Positions 1 to 32,810 of a stretch of DNA of 32,810 nt are shown one piece after another. The DNA is taken from NCBI GenBank assembly GCA_043765655.1, contig JAYUIW010000015.1, positions 1-32,810 on the forward strand, given 5' to 3'. Numbering within the stretch: the first letter of the stretch is position 1; the number at the start of each line of letters is the position of its first letter. The DNA comes from a bacterium. Lineage in GTDB: Bacteria > Patescibacteriota > JACMRA01. The translations under genes and the position numbers were made by a program. The notes under the pieces were generated by a model that worked only from the letters and a program-made list of their open reading frames with translations, ran no database searches and was not told where the DNA came from.

Positions 1-20
1 CTAAAATGGTTTTAAACAGA

Positions 21-61
21 TTGTCATTTTGAACGAATGTGAAAAATCCCCTGTTGTTCAA
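21..61 (+). repeat. REP-like palindrome, family A (GTCATTYTGAAC...AATCCCCTGTTGTTCA)
   Basis: Near-identical to 20691-20730 and related to 20591-20630 and, inverted, 20935-20964. Confidence 0.85.
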
Positions 62-105
62 ACCTAAGGTTGTAAATAAGCTATCTTTTTAAGTAAAAAC
101 TTTAG

Positions 106-290
106 CTGTCATCCTGAATTTATTTCAGGATCTAAAATAGTTTTTGTTGAGTTAAGTTGCTTTTTTATAATTTACATGAATTATTGTTTTTTATAATTTA
201 CATGAATTATTGTTTTTTGTAAACTTTAAAATAATTAAGAAAGTCGTATTTGTTAGCTTTTTAGATCCTGAAATAAATTCAGGATGACAG
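106..290. repeat. REPIN/MITE-like unit bounded by a perfect 32-bp inverted repeat (family B palindrome)
   Basis: CTGTCATCCTGAATTTATTTCAGGATCTAAAA at 106-137 and its exact reverse complement at 259-290; further copies at 20646 and 20821. Confidence 0.9.
161..212. repeat. 26-bp tandem duplication
   Basis: TTTTTTATAATTTACATGAATTATTG at 161-186 and 187-212. Confidence 0.9.
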
Positions 291-313
291 TAAACAATGT
301 AAATTGAATAAAA

Positions 314-1126
314 CTACCCTACACTCACAATGATTCCCTGACGATGAACATTCCGCTCGAAGCCATAGTCTGTGTACATTTGAGCAACTGGTTTTTTGGA
401 ATTGGATAGTGTCAAAGTGTCAAAGTCTGCAAAAATTGGATTATTGGCAAACTCTCTCACTAGACTTGTACAGATTAGTGGTAGTTTTTTGGTTTTGGTA
501 AAATTATTATTACCCGTATACCTGCCCGCAACTGCCGTTAATTGCACTTCTTTCCAAGGTTTGGAGTTGTTATCGTAGCTCAAAGCACTAAGGCAGTAAG
601 TTCCCACAATTTCACCAACTTTACTCTTGACAACAAAACAGTTAATTAATTCATCTGCCAAAAGCCGTTCTAGATTATTCTCAAAAAAAGCAATCTTGTC
701 AGGTCTTGGAATGATCGCCTTGGGTTCTCGCTGAAAATAAACTCCATAACTATCAATCAAAAGTTGTTTTATAACACCATAGTCATCAGAGTTCGGTAAA
801 ACCTGAAAAGTTATGAATTCCTGTCCAAACTCCCAAAACCGCATATCACTATTAACCAAACTGTTGGCTTCATCTCGACTAATCGAAAAAAAGTGAGAAT
901 CGTAAGGCTCTATAGTAATATTTAATTCACGGGCCTGAGCTATAATCTCGAAGCACCTTGTGATATCCGCAGAAGTATAAGCATCAAAAACAACTTTAAT
1001 TTTGGTATTTTGTCCCAAAAGATTAGCTTCCAAATCATTGATAAGTTCAACAATTCTATCAAGACTGAGCCCAGAAGGTATTGTCAAAAAAACACTTCCT
1101 GCCAAGTCAAATATTGGTTGTAACAT
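314..1126 (-). CDS. Hypothetical protein with possible C-terminal GNAT acetyltransferase fold
   Basis: 270 aa ORF; CFVVKSKVGEIVG strand pattern and terminal VAQMYTDYGF resemble GNAT motifs. Confidence 0.45.
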   Translation of the reverse strand: MLQPIFDLAGSVFLTIPSGLSLDRIVELINDLEANLLGQNTKIKVVFDAYTSADITRCFEIIAQARELNITIEPYDSHFFSISRDEANSLVNSDMRFWEFGQEFITFQVLPNSDDYGVIKQLLIDSYGVYFQREPKAIIPRPDKIAFFENNLERLLADELINCFVVKSKVGEIVGTYCLSALSYDNNSKPWKEVQLTAVAGRYTGNNNFTKTKKLPLICTSLVREFANNPIFADFDTLTLSNSKKPVAQMYTDYGFERNVHRQGIIVSVG

Positions 1127-1178
1127 AATAATAATCTTGAACTAAAATTTTGTTTTTGTAAATAATTTTGTTTTTACA

Positions 1179-1216
1179 CCTCCTGTATAAGGGTTAAGGC
1201 AAAGCATTCGGGGTTG
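1179..1216 (+). repeat. REP-like family C element
   Basis: GGGTTAAGGCAAAGCATTCGGGGT resembles the reverse complement of 20745-20782. Confidence 0.7.
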
Positions 1217-1249
1217 CTACTTTTAGACGTTAAAAAGCATAACCTCAGA

Positions 1250-2800
1250 TTACTCTTCTTCCCCACTTTCTACCACTTCTTTTCTAACCAAAACATCTCG
1301 CTTGAGGCGAATCTTGCGTGATAGTTCCATCTCGTTAACGCTCAAAGTAGTTCCAGCAATATCAGTAACAATTTGGATTTGTTTGCCAACCATTGCGTTG
1401 AATAGTGAACTTTTACCAACATTAGGCTTACCAAGGAACAGAATTTTGGGAGGAAGTGGATCTTTGTTTTCTAGAATTTTGAGTTCTTTGTCTAGATTAG
1501 TCTCGCCTTGAGTATAGTGAATTGTCTTGAATCCCATAACTTTGGCAGCTTCGATATTAATTTTTTTGTCGTCCAAGAACACACATTTGTTGGCTTTGAG
1601 ATCATATCTCTCTAATAATGTCTTAAAAATTGCCATTTCTGGTTTGCGACAATCGGCTTCACAACTAGCAATGCCTCCATCAAAGAACTTATAAATCGGG
1701 CTTTGGCGACGCTTAAAAATACTATTCCCAATATTAGAAATGTAGTAGATATTTTTGCCAAGACTTTTTTGATATTTGATAAAATTACAGACTTCGATAT
1801 TTTCGGTAGCCAAATCATCCCAAAGCTGCTTGTACTTGTTGAACTCAATTTTGCGTCCTATTATCTTGTTGATTTCTTTTTTGAGATCAGCTGTGAACTG
1901 GTGTTCGTGTAGCTTTGAGTCGAATTCAATATAAGCTCTACGAATCTGGCTTTTTTGATCTAAGGTAAGATCGTAATCATTACCTAGAATCTCCAGCGAC
2001 TTATTAATTCCGTCCTCGAACACAACGTTATAAAAGTCAAAAATTAGCGTGTCTACATCATTCAGAGCCTTGTATTCTGCTTCTTCGTTGAACGATTCGA
2101 ACAGCCCATCGTTTTGACGAATTACATATGTTCCATCGCGAGTTTTTTCTACTTTTTTTAGCTTTTGGTCGATTTTGGGAGCTATATTCTTGATGTCAAA
2201 AAGTTCAGGGGCAATATTAGTATCAAAACCCATAATCGACAGTTGACTGACAATTTCGTCGCACAATTCTCCCAGATTATAGCCAGTATTACAACAGATA
2301 TTAATGAATCCATTCCCACCAAGGCGAGCATATTCTGCAATTGATTTATCTAAATTTGGATCGTCGACTTTGTTAATCGCGATGATAAAAGGTTTGCCAG
2401 TTTGCCAGATTTTCTTGATGATTTTGTCACTAATTGAATCGACATTCTGCTTACGATCGATAACCCACACCAGAAGATCAGCCTGAGCAATTGCTCCCCA
2501 AGATTTGATTTGAACTTCTTTTTGGATTTGGTCTTGTGGATCTGGAACTAGTCCGCCTGTATCTACGATTTTGAAGTAATTATTAACCCACTCGACTTCG
2601 CCGTTGTTGAGATCTCGAGTTGTATGCTCTTCCTTAGCGACGATTGCAACTTTGGTTTCGCACAGACGATTGACAAGGCTAGACTTCCCAGCATTAGGCA
2701 GTCCGATTAGTGCAACTAGAGGAATTTTGGTGGAGGTTGTTGACGGAGTTTCAGAAGAATTGAAGACTGAGCTGGAATTTTGGAGTGAATTGTTTTTCAT
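1250..2800 (-). CDS. der: Der/EngA GTPase N-terminal part: GD1, inserted HAD phosphatase domain, first part of GD2; lacks rest of GD2 and the KH domain
   Basis: GD1 GLPNAGKS, TTRD, DTGG, NKVD; HAD motifs IFDFYNV, ISN, KPEMAIF, FLDDKKINIEAA; second P-loop GKPNVGKS and IAGTT followed by TAA. Confidence 0.85.
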   Translation of the reverse strand: MKNNSLQNSSSVFNSSETPSTTSTKIPLVALIGLPNAGKSSLVNRLCETKVAIVAKEEHTTRDLNNGEVEWVNNYFKIVDTGGLVPDPQDQIQKEVQIKSWGAIAQADLLVWVIDRKQNVDSISDKIIKKIWQTGKPFIIAINKVDDPNLDKSIAEYARLGGNGFINICCNTGYNLGELCDEIVSQLSIMGFDTNIAPELFDIKNIAPKIDQKLKKVEKTRDGTYVIRQNDGLFESFNEEAEYKALNDVDTLIFDFYNVVFEDGINKSLEILGNDYDLTLDQKSQIRRAYIEFDSKLHEHQFTADLKKEINKIIGRKIEFNKYKQLWDDLATENIEVCNFIKYQKSLGKNIYYISNIGNSIFKRRQSPIYKFFDGGIASCEADCRKPEMAIFKTLLERYDLKANKCVFLDDKKINIEAAKVMGFKTIHYTQGETNLDKELKILENKDPLPPKILFLGKPNVGKSSLFNAMVGKQIQIVTDIAGTTLSVNEMELSRKIRLKRDVLVRKEVVESGEEE

Positions 2801-2810
2801 ATATATCTAA

Positions 2811-2839
2811 AGTATGTTCCCAAAAGCCTTTTTTGTCAA
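2811..2839 (-). promoter_or_regulatory. sigma70-type promoter of der
   Basis: TTGACA (2839-2834), 17 bp, CATACT (2816-2811). Confidence 0.6.
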
Positions 2840-2990
2840 AGTTATACCAATATCACTTTCAAGTTTTACAAAACACCTTCCAAAAAGCAACCAAATTCCT
2901 TTATTTCAAAATGTTTCTAGATAAAAGTCAGTCAATGTTCATATCAACTTGGATACAAATTATTAAGTTATAGTATTGATTGGTGCGCAA

Positions 2991-4187
2991 TTATTTTCCA
3001 AAAAGATTTTTGAAGAAGTTCGAAACATTATTTGAAACCTGCGAACCTTTTTTAGAAGCGTAATTCGCCATCTTTACCAGTGGATTATTACTTATATATC
3101 TACCACGTCTTTTAATAAAAATTTCTTTAGTCAAAACGTCTTCACCTCGTTTTTTCTTGTCAAACTTGGTACGATAGTCAGCAATAGCTCCCTCAAAATT
3201 AGTATATTTATCGTATTTAACACCAGTCAGATCGGCACCACGCAAATCAGCACCTTTAAGATTAGCACCTTTAAGATTAGCACCTCTAAAGATTGATTCG
3301 CTACAAAATGTATCTTGTAAATCAGCCTGACGAAAGTCAACACAATTTAAGTCACTTCGTCGTAGTTTTGCCCCTCTAAGACAAGCTTGTAATAATTTTG
3401 CAGACTGTAAATTAGCTCCATCTAAACAAGCACCAGTTAGATCAGCTTCCATAAAATTAGAATATTCCAAATTTGCTCTAATAAAATCGACTTCTCTAAC
3501 TTTAGCTTGACTAAAATTACAAAGGATTAAGCTACAACACTCAAAACTTGAACAAGACAAATCACTGTTCTCAAAACTTATTTTTCTAAATGTATATCCT
3601 CTAAAATCTCTATCTGTTGCAGTTTGATTTGAACCATTAGTAATATGCAACTTAGAATCTTTAGAACCTCTTTTGTTAAACTCAGAATTATCTTCTTCAC
3701 TGTATTTAGTAGTTTCTGCACTAATATTAATAGTTTGAGCTGGTTCAACTTTTGATTCCACTTCAGATAAAATCGGCCCGAACTTCAAAGATTGAATATC
3801 TATAGCATTAACTAAAGCAGCATTACGCTTTTCTAATTCTTGAATTTTAAAGTTGCTAATATTGTTTATTTCATATCTTTCTATAGGCTTACCTTCCTTA
3901 TCAAAAGATAAGTATAATTCAACACTTGAAGATTGTGAAGGTCGAATTTCATCAAAAACTAACATATCTAAAGTAGGTTTAGAATAACTGTCGCTAAAGC
4001 TACGCTTAGCTAAATTTGTAGCAAAATTACCTTTATCTGAATTTAGGTCTTCAGCTGTAATAATCGGCATTCCGACTGGTTCTTTACTTTTTTTAGATGT
4101 TAAAGAAGCTTGTTCTGATGTAATTTTTACTGTAGGTAATCTTGATTTAGATTGTTCTTGTTGTTGTTTTGGTTGTTCTGATGACAT
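2991..4187 (-). CDS. Pentapeptide repeat protein
   Basis: Many A(D/N)LxG-type repeats, e.g. GANLKGANLKGADLRGADLTG, after a low-complexity N-terminus. Confidence 0.9.
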   Translation of the reverse strand: MSSEQPKQQQEQSKSRLPTVKITSEQASLTSKKSKEPVGMPIITAEDLNSDKGNFATNLAKRSFSDSYSKPTLDMLVFDEIRPSQSSSVELYLSFDKEGKPIERYEINNISNFKIQELEKRNAALVNAIDIQSLKFGPILSEVESKVEPAQTINISAETTKYSEEDNSEFNKRGSKDSKLHITNGSNQTATDRDFRGYTFRKISFENSDLSCSSFECCSLILCNFSQAKVREVDFIRANLEYSNFMEADLTGACLDGANLQSAKLLQACLRGAKLRRSDLNCVDFRQADLQDTFCSESIFRGANLKGANLKGADLRGADLTGVKYDKYTNFEGAIADYRTKFDKKKRGEDVLTKEIFIKRRGRYISNNPLVKMANYASKKGSQVSNNVSNFFKNLFGK

Positions 4188-4220
4188 AATAGTTAGTGTG
4201 ATTTTATAATTACTTTTAGT

Positions 4221-4249
4221 ATTGTATCACACTTTTTTACCTTTGTCAA
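4221..4249 (-). promoter_or_regulatory. sigma70-type promoter
   Basis: TTGACA (4249-4244), 17 bp, TACAAT (4226-4221). Confidence 0.65.
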
Positions 4250-4320
4250 ATCATACTTTTTAAGTTTTCAAAACTTTTTTTGGTGATTAATTTTTATTTT
4301 TATTCCTACTCCCAAAAACA

Positions 4321-4776
4321 CTAAAACTTCTGCGTGAACCCAGATTCATTCTTGGCGAATTCCACACTAACAAAGCACACATCAGGCTTTATTTTGTCAT
4401 ACGTTTTGTATGTAGAATCGTAGAATTTGTTACCACCAGTTGTGAATTTACCTTTGATTGGATGTGTATCAGGGCATTTTGGTTCTTGGTTGGCTTTGAC
4501 CCAGTACACACCTTGGGTCGGAATAATTTTGAGATTATCAGCTTTGGTTGTTGGTTTTGGGTTGTCGATGTCTTGCTTTACAACTGTTGCAAGGACTTGA
4601 TTTATTCCAGTCTTATGCCCAAAATAAAAGCCAATTCCAAACACAAATATTATGAGAGTAATACTAATTCCATAACTTATTATTTTATTTTTGTTCAAAG
4701 TGCTAGCAAAATCAGTTACCGAGTTTTGGAGTAAGTTATTATTATTGTCTTGTGTTGGCGGAATAGCGATTGACAT
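4321..4776 (-). CDS. Membrane-anchored protein with C-terminal CP..IKG..Y..CF (sunset/Ada-like) small domain
   Basis: One TM helix; CPDTHPIKGK...Y...PDVCFVSVEFAKNESGF. Confidence 0.5.
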   Translation of the reverse strand: MSIAIPPTQDNNNNLLQNSVTDFASTLNKNKIISYGISITLIIFVFGIGFYFGHKTGINQVLATVVKQDIDNPKPTTKADNLKIIPTQGVYWVKANQEPKCPDTHPIKGKFTTGGNKFYDSTYKTYDKIKPDVCFVSVEFAKNESGFTQKF

Positions 4777-4891
4777 ATTATTAGGTGTGTTATGTTAGAA
4801 TCTATGGTTTGATTTTGGGTTTTAATTTTATATTTGTATTAACTTAGAAAGTTACAGTTTTCATATTATTCAAAAAGCATTTGTAAAAATT

Positions 4892-5836
4892 TTATCCTCC
4901 ACAACTACTTTTGTCTAGTTTGACCATGTTCTTGAATCTTGCCTGAATCTGATCTGCAGTTGGCTCTGTAGGTTGCACGAATATTACAACATCTCCAAGA
5001 AAATTATTAATACTTTTGAGCTCTTGACCAGTTACTGGATCGAGTTGTGGCTGTGTTGAAGAGTCGTTACCAAAAGAACTATTGGAACTTGTATTGTCAA
5101 CAATTTTGTTATTTAGACGCTCAGTATTTTTTTGTTGTCCGATTTCGATAAGATGTTTTTGAGCTTCGGCGTCGGTTGTGTGTTCCACTTCATTGTGAGC
5201 TAGAACTTTTATACTTGTCATAATATCACCAAAGCTTTCCAAAGCTCCATAGCGTTGAATGTCCTTGCGAACTTGGGATTCTATACCAAAAAATTGTTCA
5301 AAACTATTGTCTTTAAAATTATCAAATGTCTTTTTCTCAAAGCTCCAGTCTCCAGTCGCATTCCCTAAGCTATCCAAATTTTCTTTGCCAGTATAAATCC
5401 AAAATTGATCTTCTGATCTTGGCTTTGGAAGATCTTTACCATAGATCGGTACAGGTGTAACGCTGGGCAAAGAGTCTAACTTGAATCCCATATAGCCATC
5501 TAACCCGCCAATGTAGTTTAAGCCATAAAATTTTAGGAACTGTCCACCTGTGACATTAGCCCAGTGAAGATGTTGATAGTCTGGCTTGTTGTCATGGAAG
5601 TGCAATGGCGATGTCGTCAAAGATCCGTTACAAATATCTTTTGTATAGTCTGTCTGATATCTAGGCGAGCCAAAATCCTCTTCTTGTCCATTAAAGACGT
5701 ACTTAATCCTAAAATGTGCATGATCTTGAGTGGGAAAGGCAATATTTTCTTTGGATAATCCATAGCGAAGAGTTAGATATGTTGCACTAAGTATGAATAT
5801 AATTATTAGGAGTAATGCGGTAATTTTTTTAAACAT
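4892..5836 (-). CDS. Secreted/membrane-anchored His-rich hypothetical protein
   Basis: N-terminal hydrophobic segment; DHAHF, LHFHD and HLHW motifs; C-terminal CGG. Confidence 0.6.
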   Translation of the reverse strand: MFKKITALLLIIIFILSATYLTLRYGLSKENIAFPTQDHAHFRIKYVFNGQEEDFGSPRYQTDYTKDICNGSLTTSPLHFHDNKPDYQHLHWANVTGGQFLKFYGLNYIGGLDGYMGFKLDSLPSVTPVPIYGKDLPKPRSEDQFWIYTGKENLDSLGNATGDWSFEKKTFDNFKDNSFEQFFGIESQVRKDIQRYGALESFGDIMTSIKVLAHNEVEHTTDAEAQKHLIEIGQQKNTERLNNKIVDNTSSNSSFGNDSSTQPQLDPVTGQELKSINNFLGDVVIFVQPTEPTADQIQARFKNMVKLDKSSCGG

Positions 5837-5996
5837 ATTGAAGTAAAATTAGGTTTTTGATAAAAGTTAAAAATTGGGTTAAAAATTAGTCTAAATTAGG
5901 GAGCTAAAAATGTTATAAATACTAAAATATATAATGTCTATACTATCCTTAAATTATATTAATATTGTATTTTTTGTGCAAGCCCCAAAATATTTT

Positions 5997-6025
5997 TTGA
6001 CAAGCAAGCATAATTCAAGTAACCT
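5997..6025 (+). promoter_or_regulatory. sigma70-type promoter of the typA fragment (leaderless position)
   Basis: TTGACA 5997-6002, 17 bp, TAACCT 6020-6025, ATG at 6033. Confidence 0.65.
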
Positions 6026-6032
6026 CAAGAGT

Positions 6033-6785
6033 ATGACTGATAATATCAAAAAGCACCTCCAAAACCTTGGAATATATACCGATGTAAAGGCAATCCTCAA
6101 ACAGCTCGCCGACGGCAAAACTGATCCCAAAACTGCAAGCCAAACAATTACAACCATGATCAACGACTCGTTCAAAGTCGATACTGGAGTTAATCCGCTA
6201 CAAATTTTGGTTCTAGCGCTCAACTATGATTCATTCAAAGGAAAAATGGGTGTTGGAAAAATTATCAATGGAAGCATAACCAAGGGACAATCTATCATTG
6301 CGATCCAAGAAAACGGCATTAAAAAAGGTCGTGCTAGCTCAATTTTAACTTTTGATGGTCTCAACCTCAAAGAAATTGAATCTGCTCAAGTTGGTGAAAT
6401 CGTTATGGTTGCTGGATTAGAAGATGTAACTATTGGAGATACAATTACCACGCCAGAATTCAACAAACCCCTTCCAAGAATCAAAGTTGATGAACCAACG
6501 CTGCGAATTGTAATCGGTGTAAATACTTCTCCATTCTCTGGTAAAGAAGGCAAGCTCGGAACTAGCCGCCAAATTCGCGAAAGATTAATTAAGGAATTAG
6601 AAACTAATATTGCCCTTAGAGTAGAAGATTATCCAGGCTCAGCCGATAAATTCGTAGTCAGTGGTCGTGGAGAACTTCACCTTAGCGTACTAATCGAGAC
6701 AATGCGACGCGAAGGATTCGAACTCGAAGTCAGTAAGCCACAAGTAATCTTCAAAACAGCCTTAGAATTAGGTATTGAAATATAA
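6033..6785 (+). CDS. typA: TypA/BipA fragment with domains II and III only, plus a ~45 aa foreign N-terminal extension
   Basis: PLQILV..LNYDSFKG, IGDTI, VDEPTL, VNTSPFSGKEGK..TSRQIRERL, SGRGELHLSVLIETMRREGFELEVSKPQVI; no G domain or C-terminal domains; ATG 6033 preferred over 5934 because of promoter position. Confidence 0.88.
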   Translation: MTDNIKKHLQNLGIYTDVKAILKQLADGKTDPKTASQTITTMINDSFKVDTGVNPLQILVLALNYDSFKGKMGVGKIINGSITKGQSIIAIQENGIKKGRASSILTFDGLNLKEIESAQVGEIVMVAGLEDVTIGDTITTPEFNKPLPRIKVDEPTLRIVIGVNTSPFSGKEGKLGTSRQIRERLIKELETNIALRVEDYPGSADKFVVSGRGELHLSVLIETMRREGFELEVSKPQVIFKTALELGIEI

Positions 6786-6821
6786 ATAACTGATAATTTT
6801 TTTATAAGCTCTGTGAATAAC

Positions 6822-6848
6822 ATCTCCACAATTATGGAGGTTTTTTTT
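6822..6848 (+). terminator. Intrinsic terminator after the typA fragment
   Basis: CTCCA-caatta-TGGAG stem followed by G and T8. Confidence 0.7.
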
Positions 6849-6928
6849 GATTAATAAAATTATTGATAAATCAACATAACTTTTAACTTTTGCAAAACAC
6901 CCCTTGAAAAGAACATATATCTATTTCG

Positions 6929-6990
6929 CTAAAGACATTCTAATTAATTACTCCTTGATAAAGGGGTGAGCCGAATGGCTCGGAGATTTT
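6929..6990 (+). repeat. REP-like family C element
   Basis: CTAAAGACATTCTAA...AAGGGGTGAGCCGAATGGCTCGG shared with 24748-24855 and 20866-20907. Confidence 0.85.
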
Positions 6991-7212
6991 ATATTAAAAG
7001 ATAAATACTGAAATAGGTAAAAATTACTTCAAATTAAATTATTTTTGGGTCAAAGCCGGTCAAAGTTAACATAGATTCAAGTATAAAATAGTTCCTTTAT
7101 CTTTTATTTAACTTCGTATAAAAAATATTAATCATAGCCAACAAAGTCCAAAATAATATTAAAAACCTTCAAAATACTAAGTTGAATTGAAGTTGAATTG
7201 AAGTTAATCTCT

Positions 7213-7241
7213 TTGACAAAGTTAACAGAATAAAGTATTAT
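7213..7241 (+). promoter_or_regulatory. sigma70 promoter of rnpB
   Basis: TTGACA 7213-7218, 17 bp, TATTAT 7236-7241; P1 begins at 7249. Confidence 0.8.
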
Positions 7242-7248
7242 TCCAGTA

Positions 7249-7601
7249 TGGTTAGTTGGACGATGGCTGTTGCAAAACAGAGGAAAGTCGGAACACTAGT
7301 GGACTGCAAAGTTCATTGTGAGTAGCGGGCTTTAATCCGCCGTGGGTAACCATAGGGAGCCCAAAATCGTCAAGAAAGTAAGGCTGAAAAGTGCAACAGA
7401 AAACATACCGCCTTAGACCGTCAAAAGTTCAAGGTAAGGGTCAAAACGTGAGGTAAGAGCTCACGCACGAAGGCTGGCAACAGTCCGTGTGGCAAACCCT
7501 ACTCGGTGCAACCTCAAAAAAGGTAGAGGGCAAAGATAAATCATCGTCTCTGCGATCGTCAAAACATCGTAACAGACAGAATTCCGCTTATAGACTAACC
7601 A
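7249..7601 (+). ncRNA. rnpB: RNase P RNA
   Basis: GAGGAAAGTC, AGTGCAACAGAAA, GGTAAGAG, GGCAAACC, ACAGAATTCCGCTTA; P1 TGGTTAGTT/GACTAACCA; P2 GACGATG/CATCGTC. Confidence 0.96.
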
Positions 7602-7617
7602 AATCAAAATAAATCAA

Positions 7618-8521
7618 ATGTCTGAGCAAATCAAAGAAAAATTATTTAATAGAAGGGAAATATTAAGTGTTTTATTATTGCTAACATCTTTTCCAAGTCT
7701 ACTTTCAAATATTTTTTTTAAAATAGTACTAAAAAAACCAGAATTATTAAGAGGTATTAAAGATAAAATACCCAAGTCTAAAACTGAATCAAAAGTTGAA
7801 GATTCTGTATTCTTGTATAACGGTGCTAAAAATTACTTTAATATTGAAGTAGAGCATGACGATAAAAAATTAGAAAAACAAATTGAATTAATCTATCTAC
7901 AACTATCAAAATCAGATGTAATATTCATTGAAAGTACCTGGGATGAATTCCCAGATATAAAATCTACATATTTTTCAAAGCTTTCTAGAATTCTTAGAAG
8001 TCAAGATAAAAAAGTTATTGATTTTGATCCTCAAAACATATTTTTTAATCAATCAGTCACAAATGTTGGAGTTTTTTTACAATTACCACTTTATTTAAAG
8101 CTAGAGTTTACATTAGTTGTTGACGAAAAATCTGAAAATTAGACTAATTTAGAAAAAATATTAGAAACAACTCCAAAAAAAATTTTGGGACAATTAGCTC
8201 TTTTATTTGGAATTTCAAACTATGGAATATTTTCAACAGCTGGAACTATTAATTTACTTTCAAGAGATATTTTGGGTACAAATGAATTATTAATAAATAG
8301 TGATATGTCATATACAAGCGATGGAAGAAGTGTTCTTATGGCATATAAAATTTTGGAATATTGCAAAAAAACCAAATAAAAAAATAGCTTCTATTAGTAG
8401 ATACGCTCACGCAAAGCTTATTGGTTATTATCTCAAAAGAGAAAATTTGTTAGAACTAAAACGTAAAATTTATTCAATAATGTATTTTATGTATATTAGA
8501 AATAATTTTAATCAAGAATAA
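7618..8521 (+). pseudogene. Disrupted gene, possibly TraB/GumN-like
   Basis: In-frame TAG at 8140-8142 with the frame open afterwards, then a frame change near A7 at 8365-8371; motifs DVIFIE, DGRSVLMA, SRYAH. Confidence 0.55.
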
Positions 8522-8559
8522 AAAATCAAATCAAATTTTTAGCATAATAGACAACCACA

Positions 8560-9933
8560 ATGAAAAAAATAAATATAAATAAAATAATAATTACCCTAAC
8601 TCTTCTTGGTTTTGTGGCTAGTGGGGGTTTTTTTGACATTAATTTTGGAATTAGTATTATTGCCCAAAATAGCGATAGGTATTCTAGTGAAATCAGCCAA
8701 CTAGAAAAACAAAAAGACCAAATTAACTCACAGATTAATAATATTCAAAGAGAGCTAGAATATACAGAAGTTAGAATTACCTCGCTTAGCCAAGAAGTTG
8801 CAACATTCCAATCCGAAGCTTCTAGATTCGAAGCGATTTCTGCACAGGCTCTTAACCTTGCCCAAGAATACCAAAAGCAAAAAGTACAATTAGAAATCGA
8901 AATTGCCAAACTGGAAGACGACATCAGCAAATTATACAAGGAACTACAGATTCTTAGTCTTACGAGTCCGATTCAGATGGTTTTTAGTTCTAAGAATATC
9001 GGAGAATTCATAACCAAAATCTACTCCAATTCCAATCTCCAAAAAGAAGCCGACCAAATCCAAAAAAGCCTCCAAATTGCTAAAGTTGAAAAAGAACGAA
9101 GCATACAATCACAGCTTGAGGCCTCTAACAATGCTCAAAATGCCAAGTATATCGCCAGTAGCAATCGAGACAAAGCTGCAGACCTACTTCAACGAACCAA
9201 AGGCGACGAAGCCAAATACCTCGAGATCAAGAATGCTCAACAAGCCGAAGTTCAAAAAATCAACGAACAACGCTCAATCTTCATAGAAAGAGCCAAAAAA
9301 GAAGAAGAGCAAGAGCGCCAACGTCAAGAAGAACTCAGAAAACAAGCCGAATCTGCAAGATTAGCCGCACTAGAATCAGCCAAAAAATTCAATAATCCAA
9401 CTGGCAAAAATAACAGTTATACTCCAGGTTACATTAGCCCAACAAGTACTAACTTCAACGATTATTCTGATAGTTCTAGCTGTAGCTACCAAGCTTATGA
9501 TACGCTCAATATTCCTACAGGCTACTTTGCAACACCTACGACTGGTAACTTCGAGCGGGAATTCGGATATTGTAATCATGACGGAATTGATGTCAGTAAT
9601 GGAACTGGAACTCCAATTGTTGCTGCAGCTGATGGAACGGTGTTCTTTTCTGGATATTCATTTGATGGGTATGCCAATATGGTTCAACTCAAGCACACTC
9701 TTCCTGGAGGCAAAATCGTCTATACATTATACGCTCACATGGCAACAGAATCGACACTCAAAGTTGGAGATAGCGTCTCAAAAGGGCAATTCATCGGTCC
9801 AATGGGTTCGACTGGAAATTCTACAGGACCTCACCTTCACTTCATGATAATTGATGGGACTAACTACGCAGGTCCTGGTTGCGTATGGGGACTATCCAAG
9901 TGCTACAAACCGCGAGATTACGTTAAATTTTAG
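8560..9933 (+). CDS. Coiled-coil plus M23 peptidase (EnvC/CwlO-like murein hydrolase)
   Basis: Signal/TM segment, long coiled coil, HDGID, YAHM, GSTGNSTGPHLHF. Confidence 0.92.
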   Translation: MKKININKIIITLTLLGFVASGGFFDINFGISIIAQNSDRYSSEISQLEKQKDQINSQINNIQRELEYTEVRITSLSQEVATFQSEASRFEAISAQALNLAQEYQKQKVQLEIEIAKLEDDISKLYKELQILSLTSPIQMVFSSKNIGEFITKIYSNSNLQKEADQIQKSLQIAKVEKERSIQSQLEASNNAQNAKYIASSNRDKAADLLQRTKGDEAKYLEIKNAQQAEVQKINEQRSIFIERAKKEEEQERQRQEELRKQAESARLAALESAKKFNNPTGKNNSYTPGYISPTSTNFNDYSDSSSCSYQAYDTLNIPTGYFATPTTGNFEREFGYCNHDGIDVSNGTGTPIVAAADGTVFFSGYSFDGYANMVQLKHTLPGGKIVYTLYAHMATESTLKVGDSVSKGQFIGPMGSTGNSTGPHLHFMIIDGTNYAGPGCVWGLSKCYKPRDYVKF

Positions 9934-9971
9934 CATACTAAACATCAATTTAATAATTATTTAATTTCTAT

Positions 9972-10544
9972 ATGCAAAAAACATTTTTTACCTTAATTGC
10001 TACAATATTAGTAATTTTATTAGTTCTGGCATCTCTTTATTTTGTATTTCAAAACTTTCAAAACTCTCCAATATTCGGTCCAAAAATTGAAAATTCCAAA
10101 AATATTGTAAATCAGGTTGTACAAGACAATAAAGAATTTTTAAAAGTTGAAGATCTAAAGCACAAAGGAAAGCAACTAAATTTTTCTAGACTAGAGCTTG
10201 CCAAAACTAAAACAGAGCAAGCAAAAGGAATGATGAATAGAACAACTAAAGAAGCTTGCGAAACTTGTGGAATGTTATTTATTTTTTCAGAGCCAGCTCA
10301 GCAAACTTTTTGGATGAAAGATACACTAGTTCCACTAAAAATTATTTTTTTGAATACTGATGGGGTGATAGTCAACCAATATTCTGCTAAGCCCAATCAG
10401 ACTGATGAAGTTTATCCTTCCAACCAAGAAGCCCAGTATGTTCTTGAGGTTATTGAAGATTCTATTTTAGCCAAAGATTTAAAAATTAAAGACAAACTAG
10501 ATATTAATTTTTTGCTTAATAAAGGCACTAGTTATCAAAATTAA
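9972..10544 (+). CDS. DUF192 family protein
   Basis: ELAKT..EQAKGMMNR, GMLFIF, FWMKDTLVPLKIIFL, YVLEV. Confidence 0.88.
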   Translation: MQKTFFTLIATILVILLVLASLYFVFQNFQNSPIFGPKIENSKNIVNQVVQDNKEFLKVEDLKHKGKQLNFSRLELAKTKTEQAKGMMNRTTKEACETCGMLFIFSEPAQQTFWMKDTLVPLKIIFLNTDGVIVNQYSAKPNQTDEVYPSNQEAQYVLEVIEDSILAKDLKIKDKLDINFLLNKGTSYQN

Positions 10545-10590
10545 GTCATATTTTGTAGATATTTTATAAGTTTTTTTGGGGTATATAATC

Positions 10591-10620
10591 TTGACAAAAA
10601 ATACAATTATATGATAGAGT
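10591..10620 (+). promoter_or_regulatory. sigma70-type promoter (leaderless position)
   Basis: TTGACA 10591-10596, TGnTAGAGT ending 10620, ATG 10627. Confidence 0.6.
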
Positions 10621-10626
10621 TAATAA

Positions 10627-11505
10627 ATGACTAAAAAAACTATTTCTAACAAGAATTTTTTCGCACCAACTCATTCTCAAAACCATAATCGCAGCAAATT
10701 TTTGATAATTCTGGTTACTATCTCAATTATAATAACCTTAACAGTTAGTATTGTAGCTCAATTCAGTGTTGTCAAAGCCTCTAATCCACTTCCGAGTAGT
10801 GCTAATCCAGCCAATATTAAAAATAAATTCACAATAAACGATAGTGGAATTATTCGGAATTATTCGTCGCAAGGCTCTGGAGAAATAATTGGAGAATATT
10901 TTTATACAACTGGACATAATTATACTTTGGATCAAGTTGAATTTCTTCTTAATTACGGGGCTGAACTAATTAGTACAGTTAATGAATTGTGCTCTCGCAA
11001 AGTTGGTAACACAAAACAATATTACCGCGAAGGATTAATCAAAATTCCTTTATGGCTTCTTAATAACGACTCTACCAAAGATCGTGGAATTAATTATCCA
11101 CAAACTCTAAAACAGACTGTAGATCCAATAATATTAGACCAAAAAATTGAGAATATCGATCCTAACGCTGTGTATACAAGAGGAATTATCAAAAATAAAG
11201 GTGAAACTTTTTTGAAGGGGAAGGAACTATTTAATTCTAATGGAGTTGGATTGTCTGGCTCAGGATACAAGTTCAATCAATTCGGTGAGGTCAGTGATGA
11301 CTCAGATATAAGTAGTTATCTTATTGGAATCCATATCGGAAGTGCGACAATCTCTAGCAATTCTCAGGATACATCGAGTATATACAAAATAAACATTGTA
11401 TGGATAAGTAATGGAGATGGAACTTTCTCTTATGCTAGATACTTTCCCAGTGGTGAAGTTGTGAGGGTAGACAAAATGTTAAAAAGTGAGTGCGATCAAG
11501 GGTAG
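10627..11505 (+). CDS. Hypothetical secreted/membrane-anchored protein
   Basis: 292 aa ORF with N-terminal TM segment; no family recognised. Confidence 0.6.
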   Translation: MTKKTISNKNFFAPTHSQNHNRSKFLIILVTISIIITLTVSIVAQFSVVKASNPLPSSANPANIKNKFTINDSGIIRNYSSQGSGEIIGEYFYTTGHNYTLDQVEFLLNYGAELISTVNELCSRKVGNTKQYYREGLIKIPLWLLNNDSTKDRGINYPQTLKQTVDPIILDQKIENIDPNAVYTRGIIKNKGETFLKGKELFNSNGVGLSGSGYKFNQFGEVSDDSDISSYLIGIHIGSATISSNSQDTSSIYKINIVWISNGDGTFSYARYFPSGEVVRVDKMLKSECDQG

Positions 11506-11675
11506 TCTAGTTATTTTTTTTGATAAAGAAAATGCTAATATAATTTTTAATTTTTACAAGATAACTTTTGAGACAAGCAAATATGTTGCTTTATTTTAGT
11601 GTTTTTAAATAAAAAACTAGTCAAAGTTCATGTAAAGCTTTGTAAATTATATTTGTATACTTGTTTTAGTATTAA

Positions 11676-12203
11676 TTATTTTGTTATTCCTAGAATTTCA
11701 ACATCAAAAACTAAGGTTGAATTAGCAGGAATTTTACCATTAGAAGCTGATCCGTAGGCAATTTCTGGTGGAAGAGTTAGTTTGACTTTGGAGCCAACTT
11801 TGTAACCTTCTAGACCATAATCCCAACCTTTGATAACCCTACCTCCTCCGAGTGTAAAATCGAATGGAGCTTTGCCGACAGAAGAATCAAAAACAGTACC
11901 ATCCTGTAACATTCCAGTGTAATTAACGGTTATTTTGTCTCCAGCCTTAGTTGTTTCACCTTGGCCTTCACTAATAACTTCAGCTTTTACAAGGCTTTTA
12001 TATTTGGTTACATCTTCAGGAGTTTGAGATGGCTTAACTAAGCTTGTAGAAGATTTTGCAACTGACGAAGTGGTGGATGGTTTTGGATTTTTGATGGCTT
12101 CTTGTTGATTAGGAATTAGACTAAAGAATACTATACTTCCAAGACCTAAAACTAGACCTAACACGACAAGATTAAAAATTAATTGAGTTTTGCTTTCTGA
12201 CAT
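11676..12203 (-). CDS. FKBP-type peptidyl-prolyl isomerase, membrane anchored
   Basis: VNYTGMLQDGTVFDSS, GRVIKGWD, PPEIAYG, IPANSTLVFDVE. Confidence 0.95.
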   Translation of the reverse strand: MSESKTQLIFNLVVLGLVLGLGSIVFFSLIPNQQEAIKNPKPSTTSSVAKSSTSLVKPSQTPEDVTKYKSLVKAEVISEGQGETTKAGDKITVNYTGMLQDGTVFDSSVGKAPFDFTLGGGRVIKGWDYGLEGYKVGSKVKLTLPPEIAYGSASNGKIPANSTLVFDVEILGITK

Positions 12204-12258
12204 TTTTGTTATAAAATTATTGTTAAAAATATTTTGCTTGATATTGATGTTGAGGAAT

Positions 12259-12882
12259 TTAGTTACGAGTTATAAGGCCAAAATCAACAGTCTCTGAAGT
12301 CTCGCTAATTCCACTAATATTATATTGAGAACCTAAACTAAGGGGAACGGTTGTATCAATATTAAGCTTGGCCCCTTTTTTCCAATATCTACCATTAATA
12401 TAGCCTGTATCAAGAACTTCAATGAGATATCCACCAGACTCTTTGATCGTATTAACTTTTACTAAGGCTTGAGAATTTTGAAGATTAGAGTTACTAGAAG
12501 ATAGAGATGATTTTGTTTCTAAAACTATAGGCTGTACGGAGCTAGAACTAACTGTTTGAATCGGAGCAACTGAAGTAGTTGAAGAAATTGTACTTTGACT
12601 TGCGATAGCAGAAAAGCTAGAAACAGCACTACTCAACGACAAGCTAGAATAGGACTTGGCTAAGGAAGACTGGCTACTTATAGCTACTAATGAGTTAGAA
12701 CTATTTACAAAGAGATTCGACTTGTCAATTGAATTTAGTGATGAGGATTTACTTGAATTAGCAGTTTGTGACTTAGCATTTTTTTGGTCAATTAACCAAA
12801 ATCCTGTAACAATCAAACCTAGTGAAACAAGTATTACAAAAAGATTTACAAAATCAATTTTAGTATTTTTTGCAGTTTTCAT
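12259..12882 (-). CDS. Ser-rich membrane-anchored hypothetical protein
   Basis: TM helix, long Ser/Thr linker, small C-terminal beta-rich domain. Confidence 0.65.
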   Translation of the reverse strand: MKTAKNTKIDFVNLFVILVSLGLIVTGFWLIDQKNAKSQTANSSKSSSLNSIDKSNLFVNSSNSLVAISSQSSLAKSYSSLSLSSAVSSFSAIASQSTISSTTSVAPIQTVSSSSVQPIVLETKSSLSSSNSNLQNSQALVKVNTIKESGGYLIEVLDTGYINGRYWKKGAKLNIDTTVPLSLGSQYNISGISETSETVDFGLITRN

Positions 12883-13121
12883 AATATTTTGGATTTGTTT
12901 TAGTTTTTATTTTATAATTATTATTTATTTTATTTTTTAAGTATAACCTAGAGTTGCTTTAATTGTCAAATTTTTGTTTCATATTAACTCAATTTTTTGT
13001 TGAATCAAATTAAGATTAGCCAGATAAAACAACTAAGGTTAAGAATAATATCCACAGTACTAAAAAAAATAAATAAACAGACGATTGATAAATAATAAAT
13101 TATTTTAAAAAGGATATTTTC

Positions 13122-13150
13122 TTGACAATAAGCTAAATATTATTAATAAT
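13122..13150 (+). promoter_or_regulatory. Promoter of the marR-efflux operon with an overlapping palindrome (possible MarR operator)
   Basis: TTGACA 13122-13127, AATAAT 13145-13150; palindrome ATTATTAATAAT 13139-13150 (AT-rich, so weak evidence). Confidence 0.55.
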
Positions 13151-13157
13151 TCATAAT

Positions 13158-13580
13158 ATGAACAATCTTGCAATAATTAACGAGTTGATTCAACTCTTTG
13201 AGCAAATTCAGATCAAAGTTCAAGACCAAATAATGCCATTAATCTCACAAATTGAGCCGTTAACTCCGCTTCAGGTAAAGGCTTTAATGTTTTTGTATAA
13301 TCTCGAATCTATTAAGATGACTGACTTTGCCAAGGCTATGAATCTCAAAACTTCGGGAGCTACACAGCTAGTTAATAATCTGGTTGAACTAGGCAAGGTC
13401 CAAAGAGATTTTGACCCAAAAGACAGGCGAGTTATCGTTATTGAGTTAACTAGTAGTTCACGCCAAAGTATGATGAAGATAATCAAAAAACGCGATGAAA
13501 CTCTTACCAAAATCTACGAAAAACTAAACCAAAAAGAGTTAGAATCCTTACTTAACATTACCCAAAAAATTAGTTTATAA
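13158..13580 (+). CDS. MarR family transcriptional regulator
   Basis: LTPLQ..., SGATQLVNNLVELGKVQR..DPKDRRVIVIELT. Confidence 0.93.
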   Translation: MNNLAIINELIQLFEQIQIKVQDQIMPLISQIEPLTPLQVKALMFLYNLESIKMTDFAKAMNLKTSGATQLVNNLVELGKVQRDFDPKDRRVIVIELTSSSRQSMMKIIKKRDETLTKIYEKLNQKELESLLNITQKISL

Positions 13581-13614
13581 AAATTTCAAAAATCCCAAAA
13601 ATAAATTTCGAAAT

Positions 13615-15783
13615 ATGTTCAAAAAAATCTTCCTCTCAACCCAAAACTTTTTCCAAAGAATATTATCTTGGTTACTGAGATTCCCGCCAATTCGATGGTT
13701 GGTTAACATTCTCAAAATCTTCTGGAGAATTCTGGTTCCAGTGTTATTAATAGGATTATTAGTAGTTCCAATTGTCTTGACTTACTTTCCTGCTGGCAAA
13801 AAAACTGTGAATCTCAACGTTCCCAAATTAATCACCAAGGGTGATGTTGTCAAAAAAATCTCGGTGCAAGCTGTAGTTGAGAATAGTTATAGCTACGATC
13901 TTCCAGTCTACCAAGACGCCGAACTCAAGGAAGTTTTTGTTAAGCAAGGCGACCAAGTTACGGCTGGACAAGTTCTGGCATCGCTGGAATTCGTGAATGA
14001 GAATAAAGTGCGATCCACAGATGTTCAAAACCAAATTAATTCGTATCTCACAGATATCAGCAATCAACAAGAAGCTCTTGGGAATACTTTGAATAGTAAT
14101 TATGCCACTCTTAGTCAGCAGGATATTAATGTCAAAAATAAAGTCGACGAATGGAATCAAATCAACCAAAAAAGAATCGACAAAATCAATGAAAACCACG
14201 AAAAAAAATCTCGTTACGACTCGGAGCGAATCGACTTCCAAAAACAATATGACGAACTGGATAGTCGAAAAGTTGTTGATAATTCGGTCAAACAATATGA
14301 AGATCAACTCAAACTAAAACATGATCAACTGACAACTGGGAATTCTGGAAGTAGCCAAATTCAAAGTCAAATCAACACTGTAGAATCGCAGATTAGTGGT
14401 TTCAAAACTACTCTTGGATTAAGTTCCTCCCAAAGCTGCTCTAGTTATGTGTATGTAATTCCAAGCTCTACCACAATCTCTTCGACTTTTGCTTCTTCTA
14501 GTTCGAGTTCAGCTTTGCCCAATCTTACTTCAACCAAGGATCAATGTCTTTTGGCAGAAAAAAACCTAAACGAGCTTAGGGTTCAACAAAATGTAGCCAA
14601 TAATAATACTAATGTTAGTGTAAATACTTTGAACAATGATATTAATGACCTCCAGAATAAGATTAATATTCTCAAAAAAGATCCAAGTTACACTGGCAAC
14701 AAGCCAACAATTACCGACCAACTCAATGACTCTCAAATCGAAATCAAAAAAGGAGATTTGAAGTCAAAAATCACAACTCGCGAAAACGATATCAAACAAA
14801 TTGATAATTCTGTAGAAGTCAAAAACCTTGAAGAACAGCTCAAAACAATCGATCGTGGAATCTCGGATCTTTTGGCTCAGCAACAAGTCAGCCAACAAGG
14901 ATTAGAAAGTACCAAGGACTCAGTTCTCCAAAGAATTCGCTCAGCGCAATCCTCACTGGAAGGCTCCCAAAGCAAACTCAATGATATTATCGAAGATATT
15001 AACAAACAAGAAAAAAACAAAACTCTAGTTGCCAAAAAAGACGGAATTGTAGGTAAAGTCAACAAGGAACAAGGTTTGGTTCTCAACGCTCGAGAAGTAG
15101 AGTTCACAATCGTTAGTCCCGACCAAAGGCTCAAATTCACAGTTAATGCCGACAACAAATCCCAAATTAAAAAGGGAATGAAGGTTAATACTGACAAATA
15201 TAAAGACATTGAAAATATTGTGGTTACAGATGCCAATCTTATTCCCAACACTCTAGCGGTTGGAGCTACGGCAAGTACAACCCTAGAATATGATGTCTTC
15301 GCTAATCTTCCCAAAAGCAATAAATACAACTATACTCAAGGCGAATCGGTTAATATCGATGTAATTATTGACCAAAAAAAAGATGTTCTCAATGTTCCAT
15401 TCTCGGCCGTTCTAGAGAATAAAGTATATGTGGGAACGGGTGTAGAATTACCAAAAGGCAAAAAAATTAAAACTAATTCAAACAGTACTTCAAGTTCGAA
15501 CGCAAATGACTTTATCATTGTTGATGAAGATGAAACTAAGTTTGAAGAAATCAAAACTTCTACCAGCTCAAGTTCGTCCAAAGGAGCAGATCAAGCTGCT
15601 AGTCAATTAGTCGGTGTTAAATTTACAGCTTTCAAAGAAGTTAAGATTGAAACTGGCTTGAATGATGGTCGTAATATTGAAGTTCTTAGCGGTTTGAATT
15701 CTGGAGATTTTGTATTCATTATTTATCCCAAGACTGATGCCGAAAAAAAGCAATTGGAAGCCGAGTATCTTGTTAAGAAGTAA
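13615..15783 (+). CDS. MacA/HlyD-like efflux adaptor with very long coiled coil
   Basis: TM; VFVKQGDQVTAGQVLA and LVAKKDGIV lipoyl half-motifs; C-terminal IETGLNDGRNIEVLSGLNSGD. Confidence 0.85.
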   Translation: MFKKIFLSTQNFFQRILSWLLRFPPIRWLVNILKIFWRILVPVLLIGLLVVPIVLTYFPAGKKTVNLNVPKLITKGDVVKKISVQAVVENSYSYDLPVYQDAELKEVFVKQGDQVTAGQVLASLEFVNENKVRSTDVQNQINSYLTDISNQQEALGNTLNSNYATLSQQDINVKNKVDEWNQINQKRIDKINENHEKKSRYDSERIDFQKQYDELDSRKVVDNSVKQYEDQLKLKHDQLTTGNSGSSQIQSQINTVESQISGFKTTLGLSSSQSCSSYVYVIPSSTTISSTFASSSSSSALPNLTSTKDQCLLAEKNLNELRVQQNVANNNTNVSVNTLNNDINDLQNKINILKKDPSYTGNKPTITDQLNDSQIEIKKGDLKSKITTRENDIKQIDNSVEVKNLEEQLKTIDRGISDLLAQQQVSQQGLESTKDSVLQRIRSAQSSLEGSQSKLNDIIEDINKQEKNKTLVAKKDGIVGKVNKEQGLVLNAREVEFTIVSPDQRLKFTVNADNKSQIKKGMKVNTDKYKDIENIVVTDANLIPNTLAVGATASTTLEYDVFANLPKSNKYNYTQGESVNIDVIIDQKKDVLNVPFSAVLENKVYVGTGVELPKGKKIKTNSNSTSSSNANDFIIVDEDETKFEEIKTSTSSSSSKGADQAASQLVGVKFTAFKEVKIETGLNDGRNIEVLSGLNSGDFVFIIYPKTDAEKKQLEAEYLVKK

Positions 15784-15797
15784 AAAAAATAAACCAA

Positions 15798-16196
15798 ATG
15801 ATTTATATTAAAAACTTTTTGGATTGGTTCACACTAAAACCAAAACTCGATAATCAGTTAGTCAAACCTCCACAATTCAGTGAAGGTCAAGTTTGGTGGT
15901 GTTTTTGTGGAGAAAATATAGGAGTTGAAGTTAGTGGAAAAGGAAAAGACTATTTAAGACCATTTTTAATATTTACAAAACTAGACAAATTTAGCTTTGT
16001 AGCTATTCCTCTGAGTACGAAAATAAAAGTTGGTTCTTGGTATTTTCAAATCAAATTCAAGAATATTGATCAAATTATAATGTTAAATCAGATTAAGTTT
16101 TTTGATTATCGTAGATTGAATTATAAGTATGGTGAAATAACAAAACAAGAACATGAAAGTGTTAAAAAAGCTATCAGACTATTGTTAAAAATATAA
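15798..16196 (+). CDS. PemK/MazF-family endoribonuclease-like protein, no protein antitoxin adjacent
   Basis: GQVWWCFCGENIGVEVSGK..YLRPFLI, AIPLSTK, LNQIKFFDYRRL. Confidence 0.82.
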   Translation: MIYIKNFLDWFTLKPKLDNQLVKPPQFSEGQVWWCFCGENIGVEVSGKGKDYLRPFLIFTKLDKFSFVAIPLSTKIKVGSWYFQIKFKNIDQIIMLNQIKFFDYRRLNYKYGEITKQEHESVKKAIRLLLKI

Positions 16197-16244
16197 AAAA
16201 ATAACCCTTCTATTACTAGAAGGTCGCGGGTAATTCCCGAATAC
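16194..16244 (-). ncRNA. Predicted ~50-nt small RNA convergent on the pemK-like gene
   Basis: Downstream of a consensus promoter; hairpins CGGG-AAUUA-CCCG and CCUUCUA-GUAA-UAGAAGG, then a U-tract. Confidence 0.5.
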
Positions 16245-16250
16245 ATATTA

Positions 16251-16279
16251 ATTTTACTATAAAGAATAATTCTTGTCAA
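16251..16279 (-). promoter_or_regulatory. Antisense sigma70 promoter inside the efflux operon
   Basis: TTGACA (16279-16274), 17 bp, TAAAAT (16256-16251); no minus-strand gene nearby. Confidence 0.7.
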
Positions 16280-16326
16280 ATACAAATATATAATAACTAA
16301 TAATTTAGTTTAATCCTCCCAACAAT

Positions 16327-17037
16327 ATGACTACAATTAATCCAACCAAAGCCCAACCAATAATCCAGTTCAAAGGTGTACAAAAATACTATATCGTTGG
16401 CAAAGAACAACAGTTAGTTATCAAGGGCGTCGATGTAAATATTATGCGCGGCGAAACTGTGGCTCTGCTGGGTAAATCTGGCTCAGGAAAGAGTACAATG
16501 CTCAATATTCTGGGGCTTTTGGACTTTCCGACCAGTGGAGAATACTTGCTCAATGGGGTTAATGTATCAGGATTCGACGATAATCAGAGATCTGAGATCC
16601 GCAACAAGACTTTTGGTTTTATATTCCAGCAATTTAATCTTTTGCCAAAACTCAATGTAATTGACAATATAACCGCTCCACTTTATTACAACTCCGATAA
16701 GTCCAAGTGGCACAACCGCAAAGAAATTGCTTTAGAACTTCTAGCAAAGTTTGATATCGAAGAACAAGCCTACAAACTCCCCAAGCTCCTCTCTGGTGGA
16801 CAACAACAGCGTGTGGCAATGGCAAGATCGCTAGTTAATGACTGCGATATAATAATCGGAGATGAGCCAACTGGAGCATTGGACTCCAAGACCACTGACC
16901 AAGTTATGGCGGAGATCTTTCGGCTTAATACCGAGTTTGGTAAGTCGGTTATCTTCGTAACTCACGATGATGATCTTGCCAAAAAATTCAGTCGGATTAT
17001 TCGCTTGAAAGATGGAGTTATCGTTGATGAATTTTAA
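16327..17037 (+). CDS. ABC transporter ATP-binding protein (MacB/LolD-like)
   Basis: GKSGSGKST, LSGGQQQRVAMAR, IIGDEPTGALD, VTHD. Confidence 0.96.
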   Translation: MTTINPTKAQPIIQFKGVQKYYIVGKEQQLVIKGVDVNIMRGETVALLGKSGSGKSTMLNILGLLDFPTSGEYLLNGVNVSGFDDNQRSEIRNKTFGFIFQQFNLLPKLNVIDNITAPLYYNSDKSKWHNRKEIALELLAKFDIEEQAYKLPKLLSGGQQQRVAMARSLVNDCDIIIGDEPTGALDSKTTDQVMAEIFRLNTEFGKSVIFVTHDDDLAKKFSRIIRLKDGVIVDEF

Positions 17038-17039
17038 TC

Positions 17040-17110
17040 AATTACTAATTTCTAATTACGAATTACAATTGCTCTTCGTTTTAATAACAAATTTCCAATT
17101 ACGAATACGA
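17040..17110 (+). repeat. Degenerate heptamer array (AATTACG-like)
   Basis: AATTACT AATTTCT AATTACG AATTAC ... AATTTCC AATTACG. Confidence 0.75.
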
Positions 17111-17137
17111 CTAATTTTAACAATAATTTTTAATACT

Positions 17138-17506
17138 ATGAAAGAGAATATAATCCAACAAAAAACTTATAGCTTTGCTTTAGAAATAATTCAATTGTAT
17201 AAAACCTTAACCAAACAAAATGAATACATCCTCTCTCGGCAAATTCTAAAATCAGGGACTTCGATTGGTGCCAATATTGAGGAGACAATTGGAGCTTATA
17301 GTACAGCAGAATTTTTATCAAAAATTTCCATATCGTACAAAGAAGCAAGGGAAACACATTATTGGCTTAGACTTTTAAAAGATTCAGGATATATCGAAGA
17401 ATCGTTATTCAAAAAACTAATTTTTGATTGTGATGAAATTTTTAAAATTATTGGCAAAATACAAATTACAACAAAAGCCAACCAAAAAGAATTAAAAAAA
17501 TCTTAG
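17138..17506 (+). CDS. Four-helix-bundle protein (23S rRNA IVS protein-like family)
   Basis: LSRQILKSGTSIGANIEE, FLSKISISYKEARETHYWLRLL; ATG 17138 preferred. Confidence 0.92.
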   Translation: MKENIIQQKTYSFALEIIQLYKTLTKQNEYILSRQILKSGTSIGANIEETIGAYSTAEFLSKISISYKEARETHYWLRLLKDSGYIEESLFKKLIFDCDEIFKIIGKIQITTKANQKELKKS

Positions 17507-17514
17507 TCCAACCT

Positions 17515-17646
17515 TCGTAATTCATCATTCTTAATTCAAGATCTCCCAAACCGTAATTCGTAATTAATCATTCTTAATTCTATTATCGTAATTCATCACT
17601 TTGTAATTCTACAAACCGTAATTCGTAATTAATCATTCTTAATTCT
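17515..17646 (+). repeat. Heptamer array (CGTAATT-like) with a 35-bp exact direct repeat
   Basis: CAAACCGTAATTCGTAATTAATCATTCTTAATTCT at 17547-17581 and 17612-17646; the unit is the reverse complement of the upstream array unit. Confidence 0.85.
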
Positions 17647-17652
17647 CTATAT

Positions 17653-18888
17653 ATGTTCGAAGCCTTTAAACTCGCATTCAATGAACTCTACGCCAACAAA
17701 GGTCGTACGATTCTCACCGCCCTCGGAATTGCCGTCGGTGTAATGGCAGTCTCTCTTATTCTGTCCAGTGGCTCAATTGCCCAGCAATACATTACAGGAT
17801 ATTTGACCAAATCCATTGGTAAAACCACCACAATCACGGTCAACGCCGACTTTAATTCTCGTACAGATGTCGCCAAAGTAACCAACCAAGACTACCGATA
17901 TTTTTTGACAATCAAAGACAAATACCCAATTACCGATTCCACTCCATTCGCAGTCGGTACAGTTAGCGTCAAAAATACTTTTGACGAGAGTATTAACCAA
18001 AGTATTAAGGGCGGCGGATTAGATTATCCTAATATTTCGGGGAACAAAAACCTTCTAAACATCAATGGTAGATTCTTTAACGAATCTGAATTAACCACTG
18101 GCGAAAACGTAATTGTGGTAACTCGTCAATTCGCGCAGTCTATCAAGGGCAAGGATTCTCTGCTGGGTCAAAAGGTAGATCTGGGCAAACAAAGCTATCT
18201 GGTGATTGGGGAATTCGAAGGGGAAAGTAGTCTTACAGCTAACGACAAAGATGTCATAATGCCGATTACCAGTCTGTGGAAACTCCGCAACCAGGAAGAC
18301 AAACCACTGCAACAAATTCTGTACACAGTCCAAAACGAAAGTCAAATTGACTTCGTGTCCAAGCAAGTTCTGGAAGAGATGAATACATTTCGAAGTTCTA
18401 ACTTTAGCGGTAATAGTGCCAAAAAAATTACCACTCAGTCTAGTAAATCTGCCATTGATACTATTGGTGGAGTTCTAATTGCCTTCCAATTATTCCTTGG
18501 ATTAGTTGCTGTTATCTCGCTAGTTGTTGGTGGGATTGGAGTTCTCAATGTAATGTTAATGGCAGTGGCTCAGAGAATTAAGGAGATTGGAATTCGCAAG
18601 GCTTTTGGTGCTAAAAATCGAGATATTTTGATTTTGTTTCTTTCGGAATCTGTTACTTTGACAGCTTTGTCAGGATTATTTGGGGCTTTATTGGCTCAAT
18701 ATCTGGTCTATCTCGGAGTGATTGTTGTGAATACTATTAATCCTGATCTGGGACTAGTCGCTCAATATTCGTGGATGTCGATCTACTGGGCTTTTATACT
18801 CTCCATTACACTCGGAGTGGTCTTCGGAATATATCCAGCCTACAAAGCAGGAAAACTATCGGTTGTAGATGCACTCCGATACGATTAG
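17653..18888 (+). CDS. ABC transporter permease (MacB/FtsX family)
   Basis: RTILTALGIAVG, GGIGVLNVMLMAVAQRIKEIGIRKAFGA, FGIYPAYKA..L..VDALRYD. Confidence 0.95.
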   Translation: MFEAFKLAFNELYANKGRTILTALGIAVGVMAVSLILSSGSIAQQYITGYLTKSIGKTTTITVNADFNSRTDVAKVTNQDYRYFLTIKDKYPITDSTPFAVGTVSVKNTFDESINQSIKGGGLDYPNISGNKNLLNINGRFFNESELTTGENVIVVTRQFAQSIKGKDSLLGQKVDLGKQSYLVIGEFEGESSLTANDKDVIMPITSLWKLRNQEDKPLQQILYTVQNESQIDFVSKQVLEEMNTFRSSNFSGNSAKKITTQSSKSAIDTIGGVLIAFQLFLGLVAVISLVVGGIGVLNVMLMAVAQRIKEIGIRKAFGAKNRDILILFLSESVTLTALSGLFGALLAQYLVYLGVIVVNTINPDLGLVAQYSWMSIYWAFILSITLGVVFGIYPAYKAGKLSVVDALRYD

Positions 18889-18912
18889 AATCTTGATAAC
18901 ATTGCCCAAAAA

Positions 18913-19545
18913 TCACTCTTCCAATAGTTGATTATTCTCTCCAAAAACTCTTTCACATAGTGGATTAATTATAATTTTACTAACTCCCATTTTGAACATA
19001 TTCTGGCGACAAATATCGCAACACCACCAGTGATTACTAATATAACAAGTTGATCCTTGGTATTTTTTGAGCAATTCTGAATTACCCCATACCTCCAAAA
19101 GAGTTCTTGATTCCGGGTGATTCTTCCAACTACAGCCTTTGCAGACTTCATAGCTATCTCCGGGTTGCCACGCTCCTTGATTACGAAGAGTTTCTCGAAT
19201 ACAGACTTTATCAGTTGATTTTGCAAAGTCATGAAGAGCTAAATTTTGGGTAGTTACCGAGATTATACTTCCGTTCTCAGATTCGAACAAACATCCAGTG
19301 CAAACTTTGGTATCGTAATTAGGATGAGTTTTTTTTATTAACTCAAATTGTTTATGAATTTCTTTTTGAATTATGTCAAAGTGTCTTGATTGAGCAAATT
19401 CTGTTGGAATTCTAGTGTCCTTGGAAGGTTGAAGTATGTAGATTAACTTGTCAAACTTTATCCAGTTCCCTACTAATTCTTTGGCTTGTTCAAGGTTATT
19501 CAAATATGCAACTTGTGCAACTCCAGCGATTGTTTTGATTTTCAT
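18913..19545 (-). CDS. Zn-dependent cytidine/dCMP deaminase-like protein
   Basis: CIR...G.SYEVCKGC...HPE and HWWCCDIC motifs. Confidence 0.7.
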   Translation of the reverse strand: MKIKTIAGVAQVAYLNNLEQAKELVGNWIKFDKLIYILQPSKDTRIPTEFAQSRHFDIIQKEIHKQFELIKKTHPNYDTKVCTGCLFESENGSIISVTTQNLALHDFAKSTDKVCIRETLRNQGAWQPGDSYEVCKGCSWKNHPESRTLLEVWGNSELLKKYQGSTCYISNHWWCCDICRQNMFKMGVSKIIINPLCERVFGENNQLLEE

Positions 19546-19681
19546 AAAATATTATTTTCTCTATTTAGAGAATACTTTTTTTATTTTTCTTGGGCAAATT
19601 TTGCTTAGCTTGTTTTTGGATTGTCGTTTTTTGAGATTAATAGGAATACTCCAGCTCTTGAACAAAAACTAACAAAACACC

Positions 19682-20566
19682 CTAAACCTGCAACGGCATA
19701 CTTAGACATTTGCAGGCTCCTCCACCCTTGATGAACTCACTCATTGGAACTGGATGACACACGAATCCTAGTTCTTCAAGTTTACTCATTAACTTGGGAG
19801 CGCCTTCGGGTAAGATTAAATTATTGCCAATAGGAAGTGCGTTGCAAGCAAAGTGTACAGCTTCGTCCTCATCAACCTCTACAATCTCCATAACGCTTCT
19901 AATTTTCTCAATAGATTCAAGGCTCAATGCCTTAGTGTAGCATAATGCGAGGTCAGATCGAATCGGACAAAAACAAGTATCAAGATGATAAAATCTACTA
20001 TCTATAAGTTCCAGAGTTATTATTTTTGGCTTTGTTAAAATATTTTTTTCCGAATCTTGCTCAGAGTTTTTTGTAAAATTCTGCTCAGCTTTTTGGTCTA
20101 GAATTTTTTGAATATAATCATAACTCTCCAACTGCGTACGGAATCCATACCCACCAAAAAGTGTATGCCCATCTTTCCACAGCGTATCGCCATGTCCTTC
20201 GAAGCTAATGGTATTCTCAAACTCGAAAATATTAAATCTGTTAACCTCAAACCATTTTACAAAGCCTTTTTTTTCGCCTTGGCGTTCAGGGAATTTGAAG
20301 TTAGAAGTAATGAATATATTGGAATAAACCAAACCAACATCCACATAAGTCATATCAGGCTGACCTGCGATTGGCTCGACTAGTTCAACTTTGGCACCAA
20401 GTTCAATAATTTTGGAATACAGAGAATTCCATTGACTTTGGGCAAGATCGTATTGGCTCAAGATTGTAGTATTCATCCAGTCGTTGATAGAATATTCTAT
20501 ACCAAAATACTGCGGCGGACACATCAGAATTCTAGGATTATTGTTGTTAAAAAATTGTCCGGACAT
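19682..20566 (-). CDS. Amidinotransferase / dimethylarginine dimethylaminohydrolase family protein
   Basis: LMCPPQYFGIEYSINDWM, FEGHGD, FYHLDTCFCP, EFIKGGGACKCL. Confidence 0.92.
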   Translation of the reverse strand: MSGQFFNNNNPRILMCPPQYFGIEYSINDWMNTTILSQYDLAQSQWNSLYSKIIELGAKVELVEPIAGQPDMTYVDVGLVYSNIFITSNFKFPERQGEKKGFVKWFEVNRFNIFEFENTISFEGHGDTLWKDGHTLFGGYGFRTQLESYDYIQKILDQKAEQNFTKNSEQDSEKNILTKPKIITLELIDSRFYHLDTCFCPIRSDLALCYTKALSLESIEKIRSVMEIVEVDEDEAVHFACNALPIGNNLILPEGAPKLMSKLEELGFVCHPVPMSEFIKGGGACKCLSMPLQV

Positions 20567-20590
20567 TATAATTTATATTATATTTTAAAG

Positions 20591-21093
20591 CTGTCATTCT
20601 GAGCGTAGCGAAGAATCCCCTGTTGTTCAAGTTATATTCCAATTATGTCATCCTGAATTTATTTCAGGATCTAAAATAGTTGTTACTAAGTTGTCATTCT
20701 GAACGAATGTGAAGAATCCCCTGTTGTTCAGGTTACACTTCAACTACCCCGAAGGCTTTGCCTTCACCCCTACATAGGGGTATCTAGTAATTATAACTTT
20801 GATCTGAATAAAAACTCCAACTGTCATCCTGAACTCGTTTCAGGATCTAAAAAGGTTATTATTGATAATTACCCCTTATTAAGGGGTTAGCCGAAAGGCT
20901 CGGGGTTCCTGTGGTAGTTTTTGCTCAAGATCTTGGGGATCTTTCGTTACACTCAAGATGACAGTGTGAAAAAGATTTTAAAATCCTAATAAAATTTCCC
21001 CTAAAATAAGGGGATAATTGTTAATGAAGGCAGGTTTTTTACAAATACCTCGTCGACTTGCGTCGCCACCCCTTTTGAAAAAAAAGGAATTAC
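20591..21093. repeat. BIME-like mosaic array of REP-like palindromes (families A, B, C)
   Basis: A 20591, B 20646, A 20691, C inverted 20745, B 20821, C 20866, A inverted 20935-20964, C-like 20996 and 21046-21093. Confidence 0.9.
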
Positions 21094-21094
21094 T

Positions 21095-22339
21095 CTACGC
21101 GATATCCTCGAGAACTGGTTCAGGGGTTACAACGACTTCTTCTTTTTCGACCTTAGATAGAGCTTCTTTGATTTCGTCTAGCTTGATTGACTGTGCAACC
21201 TCTAATGGAAGTCTAGTAAGAAGTAATTTTTCGTTCTTTTCCAACGATAGAATTGTGAACTCGTACTCTTTACCAACTTTGAGATGATCTACGACTTGTC
21301 CTGTGGTTGAGATTTTGTCAGTGGTAATTTGGCTAATGTGACATAGGCCTTGAATATCTTGTTCGTTGATAGCAATTGCTCCATATTGAGCAACTTTAGT
21401 TACAGTTCCCTTGAAAATATCTCCAACATTGGCAGTCTTAGTGAATTCTGTCCACGGATTAGATAGAGTTTGCTTGATAGAAAGGTTAATCTTGTTATCT
21501 TTGTCAATATCGATTATTTTAACTTTGATTGTTTGACCAATCTTATGCTCTTTGTATGGGTTTTCGACTTTTTTCCAAGAGATTTCGGAGATATGAACCA
21601 ATCCTTCTAGATCGTCATCGAATCTAACGAATAATCCGAAGTCCACAATTCCAATGACTTGACCATCGACAACATCGCCATTTTTGTACTTTTGGAGTTT
21701 TAGTTGTGACATTTCGTCACTTACTGCTTTTTCGGAGGCGATAACTGTGTCAGAGACTGGATTAACAGACATTAATTTGACGTTGAAGGTTTGACCAACA
21801 TAGTCTTTCATTTTGTTAATTAGTGACTTATCATCAGCTCCCGGAGTTGCTTTGATAGAGTGTGCAGGAGATAATAGAGACGCAGGAAGGAATCCATCAA
21901 CGCCGTTAACACGGATAAGAAATCCACCACGGTTGGCATCGCGAATTTTGGCAGGAAGAGTAACTTTGGATTCGAAAGCATTGTTAATTTCTGTCCAGAT
22001 TTTGTCGCGACCGATGGCTTTGAAGCTTAATTCTAAGTAACCAAGTTCATTGTCGTGGTTCAAAAGCATAGCTTCGACTTCTTCGCCGACCTTGAGCTTA
22101 CTAATATATTCATCATTGTAGAGTTCTTTACCACGGACCATTCCAAGACCAACATTAGTAATGTCAAGAATTGCTTGATTCTTAGAGATAAATACGATTT
22201 TACCAGTGATTTTGTCACCAATTTTGACTTCTGTTGGATCTTTGATCGTCGTTAAAAGTGTATCCATTGTTGGGTTGTTGGATGAGTTTTTGGAGTCCAA
22301 CCCTGTTTCTCTGTTAAGGTTATTAATGTTGTTTGACAT
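21095..22339 (-). CDS. rpsA: 30S ribosomal protein S1 (four S1 domains)
   Basis: ANRGGFLI..GVDGFLPASLL, DFGLFVRF..LEGLVHISEISW, GLCHISQI; ATG 22339 preferred because of promoter position. Confidence 0.92.
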   Translation of the reverse strand: MSNNINNLNRETGLDSKNSSNNPTMDTLLTTIKDPTEVKIGDKITGKIVFISKNQAILDITNVGLGMVRGKELYNDEYISKLKVGEEVEAMLLNHDNELGYLELSFKAIGRDKIWTEINNAFESKVTLPAKIRDANRGGFLIRVNGVDGFLPASLLSPAHSIKATPGADDKSLINKMKDYVGQTFNVKLMSVNPVSDTVIASEKAVSDEMSQLKLQKYKNGDVVDGQVIGIVDFGLFVRFDDDLEGLVHISEISWKKVENPYKEHKIGQTIKVKIIDIDKDNKINLSIKQTLSNPWTEFTKTANVGDIFKGTVTKVAQYGAIAINEQDIQGLCHISQITTDKISTTGQVVDHLKVGKEYEFTILSLEKNEKLLLTRLPLEVAQSIKLDEIKEALSKVEKEEVVVTPEPVLEDIA

Positions 22340-22346
22340 ACTTATA

Positions 22347-22375
22347 ATTATGATAGACAAAGGCTTTATTGTCAA
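22347..22375 (-). promoter_or_regulatory. sigma70 promoter of rpsA (leaderless position)
   Basis: TTGACA (22375-22370), 17 bp, CATAAT (22352-22347), ATG 22339. Confidence 0.7.
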
Positions 22376-22538
22376 TAATCAGGTAAAATTCTAAAGTTTA
22401 AAAAATTTCAGAGTTTGGAATGATTTGACCAAAGATATATACAAAAAAGTAGACAAAACTACTAAAAAAGTTAATAATTAGTTCTAATATGTATTTAGTT
22501 AAAATTACCTTTATATCTCAATGTAAAATTTAATTAAT

Positions 22539-24725
22539 ATGAAGTTATTATTCCTAGACTGTGAAACCAGCGGGGTCAACCCCAACAACGACCAAATCAT
22601 CGAGTTAAGTGGAGTAATTTTTGACTTTGACAATATTAATTATGGGCTGGAATACAATTGCAAATTCTCTACACTTCTAAGGCTTCGCGGTATTCTTGAT
22701 AGCAGAATTACTAGACTTACTGGAATTGAAGAATCCGAACTCGTGGACGCGCCGACCTTGTTCCAAGCCCAAGAACTGTGGCAAGAATGGTTAACCAAAG
22801 TTAGCGAAGAAGGTCAGATTAAAGGCATAATTGGGCATTCTATAGACTTTGATTTGGGATTTCTCAAAAAAGAAAAATGGTATCTTCCCGATGCCAAAAT
22901 TATCGATACACTGGATCTGTCCAGAATTATGTTGCCTGATAAGTCGGCAATTAATCTAGAATTTCTATCCAAAAACTTAGAACTCGAAGCCAAAATTCCC
23001 AAAGAATTAATTCACAATATTAGTTACCACCGCTCGCTTTTTGACACACTTGTAGATGCTGAACTTTTTAGATTTTTGATAAATAGATTGAACGCGATTG
23101 AAGATGGATTCCTGTTCGATATGATTAATCACAACTTCGTTAATCTGGGAATAGAAAGCTACCGAAGCCAAGAATTACAGGTTTTAGAAGGTACAAATTT
23201 TGACAATAATATTCAAAAAAACATCTTTGAAAATAACTCCAAACTTAATTTTCTTGGAGATATAGTCCCTCCCAAAATCACAATTAACGATATTGTTCCA
23301 AGTCTTACTACCTTGCAGACTCTCAAGAATATTATCAATGAACAAAATGGTACCAAGCTCAATCTAGAACTCACAACTTTGACTTTGCAGATTTATTATT
23401 GTTTGACCTTGGATATCACAAAACATATCACAAAACTCTTTCTCAAACTTCACAGCCTTGGCGATTCCAAAACTCAATACATTCTCCAAAATCTAATCTT
23501 AGAATTAGTTTATACCTCTCAGTTTTTAGTTTCAAAACAAACAAAAGATTCTGAGCTTAGTCCAAACTCCCAAAACACCCAACAAATCAATCCCAATCTT
23601 CCTGCAATCGAGAATATTCTGGACCAAATTACCGATCTAGTTGATACCAAAATCAACCTTGGAAGCTTTGTTAACAAACTAGAAGTTCTAGTTAAAATAA
23701 ATAGTAATTCAAGCCTGACAACAACCAAAATTCAAAAACTAATTAACGAATACGACTTTCTTTTACCTTCAATGAACGCCTTGATGAAGGGCAAATACGA
23801 ACTAATCTATACTCCCAGCACATTCTCTGGAGCAGATCTCAACGCTTTCAAAAAACTCTTTAAATTCATAGAATCATTAGCTAGTTTTGACTTCGCAGAA
23901 GTTAGTTCGAACAGTGGACTTTGGCAAAATTCTCAAGACAATTTACAAAGTTTAAACAACAACCTCATTGAGCAAATCCAACTTGACCAAAAAACTCTTC
24001 AATTCAACAGTTTTGACACTTTTAAGATTAATTTATTCGGACATAATCTCACAATCACCAAGACCAATCTCAACTTCAACCTCCGCAACCGCTGGCAAGA
24101 ACTTGCCAACAAAAAACCACCTTTAGAATTCACCAGCCAATTCGCATCTTCCAAACTCGACGAATTAACAACCTTGATTGATTTGCCTAGAGACATTAAT
24201 GTTACACAAACAAAAATTGCCCAAAACATTGAACATAGTCATCTGGCAATCAATAATCTTATTAACCTGCAGGCGGGAAGTATCTCCAATAACCCTGACC
24301 AAATAATAATTATCTTAACTTCGACCAACTCCACAATGGCAAGTATTGATAAGTATTTTAACAACGATGGGGCGATGAGTTTGTCCAAAGACAACTTTTT
24401 AATACTCGGAGAAAGTGGAAGTCTAACCAAAATAATCTCCAAAATATCTACAGGCTTCACAGGAATTGTCGTCGTTAAGTATTCACAAATCTCCAAGTTC
24501 CAAAATCTTATTAATCAAGATAAGTTTGCCCAAAAAACCACAATTCTCCTAGCTCAACCTCCGCTGTTCATCGCTCATGACTATTGGAGAAACCAGTTCA
24601 AAGAATACGAAGATTACAAAGTTATTAGTAGTTCAATTACCAAAATCTACCAAGAATTCAAGATCAGCTCACTCCAACAATCTTTCGAGAATGTCAAAGT
24701 TGTAGTCAATGAAGAACCACGGTAA
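22539..24725 (+). CDS. DEDDh 3'-5' exonuclease fused to a degenerate DinG-like C-terminal region
   Basis: LDCETSG, GHSIDFDLGFL, IDTLDL, HRSLFDT; no Walker A or DEAH visible in the C-terminal part. Confidence 0.75.
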   Translation: MKLLFLDCETSGVNPNNDQIIELSGVIFDFDNINYGLEYNCKFSTLLRLRGILDSRITRLTGIEESELVDAPTLFQAQELWQEWLTKVSEEGQIKGIIGHSIDFDLGFLKKEKWYLPDAKIIDTLDLSRIMLPDKSAINLEFLSKNLELEAKIPKELIHNISYHRSLFDTLVDAELFRFLINRLNAIEDGFLFDMINHNFVNLGIESYRSQELQVLEGTNFDNNIQKNIFENNSKLNFLGDIVPPKITINDIVPSLTTLQTLKNIINEQNGTKLNLELTTLTLQIYYCLTLDITKHITKLFLKLHSLGDSKTQYILQNLILELVYTSQFLVSKQTKDSELSPNSQNTQQINPNLPAIENILDQITDLVDTKINLGSFVNKLEVLVKINSNSSLTTTKIQKLINEYDFLLPSMNALMKGKYELIYTPSTFSGADLNAFKKLFKFIESLASFDFAEVSSNSGLWQNSQDNLQSLNNNLIEQIQLDQKTLQFNSFDTFKINLFGHNLTITKTNLNFNLRNRWQELANKKPPLEFTSQFASSKLDELTTLIDLPRDINVTQTKIAQNIEHSHLAINNLINLQAGSISNNPDQIIIILTSTNSTMASIDKYFNNDGAMSLSKDNFLILGESGSLTKIISKISTGFTGIVVVKYSQISKFQNLINQDKFAQKTTILLAQPPLFIAHDYWRNQFKEYEDYKVISSSITKIYQEFKISSLQQSFENVKVVVNEEPR

Positions 24726-24747
24726 TCTTCTAATCTTACATATGTCA

Positions 24748-24855
24748 CTAAAGACATTCTAACTAGTTACCCCTTTTTGAAGATACTGGTACAGCCGTAC
24801 TTGATACGGCGACGCATAGTGTCCGAAGGGGTGAGCCGAATGGCTCGGGGATTTT
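24748..24855 (+). repeat. Family C repeat carrying a 46-bp structured insertion
   Basis: Aligns with 6929-6990 except for extra sequence between two GAAG (24779-24782, 24825-24828). Confidence 0.8.
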
Positions 24856-24878
24856 GCTTTAAAAAACAAATTACCACC

Positions 24879-25889
24879 TTACTCAATTCCCCAGCTTAAG
24901 GTTTCTTCAGCTCGAAACGGAACAACTCCGTGAATTTCTGAGTCTACAACAGTTGGTTTTTTGGTTAATATAAAGGTTTTCTTTTGGGGTTCTAATCCAT
25001 AGAACTGAGCACCGAAGACCGTCGCAAAATCCACCAATCTATCTAGGCAACCAATTCTTTCCAAGACATCCGCAAGGTATGGAGCAAGGTATGGAGCCGT
25101 ATATACACCTGCACAACCACAAGCGGTTTCTTTGAGTTCTCGCATATGCGGAGCCGAATCTGAACCAAGGAAGAACTTGGGATTTCCGCTTTTGACAATA
25201 TCCCGAAGAGCCTGTCTATCAACAGGGAACTTGGCCACAGGCTTACAAAAATTATGAATCTTGCCTGCCCAATCATCCACAACCAGATCCAGATGATGAA
25301 CTGTAATCGACGCTGCCAAATACTCAGAATCACAGTTTTTGACGTATTCCACAGCCTCCGCGGAAGTCATATGTTCCAGAACAATTTTTAGCTTTGGGAA
25401 GTTTTTTTGGATTTCGGCAAGAATCGGTAGGAACTTGGCTTCGGCGTTCATTACACAGATATTGCGTCCATAATCGCTGGGAACTTCGCCGTGAATATTG
25501 AAGATAAAGTCATTCTCTTGCATCGCCTCGAACACAAGATAAAAACTAGTAATATCACTCACCCCAAAATTGCTATTAGTGGTAACTCCCGCTGGATACA
25601 TTTTGACATTTTTGACACCAAGCTTGGCAGCCTTAACAATCTCTTCAGGAGTTGTGTCTTGACCGAGGTATAGACTGTACAATATTTCCAAATCCAAGTT
25701 CAAACTCTTGATATAATTCTGATATTCCTGGACTTTGTCCGCCGTTGTAAGAGGGTTCTTGAGATTCGGCATCGCCATAACTCTACCAACTCCGCCGTTG
25801 ATGGTCTCTTGAATAACATTACTGAGCATATCTCCTTCGCGAAGATGTACATGTAGATCGTCTAATAGTGGAAGTGTGATTGAGGTCAT
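24879..25889 (-). CDS. pyrC: Dihydroorotase, homodimeric type
   Basis: DLHVHLREG, MPNL, KMYPAGVTTNS, HGE, LEH, FCKPVAK, LGSDSAPH. Confidence 0.95.
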   Translation of the reverse strand: MTSITLPLLDDLHVHLREGDMLSNVIQETINGGVGRVMAMPNLKNPLTTADKVQEYQNYIKSLNLDLEILYSLYLGQDTTPEEIVKAAKLGVKNVKMYPAGVTTNSNFGVSDITSFYLVFEAMQENDFIFNIHGEVPSDYGRNICVMNAEAKFLPILAEIQKNFPKLKIVLEHMTSAEAVEYVKNCDSEYLAASITVHHLDLVVDDWAGKIHNFCKPVAKFPVDRQALRDIVKSGNPKFFLGSDSAPHMRELKETACGCAGVYTAPYLAPYLADVLERIGCLDRLVDFATVFGAQFYGLEPQKKTFILTKKPTVVDSEIHGVVPFRAEETLSWGIE

Positions 25890-25926
25890 TGTGTTTGTGA
25901 TTTTGGTTAAATAAATATATATTAAA

Positions 25927-25955
25927 ATTCTAAACTTTTAACAATTTTTTGGCAA
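25927..25955 (-). promoter_or_regulatory. sigma70-type promoter of pyrC
   Basis: TTGCCA (25955-25950), 17 bp, TAGAAT (25932-25927). Confidence 0.6.
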
Positions 25956-26029
25956 GAAAATATTTTAGTTTGGGTTGATTTTGTGCTAATTTTTGATTTA
26001 TAACAGGATTCTATCCAAAAAAAAATAGC

Positions 26030-26485
26030 CTACCGACCTCTGTGTTTTTGGATTTTCTTTTGCTCGAGTGTTCTTTGCTTTTTTTCTAATTCTTCTCGTT
26101 CTTTGGAATTTTGATTTTCTTTTCGTTCTATTCTATTGAGGTTTTTTTGCTTGTGCAAAAGGCTTTTGGCATCACCATGAGGATTTTTTAGTTGGACTTC
26201 GACTGTATGAGTTTTTTCGAACTTTTGTTTTTTTTCGATTACAACTAGCTTGGTAGTTGTTGGCTCAGATCCCCAAGGTGTGAATTGTAGTTTGGAACGA
26301 TTGAGATTCCTGAGGAATTTTTCAATTTGGTAAGATTGTGGTTCGCCCACGCTTATTGTGGCTTTGGCAACGCTATAACCTTCAGATTCTCGCTTTTCGA
26401 ATAGTGCCATCCAGTACTTACCATCCCAAAGAATAGAAACAGTCATAGAAACTTGATTCGTACTTAAGTTCGTTGATTGATTCAT
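26030..26485 (-). CDS. YjdF/DUF2992 family protein
   Basis: TVSILWDGKYWMALFE, GEPQSYQIEKFL, basic tail ending KKIQKHRGR; ATG 26485 preferred. Confidence 0.75.
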   Translation of the reverse strand: MNQSTNLSTNQVSMTVSILWDGKYWMALFEKRESEGYSVAKATISVGEPQSYQIEKFLRNLNRSKLQFTPWGSEPTTTKLVVIEKKQKFEKTHTVEVQLKNPHGDAKSLLHKQKNLNRIERKENQNSKEREELEKKQRTLEQKKIQKHRGR

Positions 26486-26549
26486 TCCTAAATTTTGATA
26501 CCAAAAATAAAACTTGTCAAAACAAACCAAAAAATATTACCCGAACAAT

Positions 26550-27462
26550 AGACCTATTTCCCAATTCATAAAAATTGTTCATAATTGTAGGTATGGATTA
26601 CTACAACAAATATAAACAGTATAAAGATGACAAATTCCTGCGTTTAGTTGGCTTAAACAAGAAAAAATTCGAGATAATTGTAATAGAATTTTTGGACTAT
26701 GTAAATCTAAATACTAACAAAGATTGGAGTCCAAGAGGTAAAAAAGCTAGTTTTAAATTGGTTGACAAACTGCTTTTGACGATGAGATATCTTCGAGATT
26801 ATCCAACTTTTATCGTTCTAGGTCTGGAATTCGGAATTAGCGAAAGCTACGCCAACAAAATATTTAACAAAGTCAGTAAAACTCTCCCAAAACTACCAAG
26901 TCTCAAACTACCAAACCTTAATAATCTTGATGAAAAAGTCCTTGAAAGAGTGATTATCGATGTTAGCGAACAAAAAACTGAGCGTCCAAAAAAAACAAAA
27001 TTCAAAAACTAAAATACAGCGGAAAACAAAAAACTCATACCGAAAAGGCTTTAGTTTGTTACTCTACAGACCTCAAACAAATACTGAGTATTGACACAGA
27101 TTTTAGAAGTGTTCATGATTTTAAGATGTTCAAAAAATCAAAGATTTGGCAGTATAAAGTTGTCAATCAAGCCAATAATCAAGAGTTTGATCTTGGGTTT
27201 TTGGGTGTCAAAAGCTATCTTCCAAATGCCAAAATTCCTCACAAAAAATCAAAAAACAAACCACTTACAGACGATCAAAAAAAGTACAACAAACTCCTCT
27301 CACAAACCAGAGTAAAGATAGAAAACATTAACCGAGAAATCAAAATATTCAGAGTTTGCAAAGAAACTAGACGCCAAAAACAAAAGAAACACAATCTTTT
27401 TTGGAATTTAGTCGCTGGAATAGTTAATCTCAAGCTGAGGTCGTGAATTGGGAAAGAGATCT
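26550..27462 (+). mobile_element. IS5-family (ISL2/IS702-like) insertion sequence, ~913 bp
   Basis: Terminal IRs AGACCTATTTCCCAATTCA vs reverse complement AGATCTCTTTCCCAATTCA (2 mismatches); AAT on both flanks as possible TSD. Confidence 0.9.
26593..27446 (+). CDS. DDE transposase in two ORFs joined by a -1 frameshift
   Basis: ORF1 LLLTMRYLRDYPTF..LG.EFGISES, IIDVSE, ERPKK; A8 at 26988-26995; -1 frame continues QKLKYSGKQKTHT, VHDF, DLGFLG, RVKIEN. Confidence 0.88.
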
Positions 27463-27528
27463 AATAATTACGATTCATTACCAAGGTTGATATGAGGATG
27501 GATGGAGTGGAGTAGTTTTTATAAAAAA

Positions 27529-28971
27529 CTAATTTATAATTCCTCCATTTTTCTTTAGATAGCTAATTCCGTCTTTTCCATTTATTGTTCCACCATTGAC
27601 TTTACTACATATTACAAATGCACCGCTTGTTATATTTACCACTCCATCATTAATTATATCAAGATGAACTGTTACTCCACTCGCTATATTTACCGTTCCA
27701 CCGTTTATTCTATCCATTTTTAGAATACCATTTCCAGATATATTAATAACTCCTCCAGTGATTATATCAAGATTATTTATTTTTGAAACATCTATTTCAT
27801 GATTTCCCTCATTTATTATTGAACCATTTTCAATCGGACCTGAATTTTCTGATCTATTAAAACTAACTTTATCACCAATTACAACATTACCCATGACCAT
27901 ATCTTCCATAAAAATTCCTCCTCGATAATTAAAAGAAGAACTGCCGATTGAAACTCCACCGTTAGAATTAATAGTCGGTTTTTTGGTACCCAGTCTAATT
28001 GCCTCTTCTTCAGAGATTAATTCAGGCTCAACAATAACTCCATTTTTTCGATAAGTTGTTACTCCATTTACTTGATAAATACTAACTCCTTGAGGCATCT
28101 TGTAGTATCTAAGAACACCGTTACTAAGATTAATTGTAACTCCGTTCATAGTCATATTTATACTACTACTTGTTGGATAACCGGTATATTCATATTTTTT
28201 GTTATTTTCTTCAGTTTTAGGTTTATTTTTATTTTCGATTTCATCGTTTATAATTTTGAGTTGTTCAACAATTTTTACAAGATCATCATCTGTTGAATTT
28301 TTTAAAGAGTAATAAATTTTTGGGACAATGTTAACAAGTAAATCTTTTAGTAAGTCCTCAACACTTTTTTCTCCAAGCTTAACTCTGTTACTTACTTCGA
28401 ATAACCAAACTCCGCATTTTGAATAGACTTTGTTGAGATTGTTGACTTCAACTTCGGATAAAGCCCCACTTTCTAGTTTTTCTTTAATTCCATTGAATAA
28501 TAATTTAATAAATTCTAATAGTTGTTTTGATTCTTGATTGCCACCTAAAGTTTCAACATCAGATAATAGTCTAACTATTCCATCAGTATTTTTTGATAAT
28601 TCTTTTGATTCAGGAGTTTGAATTTTTTTATTTTCTAAAATTGCTGGAGCGTATACAACGAACAAGTTCTGAATCTCGTTAAGTTTTGATAATTCAACAC
28701 TTTCATCTAAACCAGTTTTTTGAGGTAGCTCTAAAGCAATTAGCTTGTTAAATAATTTTTTTGTATAGTATTCTAATTGTTCCTGCTCTCTTGTATTTCT
28801 AACTCTTCTACCCCCCCCATTTAGTTCATCATAAATTTGATTCATGGTTGACTGAAGCTGCCCTGAAAAAATTCTATTTGATTCAAAAGCTCCATCTGGA
28901 TGAAGAAATAAACTTACTTGTCTATAGATTAATTTTGGGTTAAATTGTTGTGATTTTTCTTGATTTTGCAT
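27529..28971 (-). CDS. Hypothetical protein with N-terminal J-domain-like HPD segment and C-terminal beta-repeat region
   Basis: YRQVSLFLHPD...MNQIYDEL; repeats GGVINI, GGTVNI, DGVVNI, GGTIN. Confidence 0.6.
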   Translation of the reverse strand: MQNQEKSQQFNPKLIYRQVSLFLHPDGAFESNRIFSGQLQSTMNQIYDELNGGGRRVRNTREQEQLEYYTKKLFNKLIALELPQKTGLDESVELSKLNEIQNLFVVYAPAILENKKIQTPESKELSKNTDGIVRLLSDVETLGGNQESKQLLEFIKLLFNGIKEKLESGALSEVEVNNLNKVYSKCGVWLFEVSNRVKLGEKSVEDLLKDLLVNIVPKIYYSLKNSTDDDLVKIVEQLKIINDEIENKNKPKTEENNKKYEYTGYPTSSSINMTMNGVTINLSNGVLRYYKMPQGVSIYQVNGVTTYRKNGVIVEPELISEEEAIRLGTKKPTINSNGGVSIGSSSFNYRGGIFMEDMVMGNVVIGDKVSFNRSENSGPIENGSIINEGNHEIDVSKINNLDIITGGVINISGNGILKMDRINGGTVNIASGVTVHLDIINDGVVNITSGAFVICSKVNGGTINGKDGISYLKKNGGIIN

Positions 28972-29006
28972 AAAAATAGTATTTATAATTAATGATTAAC
29001 CAATTT

Positions 29007-29035
29007 AGTATACTACATATTTTATACAATGTCAA
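29007..29035 (-). promoter_or_regulatory. sigma70 promoter
   Basis: TTGACA (29035-29030), 17 bp, TATACT (29012-29007). Confidence 0.75.
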
Positions 29036-29048
29036 ATCTCCTTATTCC

Positions 29049-30917
29049 CTACTCTACCGTGACGCTTTTGGCGAGATTGCGTGGCTTGTCGACGTCTAAT
29101 CCGTTGAGTACACTGCAATGATATGCGAACAGCTGGAGAACTACATTATTGACGATTGGTTGTAGATATTCGCTGGTTTTGGGGACGACGATATAATCAT
29201 TGACCATATTAATCAGGTCGCTTTCTGGGTCTGTGAGTACAGCGATTACTTTGCCTTTGCGGGCGATAACTTCCTCGACATTGGACGCCATCTTGGAGTA
29301 CAGACTATCAGATGGAAGTAGTGCAATGGTTGGTTTAGTTTCGTCGATTTGGGCAATGAATCCGTGCTTGAGTTCGCCTCCACTGAGACCTTCAGCGTGT
29401 GTTTTGTAGCTTATTTCTTTGAGTTTGAGTGCTCCTTCTAGGGCGATTGGGTAGTTGAACTTGCGTCCGAGATAGAATATACTGGTTGATTGGTAGTATC
29501 TACTGGCAATTTCTTTGATTCGGCCATTATTCTCAAGGGCAGTTTTGATTAGTTTTGGTAGTTCTTTGATCTCAGTCAGGAATTCTTGACCATCAGCGAG
29601 AGACATATTACGAAGTCTTGCAAGGTACACAGCGTGCATTAGTAGTATCAGAGCCTGCGATGCAAAAGCCTTGGTGGAAGCCACACTAATCTCTGGACCA
29701 ATGTGATTGTAGACACCAGCATCAGTAATTCTAGCGATTGTCGAACCGACGCTATTAACGATTCCTGTAACCAGAGCTCCTTTTTGTTTTGCTTCTTGAA
29801 TGCTCGAGATTGTATCCGCAGTTTCGCCACTTTGGGACAGAGCGATTACCCAAGTATTCTCATCAATACAGTTAGATTTGTATTTGAATTCTGGGCTCAT
29901 CTCGGCTTTGGCAGTGATTCCCACGATATCCTCGAAGAACATTTCGCCTAGTTTGCACGAATAAAACGAAGTTCCAATTCCAAGCAGAATTACCTTGTTT
30001 ATACTGGCCATCCTGTCTTTGACATCGATAAGACCACCGAATACAACATTGCCATTCTCAATGTCCACTCTACCACGAATTGACTCGATTATAGATTGTG
30101 GTTGTTCCATTATTTCTTTGATCAAAAAATGCTCCCAGCCTTCCTTGGTCGCTTGTTCATCGTTCCAATCTACGGTTTGAATTGGCTTAAAGACTTTGTT
30201 GTTCTTGAAGTCGTGAATATGAAAATCACCGTTCTCAATGTCCACTAATTCCTCATCTTCAAGATAAATCACATTTTTGGTTTTGTTGATAATTGCACTG
30301 ACATCACTAGCGATAATAATCTCGTTGCGACTAACTCCATCCGGAGATTCCAAAGCTGACCCAACACCTAGAACTAGTGGCGAGCCTTTTTTGGTAGCGA
30401 TAATTCGCTCTGGATAATCCTTGTGAATAACTGCGAAGGCGAACGCTCCCTCCAGATGACTAACTGCCTCTAACACAGCTTCTTTGAGATCGGTTGTAAA
30501 GAACTTAGCAATTAAGTGAGCGATAACTTCAGTATCAGTTCGTGATTGGAAGACTACACCTTCAGATTCTAACTTGACCTTAATTGACTTATAATTCTCG
30601 ATAATTCCGTTATGAACTACAGCAATTTTGCCATCGTAGGAGATGTGAGGGTGAGCATTGACTTCGCTTGGTTCGCCGTGAGTTGCCCAGCGTGTATGTG
30701 CAATTCCAGTATTCAGAGATTTTACACCTTGAGTATTGACCTTGTTCTCCAGCTCCGCCACCTTACCAGTTGCCTTGATGATATCCAAATCCCCACTTGG
30801 ACTGACAACTGCAACTCCAGCAGAGTCATAACCACGATATTCTAACCTCTTGAGCCCAGCAATTAGTGTATCTACAACTTCGGTATTATCACCATAAAAT
30901 CCAACAATTCCGCACAT
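29049..30917 (-). CDS. glmS: Glutamine--fructose-6-phosphate aminotransferase
   Basis: MCGIVG, LEYRGYDSAG, HTRWATHG, SQSGETAD, ASTKAF, PRNLAKSVTVE. Confidence 0.98.
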   Translation of the reverse strand: MCGIVGFYGDNTEVVDTLIAGLKRLEYRGYDSAGVAVVSPSGDLDIIKATGKVAELENKVNTQGVKSLNTGIAHTRWATHGEPSEVNAHPHISYDGKIAVVHNGIIENYKSIKVKLESEGVVFQSRTDTEVIAHLIAKFFTTDLKEAVLEAVSHLEGAFAFAVIHKDYPERIIATKKGSPLVLGVGSALESPDGVSRNEIIIASDVSAIINKTKNVIYLEDEELVDIENGDFHIHDFKNNKVFKPIQTVDWNDEQATKEGWEHFLIKEIMEQPQSIIESIRGRVDIENGNVVFGGLIDVKDRMASINKVILLGIGTSFYSCKLGEMFFEDIVGITAKAEMSPEFKYKSNCIDENTWVIALSQSGETADTISSIQEAKQKGALVTGIVNSVGSTIARITDAGVYNHIGPEISVASTKAFASQALILLMHAVYLARLRNMSLADGQEFLTEIKELPKLIKTALENNGRIKEIASRYYQSTSIFYLGRKFNYPIALEGALKLKEISYKTHAEGLSGGELKHGFIAQIDETKPTIALLPSDSLYSKMASNVEEVIARKGKVIAVLTDPESDLINMVNDYIVVPKTSEYLQPIVNNVVLQLFAYHCSVLNGLDVDKPRNLAKSVTVE

Positions 30918-31036
30918 AAAAAAATAAAGTAAAATGTTTAATAAAAATAAAAATAATTCTTTTAATAATGGATAATATTGAGGATGATGTCAAGGATAGA
31001 ATCGCCAAAATTGGAATAAACAACCATCTAATTTCC

Positions 31037-31924
31037 TCAAAACAGTTTAGAAATAGTTGAAGCTTGGTTCTGATATTTTAGTAATCTTTCGTACAATTCC
31101 TTGTCTTTTTTGATAAAGTCTGTTTCATCTTCAGAATTTTTTGTATTTTTCCCACAGATATAATACTTGTTGCGACGCGAAGATCGTCCATCATTGTAGA
31201 ATTCTCGCCTAAGTTCCAAGTTAGCATTCGCTAAGTATTCCTTAATTTCTACAACCTCAAAACTATGCGAATATCGGTAAGATTTAGTAACTTTGATCCA
31301 ATCTAGGATATTATCGCCATGCTCTAGTTCATTCTTATTAATGTTCAAGCTTCTTAGAACCTCTTGAGATTCCAGTGTACCGAGATCCAAAACTCGCTTA
31401 CTGAGTCTAGAACTATTCATATATTCCCAAGTTGTAAACACCAAAATTCCGTTCTCAGACAACAATTCGGAGACTTCTTTGATAAAGTTATTGCGAATCT
31501 CAACGCTGGGAATATGATGTATCAAACCAAAAAGTACAATACAATCGAACTTTTGAGACTTTAGCTTATCCAAATCCTTAAGAATATCAATATTCAACAA
31601 TTCCAAATTCTCAAAACTACCACTTATTTCTTTGTCAAAATTATCAAGAAACTCATTCGAAAAATCAACACCTGTATAACTAGTTCGTTGCAAGAATTCA
31701 GGTTGCAAATTCTGCCTTAAAAAGTTGGCGAATCTAGCGTTACCACAACCGAGATCAAGGAATTTTATAGTTCTAGAATTAGAATATAGTTGTTCAAAGT
31801 TTACAACAAGATCGAACCAACCTTGCCAAGAATAATCTTGACTTTGATTCCAAATCTTGGAGCCAACTTGATCGTAGAATTTTTGATTAAGATTATTCAG
31901 ATTATTAATTGTCTCTTGATTCAT
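31037..31924 (-). CDS. Class I SAM-dependent methyltransferase
   Basis: FLDLGCGNAR, GVDFS, FDCIVLFGLIHHIP; ATGA overlap with the upstream NUDIX stop supports start 31924. Confidence 0.9.
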   Translation of the reverse strand: MNQETINNLNNLNQKFYDQVGSKIWNQSQDYSWQGWFDLVVNFEQLYSNSRTIKFLDLGCGNARFANFLRQNLQPEFLQRTSYTGVDFSNEFLDNFDKEISGSFENLELLNIDILKDLDKLKSQKFDCIVLFGLIHHIPSVEIRNNFIKEVSELLSENGILVFTTWEYMNSSRLSKRVLDLGTLESQEVLRSLNINKNELEHGDNILDWIKVTKSYRYSHSFEVVEIKEYLANANLELRREFYNDGRSSRRNKYYICGKNTKNSEDETDFIKKDKELYERLLKYQNQASTISKLF

Positions 31925-32427
31925 ACTTTTTGAATTATTTGCCAATTGTCTGGGTACAAAAAACCTTGATTATAAAACTCTTCAACTTCTGATATTGCAA
32001 AAAACCCACACTCACTATTTTCGTTATTTATCTTAATTCTTGGTATCAAATCATCACTTAACTCGTACACAAAAACTGATAACAAAGTTCTAAAAGTATC
32101 TTCTCGGTAAGTATAAAAATGATTTTTGCTACAAATATATTCTAGACTATCAGCATCTAATTCCAAAGTTAATTCTTCCTTTATTTCTCGAATTAGAGCC
32201 TTTTCCGAGGTTTCTGTATTTTCCACGAATCCAGCGATAATTGCCCACTGTCCTTTGCCAGGATTAATATTCCGCTTCGCCAAAAAAACCTTATTATTAT
32301 TAGTCAAAACTACTCCAACAGTGGCTTTGGGATTATCATAAAACTCAGTATTACAAGAATTACAAACTTTGTATGATTCTTTGGCGATAATATCATTAGA
32401 TCCACATTTAGAACAGTAATTAATCAT
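31921..32427 (-). CDS. NUDIX hydrolase with N-terminal zinc ribbon
   Basis: CSKCG..CNSC; GFVENTETSEKALIREIKEEL Nudix box. Confidence 0.9.
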   Translation of the reverse strand: MINYCSKCGSNDIIAKESYKVCNSCNTEFYDNPKATVGVVLTNNNKVFLAKRNINPGKGQWAIIAGFVENTETSEKALIREIKEELTLELDADSLEYICSKNHFYTYREDTFRTLLSVFVYELSDDLIPRIKINNENSECGFFAISEVEEFYNQGFLYPDNWQIIQKV

Positions 32428-32430
32428 AAG

Positions 32431-32810
32431 CTAAACATTATTCCAATCAAAATTAGTATTGTTTTGAAAGGTTGGGTAAGTCGGTAATATGTCCAAATAA
32501 TTAGAACTTCCATTGTCATAATAAGTTCCTCCATAGTTATTGTCATAAATACCTCCCAAGGTTCCAAAACCTGTATAATTCCCAGATCCTCCACCGAATC
32601 CTCCAAAATATCCATAACTACTGCCAATGTACAAGCTTCCATCAGAGTTATATTTGCAACCCTCTAAGCTAGAACTACCAGGAATTACCACGAAGCAAGT
32701 TGTGTAATTATCAGTGGAATAATAACTTCCATAATATCCATAATTAGAACTAGAGCCGTTATTAATGCTGTAATTAGTTGTAATGTTGCACTTGCGAATA
32801 TTCTCACTGT
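32431..32810 (-). CDS. 3' end of a Gly/Tyr/Asn-rich protein, truncated by the window edge
   Basis: Frame of ORF 32431-32691 stays open to the window end. Confidence 0.6.
   Translation of the reverse strand, partial: SENIRKCNITTNYSINNGSSSNYGYYGSYYSTDNYTTCFVVIPGSSSLEGCKYNSDGSLYIGSSYGYFGGFGGGSGNYTGFGTLGGIYDNNYGGTYYDNGSSNYLDILPTYPTFQNNTNFDWNNV

Follow-up and report, generated by a model that had tools for sequence, protein, structure and literature searches.

A conserved and possibly recurrent fission of der through its second G domain, best read as a two-chain Der

In the genome analysed here, der is carried as two separate ORFs that divide the protein inside its second G domain (GD2). Neither ORF holds a complete GD2, the two complement each other, and the same division recurs in related species. 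It is probably a real fission of der that gives a two-chain Der, with the GTP site of GD2 made up from both chains. We infer that the two chains bind each other, that the rebuilt GD2 is active as a GTPase and that the pair functions on the ribosome.

Two complementary pieces of Der

The window, the whole stretch of DNA that was analysed, is a contig stretch of 32,810 nt. It belongs to an assembly (G000) of 1,045,639 bases (1.05 Mb) in 84 contigs, estimated to be 74% complete. The small genome of ~1 Mb and the source names attached to homologues suggest a member of the Patescibacteria. The N-terminal piece of Der, Der-N, occupies window 1250..2800 on the reverse strand, as do all of its features below, and encodes 516 aa comprising GD1, a HAD-like insert, the first part of GD2, a tail and a TAA stop (1250..1252). 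In an NCBIfam search it scored 185.9 bits against the Der family model TIGR03594, below the curated cut-off of 306.7. The model matched residues 27-188 of the protein, and in a genome search its positions 162-221 also matched window 1313-1492. For a finer map we used our own Der profile of 440 positions, built from 8 full-length Der proteins of the same phylum.

GD1 (2219..2731, residues 24-194) is a complete G domain, matching positions 3-173 of our profile at 148.7 bits and PF01926 over residues 29-144. The linker between GD1 and GD2 is taken up by the HAD-like insert of about 240 residues (1487..2218, residues 195-438), which matches TIGR01509 and, over residues 250-423, PF00702 (E 5.4e-6). 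Its motif I reads D-F-Y-N-V in the translation, the second Asp being replaced. Relatives have homologous inserts between GD1 and GD2 (E 1e-17 to 1e-23). The first part of GD2, hereafter the stub (1316..1486, residues 439-495), runs from strand 1 through G1 (GKPNVGKS, 1409-1432), helix 1 and G2 (IAGTT, 1346-1360) to strand 2. It covers positions 168-224 of our profile, and GD2 in Der-N stops at position 224 of the 440. A basic tail of 21 residues follows (1253..1315, residues 496-516), with similar basic tails in relatives; judging from the models described below, it may be a lengthened beta2 strand plus a few acidic residues. Beyond the TAA the window continues for 1.25 kb and holds another ORF, and no G3-like motif (D[ST][ATV]G) occurs in the six frames of window 1-1600.

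The ORF directly downstream of Der-N (window 314-1126, reverse strand, 270 aa) matches no family of Pfam or NCBIfam at E up to 0.01, and in a second species of the genus (G001) a different ORF takes that position. Upstream lies a 398-aa ORF (window 2991-4187, reverse strand), the C-terminal half of which resembles pentapeptide repeats in its translation. One homologue is labelled candidate division SR1, and a code-dependent stop was considered and rejected: Der-N ends in TAA, the in-frame stop upstream of the second piece is also TAA, and table 11 gives a coding density of 87%. The 30 long ORFs of the window end in TAG (12), TAA (12) or TGA (6).

The C-terminal piece, Der-C, is a 534-aa ORF on contig C54 of the same assembly (G000:C54:14054-15658, forward strand; L001:568-2172). 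Its match to TIGR03594 covers profile positions 221-430 (G000:C54:14987-15619, E 1.7e-42), at 144.4 bits again less than the cut-off of 306.7. From its N-terminus Der-C consists of a HAD domain (PF00702, E 9.7e-10) with the canonical motif I D-F-D-G-V, a highly charged linker of about 90 residues, GD2 from strand 3 onwards with G3 (DSTG), G4 (NKSD) and G5 (SAK), and a KH-like domain (PF14714, residues 451-522, E 1.6e-9, 38.4 bits against a cut-off of 27.3). The ORF has its own ATG, an in-frame TAA 9 bases upstream of it and 14 kb of contig ahead. BLASTP gave no significant match that would point to a common origin of the two HAD domains (best E 0.11, within the G domains), and they are of different HAD types.

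Together the pieces cover the family model end to end. Der-N matches positions 1-161 and 162-221 and Der-C positions 221-430, and the three matches sum to 327.4 bits against the cut-off of 306.7. The pieces meet at profile position ~221-225, the beta2-beta3 hairpin of GD2. The tandem G domains of a Der are thus present with G1-G5, GD2 being complete only across both pieces, and no single polypeptide exceeds 306.7 bits. Circularly permuted GTPases of the YlqF/RsgA type have the motif order G4-G5-G1-G2-G3. Here G1-G2 on one piece is followed by G3-G4-G5 on the other, a standard order that is cut and not permuted, which rules out a GTPase of that type.

The first-pass annotation, made from the window alone, had described a Der that ends cleanly inside GD2 after G1, G2, a charged tail and TAA, with no DTAG in nearby frames. 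The 516-aa ORF and the six-frame scan bear out this description, from which the HAD-like GD1-GD2 insert had been left unmentioned. The annotation had also predicted a complementary ORF starting just before G3. Der-C supplies the predicted part of GD2, from strand 3; the HAD domain at its head was not foreseen. An intact der elsewhere had been named as one of the outcomes that would speak against a split, and none was found: no match in the 1,045,639 bases of this ~74% complete assembly exceeds the TIGR03594 cut-off.

Both ORFs are preceded by look-alike promoter-like sites. By consensus match, each is a putative TTGACA-N17-CATACT promoter, at window 2801..2839 (reverse strand) for Der-N, where it ends 8-9 bases before the ATG, and at L001:530-567 (forward strand) for Der-C; across the two halves the sites end 7-9 bases before the ATG. 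Transcripts from such promoters would have little or no leader. The pattern TTGACAAA-N8-16-GGG-N1-3-ATACTT occurs in the G000 genome only upstream of Der-N and Der-C. Much of the likeness is accounted for by a genome-wide consensus, TTGACA-N17-(T/C)ATACT, found at 21 sites, and the spacer identity of the two sites, 12/19, is equalled by 9 of 210 pairs. The likeness of the two promoters is taken as no more than a hint.

Distribution and conservation of the split

To place the split we used a family set of 26 species genomes, of which G000-G004 make up the genus of the window, and assigned architectures from an ORF and profile map plus a family search. Nine genomes carry a split at profile position ~225 (G000-G004, G010, G024, G013 and G015), one is split elsewhere (G017), 15 have der as one ORF (G041 judged by the family search only), and in one, G022, which is 81% complete, no Der was found. 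In six of the nine split genomes (G000, G001, G003, G010, G024 and G015) the N stop and the C start both lie inside contigs. The N ORF of G002 runs off its contig end, as does that of G004, where the C ORF is also open at its 5' end; in these two the split cannot be proven. Both halves are present in eight of the nine, G013 having yielded the C piece alone.

The der of G017 is divided differently, inside the HAD-like insert between GD1 and GD2, so that ORF 1 keeps the front of the HAD domain and ORF 2 the rest (loci L052, G017:C1, and L051, G017:C9). It has additional inserts at ~225 and ~336.

The split extends well beyond the genome set. The 25 closest relatives of Der-N (54-76% identity, 488-515 aa) are all N-only and lack the KH family. 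Two metagenome searches returned 143 proteins (P0001-P0143), including 43 N-only proteins ending at ~225 and 21 C-only proteins starting at ~225; the remainder comprised 18 whole proteins with an insert of at least 30 residues at ~225, 58 whole proteins without one and 3 others. Some of the N-only and C-only proteins on short contigs could be cut gene calls. A third search added 60 new proteins, among them 32 with a HAD domain plus the C half, and 31 of these 32 HAD-headed C pieces have a motif I of the D-F-D-G-V type (DxDx(T/V)). The longest contig is 360,982 bases for both P0005 (N-type) and P0156 (C-type), and 248,878 bases for both P0011 and P0175, likewise an N-type and C-type pair. These equal lengths suggest that they are the same contigs, with both halves on one.

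Within the genus, no part of the N piece is better conserved than the stub, whose amino-acid identity to G000 is 77-82%; GD1 follows with 68-72%, the HAD insert with 41-47% and the tail with 7-50%. The stub has a dN of 0.17-0.24 with a dS of at least 1.5 or saturated. In the dN/dS comparison across relatives, a check that the first-pass annotation had proposed, dS is mostly saturated and the ratios are rough upper bounds. Between G010 and G024 the C pieces share 96% identity, again with saturated dS. Every one of the 43 N-only proteins retains G1 and the GTT of G2 in its stub; the 21 short C-only proteins all retain G3 and G4 and lack a P-loop. Both halves are under purifying selection. Half a G domain cannot bind nucleotide, yet the half-sites are conserved, and this is our main argument that the halves still work together.

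The same facts bear on a reading in which GD2 is no longer rebuilt, Der-N having become a GD1-HAD protein and Der-C a KH/HAD protein, acting alone or with other partners. GD1 is complete by itself, and the extra HAD domains on both pieces could give them separate roles. Constraints on Der may also be relaxed in this phylum, from some genomes of which it is apparently absent. There is no Der-level match in G022, G026, G028, G030, G031, G032 or G035, where the best matches (E 1e-10 to 1e-19) are probably other GTPases, and G028 is a single-contig genome rated 100% complete. Der may therefore be missing from parts of the phylum and perhaps not indispensable here. Separate functions would nevertheless leave unexplained why half a G domain that binds no nucleotide keeps G1/G2 in 43/43 and G3/G4 in 21/21 proteins, why the stub is better conserved than any other region of Der-N, and why the two halves accompany each other in 8/9 split genomes. 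We consider this reading improbable.

A two-chain Der also has to be set against an error of assembly or binning, or decay into a pseudogene, with the working der intact at another locus. The assembly is a draft of 84 contigs at ~74% completeness, and what it misses could in principle include an intact der. This is unlikely, because none of the five genus genomes has a match over the TIGR03594 cut-off. The window begins at a contig end in a high-copy repeat, and the contigs of three relatives end just past the N gene. The same architecture is nevertheless found on long contigs of other species: in G010 the N gene lies ~31 kb into a contig of 196,580 bases, with the C gene on a separate contig, and in G001 it sits in the middle of a contig of 38,796 bases. 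A 6,721-base Logan contig recovered in all three runs of one study covers window 262-3000 with no differences, although that study may be the source sample and so not independent. Among the listed holders of the sequence, none is recorded as RNA. The misassembly check raised in the first-pass annotation thus shows no sign of a fault, and in other species too the stops and starts lie inside contigs. Purifying selection on both halves and the uniformly N-only form of the 25 closest relatives add to the case against an artefact or decay, which we regard as very unlikely.

The high-copy repeat occupies the first ~300 bases of the window and is probably why the contig ends there. Over window 1-300 the summed contig depth is 171-6,228 (2,240-6,228 at 101-300), compared with 19-25 over most of the remaining window; all three runs show numerous short contigs and loose ends there, and the segment holds short palindromes and a tandem pair of ~29-base repeats. 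In G002 (L045, C118), G004 (L046, C173) and G024 (L048, C22) the contigs stop inside the 3' end of the N gene or within ~110 bases beyond it. An acidic low-complexity coding stretch or a downstream repeat may be the cause of such contig ends.

The hairpin site and the origin of the fission

Merged alignments, built domain by domain, place the break in GD2 between strands 2 and 3. The first-pass annotation had put it near the beta2-beta3 turn, and the alignments, the complex model and a model of an unsplit relative all locate it in that hairpin. What the annotation did not foresee is that the site is an insertion hot spot across the family, which is why the cut falls there. Single-ORF relatives carry inserts at ~225 of 70 (G014), 86 (G021), 238 (G012) and 355 residues (G025), and over the unsplit proteins of the family and the metagenomes the inserts at this site range from 30 to 356 residues. 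The insert of G025 consists of two HAD-like domains. Unsplit proteins reach 1157 aa in G012, 891 aa in G025 and 599 aa in G014.

Der proteins of the family have HAD-like inserts at three sites: in the linker between GD1 and GD2, at the tip of the beta2-beta3 hairpin of GD2, and near position 336, where GD2 borders on KH. The single ORFs with HAD inserts (L053 in G012, L054 in G006, L058 in G025 and L059 in G009), of up to 1157 aa, are filed publicly as HAD-IA hydrolases.

We modelled GD2-KH of the unsplit G014 protein with AlphaFold2 from a 21-row alignment (mean pLDDT 81.0, pTM 0.74). Two unusually long strands, at 69-84 (16 residues) and 138-153, are separated by ~50 residues, of which 104-129 have a pLDDT below 50. 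In this model the hairpin is lengthened and its acidic tip is floppy. Of the two hairpin strands the first is basic and the second acidic, and the N tails and C heads of the genus and of its metagenome relatives are charged in the same way. The HAD domain of Der-C matches the ~225 insert of unsplit G012 at 30% identity (E 2e-25), and G012 resembles the tail of the window's piece and the C piece joined.

For the history of the split we built a Der tree with IQ-TREE from 34 rows, in which the N and C rows of split genomes were merged. The merged G000 protein falls in the clade of its genus (support 100/99), inside a clade of the family and the order relative G025 (100/100). The genus is sister to G017, G012 and G006 (97/91), and G013, G010 and G024 form another clade (100/97). 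Across its starred branches the tree has at least two changes of split state. An AU test did not reject a single clade of all nine split forms (p = 0.195). Two independent fissions may have taken place, a history favoured by the evidence of the HAD domain of Der-C.

In G024 and G010 the cut is almost traceless, with tails of 7 and 11 residues and C heads of 4 and 12 residues before strand 3. These short ends matter for another reading, in which RNA trans-splicing or a split intein would restore an ordinary Der of one chain. Both mechanisms are known from microbes, and the pieces lie at separate loci, as such joining would have it. The ends in G024 and G010 are, however, too short for intein halves; over all N-only proteins the tails measure 2-70 residues, and the C heads of the short form 1-69. 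No intein or Hint family was matched in either piece at E up to 0.01. Intron halves are likewise unsupported, neither locus having an Rfam match at E up to 1, and each ORF comes with a start, a stop and a promoter-like site of its own. Joining of the halves is the least probable of the explanations considered here and has hardly any claim beside a Der that stays in two chains.

Reassembly of the two chains and comparison with known systems

The multimer prediction suggested in the first-pass annotation was carried out with ESMFold2 on our own alignments (33 rows each), pairing a stub of 70 aa with a C part of 240 aa in three runs. The median ipSAE was 0.70 against 0.15 for the best control, and in the calibration of the tool that mark is reached by 58 of 80 solved complexes and by 2 of 110 mismatched pairs. 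At least 88% of contacts are common to the three runs, and the partner has a pLDDT of at least 68. Residues 5-10 of the stub (strand 1) contact residues 22-24 (strand 3) and 54-61 (strand 4) of the C part, which puts strand 1 between strands 3 and 4 in the standard sheet order of a G domain. The confident interface also includes stub residues 42-61 and C part residues 7-32. Structures of Der as a single chain, such as 2HJG, 1MKY and 3J8G, have been solved and may be what the model reproduces, so we take the score as a measure of likeness to Der and not of binding. The first-pass proposal of a split protein that reassembles from two chains thus draws its support from the conservation of the halves together with this model.

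Taken together, these results suggest the following route. In the family ancestor the beta2-beta3 hairpin of GD2 would already have been lengthened and have carried a variable insert at the tip. This insert would have been a HAD domain in the lineage that led to the genus, and the break would have come just upstream of it. Der-N now carries GD1, the first HAD domain (HAD-A) and, from GD2, strand 1, the P-loop, helix 1, switch I and strand 2, and Der-C carries the second HAD domain (HAD-B), the charged linker, strand 3 of GD2 with G3, G4 and G5, and the KH domain. The chains may fold by beta-sheet complementation, strand 1 of Der-N entering between strands 3 and 4 of Der-C and the basic tail of Der-N pairing with the acidic strand ahead of strand 3 in Der-C. 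GTP would be held by G1/G2 of one chain and G3-G5 of the other, and on the 50S subunit the reconstituted GD2-KH unit would do what it does in an ordinary Der.

A further step is speculative and, in our estimate, rather unlikely: that the split is put to use, with GTP binding coupled to chain association, such that assembly of Der serves as a GTP-sensitive checkpoint on the 50S subunit, perhaps one that also senses metabolites through the two HADs. A possibly repeated fission, the basic and acidic zipper strands and the look-alike promoters would fit selection for such a two-component GTPase.

A P-loop G domain is here cut between switch I and switch II and still maintained by selection, and the cut form is kept in dozens of lineages. 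As a natural split GTPase it could be of use in studies of fragment complementation and nucleotide-coupled assembly. It also outlines an evolutionary route from a lengthened hairpin through a domain insert at its tip to gene fission. For annotation it carries a warning: in public sources the genes carry the labels 'HAD-IA family hydrolase' or 'small GTP-binding protein', and by family cut-offs Der seems absent or partial. In the literature searched there was no report of a split Der or of a HAD-Der fusion.

Canonical Der/EngA (TIGR03594) has been solved as a single chain (2HJG, 4DCS, 1MKY, 3J8G, 5DN8 and 6XRS), and the GD2-KH profile of the family matches 2HJG at E 4e-117. The split Der shares with it the order GD1, GD2, KH and all G motifs. 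It differs in that GD2 lies on two polypeptides, HAD domains are added and neither piece exceeds the family cut-off, whereas canonical Der is one chain. Der is among the most conserved ribosome-assembly factors of bacteria, and GTP binding by GD2 is described as the key requirement for ribosome binding (PMC2673443); on the 50S subunit, GD2 and KH are reported to behave as one rigid unit (PMC4245960). A further comparison is with the unsplit HAD-insert Der proteins of the same family (G012, G025 and G014), which are orthologues on the tree and have the same hairpin, the same insert site and homologous HADs. They are single ORFs, whereas the chain of the genus is cut just before the inserted HAD.

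Variation in EngA has been described before. The passages of PMC9791819 on this subject, citing Tomar et al. 2012, cover the GD1-GD2 linker, the length of the C-terminal tail and the CMK-EngA fusion of Bifidobacterium. Like the split Der, the CMK-EngA fusion departs from the standard EngA architecture. It and the length variants are, however, an N-terminal fusion and changes outside the G domains, and those passages describe no split or intra-domain insert. Split genes are also known from archaea: the relevant part of PMC6349945 lists reverse gyrase, tRNA synthetases and DNA polymerase I as divided into two genes in Nanoarchaeota and other DPANN. As with Der, these are essential genes of small-genome, probably symbiotic microbes that are unsplit in close relatives, although they are archaeal and encode other proteins, no GTPase being named in that part of the paper. 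The split Der is thus a bacterial case to set beside the split informational genes of small-genome archaea.

Follow-up and report, generated by a model that had tools for sequence, protein, structure and literature searches.

Two partial ribosome-associated GTPases are encoded in the window, by which is meant the whole stretch of DNA that was analysed (32,810 nucleotides). Profile searches find them where the preliminary description had placed them: an N-terminal piece of Der on the reverse strand, and domains II and III of TypA on the forward strand (Table 1). Both frames are uninterrupted, as had been claimed, and both end in TAA; reading them with table 25 changes nothing.

Table 1. Features at the locus and the Der partner locus (positions in the window unless a contig is named)
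Feature	Position	Strand	Details or basis
Der N-piece gene	1250..2800	(-)	516 aa; ORF list, TIGR03594, Pfam MMR_HSR1 + Hydrolase
Der N-piece stop TAA	1250-1252	(-)	ORF list
Der N-piece tail	1253..1345	(-)	31 aa; alignments with G001, G025, G014, G010
N-terminal part of Der GD2	1313..1492	(-)	TIGR03594 162-221, E 9.1e-12
HAD-like hydrolase domain between GD1 and GD2	1478..2053	(-)	aa 250-441
Der GTPase domain 1 (GD1)	2237..2722	(-)	TIGR03594 positions 1-161, E 1.2e-41
Dispersed ~95-nt intergenic repeat copy	2842..2952	.	42-152 nt upstream of Der piece start
Pentapeptide-repeat protein	2991-4187		Pfam
Neighbours without Pfam match	314-1126, 4321-4776, 4892-5836, 7618-8142
TypA middle-piece gene	5934..6785	(+)	longest ORF, 283 aa from 5934; stop TAA 6783-6785
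TypA middle-piece head	6033..6191	(+)	53 aa; no counterpart in solved BipA
TypA domains II + III	6192..6755	(+)	BipA residues 203-390; TIGR01394 198-387
TypA middle-piece tail	6756..6782	(+)	9 aa, T-A-L-E-L-G-I-E-I; predicted helix 243-249
Terminator-like hairpin + T-run	6822..6849	(+)	37 nt past TypA stop; consensus match only
Dispersed intergenic repeat with hairpin	6915..7024	.	130 nt downstream of TypA stop; up to 35 other copies
RNase P RNA	7248-7606		Rfam, gathering scores and E<=1
Der C-piece partner	G000:C54:14987-15619		TIGR03594 221-430

Composition of the pieces and their partners

The Der N-piece consists of GD1, the HAD domain, the first third of the second G domain (GD2; G1-G2) and a tail. 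GD2 is represented by the P-loop (G1) and G2/switch I, where the G domain ends. The HAD domain is matched by PF00702 (residues 250-423) and PF13242 (384-441), and its motif I reads D-F-Y-N in the translation, so that the second Asp of the motif is absent. A single-polypeptide Der/EngA has two G domains and a KH-like domain and scores at least 306.7 bits against TIGR03594; the whole N-piece scores 185.9, and the single Der stretches of the genome 140.7, 42.3 and 144.4.

The TypA middle piece likely starts at the ATG at 6033, giving 250 residues, since the N-terminus that would result (MTD.(I/L)KK.LQNLGIY) is conserved in a congener (G002) and since clusters in the database with a length of 248-250 aa have a query cover of 98-100%. 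It matches the 594-position profile TIGR01394 at 198-387 only, with 233.5 bits, and is thus no single-polypeptide TypA/BipA, which has the G domain, domains II, III and V and the BipA C-terminal domain and reaches the cut-off of 757.3 bits. Counted from 6033, residues 54-241 align to BipA residues 203-390 of the structures 8ewh_A and 5a9v_A, which we take to be domains II and III; the Pfam matches are EF-G_D2, GTP_EFTU_D2 and EFG_III. The head is predicted by AlphaFold2 (4-row alignment) to form three helices (3-12, 15-26 and 32-46; block pLDDT 70-88) and is conserved in G002 and G015. In genera g1, g2, g12 and g18 there are tails related to the short C-terminal one, with the pattern KT.EE(V/L)E...

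The genome to which the window belongs (G000) is a draft of 84 contigs, about 1 Mb with 34% G+C, and is 74% complete by marker count. In it the TypA profile is tiled once, with all domains encoded, by three pieces: 1-207 (contig C75), 198-388 (window, C15) and 389-594 (C53). The first is a complete GTP_EFTU domain and the third EFG_C plus BipA_C (Pfam); from first to third, the pieces score 281.5, 231.5 and 219.6 bits against the same cut-off of 757.3. The Der profile is likewise tiled, by 1-161 and 162-221 in the window and 221-430 on C54; between them, these complementary pieces encode GD1, the whole of GD2 (G1-G5) and the KH-like domain. The Der C-piece carries, in order, a HAD domain, positions 41-113 of the 113 of MMR_HSR1, and the KH-like domain (Pfam), its 320-aa head being the HAD domain and a charged linker. 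A profile search of the contigs of this 74% complete genome returned no full-length TypA or Der frame. Given that completeness, it is conceivable that a full-length copy sits in the missing part of this genome alone; none turns up in four congeners.

Splits across the genome and the order

The preliminary description had conjectured that, throughout the lineage, the genes of core proteins are divided into complementary parts lying at scattered loci. This is borne out by partners that tile the family profiles and by breakpoints that relatives share. The tiling of proteins against the genome, which it had proposed as a check, yields at least 13 split genes: among 235 ORFs of an outgroup (G039) with reciprocal partners, there are 16 for which the cover is provided by at least two ORFs of the window's genome that do not overlap, and 13 of these stay after two contig-end cases and one adjacent-frame case are dropped. 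In the reverse direction 1/236 is split. The two rejected as contig ends only are RpoC and a 329-aa protein. A closed, single-contig relative (G021) gives 9/277, with 0/273 in reverse, and the splits are therefore not a by-product of fragmented assembly. The genomes of the order carry many apparent fissions, which include LepA, AlaRS, UvrB, UvrC, PcrA, GluRS, GatB, MnmA, DusB and MurE.

The TypA comparison covered 41 genomes, five of them (G000-G004) from the genus of the window's genome. Within the genus no TypA match spans more than one piece among the matches listed; piece 1 is found in 5/5 genomes and piece 3 in 4/5, whilst piece 2 is found in 3/5 and, in one more genome, is truncated where the contig stops. 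The three-way split recurs in G015, whilst G021, G022 and G005 are cut at ~390 only and G017 at ~200 only; 24 of the 41 genomes have an intact TypA above the family cut-off. Der is cut at ~221 in the whole genus and in G010, G024, G013 and G015, and G014, G021 and G025 have an insertion at that position inside one ORF. The genus shows the same TypA and Der breakpoints in each of its five genomes, and some sister genera share them; other genera and outgroups have intact genes. The splits of LepA and AlaRS extend over the order as a whole. For LepA, none of 25 family genomes has a frame that spans the two parts, nor has G025, and the gene is intact in 13 outgroups; AlaRS is split in 24 of the 25 family genomes and in G025, and intact in 15 outgroups. 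The cuts in all four genes recur in related genomes, which was a second check proposed at the outset. Single-domain TypA trees do not resolve whether the split lineages are a single clade.

Stand-alone TypA middle pieces are also found in public data, in at least 20 clusters (248-303 aa, 70-89% identical, 98-100% query cover), some of them on contigs of up to 96 kb. That the split genes are an artefact of assembly or binning, arising from contig breaks, chimeric contigs or pieces of different organisms, is extremely improbable. The genome is indeed a draft of 84 contigs in which two apparent splits proved to be contig ends, but both window pieces lie inside a 32.8-kb contig with starts and stops of their own. 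A single 6721-bp contig spans window positions 262-6982 without differences in three runs, all from one study that is possibly the window's own source. The same architecture is found in the closed genome G021 and in the 20 or more independent protein clusters, which come from several data sources.

Selection, terminal extensions and splicing signals

Compared with those of congeners, the TypA pieces show dN of 0.18-0.28 at a pS of 0.65-0.83 (saturated), and dN/dS is about 0.09-0.15 in the four comparisons with finite dS. Their frames have been kept open despite this saturated synonymous divergence. Their identity to the TypA of eight other genomes of the order, in five of which the gene is intact, is 57-74%, and their terminal branches are comparable in length to those of intact genes. 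The preliminary description had staked its reading on three points, and on each the result is in its favour: partners exist, no full-length copy was found, and evolution of the pieces is not neutral, as the TypA dN values indicate.

These data bear on whether the pieces are pseudogene remnants decaying in a reduced symbiont genome. The small genome (about 1 Mb, 34% G+C) would suit such decay, as would the fact that every piece falls below its family cut-off. Decay is nevertheless very improbable, as frames stay open across species whose synonymous sites are saturated, the five species of the genus, and other genera besides, have identical breakpoints, identity to the TypA of the order is retained with no long branches, and the outgroup comparison is asymmetric (13-16 splits versus 1).

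In the alignments each downstream piece opens with a conserved Met of its own, and each upstream piece closes with a conserved stop of its own. The C-terminal extensions are 9, 21 and 31 aa long, the N-terminal ones about 6 and 53 aa. For the tails alone pN/pS is 0.46-0.69 over 22-51 codons with pS saturated, and selection on them is weak or poorly resolved; A216-E217-F218 in the tail of TypA piece 1 is invariant in 5/5 genomes. There is a weak alignment between the last part of the TypA middle-piece head and the final stretch of the G domain, and another, in the window's genome only, between the tail of the G-domain piece and the first strand of domain II. Such alignments would suggest duplicated remnants of the junction.

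The extensions had been described as short and foreign. Of this, the lineage-specific character holds for the latter part of the Der tail, which is charged; the first ~12 residues (LSVN..L.RK), however, are the native strand that follows G2 and occur also in single-ORF relatives (G025 and G014), and the TypA head, at 53 aa, is not short. The tails look partly native or duplicated rather than foreign. The extensions are probably not added foreign docking tails, since the Der tail opens with native sequence and the Der fission falls within an insertion that single-ORF relatives already have.

The reported lack of intein and intron signatures is upheld. No Hint or intein Pfam family matches the window ORFs (E<=0.01) or the other pieces (E<=0.001), and the translations show no Cys, Ser or Thr preceded by His-Asn at the junctions; the pieces thus lack the Hint halves of a split intein, with its Cys/Ser start on the N-intein and His-Asn followed by Cys/Ser/Thr at the C-intein. 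In the window and the three partner loci Rfam returns RNase P RNA and no intron family, and the same is true of window positions 1-8200 at E<=1. RNA complementarity between cognate 3' and 5' flanks is no greater than in shuffles (|z|<1), and the loci do not resemble trans-spliced group I or group II introns. Neither are they like the genes-in-pieces of homing endonucleases, in which a mobile endonuclease gene lies at the cut: the neighbours gave no match to an endonuclease family (Pfam for five window neighbours; NCBIfam, with no match at all, for 314-1126, 4321-4776 and 4892-5836), and the 168-aa ORF between two TypA pieces of G021 has no NCBIfam match.

Covalent rejoining by some unrecognised mechanism, such as an atypical split intein, RNA trans-splicing or ligation, has precedents in dispersed halves joined by split inteins (PMC2677866) and in the split tRNAs that Nanoarchaeum is reported to join, and the conservation of head and tails would fit it. 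It is nonetheless quite improbable here. No piece has a Hint match or visible His-Asn junction, tails of 9-31 aa together with a TypA piece 3 head of about 6 aa leave too little for an intein, the Rfam and flank searches gave no signal, and downstream and upstream pieces conserve their own Met and stop.

The claim that each gene has its own promoter could not be affirmed, as 36 sigma-70-like sites in 1-8200 are no excess over the 31.0 +/- 5.6 of shuffled sequence. The terminator-like hairpin has a stem of 7 pairs (6822-6841) and the tail TTTTTTTTGAT. The ~95-nt repeat upstream of Der has up to 19 other copies in the genome (self-blastn), the segment 2850-3000 having 25 matches, itself included; summed depth is raised in bins 2701-3000 and 6901-7200, at the two repeat copies.

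Probable gene fission and its nearest parallels

The pieces are complementary and under purifying selection, with conserved breakpoints and no intein or intron signal. We consider them probably to be the products of real gene fission, selectively maintained, whose separately made subunits act together, rather than broken genes. In this lineage TypA is encoded by three genes (the G domain; domains II-III, in the window; and domain V with the C-terminal domain) and Der by two, the cut falling within GD2, after G2 (switch I) and before G3 (switch II). Each piece, having its own start and stop, would be translated as its own polypeptide, and the pieces would most likely meet after translation and assemble non-covalently, the head and tails perhaps serving in docking. 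The meeting place would probably be the common substrate, either the ribosome or a 50S assembly intermediate, and the assembled pieces would be the multi-subunit equivalent of the single-chain enzyme. The cuts lie at inter-domain linkers in TypA and LepA and, in Der, inside a surface hairpin that already carried a long insertion; the fissions probably arose stepwise within the order.

TypA is dispensable in model bacteria. The same is reported of LepA (PMC4245954), and it is conceivable for that reason that a joint function was lost with single-domain functions kept. The pieces would then have become subfunctionalised and no longer cooperate, one serving for example as a stand-alone ribosome-binding module. 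Consistent with this, conservation is seen for each piece separately, and TypA and LepA belong to the accessory factors. The number of pieces per gene also varies between genera, and the pieces therefore tolerate different contexts. Subfunctionalisation is still unlikely, because the complementary pieces are usually also present among the matches listed, from incomplete genomes, and because Der is cut within one G domain, so that one chain carries G1-G2 and its partner G3-G5, with catalytic motifs kept in both halves. From what we know of P-loop GTPases in general, neither Der half alone can form the nucleotide-binding fold.

The reading as cooperating products of fission can be extended to the order as a whole. 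The order may progressively have broken more than 12 core genes, informational and ribosome-associated, into dispersed, domain-sized genes, with conserved junction-derived heads and tails that dock and dispersed intergenic repeats that drive the rearrangements; to this wider proposal, which would include TypA in three subunits, LepA in two or three, AlaRS in two or three pieces and a second G domain of Der reconstituted from two chains, we give an even chance. If true, it would be a bacterial counterpart of Nanoarchaeum and would provide the first natural translational GTPase whose domains, each encoded apart, work together in a non-covalent complex.

Nanoarchaeum equitans and other DPANN are described as having many informational genes, including those of tRNA synthetases, split into dispersed genes (PMC6349945). 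In both cases the cuts fall at domain boundaries, the genes are dispersed, the genome is very small and that of a presumed episymbiont, and AlaRS is split; in both the splits are derived, since close relatives keep single genes. By contrast, the organism here is a bacterium (Patescibacteria), its set includes GTPases of translation and ribosome assembly (TypA in three pieces, LepA in two to three, Der cut within a G domain), and the splits are graded, with further genus-specific cuts added to order-wide ones.

In phage Aeh1 the gene of an essential enzyme, NrdA, is in two, and new C- and N-terminal tails are reported to be needed for the active non-covalent enzyme, which is described as arising without RNA splicing, protein splicing or DNA rearrangement (PMC3045599). 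The likeness is of a gene in pieces with tails at the cut. In Aeh1, however, the cut was made by insertion of the homing endonuclease gene mobE and the pieces are adjacent (PMC3045599), whereas in the present genome the neighbours yielded no endonuclease family, the pieces are spread over different contigs, and the tails seem to be native or duplicated at least in part. The 'fractured genes' associated with split inteins resemble the present ones in that the halves of conserved genes lie at separate loci, but those halves carry intein halves and are ligated (PMC2677866). Here there is no Hint domain, and the extensions are too short.

A further parallel is found in cyanobacteria and plastids, where a lineage-wide fission of rpoC into rpoC1 and rpoC2 gives products that assemble as subunits; NCBIfam holds models for the RpoC gamma and beta'' subunits. 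There, as here, a core gene is stably split across a whole lineage. That case concerns one gene with adjacent pieces, whilst here more than 12 genes are cut and their pieces are dispersed.

Pieces of Der and TypA and their partners

Two ribosome-associated GTPases within 6 kb had been described as partial in clean reading frames, and this is borne out by the ORFs and their profile coverage, which identify an N-terminal piece of Der and a middle piece of TypA (see the table). Read from its likely start at 6033, the TypA piece aligns over aa 54-241 with residues 203-390 of solved BipA chains, and its 53-aa head and 9-aa tail are without counterpart in those chains. The G+C content of the window is ~34%. 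An alternative genetic code was considered and rejected in favour of the standard one: table 25 leaves the ORFs unchanged, and the Der and TypA pieces both stop at TAA.

Features of the window and of related loci (GD1 and GD2, GTPase domains 1 and 2; HAD, HAD-type hydrolase domain)
Feature	Location	Strand	Remarks
Der N-piece	window 1250-2800	(-)	516 aa; GD1, HAD, start of GD2, then 31-aa tail
GD1 in Der N-piece	TIGR03594 positions 1-161		profile match
HAD after GD1 in Der N-piece	aa 250-423		Pfam PF00702
Window HAD	window 1478-2053	(-)	motif I without second Asp
Start of GD2 in Der N-piece	TIGR03594 positions 162-221		P-loop and G2
TypA middle piece	window 5934-6785	(+)	TypA/BipA match confined to profile positions 198-387 (profile length 594)
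Bacterial RNase P RNA class A	window 7248-7606	(+)	137.3 bits against gathering score of 100; full model matched
Repeat segments	window 1-62, 94-292, 2842-2952, 6915-7024, 20579-20965, 24737-24871		several intergenic families
185-nt element	window 106-290		perfect 32-nt terminal inverted repeats; 26-nt internal tandem duplication at 161-212
Der C-piece	L009 (G000:C54) 568-2169	(+)	N-terminal HAD
Single-ORF Der of G025	L097 (G025:C23) 1373-4045	(-)	two tandem HADs inside GD2
ORF between TypA pieces of G021	L029 (G021:C1:719000-726000) 3545-4051	(-)	168 aa

Family profiles were searched against the window's own genome, G000, a draft assembly whose 84 contigs total 1.05 Mb and whose completeness is rated at 74%. 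The missing parts of both proteins are present on other contigs, and with the window pieces they tile both family profiles. On contig C75 lie TypA positions 1-207 (229 aa counted from the ATG) and on C53 positions 389-594 (221 aa), the window piece supplying 198-388. Positions 1-161 and 162-221 of Der are in the window and 221-430 on C54, in an ORF of 534 aa whose residues 1-320 comprise a second HAD domain and a charged linker. This search of the 74% complete genome found no full-length frame for TypA or Der. EF-G is whole in G000 (a 725-aa frame on C29), as is a 407-aa frame on C5 which is probably EF-Tu.

Shared breakpoints and other split genes

The TypA profile search covered 41 genomes (the window's own, four congeners, 20 others from the family, one from the order and 15 from the phylum) and found intact TypA above the family cut-off in 24. 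Among the matches listed, the five genomes of the genus have pieces only: the G-domain piece (piece 1) in all five, the middle piece (piece 2) in three and, cut by a contig end, in one more, and the C-terminal piece (piece 3) in four. TypA is also in three pieces in the family genome G015, while G021, G022 and G005 have a single cut near position 390 and G017 one near 200. The breakpoints are conserved, the cuts recurring in the genus and in some other genera. In G021, closed in one contig, the two pieces are 700 bp apart, with a 168-aa ORF exactly between them on the opposite strand; it has no NCBIfam match and may represent the insertion that made the cut. In G022 they are 6 kb apart, with ordinary genes in between. 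The tail which follows domain III, KT.EE(V/L)E.., is common to genera g1, g2, g12 and g18, and this shared sequence suggests one old fission event at that junction; trees of single TypA pieces lack resolution within the family and do not tell one fission event from several.

In most family genomes Der is a single ORF (600-890 aa) in which an insert separates the two G domains. Three genomes, G014, G021 and G025 (the last from the same order), carry an additional insertion exactly at Der position ~221, an acidic linker of ~70 aa in G014 and two HAD domains in G025. Der is in two genes, cut at ~221, in the five genomes of the genus (G000-G004) and in G010, G024, G013 and G015. Since single-ORF forms carry an insertion at the very position where others are cut, the fission took place within an insertion already present in the hairpin that follows G2. 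HAD-type hydrolase domains are carried by Der in this order; the window's genus has one in the stretch separating GD1 from GD2 and another at the N-terminus of the C-piece, and motif I of the HAD on C54 reads D-x-D-G-V. The HAD-bearing Der would be a GTPase-phosphatase fusion.

Fission extends to other genes. All order genomes searched have LepA cut after the G domain, and neither the 25 family genomes nor G025 have a frame spanning both parts; 13 phylum outgroups have an intact LepA. A second LepA cut near 376-391 is found in G010, G024, G013 and G015. In AlaRS a cut near 260-275 is present in G025 and in 24 of the 25 family genomes, and eight genomes show further cuts near 390; the 15 outgroups have the gene intact.

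A genome-wide survey drew on G021 in full and on 794 kb from a complete outgroup, G039, with six-frame ORFs compared by reciprocal best blastp; two small matches at the N-terminus, to LysRS and to phosphoglycerate mutase, were left out of the split count. For 16 of the 235 G039 ORFs with partners in G000, coverage is shared between two or more G000 ORFs that do not overlap. Three were removed, namely two contig-end artefacts (RpoC and a 329-aa protein) and one adjacent-frame pair; RpoC had at first appeared split, and was rejected as both of its pieces stop at contig ends. The 13 which remain, of 235 orthologue sets, are TypA, LepA, Der, AlaRS, GluRS, GatB, UvrB, UvrC, PcrA (in three pieces), a second PcrA-like helicase (resting on weak matches), MurE, MnmA and DusB. 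The reverse comparison, of G000 against G039, gave one in 236. For G021 the figures are nine of 277 and, in the reverse direction, none of 273; the nine include two adjacent pairs, possibly ordinary or the result of frameshifts. LigA and RecJ, which G021 already has in partial form, show further cuts in G000. Together, the partner pieces, the shared breakpoints, the order-wide splits and this survey support the core of the preliminary description, that genes for core proteins are dispersed as complementary pieces across the lineage.

In places, pieces of different split genes adjoin one another in G000. An AlaRS N-piece adjoins a LepA G-domain piece across a 50 bp gap (C24:23959-25555), an MnmA N-piece lies beside a PcrA middle piece (C60:2144-3354), and a GluRS C-piece overlaps a LigA piece (C50:2151-3873). 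The window too carries pieces of two different split genes, Der and TypA.

Decay, artefact and dispersed repeats

The split genes are neither the product of decay nor an artefact. Compared with congeners, the TypA pieces have dN of 0.18-0.28 with saturated synonymous differences (pS 0.65-0.83), and dN/dS is ~0.09-0.15 in the four comparisons with finite dS; dN for the Der pieces is 0.41-0.45. The TypA pieces share 57-74% identity with TypA from eight further order genomes, five of which have it intact, and branch lengths in the single-piece TypA trees are ordinary. Window 262-6982 is covered by a single 6721-bp contig in three runs; all three belong to one study, possibly the one from which the window derives. 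Furthermore, at least 20 additional clusters of stand-alone TypA middle pieces (248-303 aa, head included) exist in public protein data, some of them on contigs of 27-97 kb. Marker completeness is 64-93% in the 25 family genomes and 87-100% in the 15 phylum outgroups, and the closed, one-contig G021 is rated 86% complete; split markers which fall below model cut-offs may depress such estimates.

Dispersed repeats are a possible driver of fission; the association is modest. Short repeats with at least five other copies make up 3.16% of G000, with copies 42-152 nt before the start of the Der piece and 130 nt past the stop of the TypA piece. A repeat is present within 250 nt in 13 of 31 junction-side flanks of the split pieces, roughly double the frequency beside other conserved ORFs, where 182 of 818 flanks have one (odds ratio 2.5; Fisher p 0.016, the flanks not being independent); among outer flanks of the same split pieces the count is six of 25. 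One hairpin-bearing family is mostly 3' of gene ends. The ~95-nt repeat upstream of the Der piece was considered as a mobile promoter, which is unsupported, its orientation to gene starts being inconsistent. The 185-nt element looks like a very abundant MITE-like repeat: window 90-300 has 142 blastn matches in G000, and summed contig depth at the element is ~1800-3800, compared with ~20 nearby.

Joining of the pieces and comparison with known fissions

Pfam and Rfam searches of the pieces returned no intein domain and no intron family, in agreement with the absence of such signatures noted at the outset. The terminal extensions are too short for inteins, cognate flanks give no complementarity signal against shuffles, and each downstream piece opens with its own conserved Met, each upstream piece closing with its own conserved stop. 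On these grounds the most economical interpretation is that the pieces would be made as separate polypeptides which then act together, and the proposed non-covalent assembly through docking tails would be a reasonable mechanism. There is a precedent in the split NrdA of phage Aeh1, where experiments showed that separate chains act together and that the junction tails are essential (PMC3045599).

Complex prediction weighs neither for nor against binding: with the window piece set as partner, models joining the three TypA pieces scored 0.66-0.68, compared with 0.77 for a control with chain 1 replaced. In a modest-confidence model (mean pLDDT 68.7, four-row alignment) the head of the window piece is predicted to form three helices (block pLDDT 70-88) and its tail a short helix. 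The A-E-F of the piece 1 tail is invariant in 5/5 genomes. Against a profile of 12 intact TypA sequences, piece 1 of G000 runs to position 218 and piece 2 begins at 189, an overlap of ~30 positions in which the piece 1 tail aligns with the first strand of domain II, and the end of the piece 2 head with the last part of the G domain, both with low posterior support. Piece 1 ends near 201-205 in the four congeners, the tail overlap being confined to G000. The extensions may therefore be duplicated junction remnants, a weak lead which argues against the suggestion that they are foreign. The description of the extensions as short and foreign holds in part only: the first ~12 residues of the Der-N tail are native sequence, and the TypA head, at 53 aa, is not short.

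Gene fission with subunit assembly is already known, as in cyanobacterial rpoC1/rpoC2. It is known too from the split genes of Nanoarchaeum and other DPANN (PMC6349945). The system here differs in being bacterial, order-wide and graded, and in its gene set, with TypA in three pieces, LepA in two or three and Der cut inside a G domain. No description of split genes or gene fission in CPR/Patescibacteria was found in the literature searched, and no text on split, fragment or truncated forms was found in a translational-GTPase survey (PMC4342817). Should the pieces function jointly, they would represent a natural domain-dissection of EF-G-family GTPases and of a P-loop G domain, and would show which chain breaks are tolerated and the minimal elements which hold these machines together on the ribosome. 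They would also provide a bacterial system for comparison with Nanoarchaeum, bearing on gene fission as a general outcome of genome reduction in episymbionts. Meanwhile, since split markers fall below family cut-offs, annotation pipelines will label the pieces partial or as a generic 'GTP-binding protein'.

Elsewhere in the window, the RNase P RNA sits between the TypA piece and the next ORF, and at 17012-17506 (+) an ORF of 164 aa separates the gene of an ABC ATPase from that of its permease. At 26575-27446 (+), what looks like a broken mobile-element gene consists of two short ORFs in succession (145 and 106 aa).

Follow-up and report, generated by a model that had tools for sequence, protein, structure and literature searches.

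What does a bacterium do with a gene that encodes only the middle of a translational GTPase? In the usual view, a GTPase of the EF-G/LepA/TypA type is one polypeptide, the domains of which shift relative to one another on the ribosome. The window analysed here, a stretch of 32,810 nt from a Patescibacteria genome (1.05 Mb in 84 contigs, 74% complete; referred to below as G000), carries an open reading frame whose product, which we call P2, resembles domains II and III of TypA/BipA and nothing else of that protein. A preliminary description, made from the DNA letters alone, had read the locus as a self-contained transcription unit and had suggested that TypA, should the fragment be functional, would be in at least three pieces. 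The question is thus whether P2 is the fragment of a gene or a gene for a fragment and, if the latter, where the rest of the protein is encoded.

A gene for the middle domains of TypA

As first listed, the frame spanned 5934..6785 on the forward strand. We reassigned its start to the second ATG, at 6033, which gives a coding sequence for 250 amino acids (6033..6785, +) with its TAA stop at 6783-6785. This start is conserved among orthologues: the N-termini of those from the same genus always read MTD(N/H)(I/L)KK(H/Q)LQNLG, and the DNA 5′ of the conserved start is unrelated between them.

TypA domains II and III occupy residues 54-242 of P2 (6192..6758, +), an assignment drawn from the NCBIfam profile TIGR01394, an alignment to BipA sequences of the PDB and an AF2 fold. 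Residues 53-242 match positions 198-387 of the 594-position TypA profile (233.9 bits, E 2.8e-69), and TypA is the best-matching family, with EF-G at 72.9, LepA at 36.6 and tet_protect at 21.8 bits. In E. coli BipA we take residues 203-390, going by the BipA structure papers, to be domains II and III. It is to exactly this span that residues 54-241 of P2 align (8ewh_A, 5a9v_A), and the top PDB matches are all BipA. Pfam recognizes EF-G_D2/GTP_EFTU_D2 at residues 56-140 and EFG_III at 179-233, the latter with 22.2 bits and hence below its cut-off of 27 bits. The AF2 model of the core (mean pLDDT 72.7; alignment of 22 sequences) is a beta-barrel followed by an alpha/beta domain. Judged by these matches, P2 is homologous to TypA, yet it is no TypA by the family's own criteria of a single chain and a cut-off score, its 233.9 bits comparing with a whole-protein cut-off of 757.3 bits.

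At its C-terminus the protein stops right after domain III, as the preliminary description had it, with 9 residues past the motif KPQVIFK. According to the comparison with orthologues, the last 8 residues (ALELGIEI; 6759..6782, +) form a short tail in place of the linker between domains III and V; they have no TypA counterpart, and the orthologues end in the pattern KT.(A/E)E(L/V).. followed by the stop.

The expression signals noted earlier could be read at both ends of the gene. A −35 hexamer, TTGACA (5997..6002, +), lies 36 nt before the ATG and is separated by a 17-nt spacer from TAACCT (6020..6025, +), a −10-like hexamer of the form TAnnnT located 7 nt before the ATG, a layout that implies a leaderless or near-leaderless mRNA. 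A generic consensus promoter scan of the window did not list this site, since TAACCT matches TATAAT at only three of six positions. The arrangement nonetheless recurs across the 1.05-Mb G000 assembly, where TTGAC[AC] stands 35-39 nt before the first ATG of 101 of 722 long frames, a sharp peak compared with 0-5 cases at each other distance between 6 and 60 nt. TAnnnT follows at a spacer of 16-18 in 60 of these 101 genes, and Shine-Dalgarno-like 4-mers precede only 14 of 724 long frames. Taken together, these three genome-wide features suggest that many transcripts of this organism begin at or beside the ATG. TTGAC(A/C) is also found about 36 nt before the ATG of the P2 orthologues in two further genomes (G002 and G004).

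Downstream, the intrinsic-terminator scan placed a terminator-like hairpin at 6822-6841 (7 pairs, loop of 6), beginning 37 nt past the stop and followed by T8 (whole element 6822..6849, +); the region 5700-7700 contains three terminator-like sites, versus 1.0 expected from shuffles. The neighbouring ORFs, at 4892-5836 on the reverse and 7618-8142 on the forward strand, belong to no Pfam family, and the sequence at 7248-7606 encodes an RNase P RNA (Rfam, 137 bits) with a TTGACA-17-TATTAT promoter of its own. Pfam thus detected no TypA parts in the genes adjoining P2. In each of these respects, namely domain content, promoter, terminator and neighbours without the missing parts, the earlier view of P2 as a self-contained gene for TypA domains II-III was borne out.

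Partner genes and the spread of the split form

The missing domains turned up elsewhere in the same genome. A search of G000 with TIGR01394 recovered profile positions 1-207 on contig C75 (281.5 bits, in a 230-aa frame), 198-388 at P2 (231.5 bits) and 389-594 on contig C53 (219.6 bits). The first of these corresponds to a lone G-domain gene, P1 (C75:9012-9701, −; 229 aa), and the last to a lone gene for domain V and the CTD, P3 (C53:12049-12714, +; 221 aa), so that the suggestion of a TypA in at least three pieces acquired its partner ORFs. P1, P2 and P3 tile the TypA profile without a gap, on three contigs. None of them reaches the TIGR01394 cut-off singly; their summed score is 732.6 bits, compared with 781.7-809.1 bits for intact members of the family.

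The domain content of the partners is complementary to that of P2. Pfam finds GTP_EFTU only in P1, and EFG_C together with BipA_C (PF21018, the BipA-specific C-terminal domain; E 4.1e-41) in P3, the N-terminus of which reads MSKNSQTLYEP. The G1 (AHVDHGKT), G3 (DTPGH) and G4 (NKID) motifs are invariant in 31 stand-alone P1 sequences, and a helical 26-aa tail comes after PTP, the point at which TypA normally leads into domain II. Both P1 and P3 show the promoter layout of P2 in every genus genome with upstream DNA present. The full domain set G-II-III-V-CTD is therefore provided only by the three genes jointly, and what is a single chain in TypA elsewhere corresponds here to three ORFs that lie on separate contigs and have start and stop codons of their own.

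An intact typA was not found by TIGR01394 profile search in the 74%-complete G000, nor in the four other genomes of its genus (g1); a copy that merely went unassembled in G000 would also have to be absent from all five genus assemblies. The remaining TIGR01394 matches in G000 are EF-G (725-aa frame), a 407-aa frame called EF-Tu-sized from its length alone, and two pieces of lepA. Combined with the saturated synonymous divergence described below, the lack of an intact typA in these five genomes argues against P2 being a recent partial duplicate, an alternative considered in the preliminary description.

To see how widespread the split form is, we surveyed 26 genomes of the family at species level; adding one further genome gives the complete order and class as sampled (n = 27). 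Thirteen of the 26 have an intact typA (781.7-809.1 bits). The three-piece form occurs in six, comprising all five genomes of genus g1, where individual pieces are missing or cut only at contig ends, and one genome of a further genus (G015). Another four (G005, G022, G021 and G041) have two pieces, one for G+II+III (409-417 aa) and one for V+CTD (210-214 aa), and a single genome, G017, is split into G (221 aa) and II-CTD (461 aa). The last two could not be assigned owing to contig edges (G006) or a contig of only 1159 bases (G009). In genera that are sisters of g1, typA is thus either intact or in two pieces. An assembly effect can be discounted for the two-piece state of G021, a complete genome whose two TypA pieces lie 670 bp apart on its only contig, of 1.27 Mb.

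Metagenomes add many more examples. We found 21 further P2 clusters (237-303 aa; 98-100% coverage including the head, 67-89% identity), 7 more P2 clusters that carry a second type of head, and 30 P1 clusters (225-247 aa; 97-100% coverage, 71-89% identity); contigs of 96-361 kb carry some of the P1 and some of the P2 clusters. Pairwise comparison inside the genus by NG86 gave every TypA piece a dN/dS of 0.05-0.16 wherever dS was defined (0.09-0.13 for P2), values that are rough given that dS is saturated or lies at 1.2-3.9; all frames are open. From the profile coverage and these substitution patterns, we consider it established that three genes under selection jointly encode every TypA domain. 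Complementary pieces, no intact copy found, purifying selection and inheritance across species together mark this as a selected, fissioned gene.

We propose that the P2 gene is probably functional and supplies the middle subunit (domains II-III) of a TypA/BipA GTPase that became encoded as three genes by stepwise fission and whose products reassemble non-covalently. To form a TypA-like factor, the P1, P2 and P3 polypeptides would associate in advance or only once on the ribosome, which might then act as a template; in the work on BipA-ribosome complexes (5a9z/5aa0), each domain reportedly has its own ribosome contact.

Alternatively, the pieces might all be functional but no longer constitute one TypA, having been subfunctionalised; P2 alone, for example, could bind the ribosome or act in regulation, and P1 could work as a GTPase on its own. 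Such a division would fit the separate promoter and locus of each piece, which do not require co-regulation, as well as the head and tail, which are new sequence with no detectable TypA ancestry, and the several different tail types seen on stand-alone G domains. We nevertheless think it unlikely, for all three pieces are co-retained wherever assemblies allow, the core is as conserved as in intact TypA by the summed score given above, and the two-piece intermediates retain the complementary remainder.

It is far less probable still that P2 is a decaying remnant of typA, a pseudogene fragment left open by chance. A remnant might well look like a piece that misses the family cut-off and whose EFG_III match falls under that of Pfam, but it would hardly be expected to show a dN/dS of 0.05-0.16 at saturated dS, open frames in all genus genomes, 21 related clusters from other metagenomes, and a conserved start, promoter and catalytic motifs, nor was an intact copy found that could render the fragments dispensable.

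Extensions at the G|II break

P2 begins with a lineage-specific head (residues 1-53; 6033..6191, +) that AF2 predicts to contain three helices, at residues 3-12, 15-26 and 32-46 (block pLDDT 74-88; 22 sequences). M1, T2, D3, K7 and L9 are invariant in the 22 sequences, and 9 more positions are at least 90% conserved. The tail of P1 has an invariant Phe, preceded by a near-invariant Ala-Glu, in the stand-alone P1 set. Compared with the cores, both extensions are variable: the majority-residue fraction is 0.63 for the head and 0.66 for the tail versus 0.91 and 0.89 for the cores, head dN is 0.48-0.70 versus a core dN of 0.10-0.21, and the two extensions change at 3-5 times the rate of the core. 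The dN/dS is about 0.3 in the head and, in pairs where it is defined, 0.14-0.57 in the tail. These values are rough owing to the fast evolution and to saturated dS; being below 1, they suggest that both extensions are still constrained.

The proposed likeness of the head to SHOCT-type helical hairpins was not supported. With Pfam on residues 1-54 and E up to 10, only CEP76_N was returned (E 0.02, below cut-off), and the helical part consists of three predicted helices. Among 1.84 billion representatives searched at E up to 0.001, the head had two matches, both to repeat proteins, namely a TPR/CHAT protein, whose TPR units align with residues 3-34 of the head (E 6.4e-7), and a Listeria-Bacteroides-repeat protein. 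Since Pfam TPR models do not match the head, we treat the TPR likeness as a lead. One candidate origin was an overlap relic, with the head as a degenerate G-domain end and the tail duplicating the strand that opens domain II; whole-piece HMMER local alignments do overlap, at positions 189-218, when placed on a 602-position profile of 11 intact relatives. This idea found no support: searched alone, head and tail score like shuffles, the observed score being attained by 16 to 189 out of 200, and against the intact-TypA profile the head gave no significant match and did no better than shuffles. When g1-like and G015-like head types were compared by hhalign (P 0.0057 over 38 columns, probability 6%), the result was suggestive only of homology between them.

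Head and tail flank only the G|II break, the III|V junction carrying just 8-9 and 4-7 extra residues, and they may help the right partners to meet. Such an aid would matter because the G domain of LepA is also free in the same cell (see below). Folding full-length P1 together with the head of P2 (residues 1-56), in a single prediction without controls, yielded ipSAE values of 0.26 and 0.23, with the mark at 0.32. Alternatively, both extensions of TypA might stem from inserted DNA that came to be translated, and do no more than cap the pieces.

Additional sequence exactly at the G|II junction is also what would be expected of intein halves, raising the possibility that the pieces are rejoined covalently into a one-chain TypA through trans-splicing, either of protein, by a split intein, or of RNA. 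The resemblance is that split inteins, such as the split DnaE of cyanobacteria, likewise make one protein from separate genes and have extra sequence at the break. However, the usual intein halves measure ~100 and ~35 aa, for which a 26-aa tail and a 53-aa head are too short. Pfam detected no Hint or intein domain in P1, P2 or P3, and the junction residues are unconserved, with no conserved Cys/Ser at the start of the tail and no conserved His-Asn plus Cys/Ser/Thr at the end of the head. The few extra residues at the III|V junction do not suit intein halves either. On the RNA side, Rfam found no group I or II introns in the window or around P1 and P3, its only match being the RNase P RNA, and each piece has its own ATG and promoter. 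Covalent rejoining therefore strikes us as very improbable, and we continue with the reading of three separate polypeptides that assemble non-covalently.

Finally, the ends of P2 are no contig-edge artefacts, since an independently assembled contig of 6721 bases covers window positions 4800-6982 with 0 differences in each of three DNA runs, all from one study and two of them possibly the source sample; no RNA run was listed as containing window positions 5600-7700. That the pieces come from different organisms or mis-assembled contigs, as might be feared of a 74%-complete assembly in 84 contigs with the pieces on three of them, is scarcely credible when both ends of P2 lie deep inside a reproduced contig, the same pattern appears in five genus genomes plus G015, a two-piece form sits on a single-contig 1.27-Mb genome, and each piece has its own start, stop and extension sequences.

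Other split genes and the order of the breaks

TypA is not the only protein that is divided in these genomes. The gene of the paralogous GTPase LepA/EF4 is broken at the same G|II position in 26 of 26 family genomes, and in four genomes (G010, G024, G013 and G015) it is broken additionally after domain III, which is the same three-part plan. Its family-wide occurrence places the LepA break before the TypA breaks. The NAD-dependent DNA ligase gene ligA is present in G000 as four complementary pieces on four contigs; an intact ligA occurs in 0 of 26 family genomes, the gene is also split in G025, and it forms one frame in four of four genomes from other families of the phylum. The alaS gene is split into at least two pieces. 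In contrast to TypA, the lepA pieces of G000 have almost no head or tail, and the ligA pieces have almost no extensions, which indicates that extensions are not needed for a split protein to persist. We also inspected five long genes chosen before looking (secA, gyrA, rpoB, leuS and IF-2): the first four are intact in G000, from which we conclude that fission is selective and not genome-wide, and no IF-2 turned up in this 74%-complete assembly. EF-G is intact in G000 as well.

These observations invite a broader reading, which we put forward tentatively and with distinctly less confidence than the proposal for P2. The class (27 species genomes) might repeatedly break selected essential multi-domain proteins at linkers and run them as non-covalent assemblies, TypA and LepA each having been severed more than once, and independently, at G|II and III|V, with the ligase now in three to four pieces and AlaRS in at least two. 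The G|II cut in TypA would then have created the head and tail as partner-specific docking modules, keeping the TypA G domain off the LepA body.

Split genes are familiar from Nanoarchaeum equitans and other DPANN archaea, the alanyl-tRNA synthetase and reverse gyrase genes being examples. As there, essential multi-domain genes are cut at domain boundaries and dispersed in an ultra-small, reduced genome, and alaS is split in both. The present case differs in concerning a bacterial lineage, the Patescibacteria, and a translational GTPase cut in three. Nanoarchaeum-style split genes accordingly occur in bacterial ultra-small lineages, too. Intact TypA/BipA, such as E. coli BipA (PDB 5a9v, 4zci and 8ewh, the last of which is titled '50S ribosomal subunit assembly factor BipA'), has the same domain set of G, II, III, V and CTD. 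It differs in being one chain of ~600 aa, as opposed to three polypeptides from three dispersed genes, and in lacking what is new at the G|II break, the 53-aa head and the 26-aa tail. Among the papers listed in full-text literature searches, we found no description of split TypA/BipA, LepA or ligase, or of split genes, in Patescibacteria; the supplementary tables of PMC12641178 might record bipA calls for the class.

A three-protein TypA that is maintained by selection suggests that the covalent links between G and II and between III and V are dispensable. The presence of intact, two-piece and three-piece forms in one bacterial family amounts to a ready-made natural experiment, which makes several questions testable: how the other domains are coupled to GTP hydrolysis by the G domain, whether a factor can assemble with the ribosome as its template, and how new docking sequences arise once a gene has broken. 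On a practical note, gene-presence surveys that rely on cut-offs for the whole protein would record bipA, lepA and ligA as missing or incomplete in these genomes.

Since this one family contains all three states, the breaks can be put in order. All pieces were aligned on a profile made from intact relatives and joined into one row per genome, from which we built a tree with IQ-TREE under LG+C20+F+G4; this is a tree of TypA itself and not of the species. The ten genomes with a III|V break form one clade, at a support of only 90 (UFboot) and 88 (SH-aLRT), and G017, which is cut at G|II alone, groups with the intact genomes G012 and G019 (99/98). In AU tests, with groups named after the first tree was known, one origin for all G|II breaks was rejected (p 0.00065, at a cost of 45 log-likelihood units), and a single origin of the G|II break in g1 plus G015 stayed acceptable (p-AU 0.335, cost of 2 units). 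The data thus support a G|II break that arose at least twice and a III|V break that fits one origin, as far as this gene tree goes.

In the simplest history, III|V would have broken once, one or two breaks at G|II would have followed within the resulting clade, and the line of G017 would have acquired its G|II break independently. For the three-piece TypA of the window, we accordingly envisage a stepwise fission at two inter-domain linkers, III|V probably first and G|II after. The spacing between the pieces offers a glimpse of how a break may have proceeded. In G021, the 670-bp gap contains one antisense ORF (164-168 aa), in which Pfam finds nothing significant; in G022, six genes separate the two TypA pieces, and in the genus of the window the pieces are located on different contigs. 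This series of gaps fits an insertion into the linker, then dispersal of the resulting genes.

Split genes besides typA

Looking beyond typA in the window's own genome (G000), we found lepA (EF4) divided into a 204-aa G domain (C24:23920-24522, minus strand; locus L042) and a 419-aa protein comprising domains II, III, V and LepA_C (C72:3750-4970, plus strand; locus L041). The break falls at the boundary between the G domain and domain II, with extra head or tail sequence on either piece being nearly nil. An intact lepA was seen in none of the 26 genomes of the family, and the gene is in three pieces in G010, G024, G013 and G015.

The NAD-dependent DNA ligase of G000 is encoded by four complementary pieces, one on each of four contigs, which cover profile positions 3-225 (C51:3661-4374), 216-381 (C50:3379-3876), 381-516 (C19:6395-6805) and 511-649 (C75:7986-8408). 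All 26 family genomes as well as the relative G025 have a split ligA; in each of the four genomes from other families, ligA occupies a single frame. As a side observation, the BRCT piece of ligA adjoins the gene for the TypA G domain in G000.

Alanyl-tRNA synthetase is also split in G000. Adjoining the LepA G-domain gene, at C24:24638-25537 on the minus strand, is a catalytic piece that has 310 aa and covers profile positions 2-247, and a 357-aa frame (profile 257-691) is at C56:2497-3561, also on the minus strand; a third, weaker match was located at C83:35015-35698 on the plus strand.

As for typA itself, the single-contig relative G021 has a G+II+III gene separated from a V+CTD gene by a 670-bp gap. 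This gap holds one ORF, which is antisense, encodes 164-168 aa without a Pfam family (L036, the G021 locus, 3045-3551, minus strand) and may represent the insertion that split typA.

The domain II-III piece and its surroundings

Residues 3-34 of the head of the domain II-III piece (window 6033-6134), corresponding to the first two helices, match TPR units in three stretches of a single TPR/CHAT-domain protein, P0238 (E 6.4e-7, 34% identity). Pfam TPR models gave no match on the head.

Downstream of this piece, the window carries a dispersed hairpin repeat (about 6916-7010; core 6961-6992, core hairpin TGAGCCGAATGGCTCG), for which blastn returned 45 further matches of 30-93 bp over the G000 contigs, the window copy excluded. 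The best 40 of these 46 matches, counting the query's own, include copies on C53, the contig of the typA domain V+CTD piece, and on C19, C50 and C51, which bear ligA pieces. Contig depth goes from about 20 to 360-470 at the repeat, and independent assemblies end there. The repeat looks like a REP/MITE-type element; one might speculate that it is involved in rearrangements.

The gene for a bacterial class A RNase P RNA (window 7248-7606, plus strand; 137.3 bits, full model 1-367) sits directly downstream of the typA piece, preceded by a near-consensus promoter, TTGACA-17-TATTAT (7213-7241, plus strand). Bordering the region, one on each side, are genes for a 398-aa pentapeptide-repeat protein (2991-4187, minus strand) and a 457-aa coiled-coil and M23 peptidase protein (8560-9933, plus strand).

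Gene starts, IF-2 and stop codons

Across the whole of G000, Shine-Dalgarno motifs are lacking at gene starts, with an SD-like 4-mer ahead of only 14 of 724 long frames. TTGAC[AC] occurs 35-39 nt 5′ of the ATG in 101 frames, a spacing which implies that leaderless transcripts would be widespread in this genome. No IF-2 gene was found in G000, the TIGR00487 matches being paralogous G domains only (≤61.8 bits); since the assembly is 74% complete, this absence may reflect a gap. TGA serves as the stop in only 46 of 722 frames genome-wide.

Follow-up and report, generated by a model that had tools for sequence, protein, structure and literature searches.

A predicted small RNA conserved opposite the 3′ end of an orphan MazF/PemK-family toxin gene is a candidate antitoxin

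The window – the whole 32,810-nt stretch of a patescibacterial contig (JAYUIW010000015.1) analysed here – carries a gene of the MazF/PemK toxin family that begins 14 nt behind a gene for a 722-aa protein and ends 130 nt ahead of the next gene downstream (Table 1). No ORF able to act as an antitoxin flanks the toxin gene and the 130 nt downstream contain no ORF of any kind. Lying in this space, on the opposite strand, is a promoter-like site (11 of 12 hexamer positions match) directed at the toxin gene, followed by two hairpins and a run of U (16201–16195), the last two bases of which fall within the TAA stop codon; the predicted RNA and the coding sequence share just 2–3 nt in the window. An earlier note on this DNA listed an orphan ORF, TTGACA-17-TAAAAT, two hairpins, a GNRA loop and a U-tract at the stop codon, and every one of these elements is present.

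Table 1. Features of the toxin locus, in positions of the window.
Feature	Position	Strand	Basis
Toxin gene, MazF/PemK-family endoribonuclease, 132 aa, subfamily-specific N-terminal helix	15798..16196	+	ORF, Pfam, AF2, Foldseek
Predicted small RNA, ~49 nt; 5′ end near 16244–16246 (~G16244), 3′ end in the U-run over the stop codon	16195..16244	-	Promoter and terminator positions; conservation and covariation of homologous loci
-35 hexamer TTGACA of the small-RNA promoter	16274..16279	-	Sequence scan
-10 hexamer TAAAAT of the small-RNA promoter, 17-nt spacer from the -35	16251..16256	-	Sequence scan
Hairpin A, CGGG-AAUUA-CCCG	16227..16239	-	Folding, covariation
Hairpin B, terminator stem, CCUUCUA-GUAA-UAGAAGG, GUAA (GNRA) loop	16206..16223	-	Scan, folding
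3′ tail GUUAUUUUUUU, end bases complementary to the TAA stop codon	16195..16205	-	Direct reading, scan

Profile searches and structure modelling place the toxin in the MazF/PemK family, with the SH3-like barrel of MazF and Kid as its predicted fold. Pfam PF02452 matches residues 30–130 with a score of 29.1 bits, above its cut-off of 23.1 (E 1.2e-6), and a profile of the toxin family matches both S. aureus MazF (1.6e-7) and B. subtilis EndoA at E values of about 1e-7. The AF2 model (pLDDT 86.5) consists of a helix at residues 3–20, predicted with a confidence of just 67–74, followed by the MazF barrel; its best Foldseek matches are all MazF, EndoA or MoxT structures, with probability 1.00 and TM 0.6–0.75. 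Among 27 members of the toxin family R54 and P55 are invariant, and align by HMMER with the R-P of S. aureus MazF, while K77 is near-invariant. The window protein reads S-T-K at residues 73–75, which we take to be the place of the catalytic Thr of MazF. Catalytic roles of Arg28 and Thr51 are described in the passages available from PMC8086154. The mark of the subfamily is the N-terminal helix, in which W10 is invariant and F7 near-invariant. PADLOC left the toxin unmatched.

That this is a MazF/PemK toxin without a nearby protein antitoxin, as the earlier note held, is borne out by the Pfam match, the fold, the lack of a flanking antitoxin ORF, and the lack of a conserved protein neighbour at 80 distant loci: when the 374 ORFs that neighbour these loci are grouped by homology, no group spans more than 4 of the 80. 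The MazE/AbrB-like matches of the genome belong to VapBC pairs, with PIN toxins, situated elsewhere. MazF is the textbook type II toxin, a type defined by its protein antitoxin, and many MazF genes that stand alone bear an orphan annotation.

Taken on its own the window gives promoter, terminator and hairpins no better than chance; significance comes from comparison. Promoter-like sites number 23 in the window scan against 19.9 ± 4.3 in shuffles, terminator-like sites 4 against 3.8 ± 2.2, and the predicted fold of the RNA (-14.2 kcal/mol; z-score -1.63) is equalled in stability by 16 of 200 shuffles. The comparison begins with 34 toxin homologues from 16 related genomes of the same family: a minus-strand promoter, two hairpins and a tail lie downstream of 32 of them. 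The covariation score is matched by none of 500 shuffles in either of two RNA alignments (A4 and A6). The conserved antisense promoter and covarying hairpins on which the earlier note staked its proposal are indeed found. The hexamer TTGACA occurs without mismatch in 46 of the 57 unique modules from relatives and the pattern TTGAC[ATG]-17-[TC]AnnnT is present in 44; the loop of hairpin B is GNRA in 31 of the 45 related modules that RNAfold resolved as two hairpins. All nine of the pairs called by RNAalifold show compensatory changes. The same holds beyond the family for hairpin A, which, when 54 RNAs from a range of phyla are aligned by MAFFT, pairs in 89.4% of cells, has compensatory changes at 4 of 4 pairs, and attains a covariation score equalled by 0 of 500 shuffles. 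Fold energy is weakly informative as to strand, the minus sense being the stabler in 36 of 54 modules (p 0.017).

The subfamily is large and widespread. A word search with a single protein recovered 2 proteins and an alignment search 144; among 1.84 billion representative proteins it comprises 501 clusters at E<=1e-30. Of 401 genomes sampled from the phylum of the window 55 carry it, and it is also present in Rickettsiales, Verrucomicrobiota, Deinococcota, Bacteroidota, plasmids of Campylobacterota, and prophages. Eighty loci from other lineages (among them Patescibacteria lineages, Rickettsiales, Verrucomicrobiota, Trueperaceae and Saprospiraceae) formed a distant set. A model built from the window's own family (R1) was too narrow for these, with 20 matches at E<=1, and they were therefore analysed by promoter anchoring and folding. 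Two hairpins were found at 64 loci when read in the RNA sense, compared with 28 read in the other direction and 16 for upstream regions taken as controls; when an A-rich leader is included the contrast sharpens to 36 against 1 and 1. A promoter-like site is usual at these loci, and the U-tail is often absent. At 29 of the 80 loci the leader is an ACAAAU placed precisely on the predicted +1, and at 33 it lies within 1 nt of that position, its carriers including CPR lineages, Rickettsiales, Verrucomicrobiota and Trueperaceae; the linker motifs CCGAG and CACG also recur. In many relatives the RNA overlaps the last toxin codons, and at several Rickettsiales and Patescibacteria loci the stop codon falls inside the loop of hairpin B.

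On this comparative footing the small RNA is a real, conserved, structured and toxin-linked gene. Five of the 34 related frames fail the intact-gene filter, one (L028) through being cut at a contig end and four through stops or a frameshift; the RNA is kept beside all of these four, and beside remnants of toxin genes besides. Retention after toxin decay is what would be expected if loss of the RNA were lethal while the toxin is active. We put the probability that the RNA is an antitoxin, by whatever mechanism, at roughly two in three. A whole subfamily of MazF is linked to a conserved small RNA gene rather than to a protein, and the RNA represents a new family, undetected by any Rfam model. 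Such a link could explain a large set of orphan toxins, including the multi-copy cassettes of 1-Mb symbiont genomes, and would offer a clean experimental system for the inhibition of a MazF-fold enzyme by RNA pairing, by binding, or by both.

Could the toxin be neutralised by protein after all, with the RNA fine-tuning its expression or unrelated to it? The N-terminal helix, being specific to the subfamily, might serve as an antitoxin tethered in cis, in the manner of EzeT, or an unlinked host protein might do so, as MrpC does for the solitary MazF-mx; both arrangements have precedents among solitary toxins in the portion of PMC4803016 at hand. An intact homologue that has no module, L027 (genome G008), would also fit. 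We nonetheless regard protein neutralisation as very unlikely: a helix of 20 residues, modelled with limited confidence, would make a rather small inhibitory domain, conserved protein neighbours are lacking, and retention of the RNA beside the toxin across phyla, and after the toxin has decayed, would go unexplained.

A second alternative stems from the genomic distribution of the cassette. The genome to which the window belongs (1.05 Mb) holds five toxin genes and nine modules at variable sites; at one such site, on contig C20, a congener has a different 59-aa ORF, and a 45-nt direct repeat flanks one copy. A search for an empty site corresponding to the window's own cassette found none, the ABC ATPase of the congener having another upstream context. 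Relatives occur on plasmids and in prophages, some modules are orphans, and the module stands, once each, behind three unrelated genes: a Schlafen/AlbA_2 gene (the Schlafen-like protein is likewise unmatched by PADLOC), a 173-aa ORF and an adenylate cyclase. The RNA might thus be a housekeeping part of a mobile cassette – a 3′-end, stability or insulator element, or a recombination site with DNA hairpins – and no antitoxin, the toxin being otherwise controlled or non-toxic. The multiple copies, the changing sites, the unrelated neighbours and the orphan modules are all in keeping with this. We consider it quite unlikely, however, given that a site acting at the level of DNA does not readily account for a consensus promoter with constant spacing, and that tetraloops of the GNRA or C(UUCG)G kind appear in the minus sense only, among related modules and distant loci alike. 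G-U pairs that work solely in the RNA sense were seen by eye at two loci (L039 and L026), although the overall count of such pairs in related modules is without strand bias (20 in the minus sense, 23 in the plus sense). A further candidate role for the conserved -35 at the level of DNA, in which TGTCAA is the plus-strand -35 of the next gene, was rejected: a -10 at 16, 17 or 18 nt is present in 2, 5 and 1 of 51 loci, with no enrichment over other offsets.

If the RNA is an antitoxin then a central issue is the means by which it would act. Our preference, held tentatively, is for cis-antisense control of the type I kind, which we favour slightly over the binding to the toxin protein that the earlier note suggested. 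The layout – a convergent RNA encoded in cis under a separate promoter, able to pair with the toxin message at its 3′ end – is classic for type I systems, and makes antisense action at least as likely as protein binding. Antisense control is also favoured by the position of the stop codon in the hairpin B loop at several loci and by the survival of the RNA beside broken toxin genes. Sequence prediction gives just such an antisense RNA here, encoded in cis, driven by a promoter of its own and reaching into the toxin message; the small hydrophobic membrane toxin that is typical, if not universal, of type I systems is replaced by a soluble MazF-fold protein of 132 aa.

The antisense mechanism that we propose would operate as follows. 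An RNA of about 50 nt would be made constitutively from the near-consensus sigma-70 promoter on the opposite strand, and would be perfectly complementary to the toxin transcript from the stop codon onward. The toxin gene itself is proposed to have no promoter of its own and to be read through from the upstream host gene. Its transcript would probably always carry the target, because the window scan found no terminator-like site on the plus strand at the 3′ region of the toxin gene and because in several relatives the next gene starts only 5–15 nt from the module, a distance that itself implies transcriptional read-through. Pairing would generate a duplex of about 50 bp. The genome has a gene for RNase III, and this enzyme would cleave the duplex and open the toxin message to decay from the 3′ end; were synthesis of the labile RNA to stop, toxin production would follow. 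We infer that the RNA is transcribed, that the protein is toxic, that the RNA neutralises it and that RNase III takes part; the RNA may also, or alternatively, bind the toxin directly. Any block to translation would have to be indirect, since no cognate-specific pairing to the start region or to the body of the toxin ORF was detected across 26 loci: the cognate pairing has a median rank of 13 (start region) and 12 (ORF) among 26, and of 2000 permutations 1230 and 378, respectively, do as well as the mean for cognate pairs.

Several observations sit uneasily with antisense control. The overlap of 2–3 nt is all that the window offers; the conservation of leader and hairpin A across phyla exceeds the needs of pure pairing; the hairpins of the window are not significantly stabler than shuffles; and there exist both homologues lacking the RNA (L027, and the variant of the toxin locus on a C. 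coli plasmid, which has no module) and modules that lie behind unrelated genes or alone.

Conservation beyond base pairing – ACAAAU at +1, the CCGAG and CACG linkers – speaks for a protein-binding antitoxin, type III-like in mechanism and new in layout, in which the RNA would bind the MazF-like dimer directly. The single-stranded 5′ leader would occupy the RNA groove as a substrate mimic, with hairpin A adding affinity; placed at the extreme 5′ end, the motif may lack the upstream nucleotide needed for cleavage. According to the passages available from PMC7781912, ACA or UACA, which the leader contains, is the core site of MazF from E. coli, B. subtilis and D. radiodurans, the AAAU of the leader resembles the ToxN site AA^AU, and the MazF homologues ToxN and AbiQ have extra residues that bind their RNA. 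The extra N-terminal helix, with its W10 and F7, could provide a similar additional surface, and the minimal overlap between RNA and ORF in the window fits as well. Against these points stands the leader of the window's own copy, GUAUUC, and the variability of the leader within its family, where UAUWY, ACAWWU and UAAUUU types are found. The motif K[FY]N is absent from the toxin in 10 of 11 cases with UAUWY leaders and present in 4 of 7 with ACAWWU leaders; as a tie between the RNA leader and subgroups of the protein this is weak, confounded by ancestry, and suggestive only. The repeats, signs of processing and pseudoknot of known type III RNAs are all absent, and the single occurrence of this type of RNA behind the unrelated Schlafen-like gene also counts against protein binding. 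On balance we hold protein binding to be doubtful, if the most serious competitor to antisense control. Somewhat less probable again is its full generalisation: a widespread, unclassified class of toxin–antitoxin system, in which a MazF RNase with an N-terminal helix is neutralised by a convergent, protein-binding RNA of about 50 nt that presents the toxin's own motif (often ACAAAU) at an uncleavable 5′ end beside a clamp hairpin, so joining a type III-like mechanism to a type I-like layout in a promoterless read-through cassette found in at least a dozen phylum-level lineages.

With ToxIN and AbiQ-antiQ the locus shares a toxin of the MazF endoribonuclease fold, theirs being neutralised by RNA (PMC7781912, in the passages available). 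But ToxI and antiQ consist of 34–36-nt tandem repeats that lie upstream on the same strand, with a terminator before the toxin gene, and are processed by the toxin into pseudoknots; here a single non-repeated RNA, driven by a separate promoter, lies downstream on the other strand. The layout is thus unlike that of ToxIN, as the earlier note maintained: there is no array at the locus, only four chance two-copy rows of repeats, and no Rfam model, ToxI-like or other, matches (the window region gave two chance snoRNA hits at E<=10, and 20 distant loci gave tRNAs and chance matches at E<=1). The pemK motif of Rfam (RF02913), which occurs in 5′ UTRs of Firmicutes genes, is likewise a small structured RNA (61 model positions) named after its association with pemK. 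Unlike the present RNA it is classed as cis-regulatory in the portion seen of 10.1101/2021.11.03.467129, and its covariance model matched neither the window region nor the 20 distant loci, nor any part of the window's own genome (E<=1). MazEF and PemIK have the same toxin family and fold, but here there is no mazE or pemI gene, no conserved protein neighbour, and a helix that those toxins lack.

Close parallels are found in type I systems that have a convergent, 3′-overlapping RNA, such as yonT/SR6 of B. subtilis; txpA/RatA, bsrG/SR4 and the par locus of E. faecalis are others. As in yonT/SR6, the RNA is encoded in cis, runs from its own promoter toward the toxin gene and reaches into the 3′ portion of the message, and the toxin is carried on a longer transcript. 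Those systems have small hydrophobic peptides as toxins, and the present toxin is instead predicted to be a soluble RNase; moreover the RNA, at only ~50 nt, has a structure and leader conserved across phyla to a degree unusual for type I antitoxins. Enzyme-type toxins curbed by a small antisense RNA are known from SymE/SymR and RalR/RalA, yet in neither does a MazF-family toxin face a convergent 3′ RNA: SymR overlaps the 5′ end of symE, and RalA, in the account available, is encoded in trans with 16 nt of complementarity.

One member of the subfamily may already have been studied. A type I system of the pVir plasmid, cjrA/cjpT, was reportedly published by Shen et al. in 2016 (Mol Microbiol 101:909), and our full-text literature search, which covered the main text of articles, returned no paper that pairs a MazF/PemK toxin with a small convergent RNA, apart from citations of that study. 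The earlier note's suggestion of a new module must be qualified by the pVir homologue, which may belong to the published pair. This protein (WP_011117588) has 33% identity to the toxin over 106 aa, N-terminal helix included (E 1e-15), is recovered by tblastn with a family member at E 5e-17, and is the only annotated toxin of a toxin–antitoxin system on the plasmid; it may be CjpT. The antisense RNA CjrA of C. jejuni pVir is described as an experimentally validated antitoxin of a type I pair in the parts available of PMC7826846 and PMC10470494. Two hairpins lie downstream of the gene for the homologue, in the antisense direction, and their presence on a plasmid reported to bear a type I pair is a point in favour of antisense control.

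The minus-strand RNA gene that converges on the toxin of the window is real, and it is the toxin's only conserved partner. An antitoxin role is therefore the natural reading, and we place the probability that the RNA is an antitoxin, by whatever mechanism, at roughly two in three.

The toxin scores above threshold against the Pfam PemK_toxin model (29.1 bits, cut-off 23.1) and looks to be embedded in a MacAB-type transporter operon, its ORF starting 14 nt past an HlyD-like gene (722 aa) and ending 130 nt short of an ABC ATPase gene (before whose start, within 16300-16326, stands a CCTCC motif rather than GGAGG). A 23S_rRNA_IVP four-helix-bundle gene between ATPase and permease appears to be a further small insertion into this operon: in a congener the permease follows the ATPase directly. 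Each minus-strand feature described in an earlier note – promoter, start, two hairpins and a U-run into the stop codon – was located in the sequence, and that observation as a whole is confirmed. Taken alone, none of the window's minus-strand features rises above chance: 23 promoter-like sites were found against 19.9 expected, and the predicted RNA fold has a z-score of -1.63.

Coordinates of the features discussed (C, contigs of the window's own genome; L, loci drawn from genomes; G001, a congener's genome)
Feature	Position	Strand	Remarks
Toxin ORF	15798-16196	+	132 aa
-35 TTGACA	16279-16274	-	17-nt spacer to -10
-10 TAAAAT	16256-16251	-	promoter-site scan
Likely RNA start	near G16244	-	inferred from promoter position
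Hairpin A	16239-16227	-	predicted fold
Hairpin B, GUAA loop	16223-16206	-	predicted fold
U-run	16201-16195	-	end overlaps toxin TAA stop codon
23S_rRNA_IVP gene	17012-17506	+	PF05635, E 2e-28; overlaps end of ABC ATPase
45-nt direct repeat flanking toxin cassette	L005 (C56) about 1428-1472, 1975-2019
19-nt unit AAGATTCGTTTGAAAACCA	L005 (C56) about 1760-1816		~3 tandem copies inside toxin ORF; shifts frame
Schlafen/AlbA_2 protein, 380 aa	L042 (C39) 1147-2289		between NAD-kinase-like gene and rsmH
59-aa ORF at C20-equivalent site	L095 about 2745-2925	-	congener G001:C6
AbrB/MazE-like antitoxin + PIN-like toxin, type II	C78:478-1258		own genome
AbrB/MazE-like antitoxin + PIN-like toxin, type II	C13:2938-3604		own genome

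Within the same family the toxin occurs in 15 of 24 other genomes, in up to eight copies per genome. The family loci (34 tblastn matches left once four duplicate loci had been removed) bear out the proposal that homologues should share an antisense promoter and covarying hairpins: the minus-strand -35 stands at the expected place in 32 of 34, and in 26 RNAs aligned by plain MAFFT all nine predicted pairs show compensatory changes. One locus (L027) has an intact toxin gene without the module, and at another (L028) a contig end truncates the gene. Of 57 unique modules, 46 have TTGACA without mismatch and 44 the fuller pattern TTGAC[ATG]-17-[TC]AnnnT; RNAfold resolved 45 into two hairpins, and 31 of these carry a GNRA loop in hairpin B. 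When 52 matches were aligned by fitting to the model, which by construction biases the alignment towards the structure, the covariation score was 0.396 (against 0.213 ± 0.014), a value reached by none of 500 shuffles. Stem covariation among the family RNAs is clear. Five of the 34 toxin frames failed our intact-gene filter, L028 at its contig end and four through stops or a frameshift, and the RNA is kept in all four of the latter. Model matches away from known toxin genes, inspected at 11 places, comprised two intact toxins in a previously unsearched genome, two toxin remnants, five orphans or degenerate copies, and two modules behind other genes, one an ORF of 173 aa and one an adenylate cyclase.

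A single-protein query found no toxin in 16 sampled genomes from other families of the phylum; a profile search with 27 family members found it in 55 of 401 sampled phylum genomes (49 of 319 genera), with the module visible in most of these distant loci. A pattern scan of species genomes gave 80 loci, including Verrucomicrobiota, Rickettsiales and other Alphaproteobacteria, Gammaproteobacteria, Trueperaceae, Saprospiraceae, a Bdellovibrio-like family, Ardenticatenaceae and many Patescibacteria lineages; the subfamily numbers 501 representative clusters at E<=1e-30. With the RNA start set 7 nt after the -10 of the best downstream minus-strand sigma-70-like site, the 5′ end is exactly ACAAAU in 29 of the 80, the -35 is TTGAC[ATG] in 51, and most have a 4-bp hairpin A followed by a G+C-rich hairpin B. 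Under a strict scan 64 of the 80 loci show both hairpins in this layout when read in the RNA sense, against 28 in the opposite sense and 16 of the 80 upstream control regions; when the leader was also required these became 36, 1 and 1 (of 80 each). When 54 RNAs from all groups were aligned by MAFFT blind to structure, hairpin A had 89.4% of its cells paired and compensatory changes in four of four pairs; its covariation score of 0.62 was matched by none of 500 shuffles (0.15) and compares with 0.18 or less when the partners were slid. Hairpin A is often GGC-UUCG-GCC, and hairpin B carries a GNRA or UUCG loop; these are stable tetraloops in the minus sense only. The hairpin B loop contains the toxin stop codon in several loci of Rickettsiales and Patescibacteria. 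No conserved protein neighbour emerged, the largest homologous group among 374 neighbouring ORFs covering four loci. The module is widespread, and its RNA matches no recognised RNA family in the searches made: Rfam returned no family that matches it in the window or in 20 distant loci, and its pemK motif (RF02913) was absent there and across the own genome.

The own genome (1.05 Mb, 84 contigs, 35% G+C) holds five toxin paralogues. Three are intact – those of the window (C15), of C20, and a single gene divided by a contig break (C31/C44) – while that of C41 has an in-frame TAG within the conserved FLDW motif and that of C56 is frame-shifted by a tandem triplication. Identity between paralogues is merely 37-49%, except for 58% over a 39-aa fragment at the C31 end; despite this divergence the same promoter/two-hairpin arrangement stands 3′ of every one. 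A covariance model built from relatives' RNAs found nine modules, five adjoining the paralogues. A second C41 module adjoins a C-terminal toxin remnant and that of C64 is an orphan. The C38 module adjoins a toxin gene truncated just 5′ of its RNA by an insertion-sequence-like repeat, a ~100-nt sequence ending ...GGTGGGYTAGGTATA that stands at 11 contig ends (C3, C5, C8, C11, C27, C38, C42, C54, C59, C67, C73) and probably represents one end of an insertion sequence whose many copies break the assembly. The C39 module sits behind a Schlafen/AlbA_2 gene whose product, present in one of 26 family genomes (this one), has a C-terminus (...KQKN*) falling inside the A-run of the complete RNA module; the gene may have replaced a MazF-like gene, keeping its last codons and RNA. 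That the RNA is a housekeeping element of the cassette is improbable and explains less than antisense control or protein binding.

In the toxin family W10, G38, N40, G42, E44, G47, R54, P55, D103 and R106 are invariant. The AlphaFold2 model (pLDDT 86.5) comprises an N-terminal helix (residues 3-20, confidence 67-74), a MazF barrel and a C-terminal helix; structurally it comes closest to S. aureus MazF, B. subtilis YdcE/EndoA and B. anthracis MoxT, which the sequence profile also matches at E ~1e-7. MazE/AbrB-like domains of the own genome occur only in two VapBC pairs, away from the toxin, and thus this genome uses protein antitoxins for other toxins. Neutralisation of our toxin by a protein or tethered antitoxin is the least probable reading, again accounting for less than either action of the RNA.

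As to how the RNA would act, antisense control of the toxin is our tentative first choice. The layout is type I-like, the RNA truly overlaps the toxin's last codons in many lineages, and RNase III is encoded in the own genome. Many toxin copies begin 40 nt or less from a co-directional gene, several downstream genes begin 5-15 nt past the module, and the window scan found no plus-strand terminator-like site at the module; together these suggest that transcription passes through the whole cassette, a further point in favour of antisense control. There is also a Campylobacter precedent. Family members occur on Campylobacter, Helicobacter and Nitratiruptor plasmids and in Campylobacter CJIE4-type prophages; the homologue on pVir (C. 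jejuni 81-176), 33% identical to the window toxin, is that plasmid's only annotated toxin–antitoxin toxin. Two antisense hairpins lie downstream of this homologue and likewise of the Nitratiruptor and H. suis copies. According to two papers (PMC7826846, PMC10470494), pVir carries a type I antitoxin RNA, CjrA, that has been validated by experiment; its toxin, CjpT, may be this homologue. The module is most likely a variant of known RNA-antitoxin systems, one member of which may already have been studied; full-text literature searches returned no paper that describes a MazF/PemK toxin paired with a convergent small RNA. A translational antisense effect is disfavoured in that the RNA shows no complementarity to the toxin start region or ORF that is specific to the cognate pair.

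Binding of the RNA to the toxin protein, put forward as a possibility in the earlier note, ranks second and is rather unlikely. Consistent with it are single-stranded leader and linker motifs conserved across phyla, a subfamily-specific helix of the toxin, and ACA/UACA and AAAU in the leader, comparable to MazF and ToxN sites in sections of PMC7781912. The two mechanisms are not mutually exclusive. The earlier interpretation is supported in part: the convergent RNA is a conserved partner gene of the toxin, and protein binding falls behind antisense control.

Regions upstream of toxin copies are not conserved. No Shine-Dalgarno-like purine run precedes toxin start codons in about 30 upstream regions, and the lineage's translation-initiation signals may be unusual. 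In a congener, the gene pair that flanks the C20 cassette encloses a different ORF, of 59 aa, which points to a hot spot for small accessory genes. The direct repeat at C56 contains TTGTCAA, the -10 TAGAAT and 8 nt from the start of the gene downstream; it duplicates that gene's promoter and start codon, so the C56 toxin uses a copy of both, and the repeat may be a footprint of the mode of cassette insertion. Two distant loci have a tRNA gene no more than about 350 nt from the module (L133 975-1046, L179 1908-1979), which could mark integration near tRNA genes.
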